64,000 bases of DNA from an uncultured Eubacteriales bacterium. Lineage in GTDB: Bacteria; Bacillota; Clostridia; Oscillospirales; Ruminococcaceae. Positions 1-64,000 of this stretch are shown piece by piece. The position numbers were made by a program, and so were the translations under genes. The notes under the pieces are model-generated. The model was not told where the DNA came from, did no database searches, and saw only the letters and a program-made list of their open reading frames with translations. Positions within the stretch are counted from its first letter, which is position 1, and each line of letters starts with the position of its first letter. The DNA is taken from NCBI GenBank assembly GCA_900319075.1, contig ONMZ01000004.1, positions 2,357 to 66,356 on the forward strand, read 5' to 3'.

Positions 1-107
1 ATCATACAGACGTTGGTGACCATATGAAGCGTAGCGGTCAGGCTGCCGCCGATCTGCTTGTTAAGCTCGGCACGGGCGGCTTGTTTTATCTGTCTTACGC
101 TCATCAT
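1..107 (-). CDS. 5' part of a hypothetical protein (DUF975-like N-terminus), running off the window edge
   Basis: GGGGGA SD, then ATG at 107; reads MMSVRQIKQAARAELNKQIGG, open to position 1. Confidence 0.55.
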   Translation of the reverse strand, partial: MMSVRQIKQAARAELNKQIGGSLTATLHMVTNVCM

Positions 108-155
108 GGCTGTATCCCCCTTTTTTATCAGTGTTTACGGGACGCTGCCCCGGCT

Positions 156-818
156 TTATTCTTCGTCGGGATCTGTGCTTGAGAAGCTGTACTGCTCGAT
201 CTCCTCCCCTGCGGGGTAGGTGCAAAGGACCTCAAAAGCCTCGCTGCGCTGCCACATGGATGCTGTGACGATCACCTCAAAACCCTCACCGAAGTCGCAG
301 GAATAATCCATAGGACTGCGCTTTGGTATACCAAAACAGGAGAGCATATTCATGATGATCCCCCCGTGAGTAACTACGGCAACGTTAGTCAGACCCTCGT
401 ACATCATATCGGAAATGATGATCTGCAAAGCCTTATAGCAGCGGTTTATCACACTTCGCAGACTTTCTCCCCCGGGAGGAGGATTGTCAAGACCGCCCTT
501 GATAAAAGCCTTGTACTCATCGGTATCCATAAGGTCGGCGATTTTTTTATTTTCAAAGTCGCCAAAATCCATTTCCACCAGCTCGGGCAGCTCAACGGTG
601 AGCCTGTTTGGCTGCAAAATGCTTACTGTCTGCTTGCAGCGTTTGAGGGGCGAGGTATATACTTTCTGAGCCGGTGGGTATTCGTATTTTTCCAGCTTGT
701 CGTAAAGAGCCTGCGCTCCCTGACTGCTCAGAGGCAGGTCGGTTATACCGATATACCGTCCGTCGGCATTTGCCTCGGTCATTCCATGTCGTATAAATGT
801 TATGCGGTAGCCTTTCAT
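156..818 (-). CDS. Histidine phosphatase family protein (CobC/phosphoglycerate mutase-like)
   Basis: RHG motif (FIRHGMT), SPLKRC, E-x-DFG, VTHGG; AAAGGAG SD before ATG 818, so the ORF-track start at 1343 is overextended. Confidence 0.9.
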   Translation of the reverse strand: MKGYRITFIRHGMTEANADGRYIGITDLPLSSQGAQALYDKLEKYEYPPAQKVYTSPLKRCKQTVSILQPNRLTVELPELVEMDFGDFENKKIADLMDTDEYKAFIKGGLDNPPPGGESLRSVINRCYKALQIIISDMMYEGLTNVAVVTHGGIIMNMLSCFGIPKRSPMDYSCDFGEGFEVIVTASMWQRSEAFEVLCTYPAGEEIEQYSFSSTDPDEE

Positions 819-849
819 CTGATGTACTCCTTTCAGGCGCTTGTGTCTA

Positions 850-878
850 TTTACAAAAGTGAATAAATGTGCTATAAT
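850..878 (+). promoter_or_regulatory. sigma-A promoter for the XRE gene (possibly also apbE-rnf)
   Basis: TTTACA-17bp-TATAAT with TG extension. Confidence 0.65.
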
Positions 879-923
879 AAAGGTGTGTGTATTTAAGGTA
901 AGACAGTCAGGGAGGGGATAACT

Positions 924-1559
924 TTGTACAGTGGTCGAAGCACCCCGGCGGAAAAAGAAAAAATGCTGGAAATAGGGGAAAAACTTGCCGCCGCAAGAAA
1001 AGCAGCGGGGTTTACACAGTCCCGTGCAGCACAAGCCGCAGGCAGGACCCAGTCGTATCTTTCCGCTGTTGAACACGGGAAAAAAGCTTTTTCCGTGGGA
1101 TTTATCCTTGACCTTATTGCCCTTTACGGTGTCAGCTATGAAGCGATCTTCGGGGAATGTGCCGCAAACGGCAGTTTGCCGCCGGATACAAAGGCGGAAC
1201 AAAGCAAAGCCCGGCAGGCGCTGAGTCTGCTTGAGGAACTGGTGAGAAACTCCGGATCGGAGCTGCTGGAAAAGGGAGTTGAGGATCATGTCAAGCTTTG
1301 CATATATGCCCTGCTCAGACAGCTGTACCAGGCAAATCCCCACAACACATCAAGGGTGTTTTCCGCAGATGCACAAAAGGAGTTTGAGGCCATTTTAAAG
1401 ATCATCAGGCAGATGCCCCGGCACACCGAGAGTATCCTGCGTGGCTGCCGCATAGATTGCAGCAGGCTTGAGCTTGCACAGGAAAAGGGGCATGAGCTTC
1501 GCACCTTTATAAAAGAATGTGAAGAGCTTTTAGGCTGCGGCGAAGAAGATACCACCTGA
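924..1559 (+). CDS. XRE-family HTH transcriptional regulator with unknown C-terminal domain
   Basis: IGEKLAAARKAAGFTQSRAA...TQSYLSAVEHG HTH_3 pattern; GGAGG SD before TTG 924 (alternative ATG 963). Confidence 0.8.
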   Translation: MYSGRSTPAEKEKMLEIGEKLAAARKAAGFTQSRAAQAAGRTQSYLSAVEHGKKAFSVGFILDLIALYGVSYEAIFGECAANGSLPPDTKAEQSKARQALSLLEELVRNSGSELLEKGVEDHVKLCIYALLRQLYQANPHNTSRVFSADAQKEFEAILKIIRQMPRHTESILRGCRIDCSRLELAQEKGHELRTFIKECEELLGCGEEDTT

Positions 1560-1580
1560 AGTCATTAGCTTTACAGTTAG

Positions 1581-1609
1581 AGTATAGCATATTTTTTCCG
1601 TATTTTCAA
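1581..1609 (-). promoter_or_regulatory. Putative sigma-A promoter pointing antisense into the XRE gene
   Basis: Minus strand TTGAAA-17bp-TATACT with TG extension. Confidence 0.5.
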
Positions 1610-1636
1610 GAGGATATTTGGCATTGGAGGCACAGT

Positions 1637-2644
1637 ATGAGTATACGCAAAAAAACGGCAGGAGCAATAATGAGCATATGTCTTGCCTGTATACTTACCG
1701 TGTCCTGTGCAGACAGCTCATCTTCAAAGGGATATAAGGAAAGTACGGTTTTTGCCATGGATGCGTCCTGCACTGCCCGTGTGTGGGGCGCACAGCCGGG
1801 GCAGGTCACAGACGAGATAATCCGGCTTGATAAGGAGCTTGACTGTCATAACAGCAACAGTGCCCTTTCAAAGCTCAACAGCAGCGGCAAAGGGGAGCTT
1901 TCAAAGGATCTGAAAGAATTTCTTGAAGCCTCGGCGGCGCTGACGGAAAAGTACCCATCCGGGGATATAACCATCGGGGCGGTGACAAAGCTGTGGGATG
2001 TTACAGGGGAATCACCTGCGGTCCCATCTGAGGGGGAGATACAAAAAGCTCTTGATACCTGCGGCATTGAAAATATCCGCATAAGCGGCGACAGCTGCAC
2101 CCTTGAAAACAAAGCGCAGATAGACCCCGGCGCAGCGGCAAAGGGGTATGCCCTTGACAAAGCCAGAGAAAAGCTGAAAGAGCTGAATGCACAGTGTGCT
2201 GTGGTCTCAATGGGTTCCTCCACCCTGCTTTACGGACAAAAACCCGACGGTAAGGATTTTTCCGTGGCGGTGAAAGACCCTGAGAATAAGGGGAACTATG
2301 CGCTGAGATTCACCTGCGGTGAGTGTTTCGTTTCCACATCAGGGGGCTATGAAAGGTTTTTTGAATCCGGGGGGAAACGATATATACATATCTTTGACAA
2401 GACTACCGGAAAGCCGGTGCAAAGCGATCTGGCAAGCGTTACGGTGATCTGTGAAAACGGCTTGATGTCCGATCAGCTTTCCACCTGCATTTTTATAGAC
2501 GGCAAGGCAAAGCTTAAAGAATATATGCAAAAGCCCGGCATAGATGTTATCGCCATTGATGAAAAGGGTAACATTTATGCCTCTGACGGCATAAAAGATA
2601 AAATAACAATTGAAAATAAAAGCTGCTCCTTCGGGCAGCTGTAA
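1637..2644 (+). CDS. apbE: FAD:protein FMN transferase (lipoprotein)
   Basis: Lipobox LTVSC; IDPGAAAKGYALD, STSGGYERFF, HIFD; directly upstream of rnf. Confidence 0.92.
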   Translation: MSIRKKTAGAIMSICLACILTVSCADSSSSKGYKESTVFAMDASCTARVWGAQPGQVTDEIIRLDKELDCHNSNSALSKLNSSGKGELSKDLKEFLEASAALTEKYPSGDITIGAVTKLWDVTGESPAVPSEGEIQKALDTCGIENIRISGDSCTLENKAQIDPGAAAKGYALDKAREKLKELNAQCAVVSMGSSTLLYGQKPDGKDFSVAVKDPENKGNYALRFTCGECFVSTSGGYERFFESGGKRYIHIFDKTTGKPVQSDLASVTVICENGLMSDQLSTCIFIDGKAKLKEYMQKPGIDVIAIDEKGNIYASDGIKDKITIENKSCSFGQL

Positions 2645-2661
2645 AACGGGAAGGTCAGAAA

Positions 2662-3960
2662 ATGAAGATAAAGGGTTTGATCCTTGACCATAAAAAGAAT
2701 ACCTCCGGGGCAAAAACCGTAGAGCTTCCGCTGCCAAAACAGGTGCGCATAGCCATGCAGCAGTGCGGCGGTGCAGCCTGTGATGTGCTTGTAAAGCCGG
2801 GGGATAAGGTATTTGTGGGACAGAAGATAGGTGACAGCGACAAGTATATGTCCGTGCCGGTACACTCTTCTGTGTCGGGAAAGGTAACAGGTATAAGCGA
2901 GCTTTTACAGGTAGGCGGAAGGACCTGTAAGTGCGTTGATATTGAAACAGACGGAGAGCAGACGCTGTATGAGGGGATAAAGCCCCCTGAGGTAACAGAC
3001 GCAGAAAGCTTTTGCACAGCACTTAGAGAGTCGGGCTGCTGCGGACTTGGGGGAGCAGGCTTTCCAACCCATGTAAAACTGGGTTTTGATCAAGAGAAAT
3101 ATAAGGTGGATACGCTTATAATAAATGCCGCCGAATGCGAGCCGTACCTTACAGGCGACCACCGCACCATGCTTGAGGACACAGCCGACATTTTCGATGC
3201 CATAGGGGCAATAAAAAAATACATTGGCATTAAAAACGTTCACATAGGTATAGAAAAAAACAAGCCTGATGCCATAGATGTTATGCGTGGCAATGCCGCA
3301 AAGTATGACAGCTCGGTGAGAATAACCGCCCTTGATACAAAGTATCCCCAGGGTGCGGAAAAGGTCATAGTATATAACCTTACCGGAAAGATCATCAGAG
3401 AGGGACAGATACCTGCGGACGTGGGAGTTGTTGTGATGAACGTTTCCACCTGTGCGTTTATAGGAAAATATCTGCGAACGGGAATGCCGCTTGTGAGCAA
3501 AAGGCTGACAGTCAGCGGTGACGCCGTGGGCAGTCCCTGTAACGTAAATGTCCCCATAGGTACCAGCTTTGAGGACGTTTTATGGTATGCCGACAGCGAC
3601 CCGGAAAAGATAGGAAAGGTCATTGCAGGCGGCCCGATGATGGGGACAGACATTTTTGACCTTCAGGATCCTGTGTGCAAGACCTGCAGCGGTATACTTG
3701 CCATGAGGCAGGGCGGGGACCGTCCCGGAGAAAGGGTGCAGACAGCCTGCATACGCTGCGGAAGATGCATAAAGGTATGCCCGGTGGGGCTGATGCCTAC
3801 GGTGCTTGAAAAAGCGTTTGATAAAAAGGACAGAAAAACTTTGTCCAAAATGAAGGTGTCGCTGTGTATGAACTGCGGCAGCTGTTCATACGTGTGTCCG
3901 GCAAAAAGAGACCTTGCAGAGAAAAACCAGCTTGCCAAGGCTTTGCTCAGGACAATTTAA
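2662..3960 (+). CDS. rnfC: Rnf complex subunit C
   Basis: GLGGAGFPT, NAAECEPY, YPQGAEK, two 4Fe-4S motifs (CIRCGRC..CP, CMNCGSC..CP). Confidence 0.96.
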   Translation: MKIKGLILDHKKNTSGAKTVELPLPKQVRIAMQQCGGAACDVLVKPGDKVFVGQKIGDSDKYMSVPVHSSVSGKVTGISELLQVGGRTCKCVDIETDGEQTLYEGIKPPEVTDAESFCTALRESGCCGLGGAGFPTHVKLGFDQEKYKVDTLIINAAECEPYLTGDHRTMLEDTADIFDAIGAIKKYIGIKNVHIGIEKNKPDAIDVMRGNAAKYDSSVRITALDTKYPQGAEKVIVYNLTGKIIREGQIPADVGVVVMNVSTCAFIGKYLRTGMPLVSKRLTVSGDAVGSPCNVNVPIGTSFEDVLWYADSDPEKIGKVIAGGPMMGTDIFDLQDPVCKTCSGILAMRQGGDRPGERVQTACIRCGRCIKVCPVGLMPTVLEKAFDKKDRKTLSKMKVSLCMNCGSCSYVCPAKRDLAEKNQLAKALLRTI

Positions 3961-3972
3961 GGAGGGTAAATC

Positions 3973-4914
3973 TTGAAAGATCTAACGGTCAGTCCGTCAC
4001 CTCATATACGCAGCAATGTGACCACTTCCAGGATAATGCTGCACGTTATGATAGCTCTTTTGCCTGCCCTGGTCATGTCGGCGGTCATCTTCGGAGCCGA
4101 GGCTTTGATACTTACAGGGGTTTGTATGCTGTCTGCGTTTGTGTGGGAGCGGCTGTGCAATATAGTTATGAAAAGACCCAACACCACCGGCGACCTTTCG
4201 GCGCTTGTGACGGGAATGATACTTGCGTTCAACCTCCCCTCGGGTCTGCCATACTGGATGGGGATAATAGGTACGTTTACTGCAATAGTTGTGACAAAAC
4301 AGATCTTTGGCGGACTGGGACAGAACTTTGCAAACCCGGCTATCGTGGGAAGGATAGTGCTTATGCTTTCCTTCACAGGGGAGATGACCAGCTGGCCAAA
4401 GGCTCTTGTGGAAACCGATGCAGTCACATCTGCAACTCCTCTTGTGGCAAGCTCCGGACAGTATTCATACCTTGACCTTTTCCTTGGCTTCCATCCCGGC
4501 AGTCTGGGAGAGGTGTGCGGAGCTGCGCTTATAGCAGGGGGATTGTATCTGGTGGTCATGAGGGTGATAGTGCCCCATATCCCACTTGCATTTGTGGGAA
4601 CGGTGTTTGTTTTTTCCTGGATAGCAGGCAGGGATCCTGTTTATCAGATACTCTCCGGGGGTCTGCTGCTGGGGGCGATATTTATGGCAACGGATTATGT
4701 CACCAGCCCGGTCTCAAACAGCGGAAAAATAATCTTCGGCATCGGCTGCGGTATCCTCACCTGCGTTATAAGGTTTTATGCCAACTACCCGGAGGGAGTA
4801 TCTTTTGCAATACTGCTTATGAATATCGTTACTCCGTATATAGACCTGCTTACACGGCGCAGACCCTTTGGGTCGGCACCGGTCAAAAAGGAGGAGGCGG
4901 AAAATGAAAAGTAA
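3973..4914 (+). CDS. rnfD: Rnf complex subunit D
   Basis: SPSPHI, KQIFGGLGQNFANPA, flavinylation site TSATPL, FMATDYVTSP, YPEGVSFAIL. Confidence 0.96.
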   Translation: MKDLTVSPSPHIRSNVTTSRIMLHVMIALLPALVMSAVIFGAEALILTGVCMLSAFVWERLCNIVMKRPNTTGDLSALVTGMILAFNLPSGLPYWMGIIGTFTAIVVTKQIFGGLGQNFANPAIVGRIVLMLSFTGEMTSWPKALVETDAVTSATPLVASSGQYSYLDLFLGFHPGSLGEVCGAALIAGGLYLVVMRVIVPHIPLAFVGTVFVFSWIAGRDPVYQILSGGLLLGAIFMATDYVTSPVSNSGKIIFGIGCGILTCVIRFYANYPEGVSFAILLMNIVTPYIDLLTRRRPFGSAPVKKEEAENEK

Positions 4915-5461
4915 AGTTATGCCGCCGCTGATCCTGACGCTGATATGCGCTGCGGTGTGCGCCCTTGTGGTGCTTGCCCACGAGGTGACATATGTTGACA
5001 ACACAGGCGTGCTCACCAAGGAGATGAAAGAGGGCTGCATCGAAATATTCGGACAGGGTGATTACGAGATACTTACCCGCACCGAGAAGGGCGAAAAAAA
5101 GGTGATAGATTTCGGCTTTGACCATGTCAACTCTATAATCACCGACAAAAAAAACAGCAACTGCCTTATAGAGCTTACCTGTGACGGTTACGCAAAAGGC
5201 GGGCTTCACCTTATGGTGGGAATAGACAAAGAGGGGAAGATAAGGGGACTGTATTTTCTGTCCAACGGCGAAACTCCGGGACTGGGAGCGAATGTGGCGA
5301 ATAAGGATTATACCGATAAATTCACCGATAAAAGCCGGGATCATCAGATAGACGATGTGGACGATCTTACAGCTGCCACATACTCCTCAAAGGGCTTGAA
5401 AAAAGCCTGCAAAGAGGCGCTTGAAATTTACAGCAAACATAAGGAGGAGATATTTGCATGA
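4904..5461 (+). CDS. rnfG: Rnf complex subunit G (FMN-binding)
   Basis: N-terminal TM, GY..G, ETPGLG, TAATYSS; GGAGG SD before ATG 4904. Confidence 0.9.
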   Translation: MKSKVMPPLILTLICAAVCALVVLAHEVTYVDNTGVLTKEMKEGCIEIFGQGDYEILTRTEKGEKKVIDFGFDHVNSIITDKKNSNCLIELTCDGYAKGGLHLMVGIDKEGKIRGLYFLSNGETPGLGANVANKDYTDKFTDKSRDHQIDDVDDLTAATYSSKGLKKACKEALEIYSKHKEEIFA

Positions 5462-6126
5462 ACGGGGAAAGAACCGCCCTTTATGACTTTACAAAGGGAA
5501 TAATAAAAGAAAACCCCGTGCTGGTCACCCTGCTTGGAATGTGCCCCACCCTTGCGGTGACGGTGCTGGCGGTGAATGGTATAGGAATGGGTCTTGCCAC
5601 CACGTTTGTTCTGGTTTGCTCAAATCTTGTTATCTCTGTTCTTAAAAACGTAATACCCAAGGCTGTGCGTCTGCCCTGCTTTATAGTTATCATAGCAGGC
5701 TTTGTGACCTTCATAGACTTTATGCTCAAAGGCTACCTGCCGGGACTTCATTCGGCTCTTGGGGTGTTTTTACAGCTTATCACCGTAAACTGCATAATCC
5801 TTGGCAGGGCAGAGGCGTTTGCCAGCAGAAATAATGTGGGACGCTCGCTGCTTGACGGACTGGGAATGGGTATAGGCTTTACCCTTGCCCTTTTTACCAT
5901 GGGCTCTGTGCGTGAGATACTGGGGCTTGGAAGCTGGATGGGATTGAAGATACCATACCTTTGCGACAATCCAATGACCATATTCATAATGCCGGCGGGA
6001 GGATTTTTCGTCCTTGGCTGTCTTATTGCACTGGTGAACAAGATAGCAAAGCGCAAGCCTCCAAAAGAGATCTCCTGCGAGAACTGTCCCAATGCGGCAG
6101 GCTGCTCCGGGCAATGTAAGGCGTAA
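5458..6126 (+). CDS. rnfE: Rnf complex subunit E
   Basis: ENPVLVTLLGMCPTLAVT, LITVNCIILGRAEAFA. Confidence 0.96.
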   Translation: MNGERTALYDFTKGIIKENPVLVTLLGMCPTLAVTVLAVNGIGMGLATTFVLVCSNLVISVLKNVIPKAVRLPCFIVIIAGFVTFIDFMLKGYLPGLHSALGVFLQLITVNCIILGRAEAFASRNNVGRSLLDGLGMGIGFTLALFTMGSVREILGLGSWMGLKIPYLCDNPMTIFIMPAGGFFVLGCLIALVNKIAKRKPPKEISCENCPNAAGCSGQCKA

Positions 6127-6141
6127 GGGGGGCAGGGACGT

Positions 6142-6711
6142 ATGACATATGTACTTATCCTTGTGGGATGCGTTTTTGTGAATAATGTGGTGCTCTCTCA
6201 GTTTATGGGGATATGCGCCTTTCTTGGGGTATCAAAACAGCTCAAGTCCTCTGCGGGCATGGGCGCAGCGGTCATCTTTGTTATGATCTGCGCCACGGCG
6301 ATAACCTATCCGCTGTATAAACTTCTGGAGCATTTTGAAATGACCTATCTCAAAACCATCGCCTTTATTCTGGTGATCGCCATGTTTGTGCAGCTTGTGG
6401 AGATAATTATGAAAAAGAAGATGCACGCACTTTATAAAGCCCTTGGTGTCTATCTGCCTTTGATAACCACCAACTGTGCAGTGCTGGGTGTTACCCTTGG
6501 TAACATAAATAACGACTATACATTTTTGCAGTCCCTTACCAATGCCCTTGGAACAGGGCTGGCGTTCACCCTTGCTCTTTTGCTGTTCAGCGGGGTGCGC
6601 TCACGGATAGAGGACAACGACTTTCCCCAGGCTTTCAAGGGAGTGCCCGCAACCCTTATCGCCGCAGCAATAGTGTCGGTGAGCTTTATGGGCTTTGCAG
6701 GTATGATGTAA
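6142..6711 (+). CDS. rnfA: Rnf complex subunit A
   Basis: NNVVLSQFMGIC.FLGVS, LGVYLPLITTNCAVLG. Confidence 0.96.
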   Translation: MTYVLILVGCVFVNNVVLSQFMGICAFLGVSKQLKSSAGMGAAVIFVMICATAITYPLYKLLEHFEMTYLKTIAFILVIAMFVQLVEIIMKKKMHALYKALGVYLPLITTNCAVLGVTLGNINNDYTFLQSLTNALGTGLAFTLALLLFSGVRSRIEDNDFPQAFKGVPATLIAAAIVSVSFMGFAGMM

Positions 6712-6744
6712 AGGAAAACCAATTGAAAAGGAGAAAATTTCCTT

Positions 6745-7533
6745 ATGAATATACTTATCGCTGTGGGGATATTTGCCCTTATCGGTCTTGTGGCAGGCAT
6801 ACTTCTCACAGTTGCTTCAAAGGTCTTTGAGGTCAGGGTAGACGAGAGGATAGAAAAGATAAACGATGCCCTTCCCCAGGTCAATTGCGGATCCTGCGGT
6901 TTTTCAGGTTGTTCGGATTATGCCGAGGCTATCGTTTCCAAGGGGGCAGGGTGCGATATGTGCCGCCCGGGAGGGGAAAAGACCGCAAAGGAGATAGCTA
7001 AGATAATGGGTGTTGACGTAACGGTCAGCGAGCCGGAGGTGGCGTTTGTGCGCTGTCACGGGGACTGTCATATAACGCCTCATAAATATCTCTTCGGCGG
7101 AGTCCAGAGCTGTGCAGCCTGCAACAGATTTTACAGCGGCAGCAAGACCTGCACCAGCGGATGTCTGGGCTACGGCGACTGTGCACATATTTGTCCCCAG
7201 GGGGCAATATCCATAATCGACAGGATAGCCAAGGTGGACAAATCAAAATGTATAGGCTGCGGATTGTGCGTAGATGCCTGTCCCAACGGGCTTATAGTGG
7301 TAAGAAAGATATCCCAGAGCGTTGATGTGACCTGTTCTTCAAAGGATAGTGCAAGGGTGACAAAATCACTTTGCGAGGGCGGCTGCGTGGGGTGCAAGCT
7401 GTGTGAAAAGAACTGTGAAAAGGGCGCTATCCATATTGTCGATAACCATGCGGTGATAGATTACGATAAGTGTGACAACTGTGGAAAATGCGCTGACGTT
7501 TGTAAAATAGGCTCTGTGATGAGACTGGGGTAA
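6745..7533 (+). CDS. rnfB: Rnf complex subunit B (polyferredoxin)
   Basis: N-terminal TM, LPQVNCGSCGFSGC, CRPGG, several CxxCxxCxxxC motifs. Confidence 0.95.
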   Translation: MNILIAVGIFALIGLVAGILLTVASKVFEVRVDERIEKINDALPQVNCGSCGFSGCSDYAEAIVSKGAGCDMCRPGGEKTAKEIAKIMGVDVTVSEPEVAFVRCHGDCHITPHKYLFGGVQSCAACNRFYSGSKTCTSGCLGYGDCAHICPQGAISIIDRIAKVDKSKCIGCGLCVDACPNGLIVVRKISQSVDVTCSSKDSARVTKSLCEGGCVGCKLCEKNCEKGAIHIVDNHAVIDYDKCDNCGKCADVCKIGSVMRLG

Positions 7534-7560
7534 GGTAGAAACGCAAAAGGGGGAGAAAAG

Positions 7561-8562
7561 ATGGAAGTTATTAAATCAAACTGGCGTGACGAAGCGCTTC
7601 AGCTGCCTCTTGCAGATCTGAAAAAAATATATGAACATAAGAAAAAGATGAGAAAGCTGTCAACCAGCACGCCTTTTGTTTTTTCACTTTGTGCTATATT
7701 GGCCGCCACGATCGCCTATCTTTTGATGAATGTCTCTAACATTGCATCCAAAGGGCAGCTCGCACTTTTCTTTACAGCGGTAGCCATATCTGTTGTAGCT
7801 TTGATATGGCGCTATATTATTGCTTTTTCCACCAAAGAAAAAAAGGGCAGCAACATAGTGCTGATAATATCTGCTGTTGAACTTGTCTTACAGGTGGTAC
7901 TCTCCCACTATTTATCTACCTGGATCTACCTTGCTTTTTCAATACTTATATCCATATATCTGATACTTATACGTCCGTATGTTATCCAGGCGGACCGGGA
8001 TATTGATTTTCTGCGTTCCATGCCCACTTTTCCCTTCAACGAGAGGATATCATCGCAGATGTTTGAGGTGGCTGAACAAAAGAGAAAGATGCAGCTTATA
8101 GAATCCGCAAAGGGCAATATTTACAGCGACAACGCCGAGCAGATCTTTGAGATGCCCGTTCCCGAGCCGCCGCAGTACGAAAAGGGGGATACCCCCGAGG
8201 ACTATCTGCAAAGAAAGCATATGTATATAGACGGCAAGTTCACAAAGACCTCGCTTACCGATGAGGAATATGACAGGCAGGAGGACGAGCATTACGAGCG
8301 AAGAATGTTTACCGACAGAAAGAAAAAAGCCGAGGGTTTGCCGATAGCACCCGAAGCTATCCCGGACGACGGGACGCTGCAGAATATGAACTATAACGAA
8401 AGGCATCAGCCCAATGCAGATGAGATAGTTATTTCTCAGGACGTATTTGCCGAGGACTTTGAGCAGCTGGAAAGAAAGATAAAGCAGCCCAAAGAGGACG
8501 ACATAAAGGTATCTGATGATGTACAGCTTGAGGACTTTGATTTTTCCGACAGGACACAGTGA
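7561..8562 (+). CDS. Hypothetical membrane protein (about 4 TM) with acidic cytoplasmic tail
   Basis: GGGGAG SD; hydrophobic segments at aa ~38-138; D/E-rich C-terminus. Confidence 0.75.
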   Translation: MEVIKSNWRDEALQLPLADLKKIYEHKKKMRKLSTSTPFVFSLCAILAATIAYLLMNVSNIASKGQLALFFTAVAISVVALIWRYIIAFSTKEKKGSNIVLIISAVELVLQVVLSHYLSTWIYLAFSILISIYLILIRPYVIQADRDIDFLRSMPTFPFNERISSQMFEVAEQKRKMQLIESAKGNIYSDNAEQIFEMPVPEPPQYEKGDTPEDYLQRKHMYIDGKFTKTSLTDEEYDRQEDEHYERRMFTDRKKKAEGLPIAPEAIPDDGTLQNMNYNERHQPNADEIVISQDVFAEDFEQLERKIKQPKEDDIKVSDDVQLEDFDFSDRTQ

Positions 8563-8574
8563 ATTTCAGGCAAT

Positions 8575-8605
8575 AAAAAAGACCGCTTTATTGCGGTCTT
8601 TTTTT
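8575..8605. terminator. Bidirectional intrinsic terminator
   Basis: AAAAAAGACCGC-loop-GCGGTCTTTTTT between convergent genes. Confidence 0.85.
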
Positions 8606-8614
8606 AATGACTTT

Positions 8615-10702
8615 TTACTTTACATAAAACAGCAGTGCGCCGTAGGTGGGGTATGGCCAGTACTTTTCACCCACAAGTGACTCTATCTCGTCCGCCGGGG
8701 CACGAAGCTCGTTCATAGCCGGGATAACGATGTCACGGTAGAAGTTAGCCTGCTCCTTGACGTCGGTAAAGCCCATTGCAGCGTAGTGTGCATTTTCAAG
8801 CTCGCCCAGGTTTTTATACATCTTTGAGGTAAGCTCGGACAGACGTTTTACCATATCGGTTTCAAAGCTTACATCTGCACCGCAGTTCTTTGCCAGCTCT
8901 GCTGTGCCTGCCAGCTCTTTTATGTATGATGCCACAGCCGGAAGAATGTCCTTCTTCGCCATGTCTATCATGGTGTTTGCCTCGATGGAAAGGGTTTTAC
9001 AGTATTCATCAAGCAGTATCTCAACTCTTGAATGCAGCTCTGTCTCGGTGTATACGCCGTACTTTTCAAACATGGCAATGTTCTCCGGAGCCTCGAAGTA
9101 AGGAATAGCGTCCGGCGTGGTCCTCAGATTAAGAAGACCTCTCTTTTCGGCTTCCTCGCACCATTCGTCGGAGTAGCCGTTGCCGTTGAAGATTATGTTT
9201 GAATTTTCCTTTATTGTCTTTTTGATAAGGTCGTCCAGAGCATCCTGGAAGTTGTCCGCTTTTTCAAGCACATCGGCAAACTCGTCGAAGGATTCGGCAA
9301 CGATGGTGTTTATCACCGTGTTGGGTCCTGCGACGGAGAGCCTTGAACCCGGCATTCTGAACTCGAACTTGTTTCCTGTAAATGCGAAAGGAGAAGTCCT
9401 GTTCCTGTCGGTGGTATCCTTTGTAAAGTGCGGCAGAACGTCTACGCCGATCTCCATTTCCACACGCTTGCCCTCATATTTTGTGCCCTCGACTATCGAG
9501 CGGAGTATATCCGTAAGCTCGTCGCCCAGGAAGATGGATATTATTGCGGGAGGAGCCTCGCTCGCCCCCAGTCTGTGGTCGTTTCCGGCGGTGGCAACGC
9601 AAGCACGCAGAATATCCTGATGCTTGTTGACTGCCTTGATTATAGCTGCAAGTACCAGCAGGAACTGTGCATTTTCAGCAGGGGTCTTTCCGGGATTGAG
9701 CAGGTTGACACCTGTGTTTGTGGAAAGGGACCAGTTACAGTGCTTGCCCGAGCCGTTTATTCCCTCAAAGGGTTTTTCGTGAAGCAGACATTTGAAGTTG
9801 TGCTTTCTTGCAGTACGCTTCATTATCTCCATCGTAAGCTGGTTATGGTCGGTGGCGATATTCACCGTGTTATATATCGGAGCAAGCTCATGCTGAGATG
9901 GGGCAGCCTCGTTATGTTTTGTTTTTGCGTAAATGCCCAGCCTCCACAGCTGCTCGTCAATGTCTTTCATGTATGCGGCAACTCTGGTTTTTATGGTGCC
10001 GAAATAGTGGTCGTCAAGTTCCTGACCCTTTGGTGCAGGGGCGCCGAAAAGGGTCCTTCCGGCAAAGATAAGATCCTTTCTGTGGGAATACATATCTCTG
10101 TCGATAAGGAAGTATTCCTGCTCGGGACCTGCGTTGGCAATGACCCTTGCTGCGTCTGAGCCAAACAGCTTCAGGATACGCATAGTGGCTTTATTTATAG
10201 CATCTACCGAGCGAAGCAGAGGGGTCTTTTTGTCAAGAGCCTCTCCTCCGTAGGAACAAAAGGCGGTGGGTATGCAAAGGGTGCCCGCTTTAATGAATGC
10301 GTATGAGGTGGGGTCCCAGGCGGTATATCCTCTTGCCTCAAAGGTGCATCTGAGCCCTCCCGACGGGAAGCTTGAGGCATCGGGTTCGCCCTTTATAAGT
10401 TCTTTTCCGGAGAACTCCATTATAACATGACCGTCATCGGCAGGGGAGATAAAGCTATCGTGTTTCTCTGCTGTTATGCCTGTCATAGGCTGGAACCAGT
10501 GTGTGAAGTGGGTACAGCCCTTTTCCACAGCCCAGTCCTTCATGGCATTGGCGACTACGTTTGCCAGCTCGATATTAAGAGGCACTCCGTCCTCAATGGT
10601 TTTTTTGAGCTGTTTGTAGGTCACCTTGGGGAGCCTTTCCCTCATAACCGATTCGTTGAAAACGTCAGAACCGAAAATACCGGGTACGTTTGTCATGTCC
10701 AT
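8615..10702 (-). CDS. glnA: Glutamine synthetase type III
   Basis: THFTHWFQPMTG..AEKHD, GEPDASSFPSGGLR.TFEARGYTAWD, HEKPF.GINGSGKH, DRNRTSPFAFTGNKFEFR; AAAGGAG SD before ATG 10702. Confidence 0.95.
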   Translation of the reverse strand: MDMTNVPGIFGSDVFNESVMRERLPKVTYKQLKKTIEDGVPLNIELANVVANAMKDWAVEKGCTHFTHWFQPMTGITAEKHDSFISPADDGHVIMEFSGKELIKGEPDASSFPSGGLRCTFEARGYTAWDPTSYAFIKAGTLCIPTAFCSYGGEALDKKTPLLRSVDAINKATMRILKLFGSDAARVIANAGPEQEYFLIDRDMYSHRKDLIFAGRTLFGAPAPKGQELDDHYFGTIKTRVAAYMKDIDEQLWRLGIYAKTKHNEAAPSQHELAPIYNTVNIATDHNQLTMEIMKRTARKHNFKCLLHEKPFEGINGSGKHCNWSLSTNTGVNLLNPGKTPAENAQFLLVLAAIIKAVNKHQDILRACVATAGNDHRLGASEAPPAIISIFLGDELTDILRSIVEGTKYEGKRVEMEIGVDVLPHFTKDTTDRNRTSPFAFTGNKFEFRMPGSRLSVAGPNTVINTIVAESFDEFADVLEKADNFQDALDDLIKKTIKENSNIIFNGNGYSDEWCEEAEKRGLLNLRTTPDAIPYFEAPENIAMFEKYGVYTETELHSRVEILLDEYCKTLSIEANTMIDMAKKDILPAVASYIKELAGTAELAKNCGADVSFETDMVKRLSELTSKMYKNLGELENAHYAAMGFTDVKEQANFYRDIVIPAMNELRAPADEIESLVGEKYWPYPTYGALLFYVK

Positions 10703-10862
10703 GCTTTTTTCTCCTTTCAGAGCTTTGACTTTACTTATCATTATAGAGTATACTTTATTGAGGCCCTGTTTTCAAGGGTATTTATCTATTTTCTTATTAT
10801 CCTGCAAAAGCTAAGCTTTGCGCCGGAGTATTTTTGTTAAAAACAGACAACCACGGGAAATA

Positions 10863-11480
10863 TCAGATGTCTATAATGTCCGTGGAGTCGCTGTCGCTGT
10901 CTCTTACAGCAAGCTGAACAGAGTCTGAGTTTTGTGCGACCTTGTTCAGTCTGTGGGTTATTATTGCACAGTTCACAAGGTTTACAAGTCCCGACAGCAG
11001 CAGACATATTCCCAGGATAGTCATTGCAAAGCTGACGGACATCATAGGGTTGAGCACAAGAAGGATACCCAGCCCAAGAGTTATAAGCGCCGGAACACCT
11101 GTGGTTTTCCAGTCGGGGTAACCTGCTTTTCGCATACGCAAAGTGCCTTGAAGATTGACGATACCGTTGATGAGCATATACATTCCGCAGACGATAGCAA
11201 CCACCTTTGCAATTATGTCAGGCTGGATAAAAACGAAAACGCCGGCTGCACACAGAAGAAGTCCGCCCACAAGCTTGGGACCCTGCTCGGAAAAACCGTT
11301 TGAGGTCCGTGTGAAATAAATTACCAGCATTACCGCACCGTAGCACACCAGCAGCCCGGCAATTATATAGCCGATCGTCTTGGTGAAAAATCCCGGGTCG
11401 GCGATAAGTGCCGCACCCAGCACAGCACAGAATATAGACAAAAACCAGAAGTTTTTGAAAATGCTTTTTACCGTTTGCAT
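10863..11480 (-). CDS. HdeD/DUF308 family membrane protein
   Basis: Repeated G-rich TM segments ending in P (ADPG, IQPD, LNPM); AGGAGGT-like SD before ATG 11480. Confidence 0.75.
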   Translation of the reverse strand: MQTVKSIFKNFWFLSIFCAVLGAALIADPGFFTKTIGYIIAGLLVCYGAVMLVIYFTRTSNGFSEQGPKLVGGLLLCAAGVFVFIQPDIIAKVVAIVCGMYMLINGIVNLQGTLRMRKAGYPDWKTTGVPALITLGLGILLVLNPMMSVSFAMTILGICLLLSGLVNLVNCAIITHRLNKVAQNSDSVQLAVRDSDSDSTDIIDI

Positions 11481-11521
11481 AGGCGTTACCTCTTTTCTGA
11501 TATTTTGCTGCAAATAATATT

Positions 11522-12142
11522 TTAATCTTTTGTTTTTAGTCTTGTGGCTTTTATGACTTTCAGTCGTGAGAATTCCTCACGGTCTTTTTCTTCAAGTGAA
11601 TCGGTGATATATTTTACGATGTTCTGATTTCTTGGGATTATAATATTTTGCAGGGCGTTTGCACGGCGCTGGGTCTTTCTTATGGCAACGCAAAGCCTGT
11701 ATATGCCGTTTTCCACCTCTGCAAGCACCGCCGTCATTTCCTTTACCTTTTCAAAAGCGATGTACGCCCTGTCAAGGGCAGAGGTAGTTCTTGAAAAGCC
11801 GTAATAGACCTTTTTTGGCTTTTTCTCCAGATGTACCGCAGGCAGATCTACACCCATAACGCTCTGGGAGCTGACAGACACTCCGTTTTCAATGGGGATG
11901 GTATTTGCAAAGGGAGTAACCACTCCCAGCGAGATATTTGCCTTCTGCAAAGCCAGGTAAGCCTCTGAGTAGGTGCCTTCAATAGACGAACGCAGCATCT
12001 GTGCCTTGTCCACCAGCTTCATAAGTTCCCGGATAAGGATATTACGTTTTCTATCAAGAAGGTCGTAGCCCAGCGTTGCCAGCTGCAAAGCCTTTTTGGA
12101 AAGCATAAGATTACCCTTGGTAGGGAACACCTGCTGCTCCAT
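11522..12142 (-). CDS. ntpD: V/A-type ATP synthase subunit D
   Basis: PTKGNL, GYDLLDRKRNIL, KTQRRANAL.NIIIP, E.DREEF.RLK. Confidence 0.95.
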   Translation of the reverse strand: MEQQVFPTKGNLMLSKKALQLATLGYDLLDRKRNILIRELMKLVDKAQMLRSSIEGTYSEAYLALQKANISLGVVTPFANTIPIENGVSVSSQSVMGVDLPAVHLEKKPKKVYYGFSRTTSALDRAYIAFEKVKEMTAVLAEVENGIYRLCVAIRKTQRRANALQNIIIPRNQNIVKYITDSLEEKDREEFSRLKVIKATRLKTKD

Positions 12143-12206
12143 TGATAACACCGTCCTTTCAGATCGAAATAGTATAAAGATTATAAAATAATGTGACTTA
12201 ATGAAC

Positions 12207-12554
12207 AAGTTAATTCTTGGAGAGCCGTTGAGGATCCTCTTGGTGTTCTACTGGCAGAGACCTTCTGGAAGAATTATTCTCCAATCTCTTTTCTTAGACT
12301 CTCAGTCATTTTTACACATCGGGCATACTGCCCGATGTGTAAAAATCATTAAAAGTTTTAGGAGAAGGGTACACCGGCAAAGCCGGCGTGCGAGAATATC
12401 CTTTGGATATTCTCGGCTTGGGATCAGAGAATTGACCCAAAGGTCAATTCTCCGTAGCTAACGGCATTGCCGTTAGCGAAACCCATTTTTCAAAAGGGTT
12501 TCCACCAATAAAGCACCAAAAGGGGTTCCCCCAACTATTCACCAAACATTGCTT
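12207..12554. repeat. REPIN-like long imperfect palindrome with extra hairpin modules (copy A)
   Basis: Perfect 18-bp central stem 12308-12346; hairpins at 12374-12386, 12391-12415, 12427-12452, 12457-12477, 12478-12502; arms related by degenerate inversion; similar to 43924-44137. Confidence 0.8.
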
Positions 12555-13935
12555 TGGCTTTTTCGGGATCGTAGAATTTATCGAGATGCTCGTCATCGAC
12601 TCTGTCAAGTTCGGCACGGGGCAGTGTGGAAAGCAAAGCCCAGCCCAGATCAAGGGTCTCATTGATAGTTCTGTTCACATCAAATCCCTGGTTGATAAAA
12701 TTCTCCTCAAACAGCTTGCCGAAGTTCATATACGCCTTGTCACCCTCGGAAAGCTCCTCCTCTCCGATAACGGATGCAAGAGCTCTTGCGTCCTGAACTT
12801 TTGAATAAGCGGCAAACAGCTGGTTTGCACACATTGAGTGATCCTCACGGGTATAGCCCTCACCGATGCCGTCTTTCATAAGTCTTGAAAGGCTTGGGAG
12901 CACGGAAACGGCAGGATAGGTGCCCGTTTGTTCAAGGTGCCTGTCCATAACTATCTGTCCCTCGGTGATATAGCCTGTAAGGTCGGGGACAGGGTGAGTG
13001 ATGTCGTCGTTGGGCATTGTAAGGATAGGTATCTGGGTAACAGAGCCGTTTGAGCCTTTTACGATGCCTGCTCTTTCATATATTGATGCAAGGTCGGAAT
13101 AAAGGTAGCCGGGGTAGCCTTTTCTTCCCGGTATCTCCCCCTTTGAGGACGAAAACTCTCTGCACGCCTCGGCATAGGAGGTCATATCGGTCAGGATAAC
13201 AAGGATATGCATATCATGCTCAAAGGCAAGATACTCCGCACAGGTAAGAGCACATCTTGGGGTAAGTATCCTTTCGATGATAGGGTCGTTTGAGAGGTTG
13301 ATGAACATGGCGACTCTTTCAAGTGCGCCTGTTTCCTCAAAGCTGCGCTTGAAGTAATCTGCTACATCGTTTTTAACGCCCATTGCGCCAAACACGATAC
13401 CAAAGCCCTGACCGTTTTCATCGGCGATCTTAGCCTGTCTTGCGATCTGTACCGCAAGCTTGTTGTGGGAAAGACCCGAACCTGAGAAAATTGGCAGCTT
13501 CTGTCCCCGGATAAGGGTCATAAGTGCGTCGATAGAGGAGATCCCCGTGTTTATATAGTTTCTGGGATATGTCCTTGATACAGGGTTGAGAGGGCTGCCG
13601 TTTATGTCTTTGTACTTATCGGCAACGACCTCGCCAAGTCCGTCGATAGGTCTGCCCGAGCCGCTGAAGATCCTTCCCAGCATCTCCTTTGAAAGACCCA
13701 GCTCCATAGGTTTTCCGCTGAAGCGAGTAGTTGTATTGGTAAGAGAAAGCCCTTTTGTTCCCTCAAAGACCTGAAGTACGGCTTTGTCCTCCTGGACCTC
13801 CACCACTCTGGCGAGTCTGCGTGTGCCGTCGGAAAGGCGGATCTGGGCGATCTCGTCAAAGGCAACGCCCTTAACGTTATCCAGTACCACAAGCGGTCCG
13901 TTTATTTCGGAAAGCCCCACATATTTCAGTTCCAA
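12535..13935 (-). CDS. ntpB: V/A-type ATP synthase subunit B
   Basis: [55 protein letters not shown]. Confidence 0.97.
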
Positions 13936-13936
13936 C

Positions 13937-15694
13937 TTATGCCACCTCCGTCAGCCCTTCAAAGTCAGCTGTCATTGCTTTTTCGTATTCATCGAACATT
14001 TCCGGCTTATCGTTTGGTATATCGTATTTTACCTTTATGATCTTGTCCGACCAGCCCAGAGAAAGGATCCTGTCAAAAGCTACTGCGTTTGAAAGAGCCT
14101 TTTTTGCCAGGGCGTAAAAGTCTCTGATAAGCTTCATCATAAGAAACTGCTTTTCAAGAGGCACATAGGTATCGTCCTTATGATATGCGTTTTGCTGCAA
14201 AAAACCCACACGGATTATCCTTGCGGTCTCTATAAGAAGCTTCTGGTCGTCGGGGAGCACGTCGGTACCCATGAGCTTGACTATTTCCATAAGGGTATTT
14301 TCCTCCACGAGAATGCTTGATATCTCCTGGCGAACATTCATGAACTCTGCGTTCACGTTTTTGGTATAGAAATTCTCAAGGTCTCCCACATACTCTGAAT
14401 AGCTGGAGTTCCAGTTGATAGCGGGATAATGTCTTGCGTACGCAAGGGATTTATCCAGCGCCCAGAAACAGCGCACAAAACGCTTGGTATTCTGGGTAAC
14501 AGGCTCAGAGAAATCCGAACCCTGGGGTGAAACTGCGCCGATGATAGTTACCGACCCTTCGCTTCCGTTTAAGTTCTCAACGTAGCCTGCACGCTCGTAA
14601 AACTCGGAAATTCTTGAAGGCAGGTATGCAGGGAAGCCCTCCTCGGCGGGCATTTCTTCAAGTCTGCCTGATATTTCACGCAAAGCCTCAGCCCAGCGGG
14701 AGGTCGAGTCTGCCATTATGGCGATGTGGTAGCCCATATCCCTGTAATATTCCGCAAGGGTTATACCTGTGTAAATAGAGGCTTCTCTTGCTGCAACAGG
14801 CATATTTGAGGTATTTGCGATAAGCACCGTTCTGTCGGTGAGAGGTCTTTGGGTATGGGGGTCGATAAGCTCGGAAAACTCCTCAAGGACCTGGGTCATC
14901 TCATTTCCACGCTCGCCGCAGCCGATATAAACGATAATGTCCGCATCGCACCATTTTGCAAGCTGGTGCTGTGTCATTGTCTTACCCGTTCCGAATCCGC
15001 CGGGGATAGCCGCTGTGCCGCCCTTTGCAATGGGCAAAATTGTATCTATTATCCTTTGTCCTGTGATAAGGGGCCTTGTGCCGGGCAGCCGTTCCTTACA
15101 TGGGCGTGGAGTCCTTATAGGCCACCTCTGGCAAAGGGTAAGCTCCTCCTGGGTCCCCTGTGGAGTTTTTATTTTAACGACTGTATCATTTACAGTATAC
15201 TCTCCGTCCGAAGCGCACCAGACCACCTGACCGCCCTTTGAAAGGGGGGAGAGCATACATCTGTGCTCGATAAGCTGTGTTTCCGGACAGGTGCAGTATA
15301 TATCCCCCGGGCTGAGGGTGTCTCCCACGCTGACCTTTATGGTGCAGCTGTATTTTTTCTGCATATCTATCGCCGTAACGTTGGCGCCGTCTGCAATAAA
15401 CGCTCCGGAAAGCTCCTCAAGCTTTTTGAGAGGCCTTTGTATACCGTCAAAAATATTATCAAGGATACCGGGGCCCAGTGTTGCACTCATGGGAGCGCCT
15501 GTGCCTTCCACAGGTTCTCCGGGCATAAGTCCCGTTGTGCCCTCATAGACCTGTATGGTGGTGAACTCCTCCGTTACTCTGATGACCTCGCCGATAAGCC
15601 GTTTGTTTCCCACATAGACCATTTCCTGCATGGAAAAGCTGCGAGCCTTTCTGACCTTTACGACAGGTCCGTTTATAGAAAAAATCTTGTCCAT
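13937..15694 (-). CDS. ntpA: V/A-type ATP synthase subunit A
   Basis: P-loop [42 protein letters not shown]. Confidence 0.97.
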
Positions 15695-15712
15695 AACAAA
15701 ATAACCCTTCTG

Positions 15713-16303
15713 TCAGATCTGTCCGAGCCCTGCGGACTTTGAAAAATTTTGCCGTTCCTGTTCAAGCGCTGAGTCAAAGGTGCAGTCAAGGGCGATCTGG
15801 CTGTCTTTGAAAACAACGATCACTCCCCCCAGGGAAAAATCTGCACTTTCCTCCGCCGTAAACGAGCTGCCCTTGCAAAGCTCTCTTCCCAGCTCTATGT
15901 CACGCTTTGTAAAATAAGCTGTTGCTTTCTTGCCCGGAGCCTGTGCAGCGCATTTGTCAAGTCTTGCTTTAAGCTCTGCGGAGTATCTTTCTCCTGTGCA
16001 AAGCTCCCCAAGCTGCTTGGTGATGTTGGAAAAGACCCTGTCTATCATCTCTGTGCGGTGAGAGAGCACATTGCGCTGGGCCTGTATCTTTCGGGAGGAT
16101 ATCTCACGGACCATGTCCGCCTGGTATTGTCTGTCTATCTGTTCAAGTTCGCTGAGCATATTGCTGTGTGCAAATTCCTTTGCGTCTGCAAGGCGCTGTT
16201 TTCTTTCCTGCTGAGCGTCCGATACGATATCGTCGGCTTGCTTCTGCGCTTGGGAGAACACCGCCAGCTTAAACTTATTCAGCTTTTCACTTTCGTTTTT
16301 CAT
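15713..16303 (-). CDS. ntpE: V/A-type ATP synthase subunit E
   Basis: Coiled-coil N-terminus, LGGVIV...LDCTFD C-terminal motif; operon position. Confidence 0.85.
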   Translation of the reverse strand: MKNESEKLNKFKLAVFSQAQKQADDIVSDAQQERKQRLADAKEFAHSNMLSELEQIDRQYQADMVREISSRKIQAQRNVLSHRTEMIDRVFSNITKQLGELCTGERYSAELKARLDKCAAQAPGKKATAYFTKRDIELGRELCKGSSFTAEESADFSLGGVIVVFKDSQIALDCTFDSALEQERQNFSKSAGLGQI

Positions 16304-16381
16304 TGCTTGTGTGCCCCTGTGCAGAGGCTCCTCCTTAGATGGTTTTTATGCTTGTTATGCGGGGATGTCCCGCTGTTTTTC

Positions 16382-16690
16382 TCAGAGTTTTATGCCGATG
16401 GCATCGGAAAGGTATCTTGAAATGGTGTCGGATATTTTTGAGGTGGCGTGCCTGTCGGGTATCTCCACTATCAAAGGCTGTTTTCGGCTGAGCTTATAGT
16501 CATACACCGTTTCACGCACCTGCTGCACCGCCTTTTCCGTCATCAGCACGATCCCCACATCTTCCATTTTCATCGCCCGGTCAAGTGCGTCTTTTATCTC
16601 CTCCGGTGAGTGTACCACCACACCCTCTATACCTGCCAGGCGCATACCCATCTGGGTGTCGATGTTATCGCTGATAAGATAGAATTTCAT
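16382..16690 (-). CDS. V/A-type ATP synthase subunit F
   Basis: ISDNIDT..GMRLAGIEG, PLIVEIPD, AIGIKL. Confidence 0.92.
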   Translation of the reverse strand: MKFYLISDNIDTQMGMRLAGIEGVVVHSPEEIKDALDRAMKMEDVGIVLMTEKAVQQVRETVYDYKLSRKQPLIVEIPDRHATSKISDTISRYLSDAIGIKL

Positions 16691-16709
16691 TGCTTTTTAC
16701 CCTATGGGT

Positions 16710-17144
16710 CTACTGTTGAACACCGGAAATGATAAGGATAGCGATAAGCAGTCCGTAAAGAGCGATACCCTCGCCAAGCACCACGAAGATAAGCGCTTTT
16801 ACAAAAGCCTTCGGGTCCTCGGAAACTGCGCCGATAGCCGCAGGAGCACCTGCCGCAACGGCAATTCCGGAACCTATGCAGGCAAGACCCACAGCCAGGG
16901 CGGCTGCAAGATATCCAAGTCCGTCTCCCGTTGAAAGGGCAGCCGCAGCGCCCTGCTCGCTTGCAGCGCTTACGAAGTTGCCGATAGGAAGGATAAGGGC
17001 GATGAGCATAACTCCGAAGAAGGAGCAAAGGTTGCCAATAAATGCTCTTTTGCAAGCCTTTCCTGTTTTAAGCTTTTTAGCCATGAATAAAAACGGAACG
17101 CACAGAAGTGCAACTGCGATAAGTGGTAAAAAGTAAATAATCAT
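16710..17144 (-). CDS. ntpK: V/A-type ATP synthase proteolipid subunit K/c
   Basis: GLACIGSGIAV...AIGAVSEDP...FVVLGEGIALYG with the carrier Glu. Confidence 0.93.
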   Translation of the reverse strand: MIIYFLPLIAVALLCVPFLFMAKKLKTGKACKRAFIGNLCSFFGVMLIALILPIGNFVSAASEQGAAAALSTGDGLGYLAAALAVGLACIGSGIAVAAGAPAAIGAVSEDPKAFVKALIFVVLGEGIALYGLLIAILIISGVQQ

Positions 17145-17169
17145 TTTTTATATCCTCCAGATAAATTAT

Positions 17170-19125
17170 TTATTCGGTCTGTGCATTGAACTGTACCTTT
17201 ACCGGTTCAAACGGCACACCGTCGCTTTCGTTGAAGCGGCTGAATATCTCGTAAAATTCCAGACGTATTATCTGTATCGCTACTATCATGCCCTCCATAG
17301 CCATTACAAAGGCGTTTCCTATGATAAGGATTATCGGCTGGGCTGCGGCGGATGCCCCCTCCATAAGGGTCATTACCACCAGCATCATGCCTGCGTGGGA
17401 GAGAACGAAGCCGCCCACTCTGAGAAAGGACATGGTGTTTGAGATATAAGAAAGGACAAACTCAAACATCTCAAAGAAGTTTTCCACGATAAATCCGCCA
17501 ACGGTCATTTTTTCTTCCTCGTCAGCGCTGAGCCTGAATTTTTTATACTTGACCGCCAAAGAGAAAGGCACACGGCAGAAAATACATATCAGCGGTATAA
17601 CTATAAGGAAGATAACGAAGGGCGCAGACATTATTTTCACGTTGAACATTATCGTTCCCACAAGACCTGCCGCTATGGAGCTGTAAAAGATAAGCCCGGC
17701 TATCCCGTTGCAGCCAAAGATCGCTTTTTCGTAATCTTTTTCCTTGAAGCCGATATATATGTTTATCAGCATGGACATAACTATCAGCACCACGCCTACT
17801 GCCACGGCGGTCAGAAGGATAAAGTTTGTTTTTGAAAAGACTTTCAGAGGAAGGAAACTTATCCCCAGCTGTTCGTACATCGGATCCAAAAGATCCTCAA
17901 AGCCGAATACAGAGCCGTACAGGGTGCCGAAGATCATGCTTGAAAGTCCGCATCGGACCATCATTCCCCCGGCGCTTTTGTTGATTTTTTTGCCGACTAT
18001 AAGTCCCAGCAGCATCACCAGGAAGCCCTGTCCCAGATCTCCGAACATTACGCCGAAAAGCAGCGTATAGGTTATGGCAACAAAAGAGGTGGGGTTGAAG
18101 CCTCCGTAATTTGGCAGACCGTACATTTCCACCATCATGCCGAAAGGTCTTGTGAGCCAGCTGTTTTTCAAAATGGTCGGCGGTGTGCAGTTTGAGTCCG
18201 CATCCGGCGGCATATACGCTGCGCTTACTGTTTCAAGGGTGCTTATAAGGTCGTTAAAGCGTTTTTTATCCTTAACGGGAACAAATCCCTTGATGTAGAA
18301 CTTTCCGCTTAAATAGCCCACCTTTTTGCGAAGCTCAAAGGTGCCGTAAAGATACTGGAGCTTTGAATATGCAGCAAGCACCTCGTCCTTTACACGGATA
18401 GATATGCGGTTGATCTCTGCCTGAGCCTCGTCGGCTTTTTGCTGCTGTAAGGTCATGTCTGCCGACAGAGTTTTTATAGCCTCGTCTGCATCGCCCTTTA
18501 CAAAATCGGGAAGATGGACACGCTCAAAGAACATAGAATGGAAAAGGTCGTCAACGAGAGCTTTGTCCTGATCGGGACAAAAGTACATTCCCCAGCAATA
18601 CAGATCCTGTGTCTCAAAGGGGACAAAAAAGAAATTTTCGTCGTAATAATCCAGCTTTGCCAAGTTGACGGTAGGCAGCCTTCCCACCCTTGATGCCACG
18701 TATTTGCAGGAGAAAATGTCCTCAAAGCTGCTGTTCATGCCCTTGAGATGGTGTATCTGGGTAAGGGTCTCGTTTATTTGTGCCACCTTTTGCAAGGCAT
18801 CGTTTTTCTTTTGGTTCGCCGCCTCAAAGCTTTTGTTTATCTCTTCGGCTCGCTGAGTGAATTCTTCCGGCGAGGCCGGAGGATAATTGCTGTAATCTGT
18901 TTCTTTAAGCTCGATGCCAAGATCCACAGCGATCCGTTCAAATGTTTTCACAAGCGGCGCATAACCGTTTTTTTCGTTCAAAAGGGTAAGACCGTTTGCC
19001 GCCGATGCGCTTGAAAAGGCAGGCTGTATATGGAAACATCCGCTTTCGCAGCATTTCCCCAGGCATTGGTCAAGCTCGTTCATTTGTCCCACAAGGTTCA
19101 CGAGCTCCAATTTTTCAATACCCAT
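17170..19125 (-). CDS. ntpI: V/A-type ATP synthase subunit I/a
   Basis: PPT.LKN, MYGLP.Y, FGVMFGDLGQG, SNTMSFLRV, IQIIRLEFYE.FSRF. Confidence 0.95.
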   Translation of the reverse strand: MGIEKLELVNLVGQMNELDQCLGKCCESGCFHIQPAFSSASAANGLTLLNEKNGYAPLVKTFERIAVDLGIELKETDYSNYPPASPEEFTQRAEEINKSFEAANQKKNDALQKVAQINETLTQIHHLKGMNSSFEDIFSCKYVASRVGRLPTVNLAKLDYYDENFFFVPFETQDLYCWGMYFCPDQDKALVDDLFHSMFFERVHLPDFVKGDADEAIKTLSADMTLQQQKADEAQAEINRISIRVKDEVLAAYSKLQYLYGTFELRKKVGYLSGKFYIKGFVPVKDKKRFNDLISTLETVSAAYMPPDADSNCTPPTILKNSWLTRPFGMMVEMYGLPNYGGFNPTSFVAITYTLLFGVMFGDLGQGFLVMLLGLIVGKKINKSAGGMMVRCGLSSMIFGTLYGSVFGFEDLLDPMYEQLGISFLPLKVFSKTNFILLTAVAVGVVLIVMSMLINIYIGFKEKDYEKAIFGCNGIAGLIFYSSIAAGLVGTIMFNVKIMSAPFVIFLIVIPLICIFCRVPFSLAVKYKKFRLSADEEEKMTVGGFIVENFFEMFEFVLSYISNTMSFLRVGGFVLSHAGMMLVVMTLMEGASAAAQPIILIIGNAFVMAMEGMIVAIQIIRLEFYEIFSRFNESDGVPFEPVKVQFNAQTE

Positions 19126-19151
19126 CTGAGCATATCTCCTTTCCCGGTCTG

Positions 19152-20183
19152 TCAGCAGACCAAAAGTTCATTTTCTATATACACCGGGTCCACGCCGTAG
19201 CGTGTCCCCTCGATAATGTGTGTGATGTTTGAAAGCTCAAAGTCGCAAAGCTGGGTGAAGGCATAAAGTACCACCGATGCGTGAGAGCTGCGGTAGAGTA
19301 TATGTTCCAGCCTTTTGAATTTGTTGCGCTGCATTATTACCTCTATTTTGGTGCCGTCTGAAAACTCCTGATGCGCTTTGTTGCGGCTCAGCCAATCGAG
19401 CATCTGTTCGGGGGTGTCAAGCTCGTAATAGCTGTCGAGCTTTTTGCCTACGCCGGGGAGCTTTATCTGGTGCTGCTTTATCTGCTGGGGAGTAAAGTCG
19501 AAAAATGCCTTCATACGGTATGCGTTTATCATGTTCAGCAAGTCTATCTCGTCCTTGAGCATTTTTATCATTTCATCCTTTTCCTCGTCGGAAAATGATT
19601 TTTCCGCCTGTTTAAGAATACGGGCGTAATAGCTTGTACGCAGCTGTCTTTCGCACTCGGTATAATCCACCGTGCCGTCGTCGGCAAGACGCACCCGGAC
19701 AAGGGGCTTGTAATATTCGGTGGTACGCAATAGTTTAACAAGCTCTGTAAAGCTCTCTGCACGGCTCAATTCCAGCAGGTCAAGGTCAGAATACTTTGTG
19801 ATATAACCGGGAAGATAGTCCAGATAGGATCTGTCCAGTCCGGAGTTTATGCTGTTGATAAGCATAAGCAGACAGCCGATCTCCGACCTGCTTATGAGGA
19901 AATCGAAGAAGGGCAGCTTGTCAAGCTGCTGAAACTTGCAAAGTCTGATGTAGGTTTCAAAATTTTCCTTTTCCAGCAGTGTTTCCAGAAAACCACGGTG
20001 AACGGTCATGGGGTCGATGTCTTTGAGAACGTCCTTGAAACGGACCGTTGCCGAAAGGTATTCTGCTATCTCCGGAACGCTCCTTCTGGCAAGCATCTCA
20101 CGGTAGTTTTCCCCCGTGAGCATCCTGCCGTGCAGGGCACGTATTTTTGCCACTGTTGCATTTGACGACACACTCTCAAGCAT
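19152..20183 (-). CDS. ntpC: V/A-type ATP synthase subunit C/d
   Basis: AKIRALHGRML..E.Y; EL.NI.HIIEG.RY; operon position. Confidence 0.9.
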   Translation of the reverse strand: MLESVSSNATVAKIRALHGRMLTGENYREMLARRSVPEIAEYLSATVRFKDVLKDIDPMTVHRGFLETLLEKENFETYIRLCKFQQLDKLPFFDFLISRSEIGCLLMLINSINSGLDRSYLDYLPGYITKYSDLDLLELSRAESFTELVKLLRTTEYYKPLVRVRLADDGTVDYTECERQLRTSYYARILKQAEKSFSDEEKDEMIKMLKDEIDLLNMINAYRMKAFFDFTPQQIKQHQIKLPGVGKKLDSYYELDTPEQMLDWLSRNKAHQEFSDGTKIEVIMQRNKFKRLEHILYRSSHASVVLYAFTQLCDFELSNITHIIEGTRYGVDPVYIENELLVC

Positions 20184-20213
20184 ACCGTGTCCCTCCCTTG
20201 AAGCTCCCGGATG

Positions 20214-20525
20214 TTATTTTTCGGAAAATACCCTTTCCACAATGGCTTTTTCCCATTTTTTGTGCTTGGCGGAATAAAGCGCATCTATCCCGGCGATCTT
20301 GTCCTTTTCGTTTTTTTCGATCTTGGCGATCTGCGCCTCGGTCTGTTTTTTGCACTTTTCAATGACCTTTGCCCTGTAAGTTTCCACTTTTTCCGACGAG
20401 GTGCGTTCAAGATCCGCAATTTCGTCATGGGTGAGCTGTTCAAGCTCCGCCTTCTTTTCGTTGGCTCTGATTATTTTTGCATCTGCCAGTTTGTCTGTTT
20501 GTAAGATCTCAGAGATTATGTCCAC
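20214..20525 (-). CDS. Probable V/A-type ATPase peripheral stalk subunit G/H
   Basis: About 103-aa charged coiled coil, first gene of operon; GTG start at 20525 is my estimate. Confidence 0.7.
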   Translation of the reverse strand: MDIISEILQTDKLADAKIIRANEKKAELEQLTHDEIADLERTSSEKVETYRAKVIEKCKKQTEAQIAKIEKNEKDKIAGIDALYSAKHKKWEKAIVERVFSEK

Positions 20526-20579
20526 GCTTCTCACTTCCGTTTCGTACAAAAAAATAAATCTAAACTATATTTTACACCT

Positions 20580-20623
20580 TTTTAATAATTATAACAAGTG
20601 GTAATTTGTTAACGAAATCACAA
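20580..20623 (-). promoter_or_regulatory. V-ATPase promoter (extended -10) with Rex-like operator
   Basis: TTGTTAACGAAATCACAA at 20606-20623 over the -35 position; minus strand TGTTATAAT. Confidence 0.6.
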
Positions 20624-20871
20624 TTGTAACTAATTCATTATTGAAAAGGGGAAACTGTGTTAACAAGCTCGAAGGGGACACTATTTGTTGTAATAAATGA
20701 CCTGCTTTAGCACAACATCTTGTGGCAGTGTGCAAAACGCACATACAAAGGCCTTTCAAAAGGGGGATTTTCTCTTTGCACGTGGGGTGAACGCCCTTGA
20801 CAAATCTTTTGAAAAGTGGTATATTCGTACTTACCGCAAGTACATCTGTTCGCAGGAGGTGGACTGAAAAA

Positions 20872-21318
20872 ATGTCTGCAAAAGAGGACAAGCTTGTAAT
20901 AGTAAACTCTGAGGTGCTCCCGGAGATAATCCTGAAGGTCCTTACCGCAAAAGGTATGAGGGCAAGAGGAGAGGCTGCAACTTCGGCTGAAGCTTGCAGA
21001 GCCGTGGGTATTTCAAGAAGTGCGTATTACAAGTACAAGGACTGTGTTTTCAATTATGAGGAGCAGCTCACGAATAATATTTTGTCTGTCTATCTTATCC
21101 TGCGGGATGAAAAAGGCGTGTTAAGCTCCATTATCTCAAAGCTTTATGAGCTTAACACCAACATTCTTACCATAAACCAGAATATCCCCGTTGACTCTGT
21201 GGCGACGGTGACTGTTTCGGTAAGGTTTGACCATGGACTTGTGTCCGTACAGCAGCTGAAAACCGAGCTGGGCAAGGTAAAAGGCGTGGTGGATGTAAAG
21301 CTTATATCCGGAGAATGA
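20872..21318 (+). CDS. ACT-domain protein (UPF0735/PheB-like)
   Basis: VGISRSAYYKYKD, NILTINQNIP; AGGAGGT SD; typical neighbour of hom. Confidence 0.88.
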   Translation: MSAKEDKLVIVNSEVLPEIILKVLTAKGMRARGEAATSAEACRAVGISRSAYYKYKDCVFNYEEQLTNNILSVYLILRDEKGVLSSIISKLYELNTNILTINQNIPVDSVATVTVSVRFDHGLVSVQQLKTELGKVKGVVDVKLISGE

Positions 21319-21353
21319 AGCACAGCAGAGATAGAGAGGAAAGGTAAGATCAT

Positions 21354-22595
21354 ATGAGTAAGGTCGCAATAATAGGATACGGAACGGTAGGCTCGGGAAC
21401 GGTAGAGCTTTTTATGAAAAACCGTGAGTCTATCTCCCGGAAGGTGGGGAAGGAATGTGATATCAAGTATATACTTGATCTGAGGGATTTCCCCGATTCT
21501 CCCTTTGCAGATCGGATGATAAAGGATTTTGATACGATACTTAACGATGACGAGGTCACCGTTGTAGCCGAGGTAGTGGGGGGCACCACGTTTGCCTATG
21601 ATTACACCAAAAGGCTGCTGGAAAAGGGAAAGAGCGTTGTCACATCAAATAAGGCTCTTGTGGCAGAAAAGGGTGCAGAGCTGATAAAGCTGGCAAAGGA
21701 GCACAAGTGCAACTATCTTTTTGAAGCCAGCGTAGGCGGCGGGATACCTATTCTCAGACCTATAAACAAATGCCTTGCCGGAAACGAGATTCTCAGCATT
21801 TCCGGAATACTCAACGGCACCACGAACTTTATACTTTCCAAAATGATAAAAGAACAGATGTCCTTTGACGATGCCCTTAAAAAGGCTCAGGAGCTTGGCT
21901 ATGCCGAGGCTGACCCCACGGCGGATGTTGAGGGTGAGGACGCCTGCCGCAAGATATGCATACTCGGCTCGCTTGCATACGGAAAGCATATTTATCCGGA
22001 AATGGTCCATTGTTCGGGAATAACAAGAATAACCCTTGATGACGTGGAGTATGCAGATAATGCAGGGTATGTTATAAAGCTTATCGGCTCGGTGAAAAAG
22101 CTGGAGGACGGAAAGCTTAAAGCTATCGTCTGCCCAAGGTTCGTGCCAAAGTCAAACCTGCTTGCCAGCGTAGATGATGTGTACAACGCCATAAGCGTTG
22201 TGGGCGACGGCGTAGGAAATGTAATGTTCTACGGACAGGGCGCAGGAAAGCTGCCTACGGCATCTGCCGTGGTGGGAGATATAATCGACTGTCTCAAGCA
22301 CCCGCAAACTGTTCTTGCAGTCAACTGGGAGGACAGCGAGGATAAGAGCTTTGTGGTCCCCTATAAACAGACGAACACCTCGGTTTATGTAAGGATACAG
22401 GCTGACAACGCAGAGGCGCTCAAAGGCTCGCTGAGCGAAATGTTCGGAAAGCTGATGTATATCGAAAGAGCAGGCAGACCCGAAAACGAGATAGCGTTTA
22501 TAACGCCCACAATGAAAGAAGCAGATATCGACGATAATCTCACCATTCTTTCCCACACTGCTCAGATAATGAGTAAGATAAGAATTTATCAGTAA
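21354..22595 (+). CDS. hom: Homoserine dehydrogenase
   Basis: GYGTVGSG, FEASVGGGIP, GILNGTTNFIL, AQELGYAEADPTADVEG, GAGKLPTASAV. Confidence 0.96.
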   Translation: MSKVAIIGYGTVGSGTVELFMKNRESISRKVGKECDIKYILDLRDFPDSPFADRMIKDFDTILNDDEVTVVAEVVGGTTFAYDYTKRLLEKGKSVVTSNKALVAEKGAELIKLAKEHKCNYLFEASVGGGIPILRPINKCLAGNEILSISGILNGTTNFILSKMIKEQMSFDDALKKAQELGYAEADPTADVEGEDACRKICILGSLAYGKHIYPEMVHCSGITRITLDDVEYADNAGYVIKLIGSVKKLEDGKLKAIVCPRFVPKSNLLASVDDVYNAISVVGDGVGNVMFYGQGAGKLPTASAVVGDIIDCLKHPQTVLAVNWEDSEDKSFVVPYKQTNTSVYVRIQADNAEALKGSLSEMFGKLMYIERAGRPENEIAFITPTMKEADIDDNLTILSHTAQIMSKIRIYQ

Positions 22596-22737
22596 ATTGT
22601 AATTGCCTCCTTACGGTCATGACCGGGGGAGGTTTATTGTTTATGCAGATTTAACAAAATCACCATATGTTGATTTGTGATATTTCACAAGTCTGAAACT
22701 GCGGAAATGCGCTGAAAAGTTATTTGCAAAAAAACTG

Positions 22738-22766
22738 TTGCAAAAAAAACAGCTATGTGTTATACT
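22738..22766 (+). promoter_or_regulatory. sigma-A promoter
   Basis: TTGCAA-17bp-TATACT. Confidence 0.65.
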
Positions 22767-22841
22767 GTTAATGTTAATATTGTTTTAATAATAAAGCCGT
22801 CCTGATCGGCTTGTCACATACTCCGGGAAAGGAGAACAAAA

Positions 22842-25130
22842 ATGAGCAAACGTTTTACCGTGGGACTTGTTATAGCTAATATTGCCTTTGACCAGTTCAG
22901 CAAGGAAATAGCTAAGGGAGCGATAGCTGCCGCAGAGAAATTGGATGTTAACCTTGCTATAATCCCTATGAAGTATATAGGCAGAGATGTTGCGCCGGAA
23001 AGTGCCGACGAAAAGTATGACTATATGTTCAATACCCTGCTTAACCATGTATCTAACCATAACCTTGATTATATAATCATAACCATAGGCGAGATAGCGT
23101 ATTCAATGACAAAGCAGGATATGTACAGCCTTATAAAAAGTATCGGAAAAACACCTGTGCTCTCTATCGCTGCCGAGGTAGAGGGTTATGAAAGCATGAT
23201 CTTTGATAACACCACCGGTGTTAAGGAAGCGGTAAAATATCTTATAAAGTCCGGCAGAAAGCATATCGGGCTTATGAAAGGTGAGCCTTATAACTATGAC
23301 TGCATCGAGCGAAATGCAGCGTATAAGGAAGCCATAGAAGAGGGCGGACTGGAGTATAACGAAAAGCTTACCATATATAACGATATGTCCTCGTTCTGTC
23401 ATGAACAGGTGGAAAAGCTCCTTGCGGACAACCCGGATATGGACGCTATCGTTTGCTGTAACGATAACACAGCAGCTACGGTCTATGAGGTCCTTGAAAG
23501 ACATAATATCACCATAGGCGAACAGATCGCTGTGGTGGGCTTTGACGATCTGCCCATCGCACAGCAGCTCAACCCGCCCCTTGCGTCTGTGAACGCAGAT
23601 GCGGAAGGGCTTGCATATGCTGCCGTTGCCAGAGCAGTGGACTACCTTAACGGAAACACTCAGTTTGTCGAGCATAAAAGAATAGCCACCAAGTTTATTC
23701 TGAGAGAGTCTTGTTTCCGTAAGGCGGAGTATCCGGATTACAGCAGCATTTTTGACCTTAACTGCCGGGACTGTGCCCGGGAGTTAATGAAGATAGCTTA
23801 TGACGACTTTACCTCGGAGGAACGGTATAAAAAGACATTTAAAGCTTGTGAAAGATTCCTTGAAATGGTGGATGCTGTCTTTCTCACCGAACAGGGGGAT
23901 AAAAATAAAAAGAGCGTTGACGATTTCATAAATCTCATCGACAAGCTTTTCAGAGGCAGAGAGGGCTTTTATGCCTTCAATATAAATAAATTCCTTGCGG
24001 TAGTGGATACGGGTATGAAGTACCTGGTGAACAGGCTCCCCGACAGATTGGGGGACATAATCACCGTGTTTACCCACCTGAACCAGATGATAGCTTACAG
24101 TATAGAGCTGCACCGCACGTATGACAATAACCGCAGCTTTGATGTGAGCCACAGATCCAATATCATCACACGTGACGTTCTGATGTTTGCCACCGAGGAT
24201 ATGGAAAACGCCTGCGGATCTATGCTGCGTCAGCTGCATCTGCTGAATATCAGAACAGCGTACCTGTACCTTCTGCAAAAACCTATCGTCTGCAACAGCC
24301 GAACTGATATGCCAAAGGTGTCCAGCTGGAATCTTGTGGCATATAATGAGGACAGAAGGGTGTATGTTGTTCCTGCCAACCGACAGGAGATAAGATCACA
24401 GGATCTGTTCAAGCACGAGTATCTGCCCTCGGACAGACGCTGGACAATGCTTGTTACCGTGCTTTACTCCAATAATGTACAGTACGGACTGGCAATGTTT
24501 GAGATGCCCTATGACTATTTCAACTATCTTGAGTATCTTACCTATCAGCTCAGCGCAGCGGTAAAGATACAAGAGCTTATCAAGACCCAGAACGAGACAC
24601 TTATCCAGCTCAATAAAATAAATATCGCACTGCATAATATGTCCAGCCTTGACCAGCTCACGGGAGCGCTTAACCGCAGAGGATTTTACAGCGAGGCTGC
24701 AAAGCAGTTTGAGCAGATGACCGACAGGCTAATTGTGCTTTTTGTTGACCTGGACGGACTGAAGATGATAAACGACAACTTCGGACACTCTGAAGGAGAT
24801 ATCGCCATAAAAGCTGTTGCCGATTGTCTGCGTGAGGTCATCGGTGACGTGGGCATAGTGGGCAGAGTAGGCGGTGACGAGTTCGTGGCAATGATGCCGT
24901 CGATATTTGATAATATGACCGATTATGTGAGAAATAAGTGCAACGAGGTCATGGATCAGCTTAACGAAAGGTTGAAAAGGCCGTATAAAATAGCCATGTC
25001 AATGGGTATTTTCGAGTGTAAGGCAAATGAATACAAGAGCATTGCCGAGATAATCGACAAGGCGGACTATCTGCTTTATGTACAAAAGCGTGAAAAGAAA
25101 AAGCTGATAGACGGTGGATATAATCAATAA
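22842..25130 (+). CDS. Diguanylate cyclase with N-terminal LacI-type sugar-binding domain (no HTH)
   Basis: DAIVCCND, AVVGFDD..PPLASV, LRES; D.LTG..NRRGF, DLDGLKMINDNFGH..GD, intact GGDEF. Confidence 0.9.
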   Translation: MSKRFTVGLVIANIAFDQFSKEIAKGAIAAAEKLDVNLAIIPMKYIGRDVAPESADEKYDYMFNTLLNHVSNHNLDYIIITIGEIAYSMTKQDMYSLIKSIGKTPVLSIAAEVEGYESMIFDNTTGVKEAVKYLIKSGRKHIGLMKGEPYNYDCIERNAAYKEAIEEGGLEYNEKLTIYNDMSSFCHEQVEKLLADNPDMDAIVCCNDNTAATVYEVLERHNITIGEQIAVVGFDDLPIAQQLNPPLASVNADAEGLAYAAVARAVDYLNGNTQFVEHKRIATKFILRESCFRKAEYPDYSSIFDLNCRDCARELMKIAYDDFTSEERYKKTFKACERFLEMVDAVFLTEQGDKNKKSVDDFINLIDKLFRGREGFYAFNINKFLAVVDTGMKYLVNRLPDRLGDIITVFTHLNQMIAYSIELHRTYDNNRSFDVSHRSNIITRDVLMFATEDMENACGSMLRQLHLLNIRTAYLYLLQKPIVCNSRTDMPKVSSWNLVAYNEDRRVYVVPANRQEIRSQDLFKHEYLPSDRRWTMLVTVLYSNNVQYGLAMFEMPYDYFNYLEYLTYQLSAAVKIQELIKTQNETLIQLNKINIALHNMSSLDQLTGALNRRGFYSEAAKQFEQMTDRLIVLFVDLDGLKMINDNFGHSEGDIAIKAVADCLREVIGDVGIVGRVGGDEFVAMMPSIFDNMTDYVRNKCNEVMDQLNERLKRPYKIAMSMGIFECKANEYKSIAEIIDKADYLLYVQKREKKKLIDGGYNQ

Positions 25131-25137
25131 AAAACAG

Positions 25138-25175
25138 GTCCGAGGGCATTTGAAAAGTGCTTTCGGACTTTTTTT
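25138..25175 (+). terminator. Intrinsic terminator
   Basis: GTCCGAGGGCA...TGCTTTCGGAC followed by a T-run. Confidence 0.7.
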
Positions 25176-25342
25176 GCGGATTGCAAATAGCAGTAAATCA
25201 CGGATAAAAATTATAATTTCTGCATACAACTTGATAAATATGAAAATAATTGACAAAACGATGCGGATATGATATAGTTGCTGTAAAGCAGACTGCTGCG
25301 AAGATCGGGAGTATGATTTGACAGAAAAGTAGGGTGCATAAT

Positions 25343-26182
25343 ATGAAAAGACATCTGATGATAACGGTGATCGCCTGTGCACTTGTTATGGCAGGCTGCG
25401 CCGATGCAAACAGTTCAAGCTCAAGTGAAAAAACAGACTCACAGCAGCAAAGCAGCAGCCTTGCTGACAGTTCATCCGAGGTGTCGGCAGCCGAGCCTGA
25501 CGGAAAGAGTGAGAAGTATCCTACAAATGCACCTGAGCAGTGGAAAAGCGAGGTCAAGGTAGAAGGCAGCAGGATAACTTACGGCAGCTTTGATGAGCTT
25601 GAGAAAGCATCGGATCTTATCGTTATAGGTGAATATGCCGAAAACACAAGACAGTACCCTGAATATGAGCAAAGCAGCGAATTCGGTAAAGAGATACTTG
25701 TTGACTGCGTTTCAAAAAACACGATAAAAGTTGAAAAGGTGCTGAAAGGAGAGGCGGTGCAGAGCATAAAAATTTCCCAGAGATACGGCATTTCCGAAAC
25801 GGACGGTGAGCTTGTTGCATTCACCGGGCTGACACCGATGAAAAAAGGTGACCGCTGGATATTCTTTCTTCAATATGACAAGCAGAGAGATACCTATTGG
25901 GTGGCAGGCGATCACAGCGGCAGATACCCTTTGCCGGATGAGAAACTGAGGGGGCTGTGCAGCAGTATGGCGGACTATAACGAAGAGCTGAACAAATATG
26001 TGAAAGAAAACAATATAGATCTGAGTAATGTTAAGCCGCAACAGCAGGCAGGACTTGCAAAGTTTGATGAAAAACGGCAGGAGATATTGAACGGAGCAGA
26101 TAAAAATGTATTTGGTGTTTTAGATGCTGCGTCGATAAATCTGTCGCTTTACGGTGAAGTCTTAAAGAAGTTCGGTCTTTGA
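25343..26182 (+). CDS. Hypothetical lipoprotein
   Basis: Lipobox VMAGC, Ser-rich linker, globular domain (SFDELEKASDLIVIG...KVEKVLKG); own TTGACA-17-TATAGT promoter near 25250. Confidence 0.8.
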   Translation: MKRHLMITVIACALVMAGCADANSSSSSEKTDSQQQSSSLADSSSEVSAAEPDGKSEKYPTNAPEQWKSEVKVEGSRITYGSFDELEKASDLIVIGEYAENTRQYPEYEQSSEFGKEILVDCVSKNTIKVEKVLKGEAVQSIKISQRYGISETDGELVAFTGLTPMKKGDRWIFFLQYDKQRDTYWVAGDHSGRYPLPDEKLRGLCSSMADYNEELNKYVKENNIDLSNVKPQQQAGLAKFDEKRQEILNGADKNVFGVLDAASINLSLYGEVLKKFGL

Positions 26183-26223
26183 ACAAGGATACGGTGAATA
26201 ATAATAAACGGTGTGAAGTTGTT

Positions 26224-26904
26224 TCACACCGTTTTGTTATGCTCGGGCATCTTATCGGACATTATATCTATGTAGGTATCAAAGCAGCTGTCGGCAGACT
26301 GCCTGAGCACTGCGTGGTCGGCTCTGCGCTTGGGGTCAAGGCGTGCATACACCCTGAAACCGCCCTGCTTTGCTGCCCCTACCCCCTCGGGGATATCTTC
26401 AAACACGGCACATTCCCCGGGCTTCAAGCCAAGCAGCTCTGCGGCGAGAAGGTATATATCGGGGAAGCCTTTGCCCCTTTCGACCTGCGATGTGGTGACG
26501 AATTCGCTGAAATACTCATACATTCCGCAGCGCTTTAATACCGGTTCGTAAAGCTCCTTTGAAGAGGCAGTGGCAAGGGCGAGCTTTACGCCTGCGGCAT
26601 GGAGCTGCTTTACAAACTGATGTGCGCCGCTGACCTCGGGGATATCGTTGGTGTAGTGCCAAATAGCCATATCACGCCACTCGGCTGCTATCTCCTCAAT
26701 AGTTTCGGGCAGGGAGAAAAGCTGCTTTGTATATATCGCTGCCTGGCGAAAATCCATTGCGGAAACAGCTTTTCCGTAGTTTTCGGGAACGGCGAAACCA
26801 CGCTTGCCGAGAAAGTCAATATCTATCTGCGTCCATACATCGCCCGATTCGATAAGAGTCCCGTCAAGGTCAAAAATGACTCCTTTGAAATTTGAAATGT
26901 CCAT
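26224..26904 (-). CDS. HAD-family phosphatase (beta-PGM-like)
   Basis: IFDLDGTL, ATAS, GK.FPDIY, VFED. Confidence 0.9.
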   Translation of the reverse strand: MDISNFKGVIFDLDGTLIESGDVWTQIDIDFLGKRGFAVPENYGKAVSAMDFRQAAIYTKQLFSLPETIEEIAAEWRDMAIWHYTNDIPEVSGAHQFVKQLHAAGVKLALATASSKELYEPVLKRCGMYEYFSEFVTTSQVERGKGFPDIYLLAAELLGLKPGECAVFEDIPEGVGAAKQGGFRVYARLDPKRRADHAVLRQSADSCFDTYIDIMSDKMPEHNKTV

Positions 26905-26924
26905 GATCCTCCTTGATCCTCCGC

Positions 26925-27308
26925 TTATTCAAACCAGGGGTAGCTTACGTTTTTTATTCCGCCCTTGACAGTCATATTCAGATAAAAGGTTTCAACGCCG
27001 CCTATGAACTGTCCCCCTTGCAGGATGACCTCGTTGGAAAGGCTGCCTGTTGAGGTGGAGGCAAAGACGGAAAAGATATCGTCTCTCAGGTCAAGGGTTA
27101 TCTGCTCGCCGTTTTTGATCCGTGAGCCGTTTGCGTCAAGCACCCGGGGGTCTATCCTTGAAATGGGCTGACCCAGCGCATCAAAGGAGCATATATCGCC
27201 GTAAAGCCCGAACTGCGCCATAAATGCCTGTTTTGAGCCGGGTATCACCCAGAAGGGCATGACGGCAGAGACAAATTTTTTTCGTCTTGTTACGATTATG
27301 CGTTTCAT
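26925..27308 (-). CDS. Hypothetical protein
   Basis: 127-aa ORF with ATGA overlap to the upstream gene and GAGGTG SD. Confidence 0.7.
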   Translation of the reverse strand: MKRIIVTRRKKFVSAVMPFWVIPGSKQAFMAQFGLYGDICSFDALGQPISRIDPRVLDANGSRIKNGEQITLDLRDDIFSVFASTSTGSLSNEVILQGGQFIGGVETFYLNMTVKGGIKNVSYPWFE

Positions 27309-27772
27309 TGCTGCACCTCGATAAATTCTCCCAAAAGCCCTGCGGAAAGCTCCACAAGCTCCTTGCAGGGGCGCTTTTTGTAGTACTCGCCTGTTCTCTT
27401 TGCAGGCTGAGGTGCACTTGCGCCGTCCAAGCCCAGAAGTTCCTTGCAGACGATACTGTCAAAGCCGTTTTCTTCCTTGAAGCGTGAGACAAAGGCTTGG
27501 ATAAGCTTGTACATCTCGCCCTTTGCCTGCTGGTCCCTCCCGTCGGTATAGCCGTGTTTTAAGCCCAGCACCATAACGGCACCGGATACAGAGCCGCAAA
27601 CCTCACGCAGCCTGCCTATTCCGCCGCCGAAACCGCAGGAGATCCGCATGGCTGTGTGCATATCAAGTCCCATATCTTCCGCCCAGGCTGCAACGACTGC
27701 CTGGGAACAGTTATAGCCTTGCATGAAATACTCGCCTGCAAGGCGTGCTTTGTCTTCATTGTACTTTTTCAT
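27305..27772 (-). CDS. C-GCAxxG-C-C family putative redox protein
   Basis: YNCSQAV, GFGGG.GR..EVCG.VSG, SIVCKELL, RPC. Confidence 0.9.
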   Translation of the reverse strand: MKKYNEDKARLAGEYFMQGYNCSQAVVAAWAEDMGLDMHTAMRISCGFGGGIGRLREVCGSVSGAVMVLGLKHGYTDGRDQQAKGEMYKLIQAFVSRFKEENGFDSIVCKELLGLDGASAPQPAKRTGEYYKKRPCKELVELSAGLLGEFIEVQQ

Positions 27773-27791
27773 AACTACTCCTTTATTCGCC

Positions 27792-27962
27792 CTATATCAG
27801 GTCTTTTATCGCATTAAGATACTTGCCGTCCTGACCGTCAAATATCTCCTCGCCCTGGCTCATATACGCTCTCATAAGGTACTGCCGTGTGTCGTCCGGC
27901 GGCTCCCATATAGCCATTCTTTCAAGTATAAACGCCATTTTATACGGCTCGCCTATTACCAT
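27792..27962 (-). CDS. Small hypothetical protein (56 aa; 48 aa from ATG 27938), absent from the ORF track
   Basis: MVIGEPYKMAFILERMAIWEPPDDTRQYLMRAYMSQGEEIFDGQDGKYLNAIKDLI*; fills the gap between a promoter (27993-28021) and the next gene's SD. Confidence 0.55.
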   Translation of the reverse strand: MVIGEPYKMAFILERMAIWEPPDDTRQYLMRAYMSQGEEIFDGQDGKYLNAIKDLI

Positions 27963-28097
27963 TGTGCGCCCCCGTTTTTAAATGATATTTTTAGTATAAC
28001 ACATCTTGCTGTGTATTTCAACTGCTGTTGTGGAAAGTGCACAAAAATAGTATAGTATTTTCTGCTGTTGCTGCGCTCGATAATTATTCAAACACCG

Positions 28098-28126
28098 TTG
28101 ACAAAAAGGTGGATTTCAGGTATAAT
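28098..28126 (+). promoter_or_regulatory. Consensus sigma-A promoter of rubrerythrin
   Basis: TTGACA-17bp-TATAAT. Confidence 0.8.
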
Positions 28127-28182
28127 GAATTTGTGCAAAAAGACAATTTTTCACGTAAATCAGCTATGGGAGGTAAATAATT

Positions 28183-28728
28183 ATGTCAAAATTCGTATGT
28201 TCGGTATGCGGTTACATCTATGAAGGCGAGCAGCCGCCGGAGAAGTGCCCACAGTGCGGCGTTCCCGGTTCAAAGTTCAACAAGGTCGAGGAAGAGAAGA
28301 TAATGTGGGCTGACGAGCACAAGCTTGGCTCTGCACAGGGACTTGACGAGGAGATCGTTCAGGGACTGCGTGATAATTTCAACGGTGAGTGCAGTGAGGT
28401 CGGTATGTATCTTGCTATGGCGAGAGTTGCTTACAGAGAGGGCTACCCCGAGGTCGGTATGTACTACGAGAAGGCGGCTTTTGAAGAGGCTGAGCACGCT
28501 GCAAAGTTCGCAGAGCTGCTTGGTGAGGTAGTTACACCGTCTACAAAGAAGAACCTTGAGCTTCGCTATATGGCTGAAAACGGCGCTTGCGAGGGCAAAA
28601 TGAAAATTGCGAAGAGAGCTAAGGAGCTTGGCTACGATGCTATCCACGATACCGTTCACGAGATGGCTAAGGACGAGGCAAGGCACGGCTGTGCTTTCAA
28701 AGGTCTGCTGGACAGATATTTCAAATAA
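28183..28728 (+). CDS. rbr: Reverse rubrerythrin / NADH peroxidase
   Basis: N-terminal rubredoxin CSVCG..CPQCG; diiron motifs EEAEHAAKF and DEARHG. Confidence 0.93.
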
Positions 28729-28745
28729 CAGATCGGTAAGGTTGT

Positions 28746-28783
28746 TTGGGGGACAGTCCTTTTGGATAAGGGTTGTCCCCCGA
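28746..28783 (+). repeat. Single REP-like hairpin of the same family as 43952-43988
   Basis: GGGGACAGTCCTTTTGGATAAGGGTTGTCCCC vs GGGGAAAACCCTTTTGGAGAAGGGTTGATCCCC. Confidence 0.6.
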
Positions 28784-28854
28784 GCTATATGGTTTTGGCG
28801 GCTGACAAAGTCAGCTTTGGCTTTATGAAAATATGATTTCAGGGGAGGATAAAC

Positions 28855-30576
28855 ATGGGCAGCAAGGGCATAAGCATTCTTTTTCCCGATGGTAATGCGA
28901 AATTTACCCGGATGACGGACAGCGCATTTCACGACCTGGGACTTGACAGCATCTGCAAGGAGCTGACAAGCGATGCAAAGGAGCGCAAATACATCACCGG
29001 GGTAATTTCAAATATGACCGAAGATGCCGATACCGCACGTTTCAGACAGGAGGTTTTTGCGGATATCCTCGATCTTTCGCAGCTGCGTAAAAAGATAACA
29101 GAGTTGTTTGAAAGACTTGAATTTATGAAAAGCTTTGGTTCGCTGGCAAAAAAAACAGAGGAAAAGCTGGGGATATGGTATCTGCTGCACCGGCTCGACG
29201 AGCTGGATGACTACATAAAATGCGTTGAGGCGATGAGGGAGTGTCTGAGTGATGAGAGGATAAGATCACGGGGACTTATCCGTTTTCGTGAGCATATCAA
29301 CGGCATTTACGAGGATTCCTGCTTTGCCCAGATGCGAAAGGATATAAGCGAGCTTAAGCTCAAGGCATCCGAGATTCGCAGCGTGACCATCGGCGTGAAT
29401 GTCAATGACCGCTTTGAAGCAACGAGCATGGGGCTTATCTCGGTCAACAGCAAGCCGTTTAAAAAATCGGGTATAGTCAGCAATTTTGCTGATGCGCTGT
29501 CATCAAAAGGCGGCATAAAAGACGACAATGAATGGAACGGCGAGATGCGCTATCACGAGATTGACCGTTCGCAAAGCGGCACACCCGGGGCGATCTTTCA
29601 AAAGGGTATGGGCTTTCTTGCAATGCAGACAACGGGAGCATTTGTTGACGCAAAGGTGCGCCAGACTATCGTGAATATGCCTGATGACGACGGGATGAAC
29701 AACTCCACTTTCTATTTTGAAAAGGTGATGAACAAGATGCTTGACACGCTGGTAAAGCGGTTGAGCGACACGCTTTCAAAGTACGTTGATGTTGCGGTGA
29801 TAAACATTTCACGGCTTATTCCGGAGTTCACATACTACATCAGATTTGCAGAGTTTATCGAAAAATACAGTGAGGCAGGGTTTGCTTTCTGTCCGGCAAA
29901 GGCTGTAAGCGGCAGCGAGTGCTCAATGAATGCCCGGAGCTTTTACAATCTGCGCCTTGCGCTGTCGGTGGAAAATGCCGGGGATATCGTTTTCAATGAC
30001 CTGAAATTTGACAGCGAGCACACTGTGTACATTCTGACGGGTGCCAACCGGGGAGGAAAGACCACTGTGACCCAGGCGGTGGGCTTGCTTTTTGCTCTGG
30101 CACAGGGCGGTATCAATGTGGCAGCCAAGTCGTTTGAATATGTGCCTGTGGACTGTATTTACACACATTTTCCTGCGGACGAGGACAAGACTATCGACCT
30201 TGGAAGGCTGGGTGAGGAGTGCGTGCGTTTCAAGCAGCTCTATGCAGACTGTACAGCGGACAGCTTGCTGCTTTTAAACGAGTCGTTCTCGACGACGTCT
30301 TTTGAAGAGGGATATTTTATCGCTCGTGACTCTGTGCGTGCAATTCTCAAAAAGCGGGTCCGCACGATCTACAACACGCATATGCACAAGCTCGCTGCTG
30401 ATGTTGAGGAGATGAATGAGCAGACCGGCGGCGCAAAAGCCTCGTCGCTGGTTGTGAAAAGTGACGGCGGCAAACGCTCGTTCAAGGTGGAGGTCGCTGC
30501 GCCTGAGGGTATGTCGTACGCAAGAGATATTGCGCAGAAGTATGGCGTAACCTACGAAATGCTGACGAGCGGGTAA
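28855..30576 (+). CDS. MutS-related ATPase (domain V; not canonical MutS1/MutS2)
   Basis: Walker A LTGANRGGKTT, GRLGEE, LLLLNESFSTT..EG, NTHMH, SYARDIA.KYG; no mismatch-binding or Smr domain recognised. Confidence 0.85.
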   Translation: MGSKGISILFPDGNAKFTRMTDSAFHDLGLDSICKELTSDAKERKYITGVISNMTEDADTARFRQEVFADILDLSQLRKKITELFERLEFMKSFGSLAKKTEEKLGIWYLLHRLDELDDYIKCVEAMRECLSDERIRSRGLIRFREHINGIYEDSCFAQMRKDISELKLKASEIRSVTIGVNVNDRFEATSMGLISVNSKPFKKSGIVSNFADALSSKGGIKDDNEWNGEMRYHEIDRSQSGTPGAIFQKGMGFLAMQTTGAFVDAKVRQTIVNMPDDDGMNNSTFYFEKVMNKMLDTLVKRLSDTLSKYVDVAVINISRLIPEFTYYIRFAEFIEKYSEAGFAFCPAKAVSGSECSMNARSFYNLRLALSVENAGDIVFNDLKFDSEHTVYILTGANRGGKTTVTQAVGLLFALAQGGINVAAKSFEYVPVDCIYTHFPADEDKTIDLGRLGEECVRFKQLYADCTADSLLLLNESFSTTSFEEGYFIARDSVRAILKKRVRTIYNTHMHKLAADVEEMNEQTGGAKASSLVVKSDGGKRSFKVEVAAPEGMSYARDIAQKYGVTYEMLTSG

Positions 30577-30677
30577 GCGATATGAGGAGATATGCTTTTC
30601 AATAAACCCCCACTTAAAACATATCCGATATATAATAAAAATACCCAAGAACGTTCACTCGCTCTTGGGTATTTGTT

Positions 30678-31658
30678 TTAGTTTGAAAGCACCAGAAAAG
30701 CGGCGTAGCAGCCAAGTATCGCAAGTCCGCCGATGCGGTAGAAAAGCTTCAAGCCTGCGTTTTCGCTGTCCTTTTTGCGCTGCTTCATAATAAGTATCGC
30801 GCCGACAACAGCCGCTGCGGCAAGTCCGAAAATGTTAAGATACGAGCTTGACTTGTCCTTTGAGATGTACACCGAGCCGCCTCTGTAAAGAATATCGGCT
30901 ACGGAGATTATACAGAAATTGAACACGCCGCTGCCCATTACGTTTCCTGCGCAGGCGTTGAAATTGCCTTTACGGATAAGTGCAATAAAAGATGTAAGCT
31001 CAGGCAGCGAGGTGGCTACGCCCAGGAACAGCGCACCGCCCACCGTCTTGCCCAGGTTGAACTCCTCGGTAAGGTGGTCTGTGGCAATGGTAATGAAAAT
31101 CGACGCTGTTACCAGCAGCACTGCCATTATGATAAATCTGATGATTATCTGTTTCAAAGTCAGGTCGCTTGTGTCCTCGCCCTCGCTCTCGGCGCTGTCG
31201 CCTGCCATGAACTTGATAGAGCAGGCGTAAAGCACCAGCAGGATTATGGAGTAAACGCTTATCCCTGCGAACTCAAAGTCCTTTTTGAACACCACCGGGA
31301 GCGTCATTATCGCAAACATAATAAAAGTTATAACAGTGGTCTTGAAGTGGCTGTTTCCGATAGTCGATTTGCAAAGGCTCTTTGCGGCGATAAGTGCTGC
31401 ACCGCCGAAGATGCACATATTGAACAGGTTGCTGCCCAGGATATTACCCATTACAAGGTCGGGCTGCTTAACGAAAAGCACCGCCGAGATAGAGGTGAAA
31501 AGCTCCGGCAGACTGGTGACTGCGGCAAGGATAACACCGCCTATAAAAGCGCCCGACAGGTCGGTTTTCTTGTCGATAAGGTCAACATAATTTGCCAGCT
31601 TGATCGAGAAAAATACCACGCATACTGCCAGCGCCGCATAAATACCTACCCACATCAT
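30678..31658 (-). CDS. Cation:Ca2+ antiporter (CaCA/YrbG-like)
   Basis: Two alpha repeats: AVTSLPEL...GNILGSN and VATSLPEL...GNVMGSG. Confidence 0.9.
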   Translation of the reverse strand: MMWVGIYAALAVCVVFFSIKLANYVDLIDKKTDLSGAFIGGVILAAVTSLPELFTSISAVLFVKQPDLVMGNILGSNLFNMCIFGGAALIAAKSLCKSTIGNSHFKTTVITFIMFAIMTLPVVFKKDFEFAGISVYSIILLVLYACSIKFMAGDSAESEGEDTSDLTLKQIIIRFIIMAVLLVTASIFITIATDHLTEEFNLGKTVGGALFLGVATSLPELTSFIALIRKGNFNACAGNVMGSGVFNFCIISVADILYRGGSVYISKDKSSSYLNIFGLAAAAVVGAILIMKQRKKDSENAGLKLFYRIGGLAILGCYAAFLVLSN

Positions 31659-31678
31659 ATCTGTTCATCTGTCCTTTC

Positions 31679-32893
31679 TTATTGATGATATGTATTCAAA
31701 AAGTCTTTCATCTGCTGCATTGCATAGGTCAGCTGTTCGCAGTTGGGAAGATAGACTATGCGGAAGTGGTCGGGCTGTTCCCAATGGAATCCGCCACCGT
31801 GGGTGAGAAGTATCTTCTTCTCTTTGAGAAAATCAAGAACGAATTGTTCGTCGTCTTTCATGCCGAACTTTTCCTTGTCAAGTCTGGGGAAAATGTAAAA
31901 TGCTGCACGGGGTCTTACAGCGGTAAGTCCGTCAATGCCGTCGATGAGCTTGCAGATAAGCTCTCTTTGCTCGTAAATACGTCCTCCCGGAAGGAGCATC
32001 TCGTCGGGCTTGTCAAAGTCTCTGAGAGCATATTCGATAACATACTGGCTCTGAACGTTTGAACAAAGGCGCATTGAAGAAAGCATATTTATGCCCTCTA
32101 TGTAGCCTTTTGCCCTGTTAAGATCGCCGCTGAGGACCATCCAGCCGGAGCGGAAGCCTGCGATCTTGTGGGATTTGGAAAGACCGTTGAAGGTCACACA
32201 GAAAAGATCCGGAGCAAGTGATGCAATTGAGGTATGCTTTATGCCGTCCATGCAAAGACGGTCGTAGATCTCGTCGGAAAAAATGATAAGCTCATGCTCA
32301 CGAGCCAGATCCACTATCTGCTGAAGTATCTCCTTGGGATAGACCGCACCGGTGGGGTTGTTTGGGTTGATAACGACGATCGCCTTGGTCTTGTCGGTTA
32401 TTTTGGAGCGCATATCCTCAATATCCGGATACCAGTCGGAAGCCTCGTCACAGATGTAATGTACAGCGTTCCCTCCGGACAAAGTTACAGAGGCTGTCCA
32501 CAAGGGATAGTCCGGCGCCGGCACCAGCACCTCGTCACCGTTGTCCAAAAGAGCCTGCATGGACATGGTTATAAGCTCGGAAACGCCGTTTCCGGTGTAG
32601 ATATTATCTATGCTCTGCGCCACAACGCCCTTGCTTGCGTGATAGGCTTTTATCGCCTCACGTGCCCTTGCTATGCCGTGAGAGTCGGAGTAACCCTGAG
32701 CGTCGTGGAGGTGTGCGCTCATCTCGTTGATAATATAATCAGGTGCGTTGAAATCAAAGGGGGCAGGATTGCCGATGTTGAGCTTGATGATGCTTTCACC
32801 CTGTGCGATCATGCGGTTAGCCTCATCCATAACAGGACCTCTGATGTCGTAGCACACATTATTAAGCTTGGTGGATTTTGCGAATGTTCTCAT
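31679..32893 (-). CDS. alaA: PLP-dependent alanine (glutamate-pyruvate) aminotransferase
   Basis: KSTKL.NVCYDIRGP, KLNIGNPAPF, NPNNPTGA, SDEIYD, NGLSKS...GFRSGW; promoter TTGACA-17-TAGAAT at 32937-32965. Confidence 0.9.
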   Translation of the reverse strand: MRTFAKSTKLNNVCYDIRGPVMDEANRMIAQGESIIKLNIGNPAPFDFNAPDYIINEMSAHLHDAQGYSDSHGIARAREAIKAYHASKGVVAQSIDNIYTGNGVSELITMSMQALLDNGDEVLVPAPDYPLWTASVTLSGGNAVHYICDEASDWYPDIEDMRSKITDKTKAIVVINPNNPTGAVYPKEILQQIVDLAREHELIIFSDEIYDRLCMDGIKHTSIASLAPDLFCVTFNGLSKSHKIAGFRSGWMVLSGDLNRAKGYIEGINMLSSMRLCSNVQSQYVIEYALRDFDKPDEMLLPGGRIYEQRELICKLIDGIDGLTAVRPRAAFYIFPRLDKEKFGMKDDEQFVLDFLKEKKILLTHGGGFHWEQPDHFRIVYLPNCEQLTYAMQQMKDFLNTYHQ

Positions 32894-33120
32894 ATTTACA
32901 CTTCCCTGAATGAATAGTATACAGTTATCCTGATACATTCTACCACACAGGTGGCGGACTGTCAACGGCATTTTTCACAAAGCACAGCTAAAAAAATCGC
33001 AAAAACTGCACTTTTTTTGGTAAAAGGCTTTATTTTTTGTTTGAAATGTAGTATAATGATAATGGTATATTGTGTTTATATCTTAAAAGAGGAAAAATAT
33101 AAACGGGAGGAACGATAAGA

Positions 33121-33627
33121 ATGAAAAACGTAGTAAATGTTCAGCTTGCAGGACGCTCTTATAACCTTAATTCCACCGAGTCTGAGGAATATACTCAGAA
33201 GCTGGCAAGAGAGCTTAACAGGCGCATAACGGCAATAACCAATGCGTCTCCAAGCCTTTCGGCGCTTGACGGGGCGCTGCTGTGCGCTCTTGATTGTCTT
33301 GACGAGCTTACAAAGGCTAACAACAATATCGAGAATATAAGAAACCAGATAAAGGATTATGTAGACGATGCCGGCGAGGCAAGGATACAGGCGGACGAGG
33401 CAAATAAAGAAGTAAGGGTGCTGCGTGCAAGGGTAGAGGCATTGCAGGCAGAGCTGAAAAAGCGCACCACCGTTATCAGATATGACAACGAGAAGGTGGA
33501 AAGCGCAAAGGATATGCTTTCCAAAGAGATAGATGCGGCAATAAACAAGCCCATGAATACAAACGCCCCGGGAGCTCAGCAGTCGTTTTTTAACACAGAC
33601 CCTGCTGCAAACGCTGAAAGAAAGTAA
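33121..33627 (+). CDS. zapA: Cell division protein ZapA family, with long coiled coil
   Basis: V.V.LAGRSY.L...ESEEY..KLA; ALLCAL..LDEL. Confidence 0.8.
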   Translation: MKNVVNVQLAGRSYNLNSTESEEYTQKLARELNRRITAITNASPSLSALDGALLCALDCLDELTKANNNIENIRNQIKDYVDDAGEARIQADEANKEVRVLRARVEALQAELKKRTTVIRYDNEKVESAKDMLSKEIDAAINKPMNTNAPGAQQSFFNTDPAANAERK

Positions 33628-35675
33628 TGGCTGAGATTCTTTCTCCGGCAGGCTCGCCCCAGGCGCTGTGTGCGGCTTTGCGGTGCGGCTGCGATGCGGT
33701 CTATGTTGGCGGACAAAGCTTTTCGGCAAGGGCAAATGCAGCGAATTTCTCCGATGAGGAGCTTGCCCGGGCGGTAGAGATGTGCCATATCCGTGGCGTA
33801 AAGGTTTATCTTGCAATAAACACCGTGATACTTGACAGCCAGCTTGACGGGTGCAAGCGTGCGGTGGAATATGCGGCAAAGATAGGCGTTGACGGACTTA
33901 TAACCCAGGATCTGTGCCTTGTGGAGATAGTAAGAAAGTGCTGTCCACGTATGGAGATACACGCCTCCACCCAGATGACTGTTCACACCAAAAAGGGCGT
34001 TGAACAGGCAAAGGAGCTGGGTTTTTCACGCACTGTGCTTTCAAGGGAGCTGCCCGAGGGGATAATAGCAGACCTTTCGGAACTTGGCACACAAACGGAG
34101 ATTTTTGTCCACGGGGCATTGTGTATGTCTGTCTCGGGGCAGTGCTATATGAGCGCCCTTATCGGATCACGAAGCGCAAACAGAGGGCTTTGTGCACAGG
34201 CTTGCAGGCTTGCGCTCAGCGCCGTGAAGGGGCAGGAGAGGTACGATCTGTCCTTGAAGGATATGTCGCTGCTTGATATTATGCCAAGGGTGCTGGCAAC
34301 AGGCGCAAGCTCGCTGAAGATCGAAGGGCGAATGAAGCGCCCGGAATATGTGGCAAAAGCCACCCATAGCGCAGTTATGGCTTGTGCAGGCCGGGACCCG
34401 GATATGGACGGACTGGGAGCGGTCTTTTCAAGACAGGGCTTTACAAAGGGATACTTTGAAGGTAAAAAGGGCAAAGAGATGTTCGGCAGGCGTGACAAAG
34501 TAGATGCGGCGGTGTCGGCAAAGGCTTTGCCTGGGATCCATGAGCTTTACAGAAGCGAGGAAAAACGTGACAGGGTGAGATTTGTATTCACGGCACAAAA
34601 GGAAAGCAGAGTTATCCTTACGGTCACAGACACCCGGGGAAACAGCTTCTGTGCAAAGGGCGACGTTCCTCAAACAGCGCAGAATAAAAGTTTGAGCACC
34701 GAGCAGGTGGAAAAGCAGCTTATAAAGCTCGGGGACACTATATACGAATACGGCGGCTGCGAGTGTGACATCGGTGATATGCTGTACGTCAGCCCCTCCC
34801 GGATAAACGCCCTGCGGCGGCAGGCGTGCCAGGGACTGGACAGTGCAAGAGCCAAGGCGAACGATAGGTCTGTGCCCTTTGAAGATAGGGATATTACAGA
34901 CTTTGAGGGAGGCTGCGAGTGCGAACAGCCAAAGATAAGGATAGAGATTTCAAGCTTGAAACAGCTTGAAAACATAGATCTGAGCGATATCGAATTTGTG
35001 ATTATGCCCCTTGAAATGTGCAAAAATGCGGACTTTGCGGCGCTTGGCGAAAAGCTGATGGCGGCGCTGCCCAGATTCACCTTTGACGAGGAGAACGTGA
35101 TAGAGCGCCTGAGGGCATTGAAAGAAAAGGGCTTGGAACATATCCTCGCCACAAATATCGCACATCTGAAAATCGGCAGAGAACTGGGGCTTACTGTCCA
35201 CGGCGGCTTCGGGCTGAATGCGACAAACAGTGTGGCGGTCAAGCTTTTAGGGGAAATGGGCGCAGCGGATGTGACAGCGTCTTTTGAACTTAAAGCGGCG
35301 CAGATACGTGCTCTTAAAAAGCCTGTGCCGGTTGGCGTTATCGCCTATGGACGGCTGAGTGCTATGCTGACGGTCAACTGTCCCATAAGGCAGGCTGTGG
35401 GCTGCGGCAAATGTACAAAGCGGCTTTACGACCCTACGGGCAGAGAGCTTGCGGTGCGCTGCTCAAAGGGTGAGGGGTATGTGGAGATACTTAACAGCGA
35501 TGTGCTGTATATGGCGGACAAGCTGAACGATCTCAAAGGTGCATCGTTTGTGCAGCTTTGCTTTGACGAGGAAGATCCACAGCAGGCAGCTGACATTGTC
35601 AGGGCTTATAAAAACGGCGAAAAACCGCAGCTTGAAAACATGACCCGAGGTCTTTATTACAGGGGGATAATTTGA
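33627..35675 (+). CDS. U32-family protein, long form (RlhA-like RNA hydroxylation protein)
   Basis: EILSPAG, HASTQM, FVHGALC.S.SGQC.MS, SANRG.CAQ.CR, SLKIEGRMK. Confidence 0.88.
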   Translation: MAEILSPAGSPQALCAALRCGCDAVYVGGQSFSARANAANFSDEELARAVEMCHIRGVKVYLAINTVILDSQLDGCKRAVEYAAKIGVDGLITQDLCLVEIVRKCCPRMEIHASTQMTVHTKKGVEQAKELGFSRTVLSRELPEGIIADLSELGTQTEIFVHGALCMSVSGQCYMSALIGSRSANRGLCAQACRLALSAVKGQERYDLSLKDMSLLDIMPRVLATGASSLKIEGRMKRPEYVAKATHSAVMACAGRDPDMDGLGAVFSRQGFTKGYFEGKKGKEMFGRRDKVDAAVSAKALPGIHELYRSEEKRDRVRFVFTAQKESRVILTVTDTRGNSFCAKGDVPQTAQNKSLSTEQVEKQLIKLGDTIYEYGGCECDIGDMLYVSPSRINALRRQACQGLDSARAKANDRSVPFEDRDITDFEGGCECEQPKIRIEISSLKQLENIDLSDIEFVIMPLEMCKNADFAALGEKLMAALPRFTFDEENVIERLRALKEKGLEHILATNIAHLKIGRELGLTVHGGFGLNATNSVAVKLLGEMGAADVTASFELKAAQIRALKKPVPVGVIAYGRLSAMLTVNCPIRQAVGCGKCTKRLYDPTGRELAVRCSKGEGYVEILNSDVLYMADKLNDLKGASFVQLCFDEEDPQQAADIVRAYKNGEKPQLENMTRGLYYRGII

Positions 35676-35808
35676 ATGGCACAGTTCAGGTATGTCAGCG
35701 AGAATACGATAGAGCATCTTTCGCTGCACGTCATCGGCCGTTATGTTCAGCGAGCTTGGCGAGGTATCGTGGTTTGAGGATCTTCACAAACAGGAGGGGC
35801 AATCATGA
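35676..35808 (+). pseudogene. Internally deleted gene remnant
   Basis: ATG immediately after the U32 stop (MAQFRYVSENTIEHLSLH), joined out of frame to a C-terminus (..MFSELGEVSWFEDLHKQEGQS*) whose TGA overlaps the VOC gene ATG. Confidence 0.45.
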
Positions 35809-36206
35809 GACTTGACGGATTCGGACTTTTTGTCGAGGATATGGGCAGGATGATCCGCTTTTACAGAGATGTGCTGGGCTTTGAGATAAAAGAGGACGAG
35901 GACACCTCAAATGTCTTTCTTGTAAAGGACGGCACGCTGTTCCTGCTTTACGGCCGCAGTGATTTCGAGAAGATGACAAGCCGCAGGTACGAGTATATCA
36001 AGGGCTTGAACGGACACTCGGAGATAGCGCTGTATGTTGACACGTTCGAGGAGGTCGATGAAAGGTTCAAAGAGGTCGTGCAAAAGGGCGCGCAGCCTAT
36101 CCTTGAACCGATAACAGAGCCGTGGGGACAGCGCACCTGCTACGTCGCCGACCCCGAGGGGAACCTTATCGAGATAGGCTCGTTCAACAAGCCGTTTGAA
36201 AGATAG
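35805..36206 (+). CDS. VOC/glyoxalase family protein
   Basis: LFVEDM...RFYRDVLGF; EPWGQRTCYVADPEGNLIEI. Confidence 0.92.
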   Translation: MRLDGFGLFVEDMGRMIRFYRDVLGFEIKEDEDTSNVFLVKDGTLFLLYGRSDFEKMTSRRYEYIKGLNGHSEIALYVDTFEEVDERFKEVVQKGAQPILEPITEPWGQRTCYVADPEGNLIEIGSFNKPFER

Positions 36207-36247
36207 CCGCACACAGTATCGAAATGACAACAGAAAGAGGAAAGTAA

Positions 36248-36688
36248 ATGAAACTTCTGATAAAAAAGCTTGATGAAAAAGCAGTGATCCCTGCAAGACA
36301 GACCGAGTTCAGTGCAGGGTACGATCTGAGTGCCTGCTGCGATGAGCCGATAACGGTCAGGGCAGGGCAGACGGTAAAGGTCCATACGGGTGTTGCGATG
36401 GAGATAGACGGGGACAAAAACACGGTCGGGCTTATCTATGCACGCAGCGGACTTGCCACAAAGTTCGGCCTTGCCCCTGCGAACTGCGTGGGAGTTATCG
36501 ACTGGGACTATCGGGGCGAGGTGATCGTTGCGCTGCACAATTCATCGGAAAACGACTTCGAGATAAACCACGGCGAGCGTATCGCACAGCTTGTGCTTGC
36601 CCCTGTGTTCACACCGGAGGTCGAGATAGTTTCAGAGCTTTCAGGCACATCAAGAGGAGAAGGTGGCTTTGGCTCCACCAATAAGTGA
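36248..36688 (+). CDS. dut: dUTP diphosphatase
   Basis: SAGYDL, ARSGLA, GVID.DYRGE, RIAQL, RGEGGFGST. Confidence 0.96.
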   Translation: MKLLIKKLDEKAVIPARQTEFSAGYDLSACCDEPITVRAGQTVKVHTGVAMEIDGDKNTVGLIYARSGLATKFGLAPANCVGVIDWDYRGEVIVALHNSSENDFEINHGERIAQLVLAPVFTPEVEIVSELSGTSRGEGGFGSTNK

Positions 36689-36689
36689 T

Positions 36690-36989
36690 ATGAGCAGTTT
36701 TTTTGCCAACAACCCCACGGTCATACTTGCACTGATAGGGCTTTTGTTTTCGGTGCTGAACATAATCAATCTGATACTCAGCCGTAAGCGTGACCATTTT
36801 GTTTCGGGGATACCGCTGTTCGGCGGTCTGTTTATACTTATCGGCTTTTTGCTTTCCCACCACAAGATCTGGGCGCTTTTGTGCTTTACCGATTACTCGT
36901 GGGTGATGCTGCTGTTTTCGCTGATCTTTGGCGGAAAAATCAACCGGAAGAAAGAGGATAACAAGGATAATGAAGATAGTAAACGCTAA
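36690..36989 (+). CDS. Small hypothetical membrane protein
   Basis: 99 aa, about 3 TM, SGIPLFGG motif; packed between dut and the amidohydrolase. Confidence 0.65.
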   Translation: MSSFFANNPTVILALIGLLFSVLNIINLILSRKRDHFVSGIPLFGGLFILIGFLLSHHKIWALLCFTDYSWVMLLFSLIFGGKINRKKEDNKDNEDSKR

Positions 36990-38115
36990 AATTTATACCT
37001 GCGACAAGGATTTCACCGTCATCGAAAACGGCTTTGTCGAGGTAGAAAAAGGAAAGATAACCGCAGTGGGTGAATGTGCGCCTTACAGCGAGGGCGACAT
37101 AGACGCACAGGGAAAGAGCCTTTTTCCCGGCTTTATCGACTGCCACACACACCTTGGGCTTACCACGAGCGGTGTGGGCTTTGAGGGCGAGGATCTCAAC
37201 GAATCGGTGGATTCCTGCACGCCGCAGCTGCGGATAATCGACGGGATAAATCCCCTTGACTACTCCTTTGAACTTGCACGAAAGGCAGGCGTTACGGCGG
37301 CGGTGGTATCTCCCGGCTCGGCAAACGCTGTTGCAGGGCAGATATACGGGATAAAGACTGCAGGCAAGCGTGTAGATAAAATGTCCCTGGGACAGGTGGG
37401 GATAAAATTTTCTCTGGGCGAGAACCCGAAAATGACCTACAATGACCGTGACGAAACTCCCGTGACGAGAATGGCGATAGCTGCGGTGATAAGAGAGGCT
37501 CTTTTTAAGGCAAAGCGTTACAGACAGGATATTGAAAAAGCCCAAAACGAGGACGGGGATATGCCCGAATATGACATAAAGAGCGAGGCGCTGCTGCCGC
37601 TTCTTGACAGGCGTATCAAGGCGCATTTCCACTGCCACAGGGCAGACGACATTTTTACAGCGGTGAGGATAGCAGGGGAGTTCGGGCTGGATTACACCCT
37701 TGTCCACTGCACCGACGGATATCTTATAGCTGACGAGCTGGCGCAGGAAAGCTGCTCGGCGGTGATAGGACCTGTTATCTGTGACAGGTGCAAGCCCGAA
37801 ATGGCATCGCTGTCGCCCGAAAATGCGGCGATACTTGCACGAAATGGCGTCAATGTCGCTGTTTGCACCGACCACTCGGAAGTGCCAATAGAGTACCTGC
37901 CGCTGTCGGTGGGTATATGCCGCAAGCATGGATTGAGTTTTGAGGACGCACTTTTAAGCGTAACAAGAAATGCTGCAGAGATAGCAGGTATAGCGGACAA
38001 AGTCGGCTCGGTGGAGATCGGAAAGGACGCTGATCTGACGCTGTTTGAGGGCGACCCCTTTGAGGTCATGAGCAGCCCTGAAATGGTCATGATAAACGGT
38101 GAGATAATAGGATAA
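36970..38115 (+). CDS. Amidohydrolase family protein
   Basis: PGFIDCHTHLG, SPGSAN, KFSLGENPK, HCHRADD, GSVEIGKDADL. Confidence 0.92.
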   Translation: MKIVNAKIYTCDKDFTVIENGFVEVEKGKITAVGECAPYSEGDIDAQGKSLFPGFIDCHTHLGLTTSGVGFEGEDLNESVDSCTPQLRIIDGINPLDYSFELARKAGVTAAVVSPGSANAVAGQIYGIKTAGKRVDKMSLGQVGIKFSLGENPKMTYNDRDETPVTRMAIAAVIREALFKAKRYRQDIEKAQNEDGDMPEYDIKSEALLPLLDRRIKAHFHCHRADDIFTAVRIAGEFGLDYTLVHCTDGYLIADELAQESCSAVIGPVICDRCKPEMASLSPENAAILARNGVNVAVCTDHSEVPIEYLPLSVGICRKHGLSFEDALLSVTRNAAEIAGIADKVGSVEIGKDADLTLFEGDPFEVMSSPEMVMINGEIIG

Positions 38116-38131
38116 AAAGGATAATAAAGCT

Positions 38132-38659
38132 ATGATACCAACATTCAGATATCACCCCGACCCCATAAAGACAGGGGCATTTTTGCAGGGGGAGGATCAC
38201 ATTTGTGACTGCTGCGGCAGGCAGACAGACACATGGTACGAACAGCCATTTTACACGGAAAAGGACCATGTGGAATGTCTTTGTCCGGAGTGCATCGCAA
38301 GCGGCAGGGCGGCTGAGAAGTTTAACGGAAGCTTTCAGGACGAGGCAAACGTAGGAGAGGTAAGCGACCCCGAAAAGCTGGACGAGCTGGTGCACCGCAC
38401 CCCGTGCTACTGCTCCTGGCAGCAGGAGTACTGGTACGCTCATTGTGACGATTTCTGCGCCTTTGTCGGCTATGTGGGCTGGGAGGACATTGTGAAGATG
38501 GGTATAGCACAGCAGATAGAGAAAAACTATGATGAGGAAATCTGCGGATTTGACTTTGAGGATATAAAAGAGTGCATGATGAACGAGGGCAGTATGCAGG
38601 GGTATTTATTCAGATGCCTGCACTGCGGCGAATATTTTTTGTATGCAGACTGCGATTGA
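38132..38659 (+). CDS. CbrC/UPF0167 family protein
   Basis: P.FRYHPDP, CDCC, LCPECIASG.AA.KF, RTP.Y.SWQ, HCDDFCAF.G, GYLFRCLHCG. Confidence 0.9.
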   Translation: MIPTFRYHPDPIKTGAFLQGEDHICDCCGRQTDTWYEQPFYTEKDHVECLCPECIASGRAAEKFNGSFQDEANVGEVSDPEKLDELVHRTPCYCSWQQEYWYAHCDDFCAFVGYVGWEDIVKMGIAQQIEKNYDEEICGFDFEDIKECMMNEGSMQGYLFRCLHCGEYFLYADCD

Positions 38660-38737
38660 AACTCTTTCAAAAAGGTTTTCCCAAAATTATGAGGTGTACG
38701 CAGCGGGTGATTAACTAACGAACGCAAAGGAGAAAAA

Positions 38738-40174
38738 ATGTTTAAAGTCGATTATAAAGATCTCAGTCTTTCTTTTAACGAATTTCACAATGTTAAGCGT
38801 GGCGATATGCCCCGGTACGGAGAATTCTGTCTGCTTGAGCTGAAAAACGGTGACTGCACCGCAGGGAGCTGGAATCCATCAGGGAAAGAGAGCGACACAG
38901 CAGGACATTTCACCCGTGGGACCGCTGACACCATCGATTCGGCGGAGGTGCAGAGGTGGCACTCTCTGGATCGCTATGACCTGACTGAGATCCTTGAAAC
39001 GGAAGAGATCAACTGGATAAATCTCGGAGCGGAAAACCCAGACTGCCCCGGTGTTGTATTTGAAGGCTTCAAATCCTTTGCCGACAGGAAAAAACCGAAA
39101 GAGGAACAGTACTGTCTTTTGATAATGAAGGACGGAGGCTTGGCGGCAGGCAGATGGAACAAGTGGCGGCACGAAGCGGGAGGATCTTTTATCTACGCAC
39201 CTGCGCTGTCAAGCCACAGCTGGGATAAGGTGTGGGCGTGGACGCCCCTCAGCATTGATCCGTTTTTTGCAATGGAGATAGAACGGGAGAAAGAAAAAAA
39301 GCTGGAAAAGAAGCTCAACAAGAATCCTTCGGCAGATCCCGAACTTTTCAAATACGGGATGGATATCAACGTTTATTACGAAAAAGCGCTGGAAAAACTC
39401 CGTGAGGAGTTTTACTGGGCGACACTTACGATGATGAAAAAATGCACACCCGTGTGGCAGATCGCACCTTTGCACGGCAAATATGTTTTCGGTCAGATCA
39501 GCAAGAACTACTGTGACGACTCGGATATAGTGACTCCCTGGACACAGGGTACGACCGCAGACGAATTTATTGATTTTTTGTGCGAATATACGCACGATAC
39601 GGTCAAAAACTCGAACCCCGAAGAAAAATTCAAGCTGGGCACAGACATAAATGTTTATCTGGACAAGGCTTTCAACAGCGTCAAAAAGGACTATCGCTGG
39701 CTGGATAAAAAGATGCTCGCCAAGAGTTGGCAGTATGATATACAGCGTGTTGACGGCGATCTGGAATTTGTAAGGAAGTACTGTAATGAAAGCGAGTATT
39801 CGGTATACGATGTGGAAAGTGCTGAACGTTTTATAGAATGCTTGGAATATGACTATCAGAGTGCGGCGCTCAGGGAGAATAAAACCGTGGCAAGCTATGC
39901 CCCTGAATTCGGGCATATCAGTATTTACGGCTGGAATCTTGAGAGTTATGTTTTTTATAAGCTTGAATCGGGCGACTACAAGGTGAGCGTAACTGCCGGA
40001 GACCGCACTGCCGGCGGCAGCAGGGAATTTTTCATAACACCGTACTGCTTTGAAGCAAAGACGTATGAGCAGTTCCTTGAGCGCTATCTTGAGATAGTTC
40101 CGGAAAACTCGTTCGGTCTGGGGAAAAAAGAGCTTCTTCCCAATGAGGAACTGAAGAAATTTCTCGGATATTGA
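38738..40174 (+). CDS. Hypothetical protein with two pairs of internal repeats
   Basis: AAAGGAG SD; 478 aa; repeats described in findings. Confidence 0.8.
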   Translation: MFKVDYKDLSLSFNEFHNVKRGDMPRYGEFCLLELKNGDCTAGSWNPSGKESDTAGHFTRGTADTIDSAEVQRWHSLDRYDLTEILETEEINWINLGAENPDCPGVVFEGFKSFADRKKPKEEQYCLLIMKDGGLAAGRWNKWRHEAGGSFIYAPALSSHSWDKVWAWTPLSIDPFFAMEIEREKEKKLEKKLNKNPSADPELFKYGMDINVYYEKALEKLREEFYWATLTMMKKCTPVWQIAPLHGKYVFGQISKNYCDDSDIVTPWTQGTTADEFIDFLCEYTHDTVKNSNPEEKFKLGTDINVYLDKAFNSVKKDYRWLDKKMLAKSWQYDIQRVDGDLEFVRKYCNESEYSVYDVESAERFIECLEYDYQSAALRENKTVASYAPEFGHISIYGWNLESYVFYKLESGDYKVSVTAGDRTAGGSREFFITPYCFEAKTYEQFLERYLEIVPENSFGLGKKELLPNEELKKFLGY

Positions 40175-40198
40175 CAATACAGCAAAGGAATAGATACT

Positions 40199-41032
40199 AT
40201 GGGAACTTTATATGTAGTCGGCACGCCCATAGGCAACCTGGGAGATATGACATACAGGGCGGTAGAGACACTTGAAAAGGTGGATTTTATCTGCGCTGAG
40301 GACACCAGGGTGAGTGCCAAGCTGCTGAATTACTTTGAAATAAAAACGCCCCTTGTGAGCTATCACGAGCACAACGCTGCACAGGTTGGGGAAAGCATCT
40401 GTGACAGGATAGCCGCAGGCGAAAACGCTGCGATAATTACCGATGCAGGAATGCCGTGTATCTCGGATCCGGGTGAACTGCTGGTAAGAATGTGTTATGA
40501 CAGGGGAATAAAAGTCCGGGTCGTGCCCGGTCCCAGCGCAGTTATATCGGGGCTTGCCATAAGCGGACTTGGCACAAAGAATTTTCAGTTTGAAGGATTT
40601 TTGTCGGTGAATAAAAAACAGCGTCAGGAGCATCTTGCGGCGGTTAGAAATTCAACTCGCACCCTTGTTTTCTACGAAGCTCCCCACAAGCTTTTAAGCA
40701 CCCTTGAGGATATGCTGAAGTTTTTTGGTGACAGGAAAATATCCCTTTGCAGGGAGCTGACCAAGCTGCACGAGGAGGTCATATGTACAACACTTGCCGA
40801 GGCTGCGGATATGTACAGGACCGTCAAGCCAAAGGGCGAATTTGTGCTGGTGATCCAGGGTGCGAGAGAGTCGGAGCTTGTTAAGGCGGAAACTATCGAC
40901 GAGGCACTGGTGCAGGTCAGAGCGCTGATGAAAAACGGGATGCGTGGCGCTGATGCCTGCAAGGAGATAGCCAAGGCAACAGGGTTTTCAAAGGCTGAGC
41001 TTTATGCAAAATTGCTTGAAGAGAGGGAATAA
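40199..41032 (+). CDS. rsmI: 16S rRNA C1402 2'-O-methyltransferase
   Basis: LYVVGTPIGNLGD, AEDTR, DAGMPCISDPG, FYEAPH, RELTKLHEE, KGEFV. Confidence 0.96.
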   Translation: MGTLYVVGTPIGNLGDMTYRAVETLEKVDFICAEDTRVSAKLLNYFEIKTPLVSYHEHNAAQVGESICDRIAAGENAAIITDAGMPCISDPGELLVRMCYDRGIKVRVVPGPSAVISGLAISGLGTKNFQFEGFLSVNKKQRQEHLAAVRNSTRTLVFYEAPHKLLSTLEDMLKFFGDRKISLCRELTKLHEEVICTTLAEAADMYRTVKPKGEFVLVIQGARESELVKAETIDEALVQVRALMKNGMRGADACKEIAKATGFSKAELYAKLLEERE

Positions 41033-41038
41033 AGGCAA

Positions 41039-41740
41039 ATGAAGATAAAAGACTTTTTTTTGATGACACCAAAGAGATTCAAAAGGATAATGAAGGAACA
41101 ATTTGCAAAGCCTGACGGCGTTGCCGGAGATTTTTTTACCCTTGCTATGAACGTTATAAACTTTAAGCTTTATAACGCAGTTTATAATTTTGTGGGAAAG
41201 CAGGAAGGATCGAAGATCCTTGATGTCGGTTTCGGCAACGGGGATATGCTCAAAAGGCTGGATGAAAAGCTGGACAATGTGAAGCTGTACGGTGTGGATA
41301 TTTCCGACCATATGGTGGTGGTCGCCACAAGCGTTAATCAGGAGGCTGTGGATAAGGACAGAATGGTCCTGCAAAACGCATCGGTGGAGGATCTGCCCTA
41401 CGACGACGGTGTTTTTGACACGGTGTATACCATAAACACCATATACTTCTGGCAGGACAGAGATAAAGCATTCAGCGAGATATTAAGGGTGCTGAAGCCG
41501 GGAGGACGTTTTGTCTGTGCCTTTTACAGCAGAGAATACTTTGAAAGAAAAAAACAGTATATGTCTGAGGATGAGACCTATTATTCCCCCAGAGAGCTGA
41601 GAGATGCTGTAAGCGCAGCGGGCTTTGAAAGCCCTAAAATAAAAGTGGTTGACAGCAAGAAAAATATGTATTGCCTCGTGTGCGAAAAAAAGGGGAATGA
41701 TGCCGATGCAGATAACGGCCATGGACAAGAGCAGCTATAA
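41039..41740 (+). CDS. Class I SAM-dependent methyltransferase
   Basis: QFAKP.G, ILDVGFGNG, GVDIS, LPY.D..FD, NTIYFW, RVLKPGG. Confidence 0.9.
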   Translation: MKIKDFFLMTPKRFKRIMKEQFAKPDGVAGDFFTLAMNVINFKLYNAVYNFVGKQEGSKILDVGFGNGDMLKRLDEKLDNVKLYGVDISDHMVVVATSVNQEAVDKDRMVLQNASVEDLPYDDGVFDTVYTINTIYFWQDRDKAFSEILRVLKPGGRFVCAFYSREYFERKKQYMSEDETYYSPRELRDAVSAAGFESPKIKVVDSKKNMYCLVCEKKGNDADADNGHGQEQL

Positions 41741-42146
41741 GGACGCTGCGGCAATAATGGCACAGTGCCTCTCACATCCCTGGAGCGAAAAGGTCTTGTT
41801 TCAGGAGCTTTCAAACCCCAATGCACATTCTTATGTGGCATTTGAAAACGGCGAAGCAGCAGGCTTTCTCAGCGTGTGGGAGGTTTGCGGCGAGGTGAGC
41901 ATAAACAATATCGCCGTGGTGGAAAAGTTCCGCCGAAGGGGGATAGCAAAAGCCCTGATGGAGCATATGTTCACAGAGCTTTGTAACGCTGTGAGCGCAA
42001 CCCTTGAGGTGAGAAGGTCAAATGATGCAGCTGCTGCGCTGTACGGATCCCTCGGCTTTAAGCGGGTGGGAGAGCGAAAGGATTTTTATTCCCGGCCCAC
42101 AGAGGATGCCATTCTTATGACAAAATATCTGAACGGAGAAAAATAA
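41706..42146 (+). CDS. rimI: Ribosomal protein alanine N-acetyltransferase
   Basis: PWS, NIAV...RRRGIA, LEVRRSN.AA..LY...GF..VGERK.FY..PTEDAILM; start uncertain (41697/41700/41706). Confidence 0.88.
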   Translation: MQITAMDKSSYKDAAAIMAQCLSHPWSEKVLFQELSNPNAHSYVAFENGEAAGFLSVWEVCGEVSINNIAVVEKFRRRGIAKALMEHMFTELCNAVSATLEVRRSNDAAAALYGSLGFKRVGERKDFYSRPTEDAILMTKYLNGEK

Positions 42147-42868
42147 TGGAGTATACCGACCTTACATTTGAGGATCTGGGCAAGGGCTACAAGGTGTGCA
42201 TTTCCACCGAACACCGATTCGGCACAGATGCCTTCCTGCTTGCGGATTTTGCAAGGCCAAGGCATAAGGATACTGTCTGCGATTTGTGTACAGGCTGCGG
42301 GATAATCGCAATGATAATGCGTCGCAATTTTCAGCCCAAAAAGATATATGCAGTGGAATTGCAGCAAAAGGCGTATGACCAGCTCAGGCTTTCCATAGAA
42401 AAATCGGGAGCAGATGAGAATACGTTTGCGGTGCTTGGCGATCTGAAAGAGTGGAAAAGCTCTGAACCGATAGATGTTATCACCTGTAATCCCCCTTACA
42501 AGATAAGCGGAACGGGAGCGAAAAATAATAGTCATGCGGTGTCCATCGCACGCCATGAGATAGAATGTACCGTTGATGATGTGTGTGCAGCGGCGGCTAA
42601 AAACCTCCGTTTCGGGGGACGGCTGTGCATATGCAACAGACCCGAAAGACTCAGCGATATAATTACCGCCATGCGTGCAAACGGCATTGAGCCAAAGCGT
42701 TTACGCACCGTCCACAAAAACCCCGACTGTGCGCCGTGGCTGATACTTGTGGAGGGGCACAAGGGCGGAAATAATTTTATACAGATAGAAAAGCCTTTGT
42801 TCGTCAGAACAAAGGACGGGGGTATCTCCGAGGAGATGCAGGGCATTTACACCGCAGAGATACGATAA
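42146..42868 (+). CDS. tRNA1(Val) A37 N6-methyltransferase-like (YabB/TrmN6)
   Basis: FGTDAFLLA.F, DLCTGCG, NPPY, ARHE, RPERL, EPKRL. Confidence 0.88.
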   Translation: MEYTDLTFEDLGKGYKVCISTEHRFGTDAFLLADFARPRHKDTVCDLCTGCGIIAMIMRRNFQPKKIYAVELQQKAYDQLRLSIEKSGADENTFAVLGDLKEWKSSEPIDVITCNPPYKISGTGAKNNSHAVSIARHEIECTVDDVCAAAAKNLRFGGRLCICNRPERLSDIITAMRANGIEPKRLRTVHKNPDCAPWLILVEGHKGGNNFIQIEKPLFVRTKDGGISEEMQGIYTAEIR

Positions 42869-42920
42869 CGGCTTTTCGTCCCGGAGAAATGATTTTAGTA
42901 TAACGTTAGGACTGATAGAT

Positions 42921-43931
42921 ATGAAGATACTTGGAATAGAAAGCTCCTGTGATGAGACTGCCTGCTCGGTGGTGCAGGACGGCAAGACGGTGCTTTCAAA
43001 CATCGTTGCCAGCCAGATAGACGAGCATAGGCTGTACGGCGGAGTTGTGCCGGAGATAGCATCACGCCGCCACGCCGAGAACATCGGCTGGGTGACGAGA
43101 AAGGCCCTTGAAAAGGCAGAGTGCACCCTTGACGACATTGATGCCGTTGCGGTCACCTACGCCCCGGGGCTTATTGGTGCGCTTCTGGTAGGTGTAAGCT
43201 TTGCAAAGGGGCTTGCGATGAGCGCAAAAAAACCGCTCGTTCCCGTGCATCACATAGCAGGGCATATCGCAGCAAACTATATCTCGCACCCCGATCTGAA
43301 ACCGCCTTATCTGTGCCTTGTGGTATCGGGGGGACATTCTCATATCGTTGAGGTGCTTGACTATACAAAATACCATGTTATCGGGCGCACCCGTGACGAT
43401 GCGGCAGGAGAGTGTTTTGACAAGGTGGCAAGGACCCTTGGATATGAATACCCCGGGGGAAAGTTTATCGACGCTGCGGCAAAAAAGGGAAACGATAAAG
43501 CCTTTGATCTGCCCCACCCGAAGGTACAGGGAAGCGAGTATGACTTCTCGTTTTCGGGACTTAAAACAGCTGTGATAAACCTTGTGCATAATTCTCAGCA
43601 AAAGGGGATCGAAATAAACCGAGAGGATATGGCGGCATCTTTCCAGAAAACTATCGGGGAAATATTGTGCAAAAAAACCATGCTTGCCGCAAAGGATCTG
43701 GGGCACAAGACCATTGCTGTTGCAGGCGGTGTGTCGGCAAATTCCGTCGTGCGTGAGATGATGAGCGAGCAGTGTGCAAAGCGTGGGTATGAGCTGTTTC
43801 TTCCCGAGCTGAAATACTGCGGCGACAACGGCGCAATGATAGCCTGCCAGGGGTATTACGATTTTCTTGCAGGTAAGCGTGGGGATATGAGCCTTAATGC
43901 AGTTGCGACCATGAGCCTTGAAAATCTCTGA
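42921..43931 (+). CDS. tsaD: tRNA t6A37 threonylcarbamoyltransferase
   Basis: LGIESSCDET, GGVVPEIASR.H, HHIAGH, SGGHS, DDAAGE.FDK, FSFSGLKT, DNGAMIA. Confidence 0.97.
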   Translation: MKILGIESSCDETACSVVQDGKTVLSNIVASQIDEHRLYGGVVPEIASRRHAENIGWVTRKALEKAECTLDDIDAVAVTYAPGLIGALLVGVSFAKGLAMSAKKPLVPVHHIAGHIAANYISHPDLKPPYLCLVVSGGHSHIVEVLDYTKYHVIGRTRDDAAGECFDKVARTLGYEYPGGKFIDAAAKKGNDKAFDLPHPKVQGSEYDFSFSGLKTAVINLVHNSQQKGIEINREDMAASFQKTIGEILCKKTMLAAKDLGHKTIAVAGGVSANSVVREMMSEQCAKRGYELFLPELKYCGDNGAMIACQGYYDFLAGKRGDMSLNAVATMSLENL

Positions 43932-44137
43932 ACGGTTTGTTCGGAGAATAATTGGGGAAAACCCTTTTGGAGAAGGGTTGATCCCCAAACCCCTTTCCTA
44001 AACCTCTTAATGCAATTCGAGGATATGGGGAAGAACCCCATATCCCCGAATTGTACTGAAAGTCTAAGAGAGAGTTCAGAGAATAGCACTTCCAAGAGGA
44101 TACTCTCAATTATTCAGCGGACAGACTGTTCAAAAAT
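43924..44137. repeat. REPIN-like long imperfect palindrome (copy B)
   Basis: Central ~20-bp stem 44011-44055; REP-like hairpin 43952-43988; 44108-44137 matches the reverse complement of 43924-43953 at 23/30. Confidence 0.8.
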
Positions 44138-44161
44138 ACCAAGAAACAGGAGCATACACTT

Positions 44162-46705
44162 ATGGTTTTACTTGCAATAGACGGAAACAGCATAATGAAC
44201 AGAGCCTTTTACGGCATTAAAGCCCTTGCCAACTCAAAGGGGCAGTTTACCAATGCCATAACAGGGTTTATGAATATATATCTTAAAGAGCTTTCGCAGG
44301 TCCAGCCTGACTGCGTCGCTGTGGCTTTTGACCTTAAAGCACCCACCTTCCGCCACAAGGCAAATGCAGACTATAAGGCGAACAGAAAAGGTATGCCTGC
44401 CGAGCTTGCCCAGCAGATGCCGGTCATAAAAGAACTTTTGACGGACATCGGCGTTAAGATAGTTGAGTGCCAGGGCTACGAGGCGGACGATATCCTGGGG
44501 ACCCTGTCAAAGGCGTGTGCAGACAGCGGAAACGAATGCTTTATCCTTACCGGCGACAGGGACAGCTTCCAGCTGGTGTCGGACAGGGTAACGGTACGCC
44601 TTGCCGGAACAAAGGAAACAAAGATATATACTCCCGAAAGGATAATGGAGGAATACGGAGTAAAGCCCAGACAGATGATAGAGGTCAAGGCGCTTATGGG
44701 AGATCCCTCGGATAATATAAAGGGAGTTGCAGGCATAGGCGAGAAAACCGCTCTGAGCCTTATACAGCAGCTGGGAAGCGTTGATGAGCTGTATGAAAAG
44801 CTTGGGCAGATCAAGCTTACACCATCGGTGAGAACTAAGCTTGAAAGCGGACATAAAGACGCCCTTGACAGCAGGTTTCTTGCGGAGATATTCCTTGAGG
44901 TCCCCATTGACACAAACATTGAAAATTACAAGCTCACCGGGGGGGACAAGGAAAAGACCGGTGAACTTCTGGCAGGGCTTGAGATGTTCAAGCTGATGGA
45001 AAGGCTTGGTGCAAACAGCCGGGGAGCACCGGCAGAGCCGGAGAAAAAGCTGAAGCTTTCACAGCTTGAAAAAATAGAATGTGCAGAGCTGGACAAAAGC
45101 TGCATCGGGATCTTTGAAAAAGAAAAAAGAGTAGGTGTACAGCTTAAAGACGATACGCTGAAGGTCCTTTGTAATAATACAGTGTATGTTACAAATGACC
45201 CCGGGCTTATAACGGCGGTGCTTGGATCCGGGTGCGTAAAGGGAGCGTTTGAAGGCAAGAGCCTGCATATGTTTGCTCTTGCACATGACACACAGGTGAA
45301 AGAGCTGGTATTTTGCTGTGACCTTGCAGGGTATCTTTTAAACTCACAGTCAAGCGATTATACCGTGGAGAACCTCTGCCTTGCATACAAGGTGACCTAC
45401 CGCAGTGACTGTGGTGAAAACGCAGATATTGCCAGCCTTCCGGGACTGTGGGAAAACCTTGAAGGGCAGCTGGAGCAGACAGGGATGACAGAGCTTTTCA
45501 AGGATATCGAGCTGCCCCTTTGCCAGGTGCTGGCATCTATGGAGTTTTACGGGGTAAAGGCTGATGTTGAGGGAATAAAAGCGTTTGGCGAGGAACTCAA
45601 AAGCAAGATATCCCAGCTTACAGGCCGGATATATGAGTATGCCGGTGAGGAGTTCAATATCGCATCAACAAAACAGCTTGGAAGGATACTCTTTGAAAAG
45701 CTGGAACTGCCTGCCAAGAAAAAGACAAAAAGCGGATATTCCACCGGTGCAGAGGTGCTGGAATCTTTGTCGGATAAACACCCCATAATACCGCTGATAC
45801 TTGAATACCGCACCCTCACCAAGCTGGATTCCACATACGTTGAGGGACTGCTCAAACAGATAGGAAAGGACGGACGTGTCCACTCGGTTTTCAAACAGAC
45901 TGAAACAAGGACAGGACGTATATCCTCGGCAGAGCCTAATATGCAGAATATCCCCGTTCGCAAGGAGATCGGACGGAATATGCGTAAGTTTTTTGTGGCA
46001 AAAGACGGCTATGAGCTTGTGGATGCGGACTATTCCCAGATAGAGCTTCGTGTGCTTGCCTGTGTGTGCGGCGACGAAAATATGCAGCAGGCATTTCTCA
46101 GCGGAAAGGATATCCACCGCTCAACGGCTGCACAGGTCTTTGATCTGCCCGAGGATTTTGTAAGCGACGAGATGAGGCGTGCGGCAAAAGCAGTCAACTT
46201 CGGTATAATCTACGGCATCGGCCCGTTCTCTCTTTCAAAGGATATAGGTGTTTCCGTGGCGGAGGCAAAGCAGTACATCAAAAACTATCTCGCCAATTAT
46301 CCCAAGGTGTCGCAGTTTATGGACAAGACCGTTCAGGACGGCATATCAAACGGATATGTCACCACCATTTTCGGCAGGCGCAGATATATCCCGGAGCTTC
46401 ATGCGTCAAATAAAAATGTGCAGGAGTTCGGAAAAAGAGCAGCTATGAACGCCCCTATACAGGGTGCTGCGGCGGATATAATCAAGCTTGCAATGGTCAG
46501 GGTGTTCAAAAGGATCCAAAAGGAAAAGCTTGATGCACGGCTTATATTGCAAGTCCATGACGAACTTATAATAGAGGTATCGCAGGAAGATAAGACCAAG
46601 GCTGAAAAGCTCCTTAAAGAGGAAATGGAAGGTGCGGTAAGGCTTGCTGTGCCCTTTACCGCAGATGTACACAGCGGGCATAGCTGGTACGATGCAAAGG
46701 GCTGA
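44162..46705 (+). CDS. polA: DNA polymerase I
   Basis: 5' nuclease (IDGNS, YEADD, LMGD.SDNI.G..GIGEKTA); TGRISS..PNMQNIP, DYSQIELR, AKAVNFGIIYG, QVHDEL. Confidence 0.98.
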   Translation: MVLLAIDGNSIMNRAFYGIKALANSKGQFTNAITGFMNIYLKELSQVQPDCVAVAFDLKAPTFRHKANADYKANRKGMPAELAQQMPVIKELLTDIGVKIVECQGYEADDILGTLSKACADSGNECFILTGDRDSFQLVSDRVTVRLAGTKETKIYTPERIMEEYGVKPRQMIEVKALMGDPSDNIKGVAGIGEKTALSLIQQLGSVDELYEKLGQIKLTPSVRTKLESGHKDALDSRFLAEIFLEVPIDTNIENYKLTGGDKEKTGELLAGLEMFKLMERLGANSRGAPAEPEKKLKLSQLEKIECAELDKSCIGIFEKEKRVGVQLKDDTLKVLCNNTVYVTNDPGLITAVLGSGCVKGAFEGKSLHMFALAHDTQVKELVFCCDLAGYLLNSQSSDYTVENLCLAYKVTYRSDCGENADIASLPGLWENLEGQLEQTGMTELFKDIELPLCQVLASMEFYGVKADVEGIKAFGEELKSKISQLTGRIYEYAGEEFNIASTKQLGRILFEKLELPAKKKTKSGYSTGAEVLESLSDKHPIIPLILEYRTLTKLDSTYVEGLLKQIGKDGRVHSVFKQTETRTGRISSAEPNMQNIPVRKEIGRNMRKFFVAKDGYELVDADYSQIELRVLACVCGDENMQQAFLSGKDIHRSTAAQVFDLPEDFVSDEMRRAAKAVNFGIIYGIGPFSLSKDIGVSVAEAKQYIKNYLANYPKVSQFMDKTVQDGISNGYVTTIFGRRRYIPELHASNKNVQEFGKRAAMNAPIQGAAADIIKLAMVRVFKRIQKEKLDARLILQVHDELIIEVSQEDKTKAEKLLKEEMEGAVRLAVPFTADVHSGHSWYDAKG

Positions 46706-46746
46706 TCTTTTAAAGGATACAGACGGAAAAATCACGCAAAAAGAGG

Positions 46747-47571
46747 GTGAAGAGATTGTTGGAGATCGCCAATGAAGATTTTGTAAAGCTTGTAAAGTTT
46801 ATTAAAGACCGCTATGGGCTTAATCTTGAGGACAGAAAAATATTGGTGGAGAGCCGCCTGAGCAACTATGTTCTTGACTGCGGATTTGACAATTTTTCCG
46901 ACTATCTCAGGCTTGTCTATAACGACTCAACTCAGCGTGAAGTGGCAAATATGATAAACAGGCTCACCACCAACCACACGTATTTTATGCGTGAGACCGC
47001 TCACTTTCAGCATATGATGGGCATTTTTCTGCCATACGCCGAAAAGAACGTAAAGGATAAGACCTTGAGTATATGGAGCGCAGGCTGTTCCTACGGCAAC
47101 GAGCCGTATAATATAGCCATGTGCCTTGACGAGTATTTCGGCGCACAAAAAAAACAGTGGGATCTGAAGATACTTGCCACCGATATTTCATATAATGCTC
47201 TCAAGAGCGCATCAAACGGAGTTTTCTCTCCCGCCGCCATTGAGAATGTTCCGGACAGATGGCGTGAAAAGTATTTTACACATACTCAGTTCGGAGACTA
47301 TAAGGTAATAGACGAGATACGCAGCAACGTGGTGTTCAGATACCATAATCTTATGGATGACATTGTCTTTAAGAGAAAGTTCCACCTTATTTTCTGCCGC
47401 AATGTTATGATATATTTCAACGACGAGGCAAGAGCAAAGCTGTGTAAAAAGTTTTACGACGCCACCGAACCGGGAGGGTATCTTTACACGGGCCATGCCG
47501 AGAGTATACCTGCGGATATGCCTTACAAGCGCATATCCACCGCCATTTACAGAAAGGTGGTGCAGGGATGA
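46747..47571 (+). CDS. cheR: Chemotaxis methyltransferase
   Basis: TTNHTYFMRE, IWSAGCS.G.EPY, ATDIS, IFCRNVMIYF, GHAES. Confidence 0.93.
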   Translation: MKRLLEIANEDFVKLVKFIKDRYGLNLEDRKILVESRLSNYVLDCGFDNFSDYLRLVYNDSTQREVANMINRLTTNHTYFMRETAHFQHMMGIFLPYAEKNVKDKTLSIWSAGCSYGNEPYNIAMCLDEYFGAQKKQWDLKILATDISYNALKSASNGVFSPAAIENVPDRWREKYFTHTQFGDYKVIDEIRSNVVFRYHNLMDDIVFKRKFHLIFCRNVMIYFNDEARAKLCKKFYDATEPGGYLYTGHAESIPADMPYKRISTAIYRKVVQG

Positions 47572-48584
47572 TAAAGGAAAAAGGGAAAATACTTATTATT
47601 GCCGATGACCAGCGTTTTACGTCAGACATACAGGAGCTGGTAAAAAAGAACTCCGGCTCTGAGCTTGTGATGGACACCTGCCTTCTGCCCCAGGGCAAAA
47701 ACGCCGTCAAGGAGACCATGCCTGATGTTATAATCCTGGACGGGGACAGGCATTCAAAAGAAAAAACAGCAGAGTATATACGCAACCTTATGCCCAAGTA
47801 TTCAAGACCGCTTATTGTGTGTACGGTAAAGCATAATTCAAATTACGGCTTTATGAGTGCAGGTGCATCGGATGTTGTGATGAAGCAGGAGGACAGCGAG
47901 CTGTTTTCCCTGAGGCTTTGTTCAAGCCTTGAAAGGCTCCTGAAAAAGGGATCTGCTGCAAACGCTGTCCCTATCCGCCATCTCGGAAACAGGCTTGGAA
48001 AGATAGTTGCCATCGGCGGCTCCACAGGAAGCACACAGGCGCTGCCGGTGATACTTGAAGGGTTAAAGGGGGAAATGCCTCCGATCGTGGCGGTGCTGCA
48101 TATGCCAAGGGAGTACACCCGGATATATGCTCAGCAGCTTGACAAGACCACTCGTTTTGAGGTTGTGGAAGCGCACAGCGGACTGTATTTGAAAAACAAC
48201 ATGGTGGTCATTGCAAAAGGCGGAGAACATCTCAGAGTTTTCAGCGATAAGGAAGGCTACTTTGTTACCTCCGAGGAGGGCATAAAGGTCTCGGGTCATT
48301 GCCCTTCTGTGGACGTGCTTTTTGACTCGGCGGCTTACTGCGGAAAGAAAAACGCCTTGGGCGTGATCCTGACCGGAATGGGCTCGGACGGTGCCGCAGG
48401 TCTTCTCAACATGAGGAAAATGGGGGCTGTGACACTGGGACAGAGCCGTGAAGGCTGCGTTGTTTACGGAATGCCCAGAGCTGCCTTTGAAAACGGCAGC
48501 GTAAAACGGCAGGTCAGCCTTGAAAGAATGGCTGGGGAGATCGAGCTGAGGCTTAAAACTATGGATAAGGAAGGTGAACGGTAA
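47568..48584 (+). CDS. cheB: Chemotaxis methylesterase with divergent receiver domain
   Basis: Catalytic Ser (GGSTG), His (LHMP), Asp (LTGMGSDG); PSVDVLF; VVYGMP. Confidence 0.9.
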   Translation: MIKEKGKILIIADDQRFTSDIQELVKKNSGSELVMDTCLLPQGKNAVKETMPDVIILDGDRHSKEKTAEYIRNLMPKYSRPLIVCTVKHNSNYGFMSAGASDVVMKQEDSELFSLRLCSSLERLLKKGSAANAVPIRHLGNRLGKIVAIGGSTGSTQALPVILEGLKGEMPPIVAVLHMPREYTRIYAQQLDKTTRFEVVEAHSGLYLKNNMVVIAKGGEHLRVFSDKEGYFVTSEEGIKVSGHCPSVDVLFDSAAYCGKKNALGVILTGMGSDGAAGLLNMRKMGAVTLGQSREGCVVYGMPRAAFENGSVKRQVSLERMAGEIELRLKTMDKEGER

Positions 48585-49045
48585 TGGATATGGCGGAGGC
48601 TGAAAAATACCTGGTTTTTGAGGTGGACGGACATATTTTTTCCGTGGATTTTAAAAATGTAAGACAGATAGTTCCTGCGGAAAAGCCGGAAAGCATACCC
48701 GACTTTCCGGATTATGTTCCCGGTACTTTTAAATTTGAAGAAAAGTATGTGCCGGTGATAGACCTGCGAAGAAGATTCGGATATACCCCCAAGAAAATAG
48801 GGGACAGAGATTGCTTTATTGTGACCAATACCGAAAAAAGAGCAGCTTTGCTGGTGGACAGGATATTCGGCTTTGAGGAAAAGAATCCCGAGCAGATACA
48901 GCCGGCAGTCGAGCTTAACCGGGACGCAAGCGCAAGGTTCCTGGTGGGAGAGTTTACCGACCAGCAGGGAAGAGAATGCAGACTTATCGACCCGGATAAG
49001 GTCATCAGACTGGGCGATGAGAGGATATTTGAAAAAGAGGAATAA
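48584..49045 (+). CDS. cheW: CheW-domain protein
   Basis: YLVF, IPDFPDYV.G, VPVIDLRRRFG, ALLVD. Confidence 0.85.
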   Translation: MDMAEAEKYLVFEVDGHIFSVDFKNVRQIVPAEKPESIPDFPDYVPGTFKFEEKYVPVIDLRRRFGYTPKKIGDRDCFIVTNTEKRAALLVDRIFGFEEKNPEQIQPAVELNRDASARFLVGEFTDQQGRECRLIDPDKVIRLGDERIFEKEE

Positions 49046-49046
49046 T

Positions 49047-49075
49047 AAAAGACCGGGAGCTCCCCGGTCTTTTTT
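49047..49075. terminator. Bidirectional intrinsic terminator
   Basis: AAAAGACCGGG-loop-CCCGGTCTTTTT between convergent genes. Confidence 0.85.
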
Positions 49076-49086
49076 ATGCCTGTGTG

Positions 49087-49707
49087 CTATTTGTGGTTGA
49101 AATAAAATATAGCGAGCTGGGTGCGGTCACGAAGATCGAGCTTTTCAAGTATCTGGCTGAGATAGTTGCGAACGGTCCCCTCGCTAAGGAACATCCGGGC
49201 GGCTATTTCTTTGTTGCTCATGCCTTGTGCTACAAGGGTAGTAAGCTCCCACTCCTTGTCGGTGAGCCCGAATTGGGAATAATCAAAGCTCTCGCTGCCC
49301 GAAATAAGCTCCGGCAGCCTGTCCATCACCGATTCGCCAAAGACCCGCTGTCCGTTCATAACCGCTTGAAGTGCAGGCTCTATGCCGTTGAAGTCCTGTT
49401 TGAGGATGTACCCCTTTGCGCCGATATTGAGCGCTTTTACTATGTATTCGTCATCGGAAAACGTGGTGAGATAAAGTATTTTTGCGCTGCTGTCTGAAGC
49501 AAGTATCCTTTCGCCTGCTTCAAGCCCCGACATACCCTGCATACGTATGTCCATAAGGATAATGTCCGGTTTGTACTGATCGTAGAGAGAAATGGCCTCC
49601 TCGCCGCTGTGACCCATGGCGGAGATCTTTATTTTCCCCGTGCTTTCAAGAATGGTTTTCAGCGATATTGCCACAAGCTTGTCATCGTCTATAACTACTA
49701 TGTTCAT
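49087..49707 (-). CDS. NarL/LuxR-family response regulator
   Basis: IDDD, LMDIRM, GYILK; GMSNKEIA..FLSEGTVRNY...KL.LRDRTQLA. Confidence 0.95.
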   Translation of the reverse strand: MNIVVIDDDKLVAISLKTILESTGKIKISAMGHSGEEAISLYDQYKPDIILMDIRMQGMSGLEAGERILASDSSAKILYLTTFSDDEYIVKALNIGAKGYILKQDFNGIEPALQAVMNGQRVFGESVMDRLPELISGSESFDYSQFGLTDKEWELTTLVAQGMSNKEIAARMFLSEGTVRNYLSQILEKLDLRDRTQLAIFYFNHK

Positions 49708-50771
49708 CAGTCATGCTCTCCGTTCTTTTTCATTATGCTCACAAATATTTTAAACCCCTGTTTGCCCGAGGTTATATTAAGTACGCCGCCAAGCGCAGAT
49801 ACACGCTCCTGCATATTTTCAAGGCCTATCCCTCCGGTGCCTATGCTTTCGCCGCACTCGCCGTTATCCTCAACGCAAAGGGTACAAAGTGCAGGATGAT
49901 CACGCACATAGATGTTGACAGTATCGCCTTTTGAGTGTTTGATGATGTTGTTGACTGCCTCTTTGGCGATGGCAACAAAACAATATTTGATCTTACCGCT
50001 TATATATCCGGAAACATCGTATTCAAAGTTAAGGTCAAATTTTCCTTTCAGGGGTGAAACTGCATCACGCAGCGCATTTTCAAGGTCAATGGAGTCGTTG
50101 TGCAGATCGTGGACGCTTTTGCGTATAGAGTTCATTGCCTCGTCAAGGGTGGACTTTACGCTGTCAAGAGGCTCTTTAAGATCCTCGTCTTTATTGATTA
50201 TCTGTATAGCGCCCATTTGCAGGATCGTGCGTGTAAGCAGATGTCCAACATTGTCATGTATCTCTCTTGCGATGCGGTTTCTTTCTTTGAGCGTGGCAAG
50301 ATGCAGTTCATTATCCTGATTTTTGATAAGTTCGTTTGAGTATTCAACAGCGCTGTCACGGGTCTTGATAAGCTCCTCTCTGAGCAGCTGAGAACGTCTG
50401 GAAAATATCTCAACTGTCACAGAAAGGGCACATAAAGTCAGGGTGGTAAGCATCAGCCTGAGATCCCCTTTGTATGTCTGGAACCCTATTGCCGCCAAAG
50501 CGGGTATCCCAAGAACATACAGCTTTCTGCGTGAGATGTCATAAGCGGTGACCGGAAGGAACACCACAAAACAAGGGTGTGCAAAACAACAGCCGATGTA
50601 GACCGCAACAAGAGCGGATCGTATATATTTGTTTTTTACCGCCGGGACAAGACAGCATATGGTTATGCTTGTAAGCAAAGCCACAACAGGTACGCTGGGG
50701 CTGTTTGCGTGATCCATCAGAAAGTTGGAACACACCAGGGTTATTATAAGTTTTTCCAGCAGTTCAGAAAT
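49707..50771 (-). CDS. HisKA_3 sensor histidine kinase (probable ATT start)
   Basis: ERNRIAREIHDNVGH, EAVNNIIKHS, DNG, GIGLENM.ER; AAGGGGG SD 8 nt before an in-frame ATT at 50771. Confidence 0.88.
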   Translation of the reverse strand: MSELLEKLIITLVCSNFLMDHANSPSVPVVALLTSITICCLVPAVKNKYIRSALVAVYIGCCFAHPCFVVFLPVTAYDISRRKLYVLGIPALAAIGFQTYKGDLRLMLTTLTLCALSVTVEIFSRRSQLLREELIKTRDSAVEYSNELIKNQDNELHLATLKERNRIAREIHDNVGHLLTRTILQMGAIQIINKDEDLKEPLDSVKSTLDEAMNSIRKSVHDLHNDSIDLENALRDAVSPLKGKFDLNFEYDVSGYISGKIKYCFVAIAKEAVNNIIKHSKGDTVNIYVRDHPALCTLCVEDNGECGESIGTGGIGLENMQERVSALGGVLNITSGKQGFKIFVSIMKKNGEHD

Positions 50772-50856
50772 AACGTCCGCCCCCTTTTTCTTTTACTGCA
50801 CCACAATTCATAACAACTATATCATATTTTCCCGCTTTTTGTCAATCACAAACAAT

Positions 50857-50921
50857 ATTACATTTGTCATATTGATTTGTTACGCTGTTCACTTTAAAAC
50901 CTCGTGGCAGGGTGGTATAAT
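50857..50921 (+). promoter_or_regulatory. ABC operon promoter with putative response-regulator sites
   Basis: ATTACATTTGTCAT and GTTACGCTGTTCAC 22 bp apart, upstream of TGGTATAAT, with no clear -35. Confidence 0.45.
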
Positions 50922-50968
50922 GAAGGCACAGAATAAAACCACAATGTATTTTTGGGAGGAATGCAAAA

Positions 50969-51916
50969 ATGGCACAGACGGTAGTAAAGATAGAAAATCT
51001 GGTGAAAAGGTACAAAGAGCTGATCGCAGTTGACCATTTTGATCTTGAAATAAAACAAGGGGAGGTGTTCGGGCTTTTGGGACCAAACGGTTCGGGAAAG
51101 ACCACCACCATCAACTGTCTGCTTTCGCTGCTTGATTTTGACAAAGGGGATATAGAAATATTCGGGGAGAAAATGTCTCCCACAAACTATGCTCTTAAAA
51201 AGCGCATAGGTGTCATATCGCAAAACGTTGCAGTTTATGACGAGCTTACGGTTTATGAAAACATCGACTACTTCTGCGGTCTGTATATAACCGACAAGCA
51301 GACACGGAAAAAGTACGTTGACGATGCAATAAAGTTTGTGGGGCTGGAGGAGTTTATAAAGTTCAGACCCAAAAAACTTTCCGGCGGTCTTTTAAGACGG
51401 CTCAACATCGCCTGCGGTATTGCCCATAAGCCGGAGCTGATAATCCTTGACGAACCCACGGTTGCGGTAGACCCTCAAAGCAGAAACAGGATCCTTGAGG
51501 GTATCCTTGAGCTGAATGCACAGGGTGCAACGGTTATTTATACCTCTCACTATATGGAGGAGGTAGAGCAGATCTGTTCACGCATTGCCATAATGGATAA
51601 GGGCAGAAAGATCGCCATGGGTACCAAGGCAGAGCTTAAAAAGATGATAAAGAACACCGAGACAGTCTCCATCGAGATGGATCAGCCGGATGACAGCCTT
51701 ACGGATCAGATGAGCGCTTTGCCCCACGTTTATAATGTGGAATATAAAGACGGCAAGCTGTACATCTACTGCTCCGGGGGAAAGCACAATCTGATAAGGA
51801 TAATGAGCGTTCTTCAGCAAGAGGATATCCACTTCGGAAGAGTTTATTCCGAGCTCCCCACCCTTAACGATGTGTTCCTTGAAATAACGGGCAAACAGCT
51901 TCGTGACAGCGAATAA
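50969..51916 (+). CDS. ABC exporter ATP-binding protein (LnrL/YfiL-like)
   Basis: GPNGSGKTT, LSGGLLRRLNIACG, ILDEPT, YTSHYMEE. Confidence 0.93.
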   Translation: MAQTVVKIENLVKRYKELIAVDHFDLEIKQGEVFGLLGPNGSGKTTTINCLLSLLDFDKGDIEIFGEKMSPTNYALKKRIGVISQNVAVYDELTVYENIDYFCGLYITDKQTRKKYVDDAIKFVGLEEFIKFRPKKLSGGLLRRLNIACGIAHKPELIILDEPTVAVDPQSRNRILEGILELNAQGATVIYTSHYMEEVEQICSRIAIMDKGRKIAMGTKAELKKMIKNTETVSIEMDQPDDSLTDQMSALPHVYNVEYKDGKLYIYCSGGKHNLIRIMSVLQQEDIHFGRVYSELPTLNDVFLEITGKQLRDSE

Positions 51917-51939
51917 CGAAAGACAAAAGGAGAAAAAGT

Positions 51940-53079
51940 ATGTTCAGGCATAATTTCAAATATGACATTCTGACAAGCCTTCGTGTCAGAGAGATAATCA
52001 TATGGCTCATCATATATCCCATAGCGCTGGGCACTTTCTTCAAGGTGGCTTTCGGAAATATTTACGATAACGACATAAAGTTCACCACCGTCAAGACTGC
52101 GGTGGTCGTAAATTCCCAGGAGGGCGGAAAGGCTTTTAAGCAGGTAGCAGAGAGTATGGAGACAGGCGACGATGCCATGTTCTCATTCGTCTACACCGAC
52201 AAGGAGGATGCCCTTAAACAGCTCAAGAACGAAGATGTGCGGGGAATAATCTATGTGGACAGCAAGCTTTCCCTTACCGTTGCAACAAACAACCTCAAAA
52301 GCACGATGCTTGAAAGGTTTGTGGAAAAGTACAATCTCAACGCAAAGATAATCACCGACACAGCTAAGAGTGATCCTGCAAAGATGGGTGATGTGGCAAA
52401 GGCGCTGACGGAGGAGGTCAGCACCGTAAAGTCAGAGGCTCTTTCAAAGGGCAACACCAATATGTACGACCAGTATTTTTATAATCTGCTTGCAATGGTA
52501 GCCATGTTCGGCTCACTTGCAGGTCTGCACGTTGCGACCCACAACCAGGGGAACCTCTCACCCCTTGGCGCAAGAAAGTGCGTTTCCCCCACACCAAAGA
52601 TCACAACCATACTTTCAAACCTGTGTGCAACATTCGTTGTCCAGGCAATATGTATGGTGATTGCAGTAACGTTCATCATCACCGTACTGCGTGTGGATAT
52701 GGGCGACAGGATACCCCTTGTTTACCTCACGGCGATACTTTCGGGCTTTGTTGGAAGCTCGCTGGGCTTCGTGATAGGCTCTATCGGCAGATTCAGCGAA
52801 AGCACAAAGGATGCAATATGTACAGCATCATCTCTCCTTCTTTGCTTCTGCAGCGGACTTATGGACGCAGGCATCAAGCAGAAGATAGCGGAATCCTCGT
52901 TTGCGTGGTTCAACAAGGTAAACCCTGCGGCAGTAATGTGCGAGAGCTTTTTCAGCCTTAACATCTACGAGGACTATACAAGGTACCTTCAGTGTGTCGT
53001 AACAATGATAATAACCATAGTTGTATTCATCACACTGGGACTTTTAATGACAAGGAGGCGTAAGTATGCAAGTCTTTAA
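51940..53079 (+). CDS. ABC-2 type permease
   Basis: One TM, extracellular loop, then five TM; follows the ATPase. Confidence 0.88.
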   Translation: MFRHNFKYDILTSLRVREIIIWLIIYPIALGTFFKVAFGNIYDNDIKFTTVKTAVVVNSQEGGKAFKQVAESMETGDDAMFSFVYTDKEDALKQLKNEDVRGIIYVDSKLSLTVATNNLKSTMLERFVEKYNLNAKIITDTAKSDPAKMGDVAKALTEEVSTVKSEALSKGNTNMYDQYFYNLLAMVAMFGSLAGLHVATHNQGNLSPLGARKCVSPTPKITTILSNLCATFVVQAICMVIAVTFIITVLRVDMGDRIPLVYLTAILSGFVGSSLGFVIGSIGRFSESTKDAICTASSLLLCFCSGLMDAGIKQKIAESSFAWFNKVNPAAVMCESFFSLNIYEDYTRYLQCVVTMIITIVVFITLGLLMTRRRKYASL

Positions 53080-54205
53080 GCTGTTTTTCAAGATCGCAAA
53101 ATCAAAATGGCTGTCTATGCTTGTGTTCCTTGGCATATTCCTGCTGATACTCAACTTTACAAATGTGGGCGGCGGCGCAGATACATTCAAGACCTCAAAA
53201 ATGACCCTTACAGTTTATGACCACGACAAGTCAGATGCAAGCAGAAAGCTTTGTGATTATCTTGCAAAGGACAACATCATAGTTGACTTCGAGGACGATA
53301 GGGATAAGCTTATAGATGCTTTGTACGTCACCTCCACAAACTATGTCATCACCATAAACGAGGGCTATCAGGATAAGCTTTCAAAGGGCGAAACAGACGG
53401 GCTTTTCACAGCACGCTATCTCCACGACAGCTATACAAACAAGCTTGCGGATTCCATGCTTGACACCTACGTTTCAACTGTAAAGGCGTACCTTGCAGGC
53501 GGCATGGAGTTTAACAAGGCACTTGATTCGGCACAGCAGGCGCTGTCGGAAAAGACAGAGGTGACATTTGAAACATTTGAGAACGAGAGCGCACAGACCA
53601 AGTCAGCATCGTTTTTCAACTATATGCCTTACGCACTTTTAAGTATCATTATCAGCGTACTTTGCCCGGTCATCGTTGCCATGAACAAGAAAGAGGTGGG
53701 CTTCCGTACAAAGTGTTCGAGCATAAAGACCTCGAGCATAACGGCGCAGACGATTTGTGCAAGCGGCATATTTGTCCTCATCATCTGGTTGATCCTTATG
53801 GCTTTTGGTGTTGGCAAAAACGGCGGAATGTTCTCGGGGAATATGTGGTATGCGGTGCTCAACACAGTAGCATTCACCCTGGTATGCGTTACTATTGCGC
53901 TGCTGTTTGCAGAGCTTGGCATAAGCGACAACGTGCTTGCGTTCGTCACCCAGGTGCTTGGTCTTGGAATGGCTTTCCTTTGCGGAATGTTCGTTCCGCA
54001 GGAGATGCTTTCAAGCGGAGTGCTCACAGCCGCAAGGTTCCTGCCTGCATACTGGTACGTCAAGGCTAATGATATGATCTGCGGACTTGGCACAGAGCAG
54101 TTCAAGCTCTCAACGGTAATGATATGTATAGGCATACAAGTTCTGTTCGCCGCAGCGATCTTTGCGGTATCATTGATCGTCAAAAAACAGAAAAAAGTCC
54201 TTTAA
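53066..54205 (+). CDS. ABC-2 type permease
   Basis: Same topology; FLCG.FVP, FLPAYWY. Confidence 0.88.
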   Translation: MQVFKLFFKIAKSKWLSMLVFLGIFLLILNFTNVGGGADTFKTSKMTLTVYDHDKSDASRKLCDYLAKDNIIVDFEDDRDKLIDALYVTSTNYVITINEGYQDKLSKGETDGLFTARYLHDSYTNKLADSMLDTYVSTVKAYLAGGMEFNKALDSAQQALSEKTEVTFETFENESAQTKSASFFNYMPYALLSIIISVLCPVIVAMNKKEVGFRTKCSSIKTSSITAQTICASGIFVLIIWLILMAFGVGKNGGMFSGNMWYAVLNTVAFTLVCVTIALLFAELGISDNVLAFVTQVLGLGMAFLCGMFVPQEMLSSGVLTAARFLPAYWYVKANDMICGLGTEQFKLSTVMICIGIQVLFAAAIFAVSLIVKKQKKVL

Positions 54206-54210
54206 GATAT

Positions 54211-54244
54211 AAAAAAGGCCTCTGCATCTTTTTGCAGAGGTCTT
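54211..54244. terminator. Intrinsic terminator between convergent genes
   Basis: AAAAAAGGCCTCTGCA-loop-TGCAGAGGTCTT. Confidence 0.75.
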
Positions 54245-54257
54245 GATCTTTTAAACG

Positions 54258-55022
54258 CTACGCTCGCTTATCCGCCATGAACATTCCCATTATTCGTGTG
54301 CCCATAAGGTCGCTTGCGTCAACTTCCTTTCCGTCCTCCACAAGCTTTGTCACCACACGTTTTTTGTTTTCCACGCCGAAATATACCTCATATTCCTTTC
54401 CGGCTCTTTCCCCGGTGAAATAAACACCCTTTGTAAAGCGGTAATGCCACCAGCCGGAGTCAAAGTAATTATATATTGCCTCACCGTATGTATCGGCTAC
54501 CAGCGGGTTGGAACCGGGTATATCAAAATCGTATGTATCGTTCTTTGTTATAAGTATCATTATACCGCCAAAGGCAAAGTAAATAAATACTAACGCTGCG
54601 ATTATCCAGCCCAGCTTATTAAGAACAGGGTGCAAAGAGCTTTTCTTTTCGTTTCCGCTGGTGGTCTCAAGCTCTGTGGCACGGAAATTTTTTGCCTGGG
54701 CATCAAAGTTGGTGTTGGCAAAGTTCATCTTGATGGAATTGTTTGAGTGCTGCCCTTTGCGGTTTTTATTATAGACCTGGTCGGCAACGTGCTTGCGGAC
54801 CTTGTTGTAGGTCTGGCTGCTGGATTCCATAGTGGGCTGGAACTGCCTTTTGGAATCGGTGATCTGTTCGTTTTTATACATACTGGTGTTTATAGCGCTG
54901 AACTGGTTGGCATTGCTGTGGACAGCAGCCCGGTGAGTTCTGGGCACGACCTTTCCGCAGTTGGCACATATTACAGAACCTTCTTCAAGTACTGCTCCGC
55001 AGTATTTACAGGTGTTGCTCAT
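54258..55022 (-). CDS. Zinc-ribbon membrane protein
   Basis: CKYCG...CANCG, polar linker, single TM (WIIAALVFIYFAFGGIMILI), external domain. Confidence 0.8.
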   Translation of the reverse strand: MSNTCKYCGAVLEEGSVICANCGKVVPRTHRAAVHSNANQFSAINTSMYKNEQITDSKRQFQPTMESSSQTYNKVRKHVADQVYNKNRKGQHSNNSIKMNFANTNFDAQAKNFRATELETTSGNEKKSSLHPVLNKLGWIIAALVFIYFAFGGIMILITKNDTYDFDIPGSNPLVADTYGEAIYNYFDSGWWHYRFTKGVYFTGERAGKEYEVYFGVENKKRVVTKLVEDGKEVDASDLMGTRIMGMFMADKRA

Positions 55023-55049
55023 TTTGATGCACTCCTAAGCTAATAATTG

Positions 55050-55637
55050 TTATTGGATATATCTCATTACAGCTACGACCTTGCCCATTATCTGAACATT
55101 GTCTGAAATTATAGGATCCATTGTGTCGTTTTCCGGCTGAAGGCGGAAATGGCCCTTTTCTTTGAAAAACCGTTTCACCGTAGCATCCGACCCGTCCACA
55201 AGAGCCACAACGATCTCGCCGTTTTCCGCATATGGTGTGTGTTCCACAATAACCGTGTCGCCGTCAAGGATTGCAGCGTTTATCATGGATTCCCCCTTTA
55301 CGTTCAGGGCGAACAGTTCGTTCTGATAGTTCTTCTGGGGAACAAAGCTGACATAATCCGTTATGTCCTCGATGGCGGTTATAGGCTTTCCGGCAGTGAC
55401 ACGCCCTACCACGGGAACACGGATCGCTCCCTTGCCTGCAAGGCGTATGGCTCTGTTCTGGTTGCTGCCTTTTTCTATGAGCCCTTTCATGGCAAGGGAA
55501 TTGATGTATCTGTGAGCGGTAGAGGTGGACTTGAAATCCATCTGTGAGCAGATCTCTCTCACCGTTGGGGGGTACCCCTTTTCGATACTGTCCCTTATAT
55601 ATTCGTAAACTTTTTTCTCTGTTTCGTTAAGAGTCAT
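55050..55637 (-). CDS. lexA: SOS repressor LexA
   Basis: GYPPTVREI, STSTAH, Ala-Gly cleavage site (VTAGKP), GESM Ser, ATVKR Lys, LQPEN. Confidence 0.96.
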   Translation of the reverse strand: MTLNETEKKVYEYIRDSIEKGYPPTVREICSQMDFKSTSTAHRYINSLAMKGLIEKGSNQNRAIRLAGKGAIRVPVVGRVTAGKPITAIEDITDYVSFVPQKNYQNELFALNVKGESMINAAILDGDTVIVEHTPYAENGEIVVALVDGSDATVKRFFKEKGHFRLQPENDTMDPIISDNVQIMGKVVAVMRYIQ

Positions 55638-55659
55638 GTTTTCTGTCCTTTCGGCAAAA

Positions 55660-57090
55660 TCACATTTCCTTCAGCTTTCCGGCAAGCATCTTTGCCAGCT
55701 TGTATACATCTCCGCAGCCCAGAGTTATAACCAGATCCCCCGGCTGTGCGTTTTGTGCAATATGCTCCACACATTGCATAAAGTTATAGTCCTTCTGCTC
55801 AGCGGTCTGCTTGTCCACAAGTTCGTGGTCTGTGGGGAAATAGACAGATCCTTTTATCCTTTCCCCCAGCATCTCGGCATAAATGCCGTCCGTGTTTTTT
55901 TCACGGCTGCCCATAATGTCTGTTATGACCGCAATATCAGCTATCTCAAGGGCGCTTACGAAATCGTCCATAAGTATCTTTGTCCTTGAATAGGTGAAAG
56001 GCTGGAACACCGCCCAGACTCTGTTGAAGTCAAGCCCCTTGGCAGCTTTGAGAGTACACTCTATCTCCTTGGGGTGGTGGGCATAATCGTCAACTATTGT
56101 TACACCTTTTACCTCATCGATCTTCTGAAAACGTCTTACCGCACCGAAAAAGCTGTCAAGCCCCTTGCGGATACCCTCCCAGGAGACTCCCTCATATCTT
56201 GCCGCAGCGATCGCTGCCAGAGCGTTGAGCACATTGTGGTCGCCGGGAACGTGTATAGCCATCATGCCCGCAGACTCGCCTTTAAAGAACACCTCAAACT
56301 CCGTTTTTAAGCCTTTTTTGTCCAGGATAACTGCGCTGTAATCGTTGCTTTTGTCAAAACCGAAGGTTATCTTTTGCTTGTCAACGCCGTCAACAGCCTT
56401 GTGAGAGTTTTCATCGTCACCGTTGAAGATTATACACTTGGTGGTTTTTTGTGCAAAGACGTTAAAGCTTTTTATTATGTTTTCAATGTTCTTGAAATAC
56501 TCCAGATGATCTGCGTCAACATTAAGTATCACCGAAACATCCGGGAAAAATTTGAGAAAATGATCCTGATACTCACAGGACTCGCAGACCATAATGCTGC
56601 TTGAACCGCTCCTTCCCGAACCGCCTATGCTCGGCAGCTTTCCTCCGATAACGCAGGAAAGGTCAACTCCCTCGTCGAGAAATATCTGTGTGAGCATTGA
56701 AGATGTTGTGGTCTTTCCGTGAGTTCCGCAAACGCATATGGCATCATCGTACCACCCGGTGATAAGTCCGAGGATATCCGCTCTTTCACAGACATAAGCC
56801 CTGCCTTCCTTTTCGGCTTGCTTTGCCGAGATAAGCTCTGGGTTATCTGCCATGATCGCAGCGGTATAAATTATAAGCTGGGCATCGCCTATATTTTCAG
56901 CCCGCTGCCCCATAAAGACCTCTATGCCCATTTTGCGTACAGCGTCAAGTGTCTCGGTCTCGTTGTTGTCCGAGCCTGTTATCTTGTAACCTTTGCTGTG
57001 GAAGATCTGTACGATCGGGTACATTCCGGAGCCGCCTATGCCGATAAAATGCACACGCTCTATACTTTTCAGGATCTCATCATTTATCAT
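55660..57090 (-). CDS. murC: UDP-N-acetylmuramate--L-alanine ligase
   Basis: HFIGIGGSGM, GTHGKTTT, ESCEY, N.DADHL, DDYAHHP.EI, FQPFTYSRT. Confidence 0.96.
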   Translation of the reverse strand: MINDEILKSIERVHFIGIGGSGMYPIVQIFHSKGYKITGSDNNETETLDAVRKMGIEVFMGQRAENIGDAQLIIYTAAIMADNPELISAKQAEKEGRAYVCERADILGLITGWYDDAICVCGTHGKTTTSSMLTQIFLDEGVDLSCVIGGKLPSIGGSGRSGSSSIMVCESCEYQDHFLKFFPDVSVILNVDADHLEYFKNIENIIKSFNVFAQKTTKCIIFNGDDENSHKAVDGVDKQKITFGFDKSNDYSAVILDKKGLKTEFEVFFKGESAGMMAIHVPGDHNVLNALAAIAAARYEGVSWEGIRKGLDSFFGAVRRFQKIDEVKGVTIVDDYAHHPKEIECTLKAAKGLDFNRVWAVFQPFTYSRTKILMDDFVSALEIADIAVITDIMGSREKNTDGIYAEMLGERIKGSVYFPTDHELVDKQTAEQKDYNFMQCVEHIAQNAQPGDLVITLGCGDVYKLAKMLAGKLKEM

Positions 57091-57113
57091 GGAAAATTTC
57101 CTCGTTTCAAATT

Positions 57114-57127
57114 CGAATATTTGTTCA
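57114..57127. promoter_or_regulatory. Putative LexA (Cheo) box upstream of murC-lexA
   Basis: Minus strand TGAACAAATATTCG, 7/8 match to GAAC-N4-GTTC, just downstream of a TATAAT (57133-57138). Confidence 0.55.
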
Positions 57128-57273
57128 CCTTTATTATATTACATTTTTTAAGAAAAATAAAGCACTTTTTCAGTGAAATTTTGAACTTGCGGCAAAAAAA
57201 TTATTACCATATATTTAAAAAGCCGGAGCCGGCAGGGTATTTTCCCCAAAAGCGCAGCGGCGCCGGGGCGTTG

Positions 57274-57302
57274 TTGACAAAAAGGGATAATGGTGGTATA
57301 TT
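57274..57302 (+). promoter_or_regulatory. serS promoter
   Basis: TTGACA-17bp-TATATT with TG extension. Confidence 0.7.
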
Positions 57303-57356
57303 ATTATTGTATTTTTATTAAAGTGTCTGCTTGGCAGACAAAAGGAGAGGAAAAAT

Positions 57357-58640
57357 ATGCTGGATATAAAACTGGTGCGTACAAATCCGGAGCTTGTTAA
57401 GGAAAATATCAAAAAGAAGTTCCAGGACGAAAAGCTGGTGCTTGTTGACGAGGTCCTGGATCTTGATACAAAGTTCAGAGCAGCCAAGACAAGATGCGAC
57501 GAGCTGCGTAATAAAAGAAAGGTAATGTCCAAACAGATCGGCGGACTTATGGGCAAAGGACTTAAAGACGAAGCAGAAAAGGTCAAAAGCGAGGTAAGTG
57601 CCATCGGCGCAGAGCTTGAACAGCTGGAAAAGGACGAGACTGCTTACGAGGCACAGATCCGTGAGAGAATGCTTGTTATCCCAAACATTATAGATGACAG
57701 CGTGCCTATCGGCAAGGACGACAGCGAGAATGTTGAGATCGAGCGTTTTGGAGAGCCTGTTGTTCCCGACTTTGAGGTACCATACCATGTTGACATAATG
57801 GAGAAGTTCGACGGCATTGATCTTGATGCTGCAAGAAGGACATCCGGCAATGGTTTTTACTATCTTAAAGGTGACATTGCAAGGCTTCATTCGGCAATTC
57901 TTTCCTATGCAAGAGATTTTATGATCGACAGAGGGTTCACCTATTATATTCCGCCTTTTATGATCAGATCGGATGTTGTTACAGGGGTCATGAGCTTTGC
58001 GGAAATGGAAAATATGATGTACAAGATAGAGGGCGAGGATCTTTATCTTATCGGCACATCTGAACATTCCATGATAGGCAAGTTCATTGATACCATTACC
58101 CCGGAGAGCGAGCTTCCAAAGACGCTCACAAGCTACTCGCCTTGTTTCAGAAAAGAGGTAGGCGCACACGGCATCGAAGAGCGTGGCGTATACAGGATAC
58201 ATCAGTTTGAAAAGCAGGAAATGATAGTTGTCTGCAAGCCTGAGGATTCGATGAAGTGGTATGATAAGCTGTGGCAGAACAGCGTTGATTTCTTCCGCAG
58301 TCTTGATATCCCCGTCAGAACGCTGGAGTGCTGCTCGGGCGACCTGGCAGACCTGAAGGTAAAGAGCTGTGATGTTGAGGCATGGAGCCCAAGACAGCAA
58401 AAGTACTTTGAGGTAGGTTCCTGCTCCAATCTTGGCGACGCACAGGCAAGAAGACTTGCCATAAGGATAAAGGGAGCAGACGGTCAGAAATACTTTGCAC
58501 ACACCCTTAACAACACCGTTGTTGCACCGCCGAGAATGCTGATAGCATTTCTTGAAAACAACCTCAAGGCGGATGGCAGCGTAGCTATCCCCGAGCCTTT
58601 GAGAATGTATATGGGCGGCAAGGACAAGCTTTCAAAATAA
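57357..58640 (+). CDS. serS: Serine--tRNA ligase
   Basis: MLDIK..R coiled coil, LIGTSE, CFRKE.G, RIHQFEKQE, EVGSCSN, AHTLN. Confidence 0.97.
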   Translation: MLDIKLVRTNPELVKENIKKKFQDEKLVLVDEVLDLDTKFRAAKTRCDELRNKRKVMSKQIGGLMGKGLKDEAEKVKSEVSAIGAELEQLEKDETAYEAQIRERMLVIPNIIDDSVPIGKDDSENVEIERFGEPVVPDFEVPYHVDIMEKFDGIDLDAARRTSGNGFYYLKGDIARLHSAILSYARDFMIDRGFTYYIPPFMIRSDVVTGVMSFAEMENMMYKIEGEDLYLIGTSEHSMIGKFIDTITPESELPKTLTSYSPCFRKEVGAHGIEERGVYRIHQFEKQEMIVVCKPEDSMKWYDKLWQNSVDFFRSLDIPVRTLECCSGDLADLKVKSCDVEAWSPRQQKYFEVGSCSNLGDAQARRLAIRIKGADGQKYFAHTLNNTVVAPPRMLIAFLENNLKADGSVAIPEPLRMYMGGKDKLSK

Positions 58641-58656
58641 GCGAATATAAATAAAT

Positions 58657-58694
58657 ATCCCTCTCTTGTCTTTACAGGCAAGGGAGGGATTTTG
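58657..58694 (+). terminator. serS terminator
   Basis: ATCCCTCTCTTGTC-loop-GGCAAGGGAGGGAT followed by T-rich tail. Confidence 0.75.
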
Positions 58695-58776
58695 TTTATC
58701 TTATGTTGTTTTTATGGTGCACAGCACAAAAAAGCGGCAGAACTAACTCTGCCGCATAATTCATGTGTTTATGTAT

Positions 58777-59331
58777 TTAGGAAATGCCTGTCCATACCGT
58801 TCCTGCCTTGGTGCTTCCCTCGGTAGCCTTTGTGGTTGCTTTTGTGGTAGCCTTGGTAGTAGTCGCAGGACGGGGAGTGGTTGTCGTAGGCTTAGCTGTG
58901 GCCTTTGTGGTTGCCTTGGTTGTGGTGGCAGCCTTGGTTGTTGTGGTGGCAGCTTTAGTGGTAGTTGACGCATAAGTCCTTGAGCTTGGCTGTGTCCATA
59001 CCTGCTTTTGAGTCTTTTGCTGTGTAGCAGATTCCATCTGCTGAGCTATGGTAGACTTCTTTGTGGTAGTGGTGGTTTCTTTATTCTGTGTTTCGGCGCT
59101 CTTTGTGGTGGTTGTGACCTGACTTTGAGCCTGGGGAAGATCAACTTTCCAATCACCGTTATTTTCGCTCTGCTTTGCGTCGCCGCTCAGAGATTCAGCG
59201 GTGCGGATAACCTCGATCTCCTCAACATCAGGAGAATCTTTATCGCTGGTGGTGTCTTTTGCACAGCCTGCAAAAAGGCAAAGTGCCAGACCTGCAGACA
59301 GGATCGAAGCAAAAAGTTTTGTTGTTTTCAT
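58777..59331 (-). CDS. Thr/Lys-rich low-complexity lipoprotein
   Basis: Lipobox LFAGC; repeats of (A)TTTKA; AAGGGAG SD; own TTGCAA-17-TATAAT promoter. Confidence 0.8.
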   Translation of the reverse strand: MKTTKLFASILSAGLALCLFAGCAKDTTSDKDSPDVEEIEVIRTAESLSGDAKQSENNGDWKVDLPQAQSQVTTTTKSAETQNKETTTTTKKSTIAQQMESATQQKTQKQVWTQPSSRTYASTTTKAATTTTKAATTTKATTKATAKPTTTTPRPATTTKATTKATTKATEGSTKAGTVWTGIS

Positions 59332-59540
59332 TTTTACACTCCCTTAAATATCTTTATCTTATAAGGTTTTTCACGTCGTTGTAAGTCACATTATAACACA
59401 TAGTTTCGCATTTTGCAAGCCTTTTTTCAAAAAAAAATAGCGGCAGATTTTTCCGCCGCTTTTTTATACCATATGTTGTATTTTTTCGTATTTTTCACCA
59501 CGTTATCTGCCGGGTGGGGTGAAAATCAGTTTTTGAGATC

Positions 59541-59900
59541 TTACTGATAATACTGCTGAGGCTGTGTATAAACAGGTGCCTGGGTGTATACAGGAGCCTG
59601 AGTGTACACCGGCTGAGTCCACTGTTCGGTGGGCTGTACCCACTGGGTCGTGGTGGCAGAGGTGGTTGTCGTGGTGGTAGTCGTAGTAGTTGTTGTGGAA
59701 GCAGTTGTCTTTTTTGTAGTCGATGCTTTTGAGCTGCTGTCTTTTTCTGAGCTGTCTTTGGTGGTGGTCTGCTGAGTAGCTATGGAATAGGTCTGCAGCT
59801 TTCCCGAGTACTGAGTCTTGTCACCGCATGAGGAAAAAGCACAAAGGGGAATGGTCAAAGCCGCTGCGGCAGCAATAATTTTTACCATTTTCATCTTCAT
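59541..59900 (-). CDS. Thr-rich lipoprotein with VYTQ(A)P repeats
   Basis: Lipobox AFSSC; poly-Thr; three VYTQ(A)P units; AAGGAG SD; own TTGAAT-17-TATACT promoter. Confidence 0.78.
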   Translation of the reverse strand: MKMKMVKIIAAAAALTIPLCAFSSCGDKTQYSGKLQTYSIATQQTTTKDSSEKDSSSKASTTKKTTASTTTTTTTTTTTTSATTTQWVQPTEQWTQPVYTQAPVYTQAPVYTQPQQYYQ

Positions 59901-60041
59901 CGTCCGGAATACTCCTTACATCATAATTTTTGTCGCTTTTTTCCGCCGCTTTCGGCGGTCGTTCGCAGCACTGAGATATAGTATAACATAATATTACAAA
60001 AAATTCAAGTATCCCGGCAAAATACTCCAAGGGGCGATCTT

Positions 60042-60812
60042 TTACACTCTGCGCCTTCCTATAAGAACTACGCCCAGCACCCCGGCGCCAGCGCAAACCG
60101 TCCCCGCTATGATAATAGCAGGGATAATATCCGCAACGCTTGTTTTGCCCGTGCAAATATTCATACTGTTTGTAAGCGCAGAGGGAAGATATTTGTCTGC
60201 GGTCTTGACGATGCTCATAAGCTTAAACGAAAAAACAACACAGCCTGTGCCTATCATCACCTGTACATGGGTGCGGACAAAGGAGGAGAAAAAGAACATC
60301 AGGCATATGACCATGACCGAGAACAGCCACCAAAGCAGCACCGCAGGTATAACGCTCTGTACCGAGTCATCCTTCCAGTAATAAGCGGTATAGCCGTATG
60401 TTATGCCAAAGCACAGCCAATAGCCTGCCGACCATGTTATCAGCGCACTTATGAGTTTTGAAAGCATCATTGCCTTCCTTGAAAGGCCCTTGGTGAGAAG
60501 GGGTATAACGCTGCCGCTTGAAAACTCGCTTGTTACGCTGCCTGCAAAGACCACGAAAAAGACGATCAGTATTATGGACAGATTGCTGAAAAACTGCTCG
60601 TAGGAGCTTGCAGCGGTAGAGGTAATGTCCTTGATGATGATACCTTGCTGTTCAAGTTCCCCTGACATCATTTTAAAAAGCGCCGGGGTTAGCTTTGCGG
60701 TTGCGGGAGCCAATATGCCAAAGAACACGAAAAGTATGCCGAAAAGCAGCAGTCTGCCCTTGCGGTAAAGCTCGAAAAACTCCTTTTTCAGAAAGGGTGA
60801 AAAGCCGTTCAT
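60042..60812 (-). CDS. ABC-2 type permease
   Basis: KKEF.E..R, E...G...LLTKGLSR...SK; about 6 TM. Confidence 0.88.
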   Translation of the reverse strand: MNGFSPFLKKEFFELYRKGRLLLFGILFVFFGILAPATAKLTPALFKMMSGELEQQGIIIKDITSTAASSYEQFFSNLSIILIVFFVVFAGSVTSEFSSGSVIPLLTKGLSRKAMMLSKLISALITWSAGYWLCFGITYGYTAYYWKDDSVQSVIPAVLLWWLFSVMVICLMFFFSSFVRTHVQVMIGTGCVVFSFKLMSIVKTADKYLPSALTNSMNICTGKTSVADIIPAIIIAGTVCAGAGVLGVVLIGRRRV

Positions 60813-61705
60813 TCGCCGATCACCTCCATAAAAAGCTGCTCCAGGTCAGGCTCGGCATGCTCGATCTTCAGCACAGGTATCCTGCTTTCGCTTATTGTTT
60901 TAAGTATGCCCAGCATCTTATCCTGTGATGCGTTTGCGACTATGACGGTGCCGCTGTGAACCTCACCGCCCAGCAGCTGAGCGATCCTTTGGGCATCATC
61001 TGCGCTGACAGGCACTATCTGTACATCGCTGCCCGAGCGCTTTGCTTTCAGCTCGCTTACCGTACCGCAAAGGACCGTCCTGCCCTTTTCGAGAATGGCA
61101 GCGTCATCGCATATCTTTTCAACGTCTGAAAGAATGTGCGTTGAGAAAATAACGCTTGTTTCGCCCTTTGCCGAGCTGATTATTTCAAGTATCTCTTTTC
61201 TGCCGAGAGGGTCAAGGGCGCTTGTTGGCTCGTCGCAGATAAGCAGCTTTGGTCTGTTGATAAGAGCCTGAGCGATGCCAAGGCGCTGTTTCATTCCCCG
61301 GGAATAGCCTTTGATACGGTGCTTTTCCCCTGCAAGCCCCACAAGCTCCAGAAGTTCGTTCGTGCGTAATCTTATCTCGCTTTGCTTCATACCCGTTACC
61401 CGGCCGCAAAGCCGCAGGTATTCTCTTGCGGTCATATAGCTGTAAAACTCCGGCACGTCGGGGAGATAGCCCACGAATTTGTTTGTGGGGGTATTGCCAT
61501 AGCGCACCCTTTCTCCGCAGATGGTGATCTCGCCGCTGTCTGCTTGCAGCAGCCCGAGAATTATTTTCATTGTAGTTGTTTTGCCTGCGCCGTTTCTGCC
61601 GATAAATCCGAACACGCTGCCCTCGCTCACCGAAAAGGTCAAGCCGTCCAGCACGGTCTTTGAGCCGAAGCTTTTGTGCAGGTCTTTAACTTCAAGCACG
61701 TTCAT
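60809..61705 (-). CDS. ABC exporter ATP-binding protein
   Basis: GRNGAGKTT, YSRGMKQRLGIAQAL, CDEPTSALDP, STHIL. Confidence 0.94.
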   Translation of the reverse strand: MNVLEVKDLHKSFGSKTVLDGLTFSVSEGSVFGFIGRNGAGKTTTMKIILGLLQADSGEITICGERVRYGNTPTNKFVGYLPDVPEFYSYMTAREYLRLCGRVTGMKQSEIRLRTNELLELVGLAGEKHRIKGYSRGMKQRLGIAQALINRPKLLICDEPTSALDPLGRKEILEIISSAKGETSVIFSTHILSDVEKICDDAAILEKGRTVLCGTVSELKAKRSGSDVQIVPVSADDAQRIAQLLGGEVHSGTVIVANASQDKMLGILKTISESRIPVLKIEHAEPDLEQLFMEVIGE

Positions 61706-61948
61706 TTATTCTTCCTCATCTTCCTCGTCGGTCTTGCCAAGCACAAAGTAGAGGATAGGTCCGATGATGTTCACAAGCAATGTCAGAATGACCCACAAGG
61801 CTCTGTTGCCTGTTTTGTATTTTTTGTGCCTTAAAATGCTTATAAGTGCGCCTACGGTAAGACCCAGCTGCAAAACTGCGATGGGTATAAGAAAAGGAAG
61901 GTACTCTTTGATCTCCTCAAGATCATTTATCTGTGCAAGAATATTCAT
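61706..61948 (-). CDS. PLDc_N-domain small membrane protein
   Basis: LPFLIP...AL..I.R...W.....NIIGPILYF..GK. Confidence 0.85.
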   Translation of the reverse strand: MNILAQINDLEEIKEYLPFLIPIAVLQLGLTVGALISILRHKKYKTGNRALWVILTLLVNIIGPILYFVLGKTDEEDEEE

Positions 61949-61963
61949 TGTTGTTTCCCCCTG

Positions 61964-62587
61964 TTATTCTTCATTTTTTGTAAGTGTTTTTTTGCACCAG
62001 CCTTTTTTGCGGCAGTGCGGACAAACCATTTTTCTTGTTCTGCCAATGTGCTGAGAGAAGTATGTCTGTTTCAGCGACGGCACGAAGGTATGCTTGCAGT
62101 GCGGGCACTCGTAGTAGCCTGCGGTCTGCTCTATCTTTATGCAAACGTGCATTGATACTGCAAAAATGATAAATCCCACCGCACACATAGCTATGCGCCA
62201 CCCCTGCGCAAGCCCGGGCACGTATGCTCCGAAAAGCAGCATTACAATAAAAGCCACCGTGGAGATAGTACCGATGACCACTTCCATAAACAGCATATTC
62301 TTATTTGCCTTTTCTTCACTTTCTTTGAGTGCGAGAATGTTTTTTTCCGCCTGTTCGTTATAATTCGTCATATCAAGTTTTTCCCCGCTGAGCAGTTCGT
62401 TGACGTTTATCCCAAGCTGCTCGCAAAGCTCAAGCATTATTGACGCATCGGGAACGCTTTTACCTGTTTCCCATTTGGAAACCGCCCTGTCGGTGATGCC
62501 GAATTTTTCTGCAAGCTGAGCCTGAGTAAGTCCTTTTTCTTTTCGGCAAGCACTTATAAATTTGCCGATCTTTATCATATCTATCAT
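61964..62587 (-). CDS. Membrane-anchored XRE regulator with C-terminal zinc ribbon
   Basis: IGKFI...RKEKGLTQ.QLAE...TDRAVSKWETG; 2 TM; CPHC...CPHC; GGAGG SD before ATG 62587. Confidence 0.9.
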   Translation of the reverse strand: MIDMIKIGKFISACRKEKGLTQAQLAEKFGITDRAVSKWETGKSVPDASIMLELCEQLGINVNELLSGEKLDMTNYNEQAEKNILALKESEEKANKNMLFMEVVIGTISTVAFIVMLLFGAYVPGLAQGWRIAMCAVGFIIFAVSMHVCIKIEQTAGYYECPHCKHTFVPSLKQTYFSQHIGRTRKMVCPHCRKKGWCKKTLTKNEE

Positions 62588-62696
62588 GCGGGGAGATCCT
62601 CCTTCCGTGTACCAATAGTAGCACACGAATAGTAAAATGTAAACAAACTTGTGGTTGAAAACAACGTAAATACGTCACTCTACCGCTGGTTGAGTT

Positions 62697-62957
62697 AATA
62701 ATAACAGGTTTTTTGGTCGTGATGTCAAGCCATAATGGCTTGAGGAAAGTTTGCCCGAACTTCTCATAGGGAACGCCCTCTCTTGCAGGGCGTTCCCTCT
62801 TTCAAAACAGTCCACCGGACTGTTTTGAAATTCACCCTTTGCGGAGCGCCTAACGGCACAGGGCGTTTCGCCGTCTGCGGACGGCGACAAGGGCGCTGCC
62901 CTTGACCCGCAAGCCTTTTTTACGAGAAAAGGCTTGACCGAAAAACCTGTTATTATT
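62697..62957. mobile_element. MITE/REPIN-like non-autonomous element with 22-bp terminal inverted repeats
   Basis: AATAATAACAGGTTTTTTGGTC ... GACCGAAAAACCTGTTATTATT (21/22 match); six internal hairpins; no credible ORF. Confidence 0.7.
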
Positions 62958-63004
62958 GGTGAATAAACAAAGAAAAGCCGAGATCTCTCTCGGCTTTGTA
63001 TTTA

Positions 63005-64000
<996 letters not shown>

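What the first reader, a model, noticed from the sequence alone, without database searches (positions are those of the whole stretch)
12207..12554. Mirror element A: degenerate inverted copy that reaches into the host gene's stop codon and skips hairpins
Seen: inside the V-ATPase operon, the ntpB-ntpD spacer is one large palindrome centred on a perfect 18-bp stem (12308-12346). Reading outward, the right arm is CATTAAAAGTTTTAGGAGAAGGGT-[2 hairpins]-TTGGGATCA-[2 hairpins]-AAACCCATTTTTCAAAAGGGTTTCCACCAATAAAGCACCAAAAGGGGTTCCCCCAACTATTCACCAA. The reverse complement of the left arm is GACTGAGAGTCTAAGAAAAGAGA-TTGGAGAA-TAATTCTTCCAGAAGGTCTCTGCCAGTAGAACACCAAGAGGATCCTCAACGGCTCTCCAA. The left arm mirrors the right with frequent, mostly transition mismatches that break homopolymers, omits the four side hairpins, and appears to extend over the last codons of ntpB (..CTATTCACCAA), where the match is weaker. 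Inference: either fold-back or template-switch copying that duplicates flanking host DNA and jumps hairpins, or a multi-branch mRNA structure sequestering the stop codon and tuning ntpD expression, or later hairpin insertion into one arm. I know of no description of this combination.
Basis: partly seen in the sequence, partly recalled or inferred. Interest (0 to 1): 0.75.

Follow-up and report, generated by a model that had tools for sequence, protein, structure and literature searches.

The report
Hairpin repeat mirroring neighbouring gene ends
The gap between two ATP-synthase genes holds one of at least 37 copies of an apparently undescribed long hairpin repeat of rumen Ruminococcus whose free arm, in about a third of the places tested, imperfectly mirrors the end of whichever gene it sits behind, likely because the hairpin is kept paired but never perfect.

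Summary
Real, not an artefact (contigs from other studies carry it). The ntpB-ntpD spacer holds one copy of a dispersed, non-coding hairpin family (at least 37 copies here; five related genomes; a few other genera): a conserved homopolymer unit and a degenerate partner unit, inverted around a perfect stem, like a REPIN/BIME heterodimer. Two first-reader ideas fail. The focal mirror arm is mostly inherited (69/76 identical to a copy at another locus). The side hairpins are optional modules of the conserved arm, not skipped by copying. One idea holds family-wide: the distal arm matches the last 18 coding bases of its own host gene at 10 of 28 independent loci (p<=0.05 each); at this locus the match is weak (p 0.015-0.045). 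Mismatches are transitions (2-2.6:1; background 0.54:1), evenly spaced (no perfect run above 10 bp), conserved across species at some loci, and not biased to G-U on the mRNA. Best model: selection for a paired-but-imperfect hairpin on both DNA strands, extended into flanks by substitutions and short template switches. No mobiliser found. New variant of a known kind.

The parts
12535..13935 (-). ntpB, V-type ATPase subunit B; stop codon at 12535-12537; its last ~7 codons (12536-12556) face the distal mirror
   Evidence: FGE-stop end also in G006 and G023, which lack this element in the spacer
12507..12534 (+). tail of the conserved arm with a partial tandem duplication of the terminal palindrome; same subtype tail in L072
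   Evidence: (D2)
12478..12506 (+). 3' half and terminal palindrome of the conserved homopolymer unit
12457..12477 (+). side hairpin 4 (optional module; loop seen in both orientations among copies)
12427..12452 (+). side hairpin 3 (optional module)
12391..12415 (+). side hairpin 2 (optional module)
12371..12389 (+). side hairpin 1 (optional module, imperfect)
12347..12369 (+). start of the conserved arm, the family's most conserved motif
12308..12346 (.). central perfect 18-bp stem, 3-nt loop; sequence differs between subfamilies, A/T-run flanks are constant
12227..12307 (-). inherited degenerate partner unit (mirror arm); 69 of first 76 nt identical to non-orthologous copy L072
12206..12226 (-). 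distal mirror facing the ntpB end: 12/21 identical to ntpB, 12/21 to the inherited tail of L072
11522..12142 (-). ntpD, V-type ATPase subunit D; its leader resembles the 39-nt empty spacer of G006

Best explanation
This is one copy of a dispersed, non-coding hairpin repeat made of two related palindromic units inverted around a perfect stem, and its imperfect mirror arm is likely kept paired-but-never-perfect by selection on a hairpin that would fold on both DNA strands, the pairing likely creeping into the neighbouring host sequence through substitutions and short template-switch patches. Shown: multi-copy family; strong polarity (conserved unit towards a stop codon); inherited mirror arm; optional side hairpins; locus-specific mirroring of about 12-20 coding bases at about a third of loci; transition excess; even spacing of mismatches; exact conservation of some orthologous mirror arms. 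Inferred: (1) the copies spread as non-autonomous elements and exchange modules by gene conversion (same insertion sites hold different mosaics in two species); mobiliser unknown. (2) A transition leaves a G-T wobble on one strand and A-C on the other, so it is the mismatch that least harms a structure needed on both strands, while breaks every <=10 bp limit palindrome instability or dsRNA cleavage. (3) In resident copies the free distal arm is remodelled to pair with whatever lies opposite, including stop codons, ribosome-binding sites or promoters. Any effect on ntpB/ntpD mRNA would be secondary.
For: Copies: 37 in G000, 14-53 pattern matches in each of 5 relatives. Polarity: an ORF ends within 100 nt of the conserved side in 88 of 119 copies. 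Both units intact in other genera (G058, G247, G121). Flank mirroring; own tail ranks first for 20 of 48 mirrors, top three for 35. Transitions:transversions 554:211 (core) and 207:104 (unique tails) against 510:938 at four-fold sites. Longest perfect run 6.3 vs 8.0 expected, max 10, n=42; 5.95 vs 7.0 in 22 unique tails, p=0.011. DNA folds equally on both strands (sense better in 20 of 42). Mirror arms 58/58 and 56/56 identical where four-fold sites differ at 36-46%. Template-switch signs: loop flips, perfect patches of 19 and 26 nt in other genera; template switching is reported to homogenise and expand inverted repeats (PMC13100816, PMC5941160, abstracts).
Against: No protein or process that uses the hairpin was found. 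Compensatory changes between orthologues are not significant (17 vs 9 columns, p=0.17). 5 of 13 orthologous pairs have mirror arms only 72-85% alike, and spacer DNA beyond the element is often 85-92% conserved too, which weakens the purifying-selection argument. Copies are related, so pooled p-values for the core overstate. Four-fold sites at 39% divergence are an imperfect neutral yardstick. Most loci (18 of 28) show no significant reach into the gene, and an unanchored test found only 7 of 50.
Confidence: 0.5

Rival explanations
1. The hairpin is selected as an mRNA structure: it stabilises or is cut in the transcript behind the stop codon and sets upstream/downstream ratios, as intergenic stem-loops do in Ruminiclostridium operons; A-C mismatches would keep it soft enough for ribosomes or tune nuclease cutting.
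For: Strict polarity to stop codons; last four codons plus stop predicted to pair with the distal mirror (mean p>0.4) at 23 of 38 loci; long stems with unpaired regions direct cleavage in R. cellulolyticum (PMC10311766, passages); both arms appear in RNA-library contigs joined to ntpD and ntpB (X16).
Against: G-U:A-C on the mRNA strand is 220:334 and 96:111 against 142:76 in terminator-like hairpins of the same genome (Fisher p 2e-10 and 1e-4); the antisense RNA folds better in 36 of 42; the spacer is empty or holds another repeat in close relatives.
Confidence: 0.22
2. Neutral concerted evolution: template switching keeps converting the later-copied arm towards the gene-side arm, and mismatch repair reverts the patches that cover transition differences, so transitions accumulate without any function.
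For: Explains polarity, loop flips, perfect patches and transition excess without selection; MutS is present; no SbcD above cut-off in G000, G009, G058 (G000 is 87% complete); repair suppresses quasipalindrome mutations in yeast (bioRxiv 2023.08.09.552703, abstract).
Against: Conversion should leave long perfect runs, yet runs are shorter than random in this clade; mismatches are kept unchanged across three species; a title in the reference list of PMC7202029 calls E. coli template-switch hotspots resistant to mismatch correction (paper not read).
Confidence: 0.15
3. A dedicated enzyme makes the distal arm by error-prone fold-back copying of the flank at insertion, writing transitions at about one site in four.
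For: Locus-specific mirrors of 40-110 nt beyond the unit in G247 and G192, one including promoter boxes; all four transition types occur at similar rates in unique tails.
Against: The focal distal arm still resembles an inherited tail; identity fades gradually with distance instead of ending sharply; mismatches are evenly spaced, not random; near-identical young copies move with fixed arms; neither of 2 RT genes nor any Y1 transposase lies by a copy.
Confidence: 0.1
4. The mirror into the host gene is chance plus family motif, or the degenerate arm is a sequencing artefact.
For: At this locus p is only 0.015-0.045, and the family tail motif already resembles a Gly-Glu-stop end.
Against: Independent contigs; the family-level signal survives a second null and removal of Glu-stop genes (8 of 21 loci, Fisher 5e-4).
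Confidence: 0.03

Closest known systems
REPINs / BIMEs (REP doublets; E. coli y/z1/z2 heterodimers; PMC3337134 parts 1-2 read, PMC3333891 passages, PMC3733652 passages)
   Same: Non-coding, extragenic, multi-copy; two related palindromic units in inverted orientation around a structured spacer; heterodimers; higher-order mosaics; insertion into other palindromes.
   Different: Units about 60 nt, homopolymer-rich, no GTAG/CGTC tag seen; no RAYT found; one unit degenerate in this clade; pairing extends into locus-specific host DNA, which the passages read do not describe.
Prokaryotic MITEs (Correia, ERIC, RUP; PMC10969869 and PMC11602168 passages)
   Same: Size 200-550 nt, no ORF; one subfamily and its composites end in a 12-nt inverted motif; long stem-loops near gene 3' ends.
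   Different: No target duplication shown; focal and most resident copies lack the terminal motif; internal modules are swapped at fixed sites.
Quasi-palindrome template switching (PMC5941160, PMC13100816 abstracts; PMC7202029 passages)
   Same: Copies one arm onto the other, flips loops, extends inverted repeats into flanks.
   Different: Known outcome is perfect arms; here arms stay about 65-70% identical with evenly spaced transitions.
SRPS intergenic stem-loops of Ruminiclostridium (PMC10311766 passages)
   Same: Stem-loops with unpaired regions between genes of operons for protein complexes, in related clostridia.
   Different: Those are unique sequences acting on the mRNA; these are repeats with no G-U bias on the mRNA strand.

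Membership tests
REPIN/BIME | two related palindromic units in inverted orientation forming a larger hairpin | tested here: met
REPIN/BIME | multi-copy and extragenic | tested here: met
   37 copies in G000; next to gene ends in 88 of 119 copies
REPIN/BIME | GTAG or CGTC tetranucleotide at the palindrome foot | tested here: not met
   by inspection of the aligned copies; not counted by script
REPIN/BIME | cognate RAYT flanked by the repeat | tested here: not met
   NF047646 above cut-off in 0 of 5 genomes; 1 own and 16 relatives' Y1 hits lack the unit's palindrome; G000 is 87% complete
REPIN/BIME | cleavage or excision by a Y1 transposase | not testable with these tools
   needs biochemistry or deep population reads
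MITE | terminal inverted repeats of 10-15 bp or more | tested here: inconclusive
   12-nt motif at both ends of 7 composites in relatives, 36 exact copies vs <1 expected in G000; absent from the focal copy
MITE | target-site duplication | tested here: inconclusive
   ends are mostly flanked by T and A, but the one empty orthologous site found (L064) was too diverged
MITE | autonomous IS with the same ends | tested here: not met
   none seen beside the motif in G000; only a loose link to a serine recombinase
known structured RNA (Rfam) | match at gathering score | tested here: not met
   10 sub-threshold hits, 8 of them miRNA-type hairpins
intrinsic terminator | GC stem followed by a U run | tested here: not met
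   0 found in 12100-12650; the central stem has T before and A after on both strands
SRPS stem-loop | processing site and unequal transcript levels at the stem-loop | not testable with these tools
   only assembled contigs of RNA runs were available
DGR or retron-like RT element | linked RT and adenine-specific change | tested here: not met
   2 RT genes without the repeat; all four transitions occur

The most novel reading that the evidence does not exclude
An undescribed class of bacterial hairpin element that rewrites its free arm to pair with whatever host sequence lies opposite (stop codon, ribosome-binding site, promoter, even a second gene's end) by a self-templated, wobble-preserving copying or conversion process, thereby duplicating promoters in inverted orientation and capturing host ends into new mobile units.
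Probability: 0.15. Interest if true: 0.85.

Novelty: new variant of a known kind. Interest (0 to 1): 0.52.

Why it matters
It gives dozens of natural replicates of one question: how long inverted repeats persist and grow in bacterial chromosomes. The arms are held at about 65-70% identity with evenly spaced transitions and reach into coding ends, the opposite of the perfect arms that template switching is known to leave. The family occurs in a cultured Ruminococcus (L132), so DNA-level and RNA-level models can be told apart at the bench. If host flanks and promoters are actively mirrored, this is a new route to regulatory change; if not, it is still an uncatalogued repeat family that breaks short-read assemblies of these genomes (16 of 37 copies start within 300 nt of a contig end).

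Tried and rejected
Artefact: rejected. Rfam, terminator and promoter scans: nothing beyond chance. Plasmids and phages: no match; one pattern scan of viral contigs: 0. Mobilisers: own IS200-like Y1 gene has no repeat nearby; 16 Y1 hits in 3 of 5 relatives lack the unit (L147 has only a loose anchor match); RAYT model below cut-off in 5 of 5 genomes; two RTs unlinked; of 30 serine-recombinase loci 3 carry a terminal-like motif, circumstantial only. An unanchored 30-nt test of flank mirroring was weak (7 of 50); the first anchored version (12 of 39) mis-placed the anchor in copies with side hairpins and was redone. Covariation between orthologues not significant. RNA contigs: X15 has no cover at 12162-12296 but X16 covers it, and X16 has none at 12317-12416; gaps in contigs prove nothing. 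Literature: ten searches listed no description of this family or of its terminal motif; subscription journals are not covered, and the MITE catalogue in the supplements of PMC11602168 was not opened and may hold some copies unnamed. Earlier scan notes: none by sequence or place.

Full report
Observation. With the hairpins left out and no bonus for transitions, the arms align with 63 identities, 24 transitions, 9 transversions and 15 gap columns; 0 of 2000 shuffles reach the score. Contigs from runs not flagged as the source carry the same sequence (X4: 12124-12800, 0 differences; X14: 12149-12691, 6 differences), and a cultured Ruminococcus carries the family (L132). It is not an artefact.

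It is a repeat. BLAST and profile searches of the genome give many copies; 37 have both the conserved start and the terminal palindrome. A start pattern matches 14-53 times in each of five relatives chosen for their hits, in 5 of 301 genomes of the family sample and 3 of 251 of the class sample, own genome included. In other genera both arms are intact, related palindromic units in inverted orientation; in this clade one unit is degenerate. I analysed all G000 copies plus loci for 90 of the 124 matches; 78 had a central stem and left flank. An ORF ends within 100 nt of the conserved side in 88 of 119 copies with enough flank. A young subfamily and its composites end in a 12-nt inverted motif (36 exact copies, fewer than 1 expected).

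Side hairpins are not skipped. 22 of 67 full copies have hairpins in the conserved arm and 1 of 67 has such a motif in the mirror arm. Orthologous copies with and without them have identical mirror arms (C33/L032 versus L051, 58/58; L100 versus L076, 56/56). The focal set is 87% identical to sets in other copies, and loops occur in both orientations.

Most of the focal mirror is inherited. Its first 76 nt are 69/76 identical to L072, a copy at an unrelated locus with no side hairpins. Its distal 21 nt match ntpB at 12, the L072 tail at 12, and L072 itself matches ntpB at 10. This looks like an inherited tail nudged towards the host, not a fresh copy. Whether the Gly-Glu-stop end is host or element is open: two relatives without the element have it, but the family tail motif resembles it and a close relative with another spacer ends Phe-Gln-stop.

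Family-wide, the distal arm does mirror its own host. An unanchored test was weak (7 of 50). Anchored at the unit end, for copies with a unique tail, a stop within 60 nt and an alignable unit end (38 loci, 28 orthologous groups; one of the 39 loci dropped), the 18 coding bases before the stop match the mirror better than other gene ends at p<=0.05 in 16 of 38 loci and 9 of 28 groups (Fisher 2e-6). Against other copies' mirrors: 16 of 38, 10 of 28, and 8 of 21 without Glu-stop genes (5e-4); for bases 7-24, 5 of 28 (0.005); for bases 25-42, nothing. Several of these gene ends are the same in G000 orthologues that lack the element there (L071, L076/L100, L082, L096), so they are host DNA. Identity fades over 40-50 nt. 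The focal locus is a weak example (p 0.015-0.045).

The mismatches are not random decay. Transitions:transversions are 554:211 in the unit and 207:104 in unique tails (60 non-redundant copies) against 510:938 at 3690 four-fold sites between G000 and G009. The longest perfect run outside the central stem averages 6.3 against 8.0 expected and never exceeds 10 (42 copies; unique tails alone p=0.011). Some orthologous mirror arms are unchanged where four-fold sites differ at 36-46%, though 5 of 13 pairs are only 72-85% alike and neighbouring spacer DNA is often well conserved too. Compensatory change is suggestive only (17 vs 9, p=0.17).

Which strand? On the mRNA of the upstream gene G-U:A-C is 220:334 and 96:111, against 142:76 in 258 terminator-like hairpins of the same genome. 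The antisense RNA folds better in 36 of 42 copies; DNA folds equally (20 of 42). A plain mRNA helix is therefore unlikely to be the selected form, though the stop region is predicted to pair with the mirror at 23 of 38 loci (0.24 at the focal locus) and polarity to stop codons is strong. Polarity could also reflect replication direction, since most genes in these bacteria run with the fork (own knowledge).

Mechanism. I favour (0.5) a REPIN/BIME-like heterodimer whose arms are under stabilising selection to pair on both DNA strands without long perfect runs, with pairing spreading into flanks by substitution and short template switches; perfect patches of 19 and 26 nt in other genera and loop flips fit the latter (PMC5941160 and PMC13100816, abstracts; PMC7202029, passages). 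Rivals: mRNA processing or stabilisation as in Ruminiclostridium (0.22; PMC10311766, passages), neutral conversion filtered by mismatch repair (0.15), one-step error-prone copying (0.1). No mobiliser was found. The V-ATPase spacer is empty in G006 (39 nt) and holds other repeats in other relatives, so this copy is not needed in this form.

Comparison and novelty. It works like a REPIN/BIME (PMC3337134 parts 1-2; PMC3333891 and PMC3733652 passages) but fails the tag and RAYT tests, so I do not file it as one; MITE membership is inconclusive (PMC10969869, PMC11602168 passages). Rfam, plasmids, phages and viral contigs give nothing. Ten literature searches listed no description of the family (listings only unless named above). 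Earlier scan notes on heptamer hairpins at stop codons are analogues with other building blocks, not checked here. Verdict: new variant of a known kind; the locus-specific, transition-rich, evenly broken mirror is the surprising part. Interest 0.52.

Noticed in passing
window ~43925-44145 (G000:C25:46373, minus strand): Second full copy of the family in the window, without side hairpins, behind a gene ending TMSLENL; a related copy with another central stem sits at the same site in G011 (L080). A remnant lies at about window 28738-28783.
   Followed up: yes
L193/L163 (G247:C27, ~165100-165500): Doublet whose mirror runs about 165 nt and includes sigma-70-like -35/-10 boxes on both arms, pointing outwards, with a 19-nt perfect patch.
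   Followed up: partly
L176/L203 (G058:C88): Element between convergent genes whose two coding ends mirror each other.
   Followed up: partly
G000:C24:9736-11923, C24:113, C41:43055; L272: The 12-nt terminal motif of the young subfamily also precedes two deleted fragments of a large serine recombinase gene and lies about 600 nt behind an intact 526-aa one; the same junction context occurs in G247. Possible recombination site.
   Followed up: partly
window 12159-12544 (runs X17, X18): A relative 97-98% identical in ntpB and ntpD has another repeat in this spacer, like that of G009, and its ntpB ends Phe-Gln-stop; so the Gly-Glu-stop end travels with the spacer allele.
   Followed up: partly
G000:C22:39971, C40:48716, C40:70676, C45:52487, C52:36475 and others: One subfamily sits in the loops of bidirectional terminator-like hairpins (by inspection).
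   Followed up: no
L069, L070 versus G000 C47/C27 and C10/C43: Same insertion sites in two species but different internal modules, each matching the resident subfamilies: concerted evolution among dispersed copies.
   Followed up: partly
L004, L005, L006; G000:C9:7774-8155, C52:61400-61730: A second hairpin-mosaic repeat family shares side-hairpin modules and the terminal motif, joins the first in composites, and fills the ntpB-ntpD spacer in three relatives.
   Followed up: no
L161 (G000:C14) and L162 (G000:C22): Two stand-alone RT genes (401 and 362 aa); L162 lies behind a 144-aa ORF and a lectin-like ORF, an arrangement that recalls a diversity-generating retroelement (label from recall).
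   Followed up: no
L015, L019 (ntpB-ntpD spacers of G016, G013): GTAG-type REP-like hairpins occupy the same spacer in two more distant relatives.
   Followed up: no
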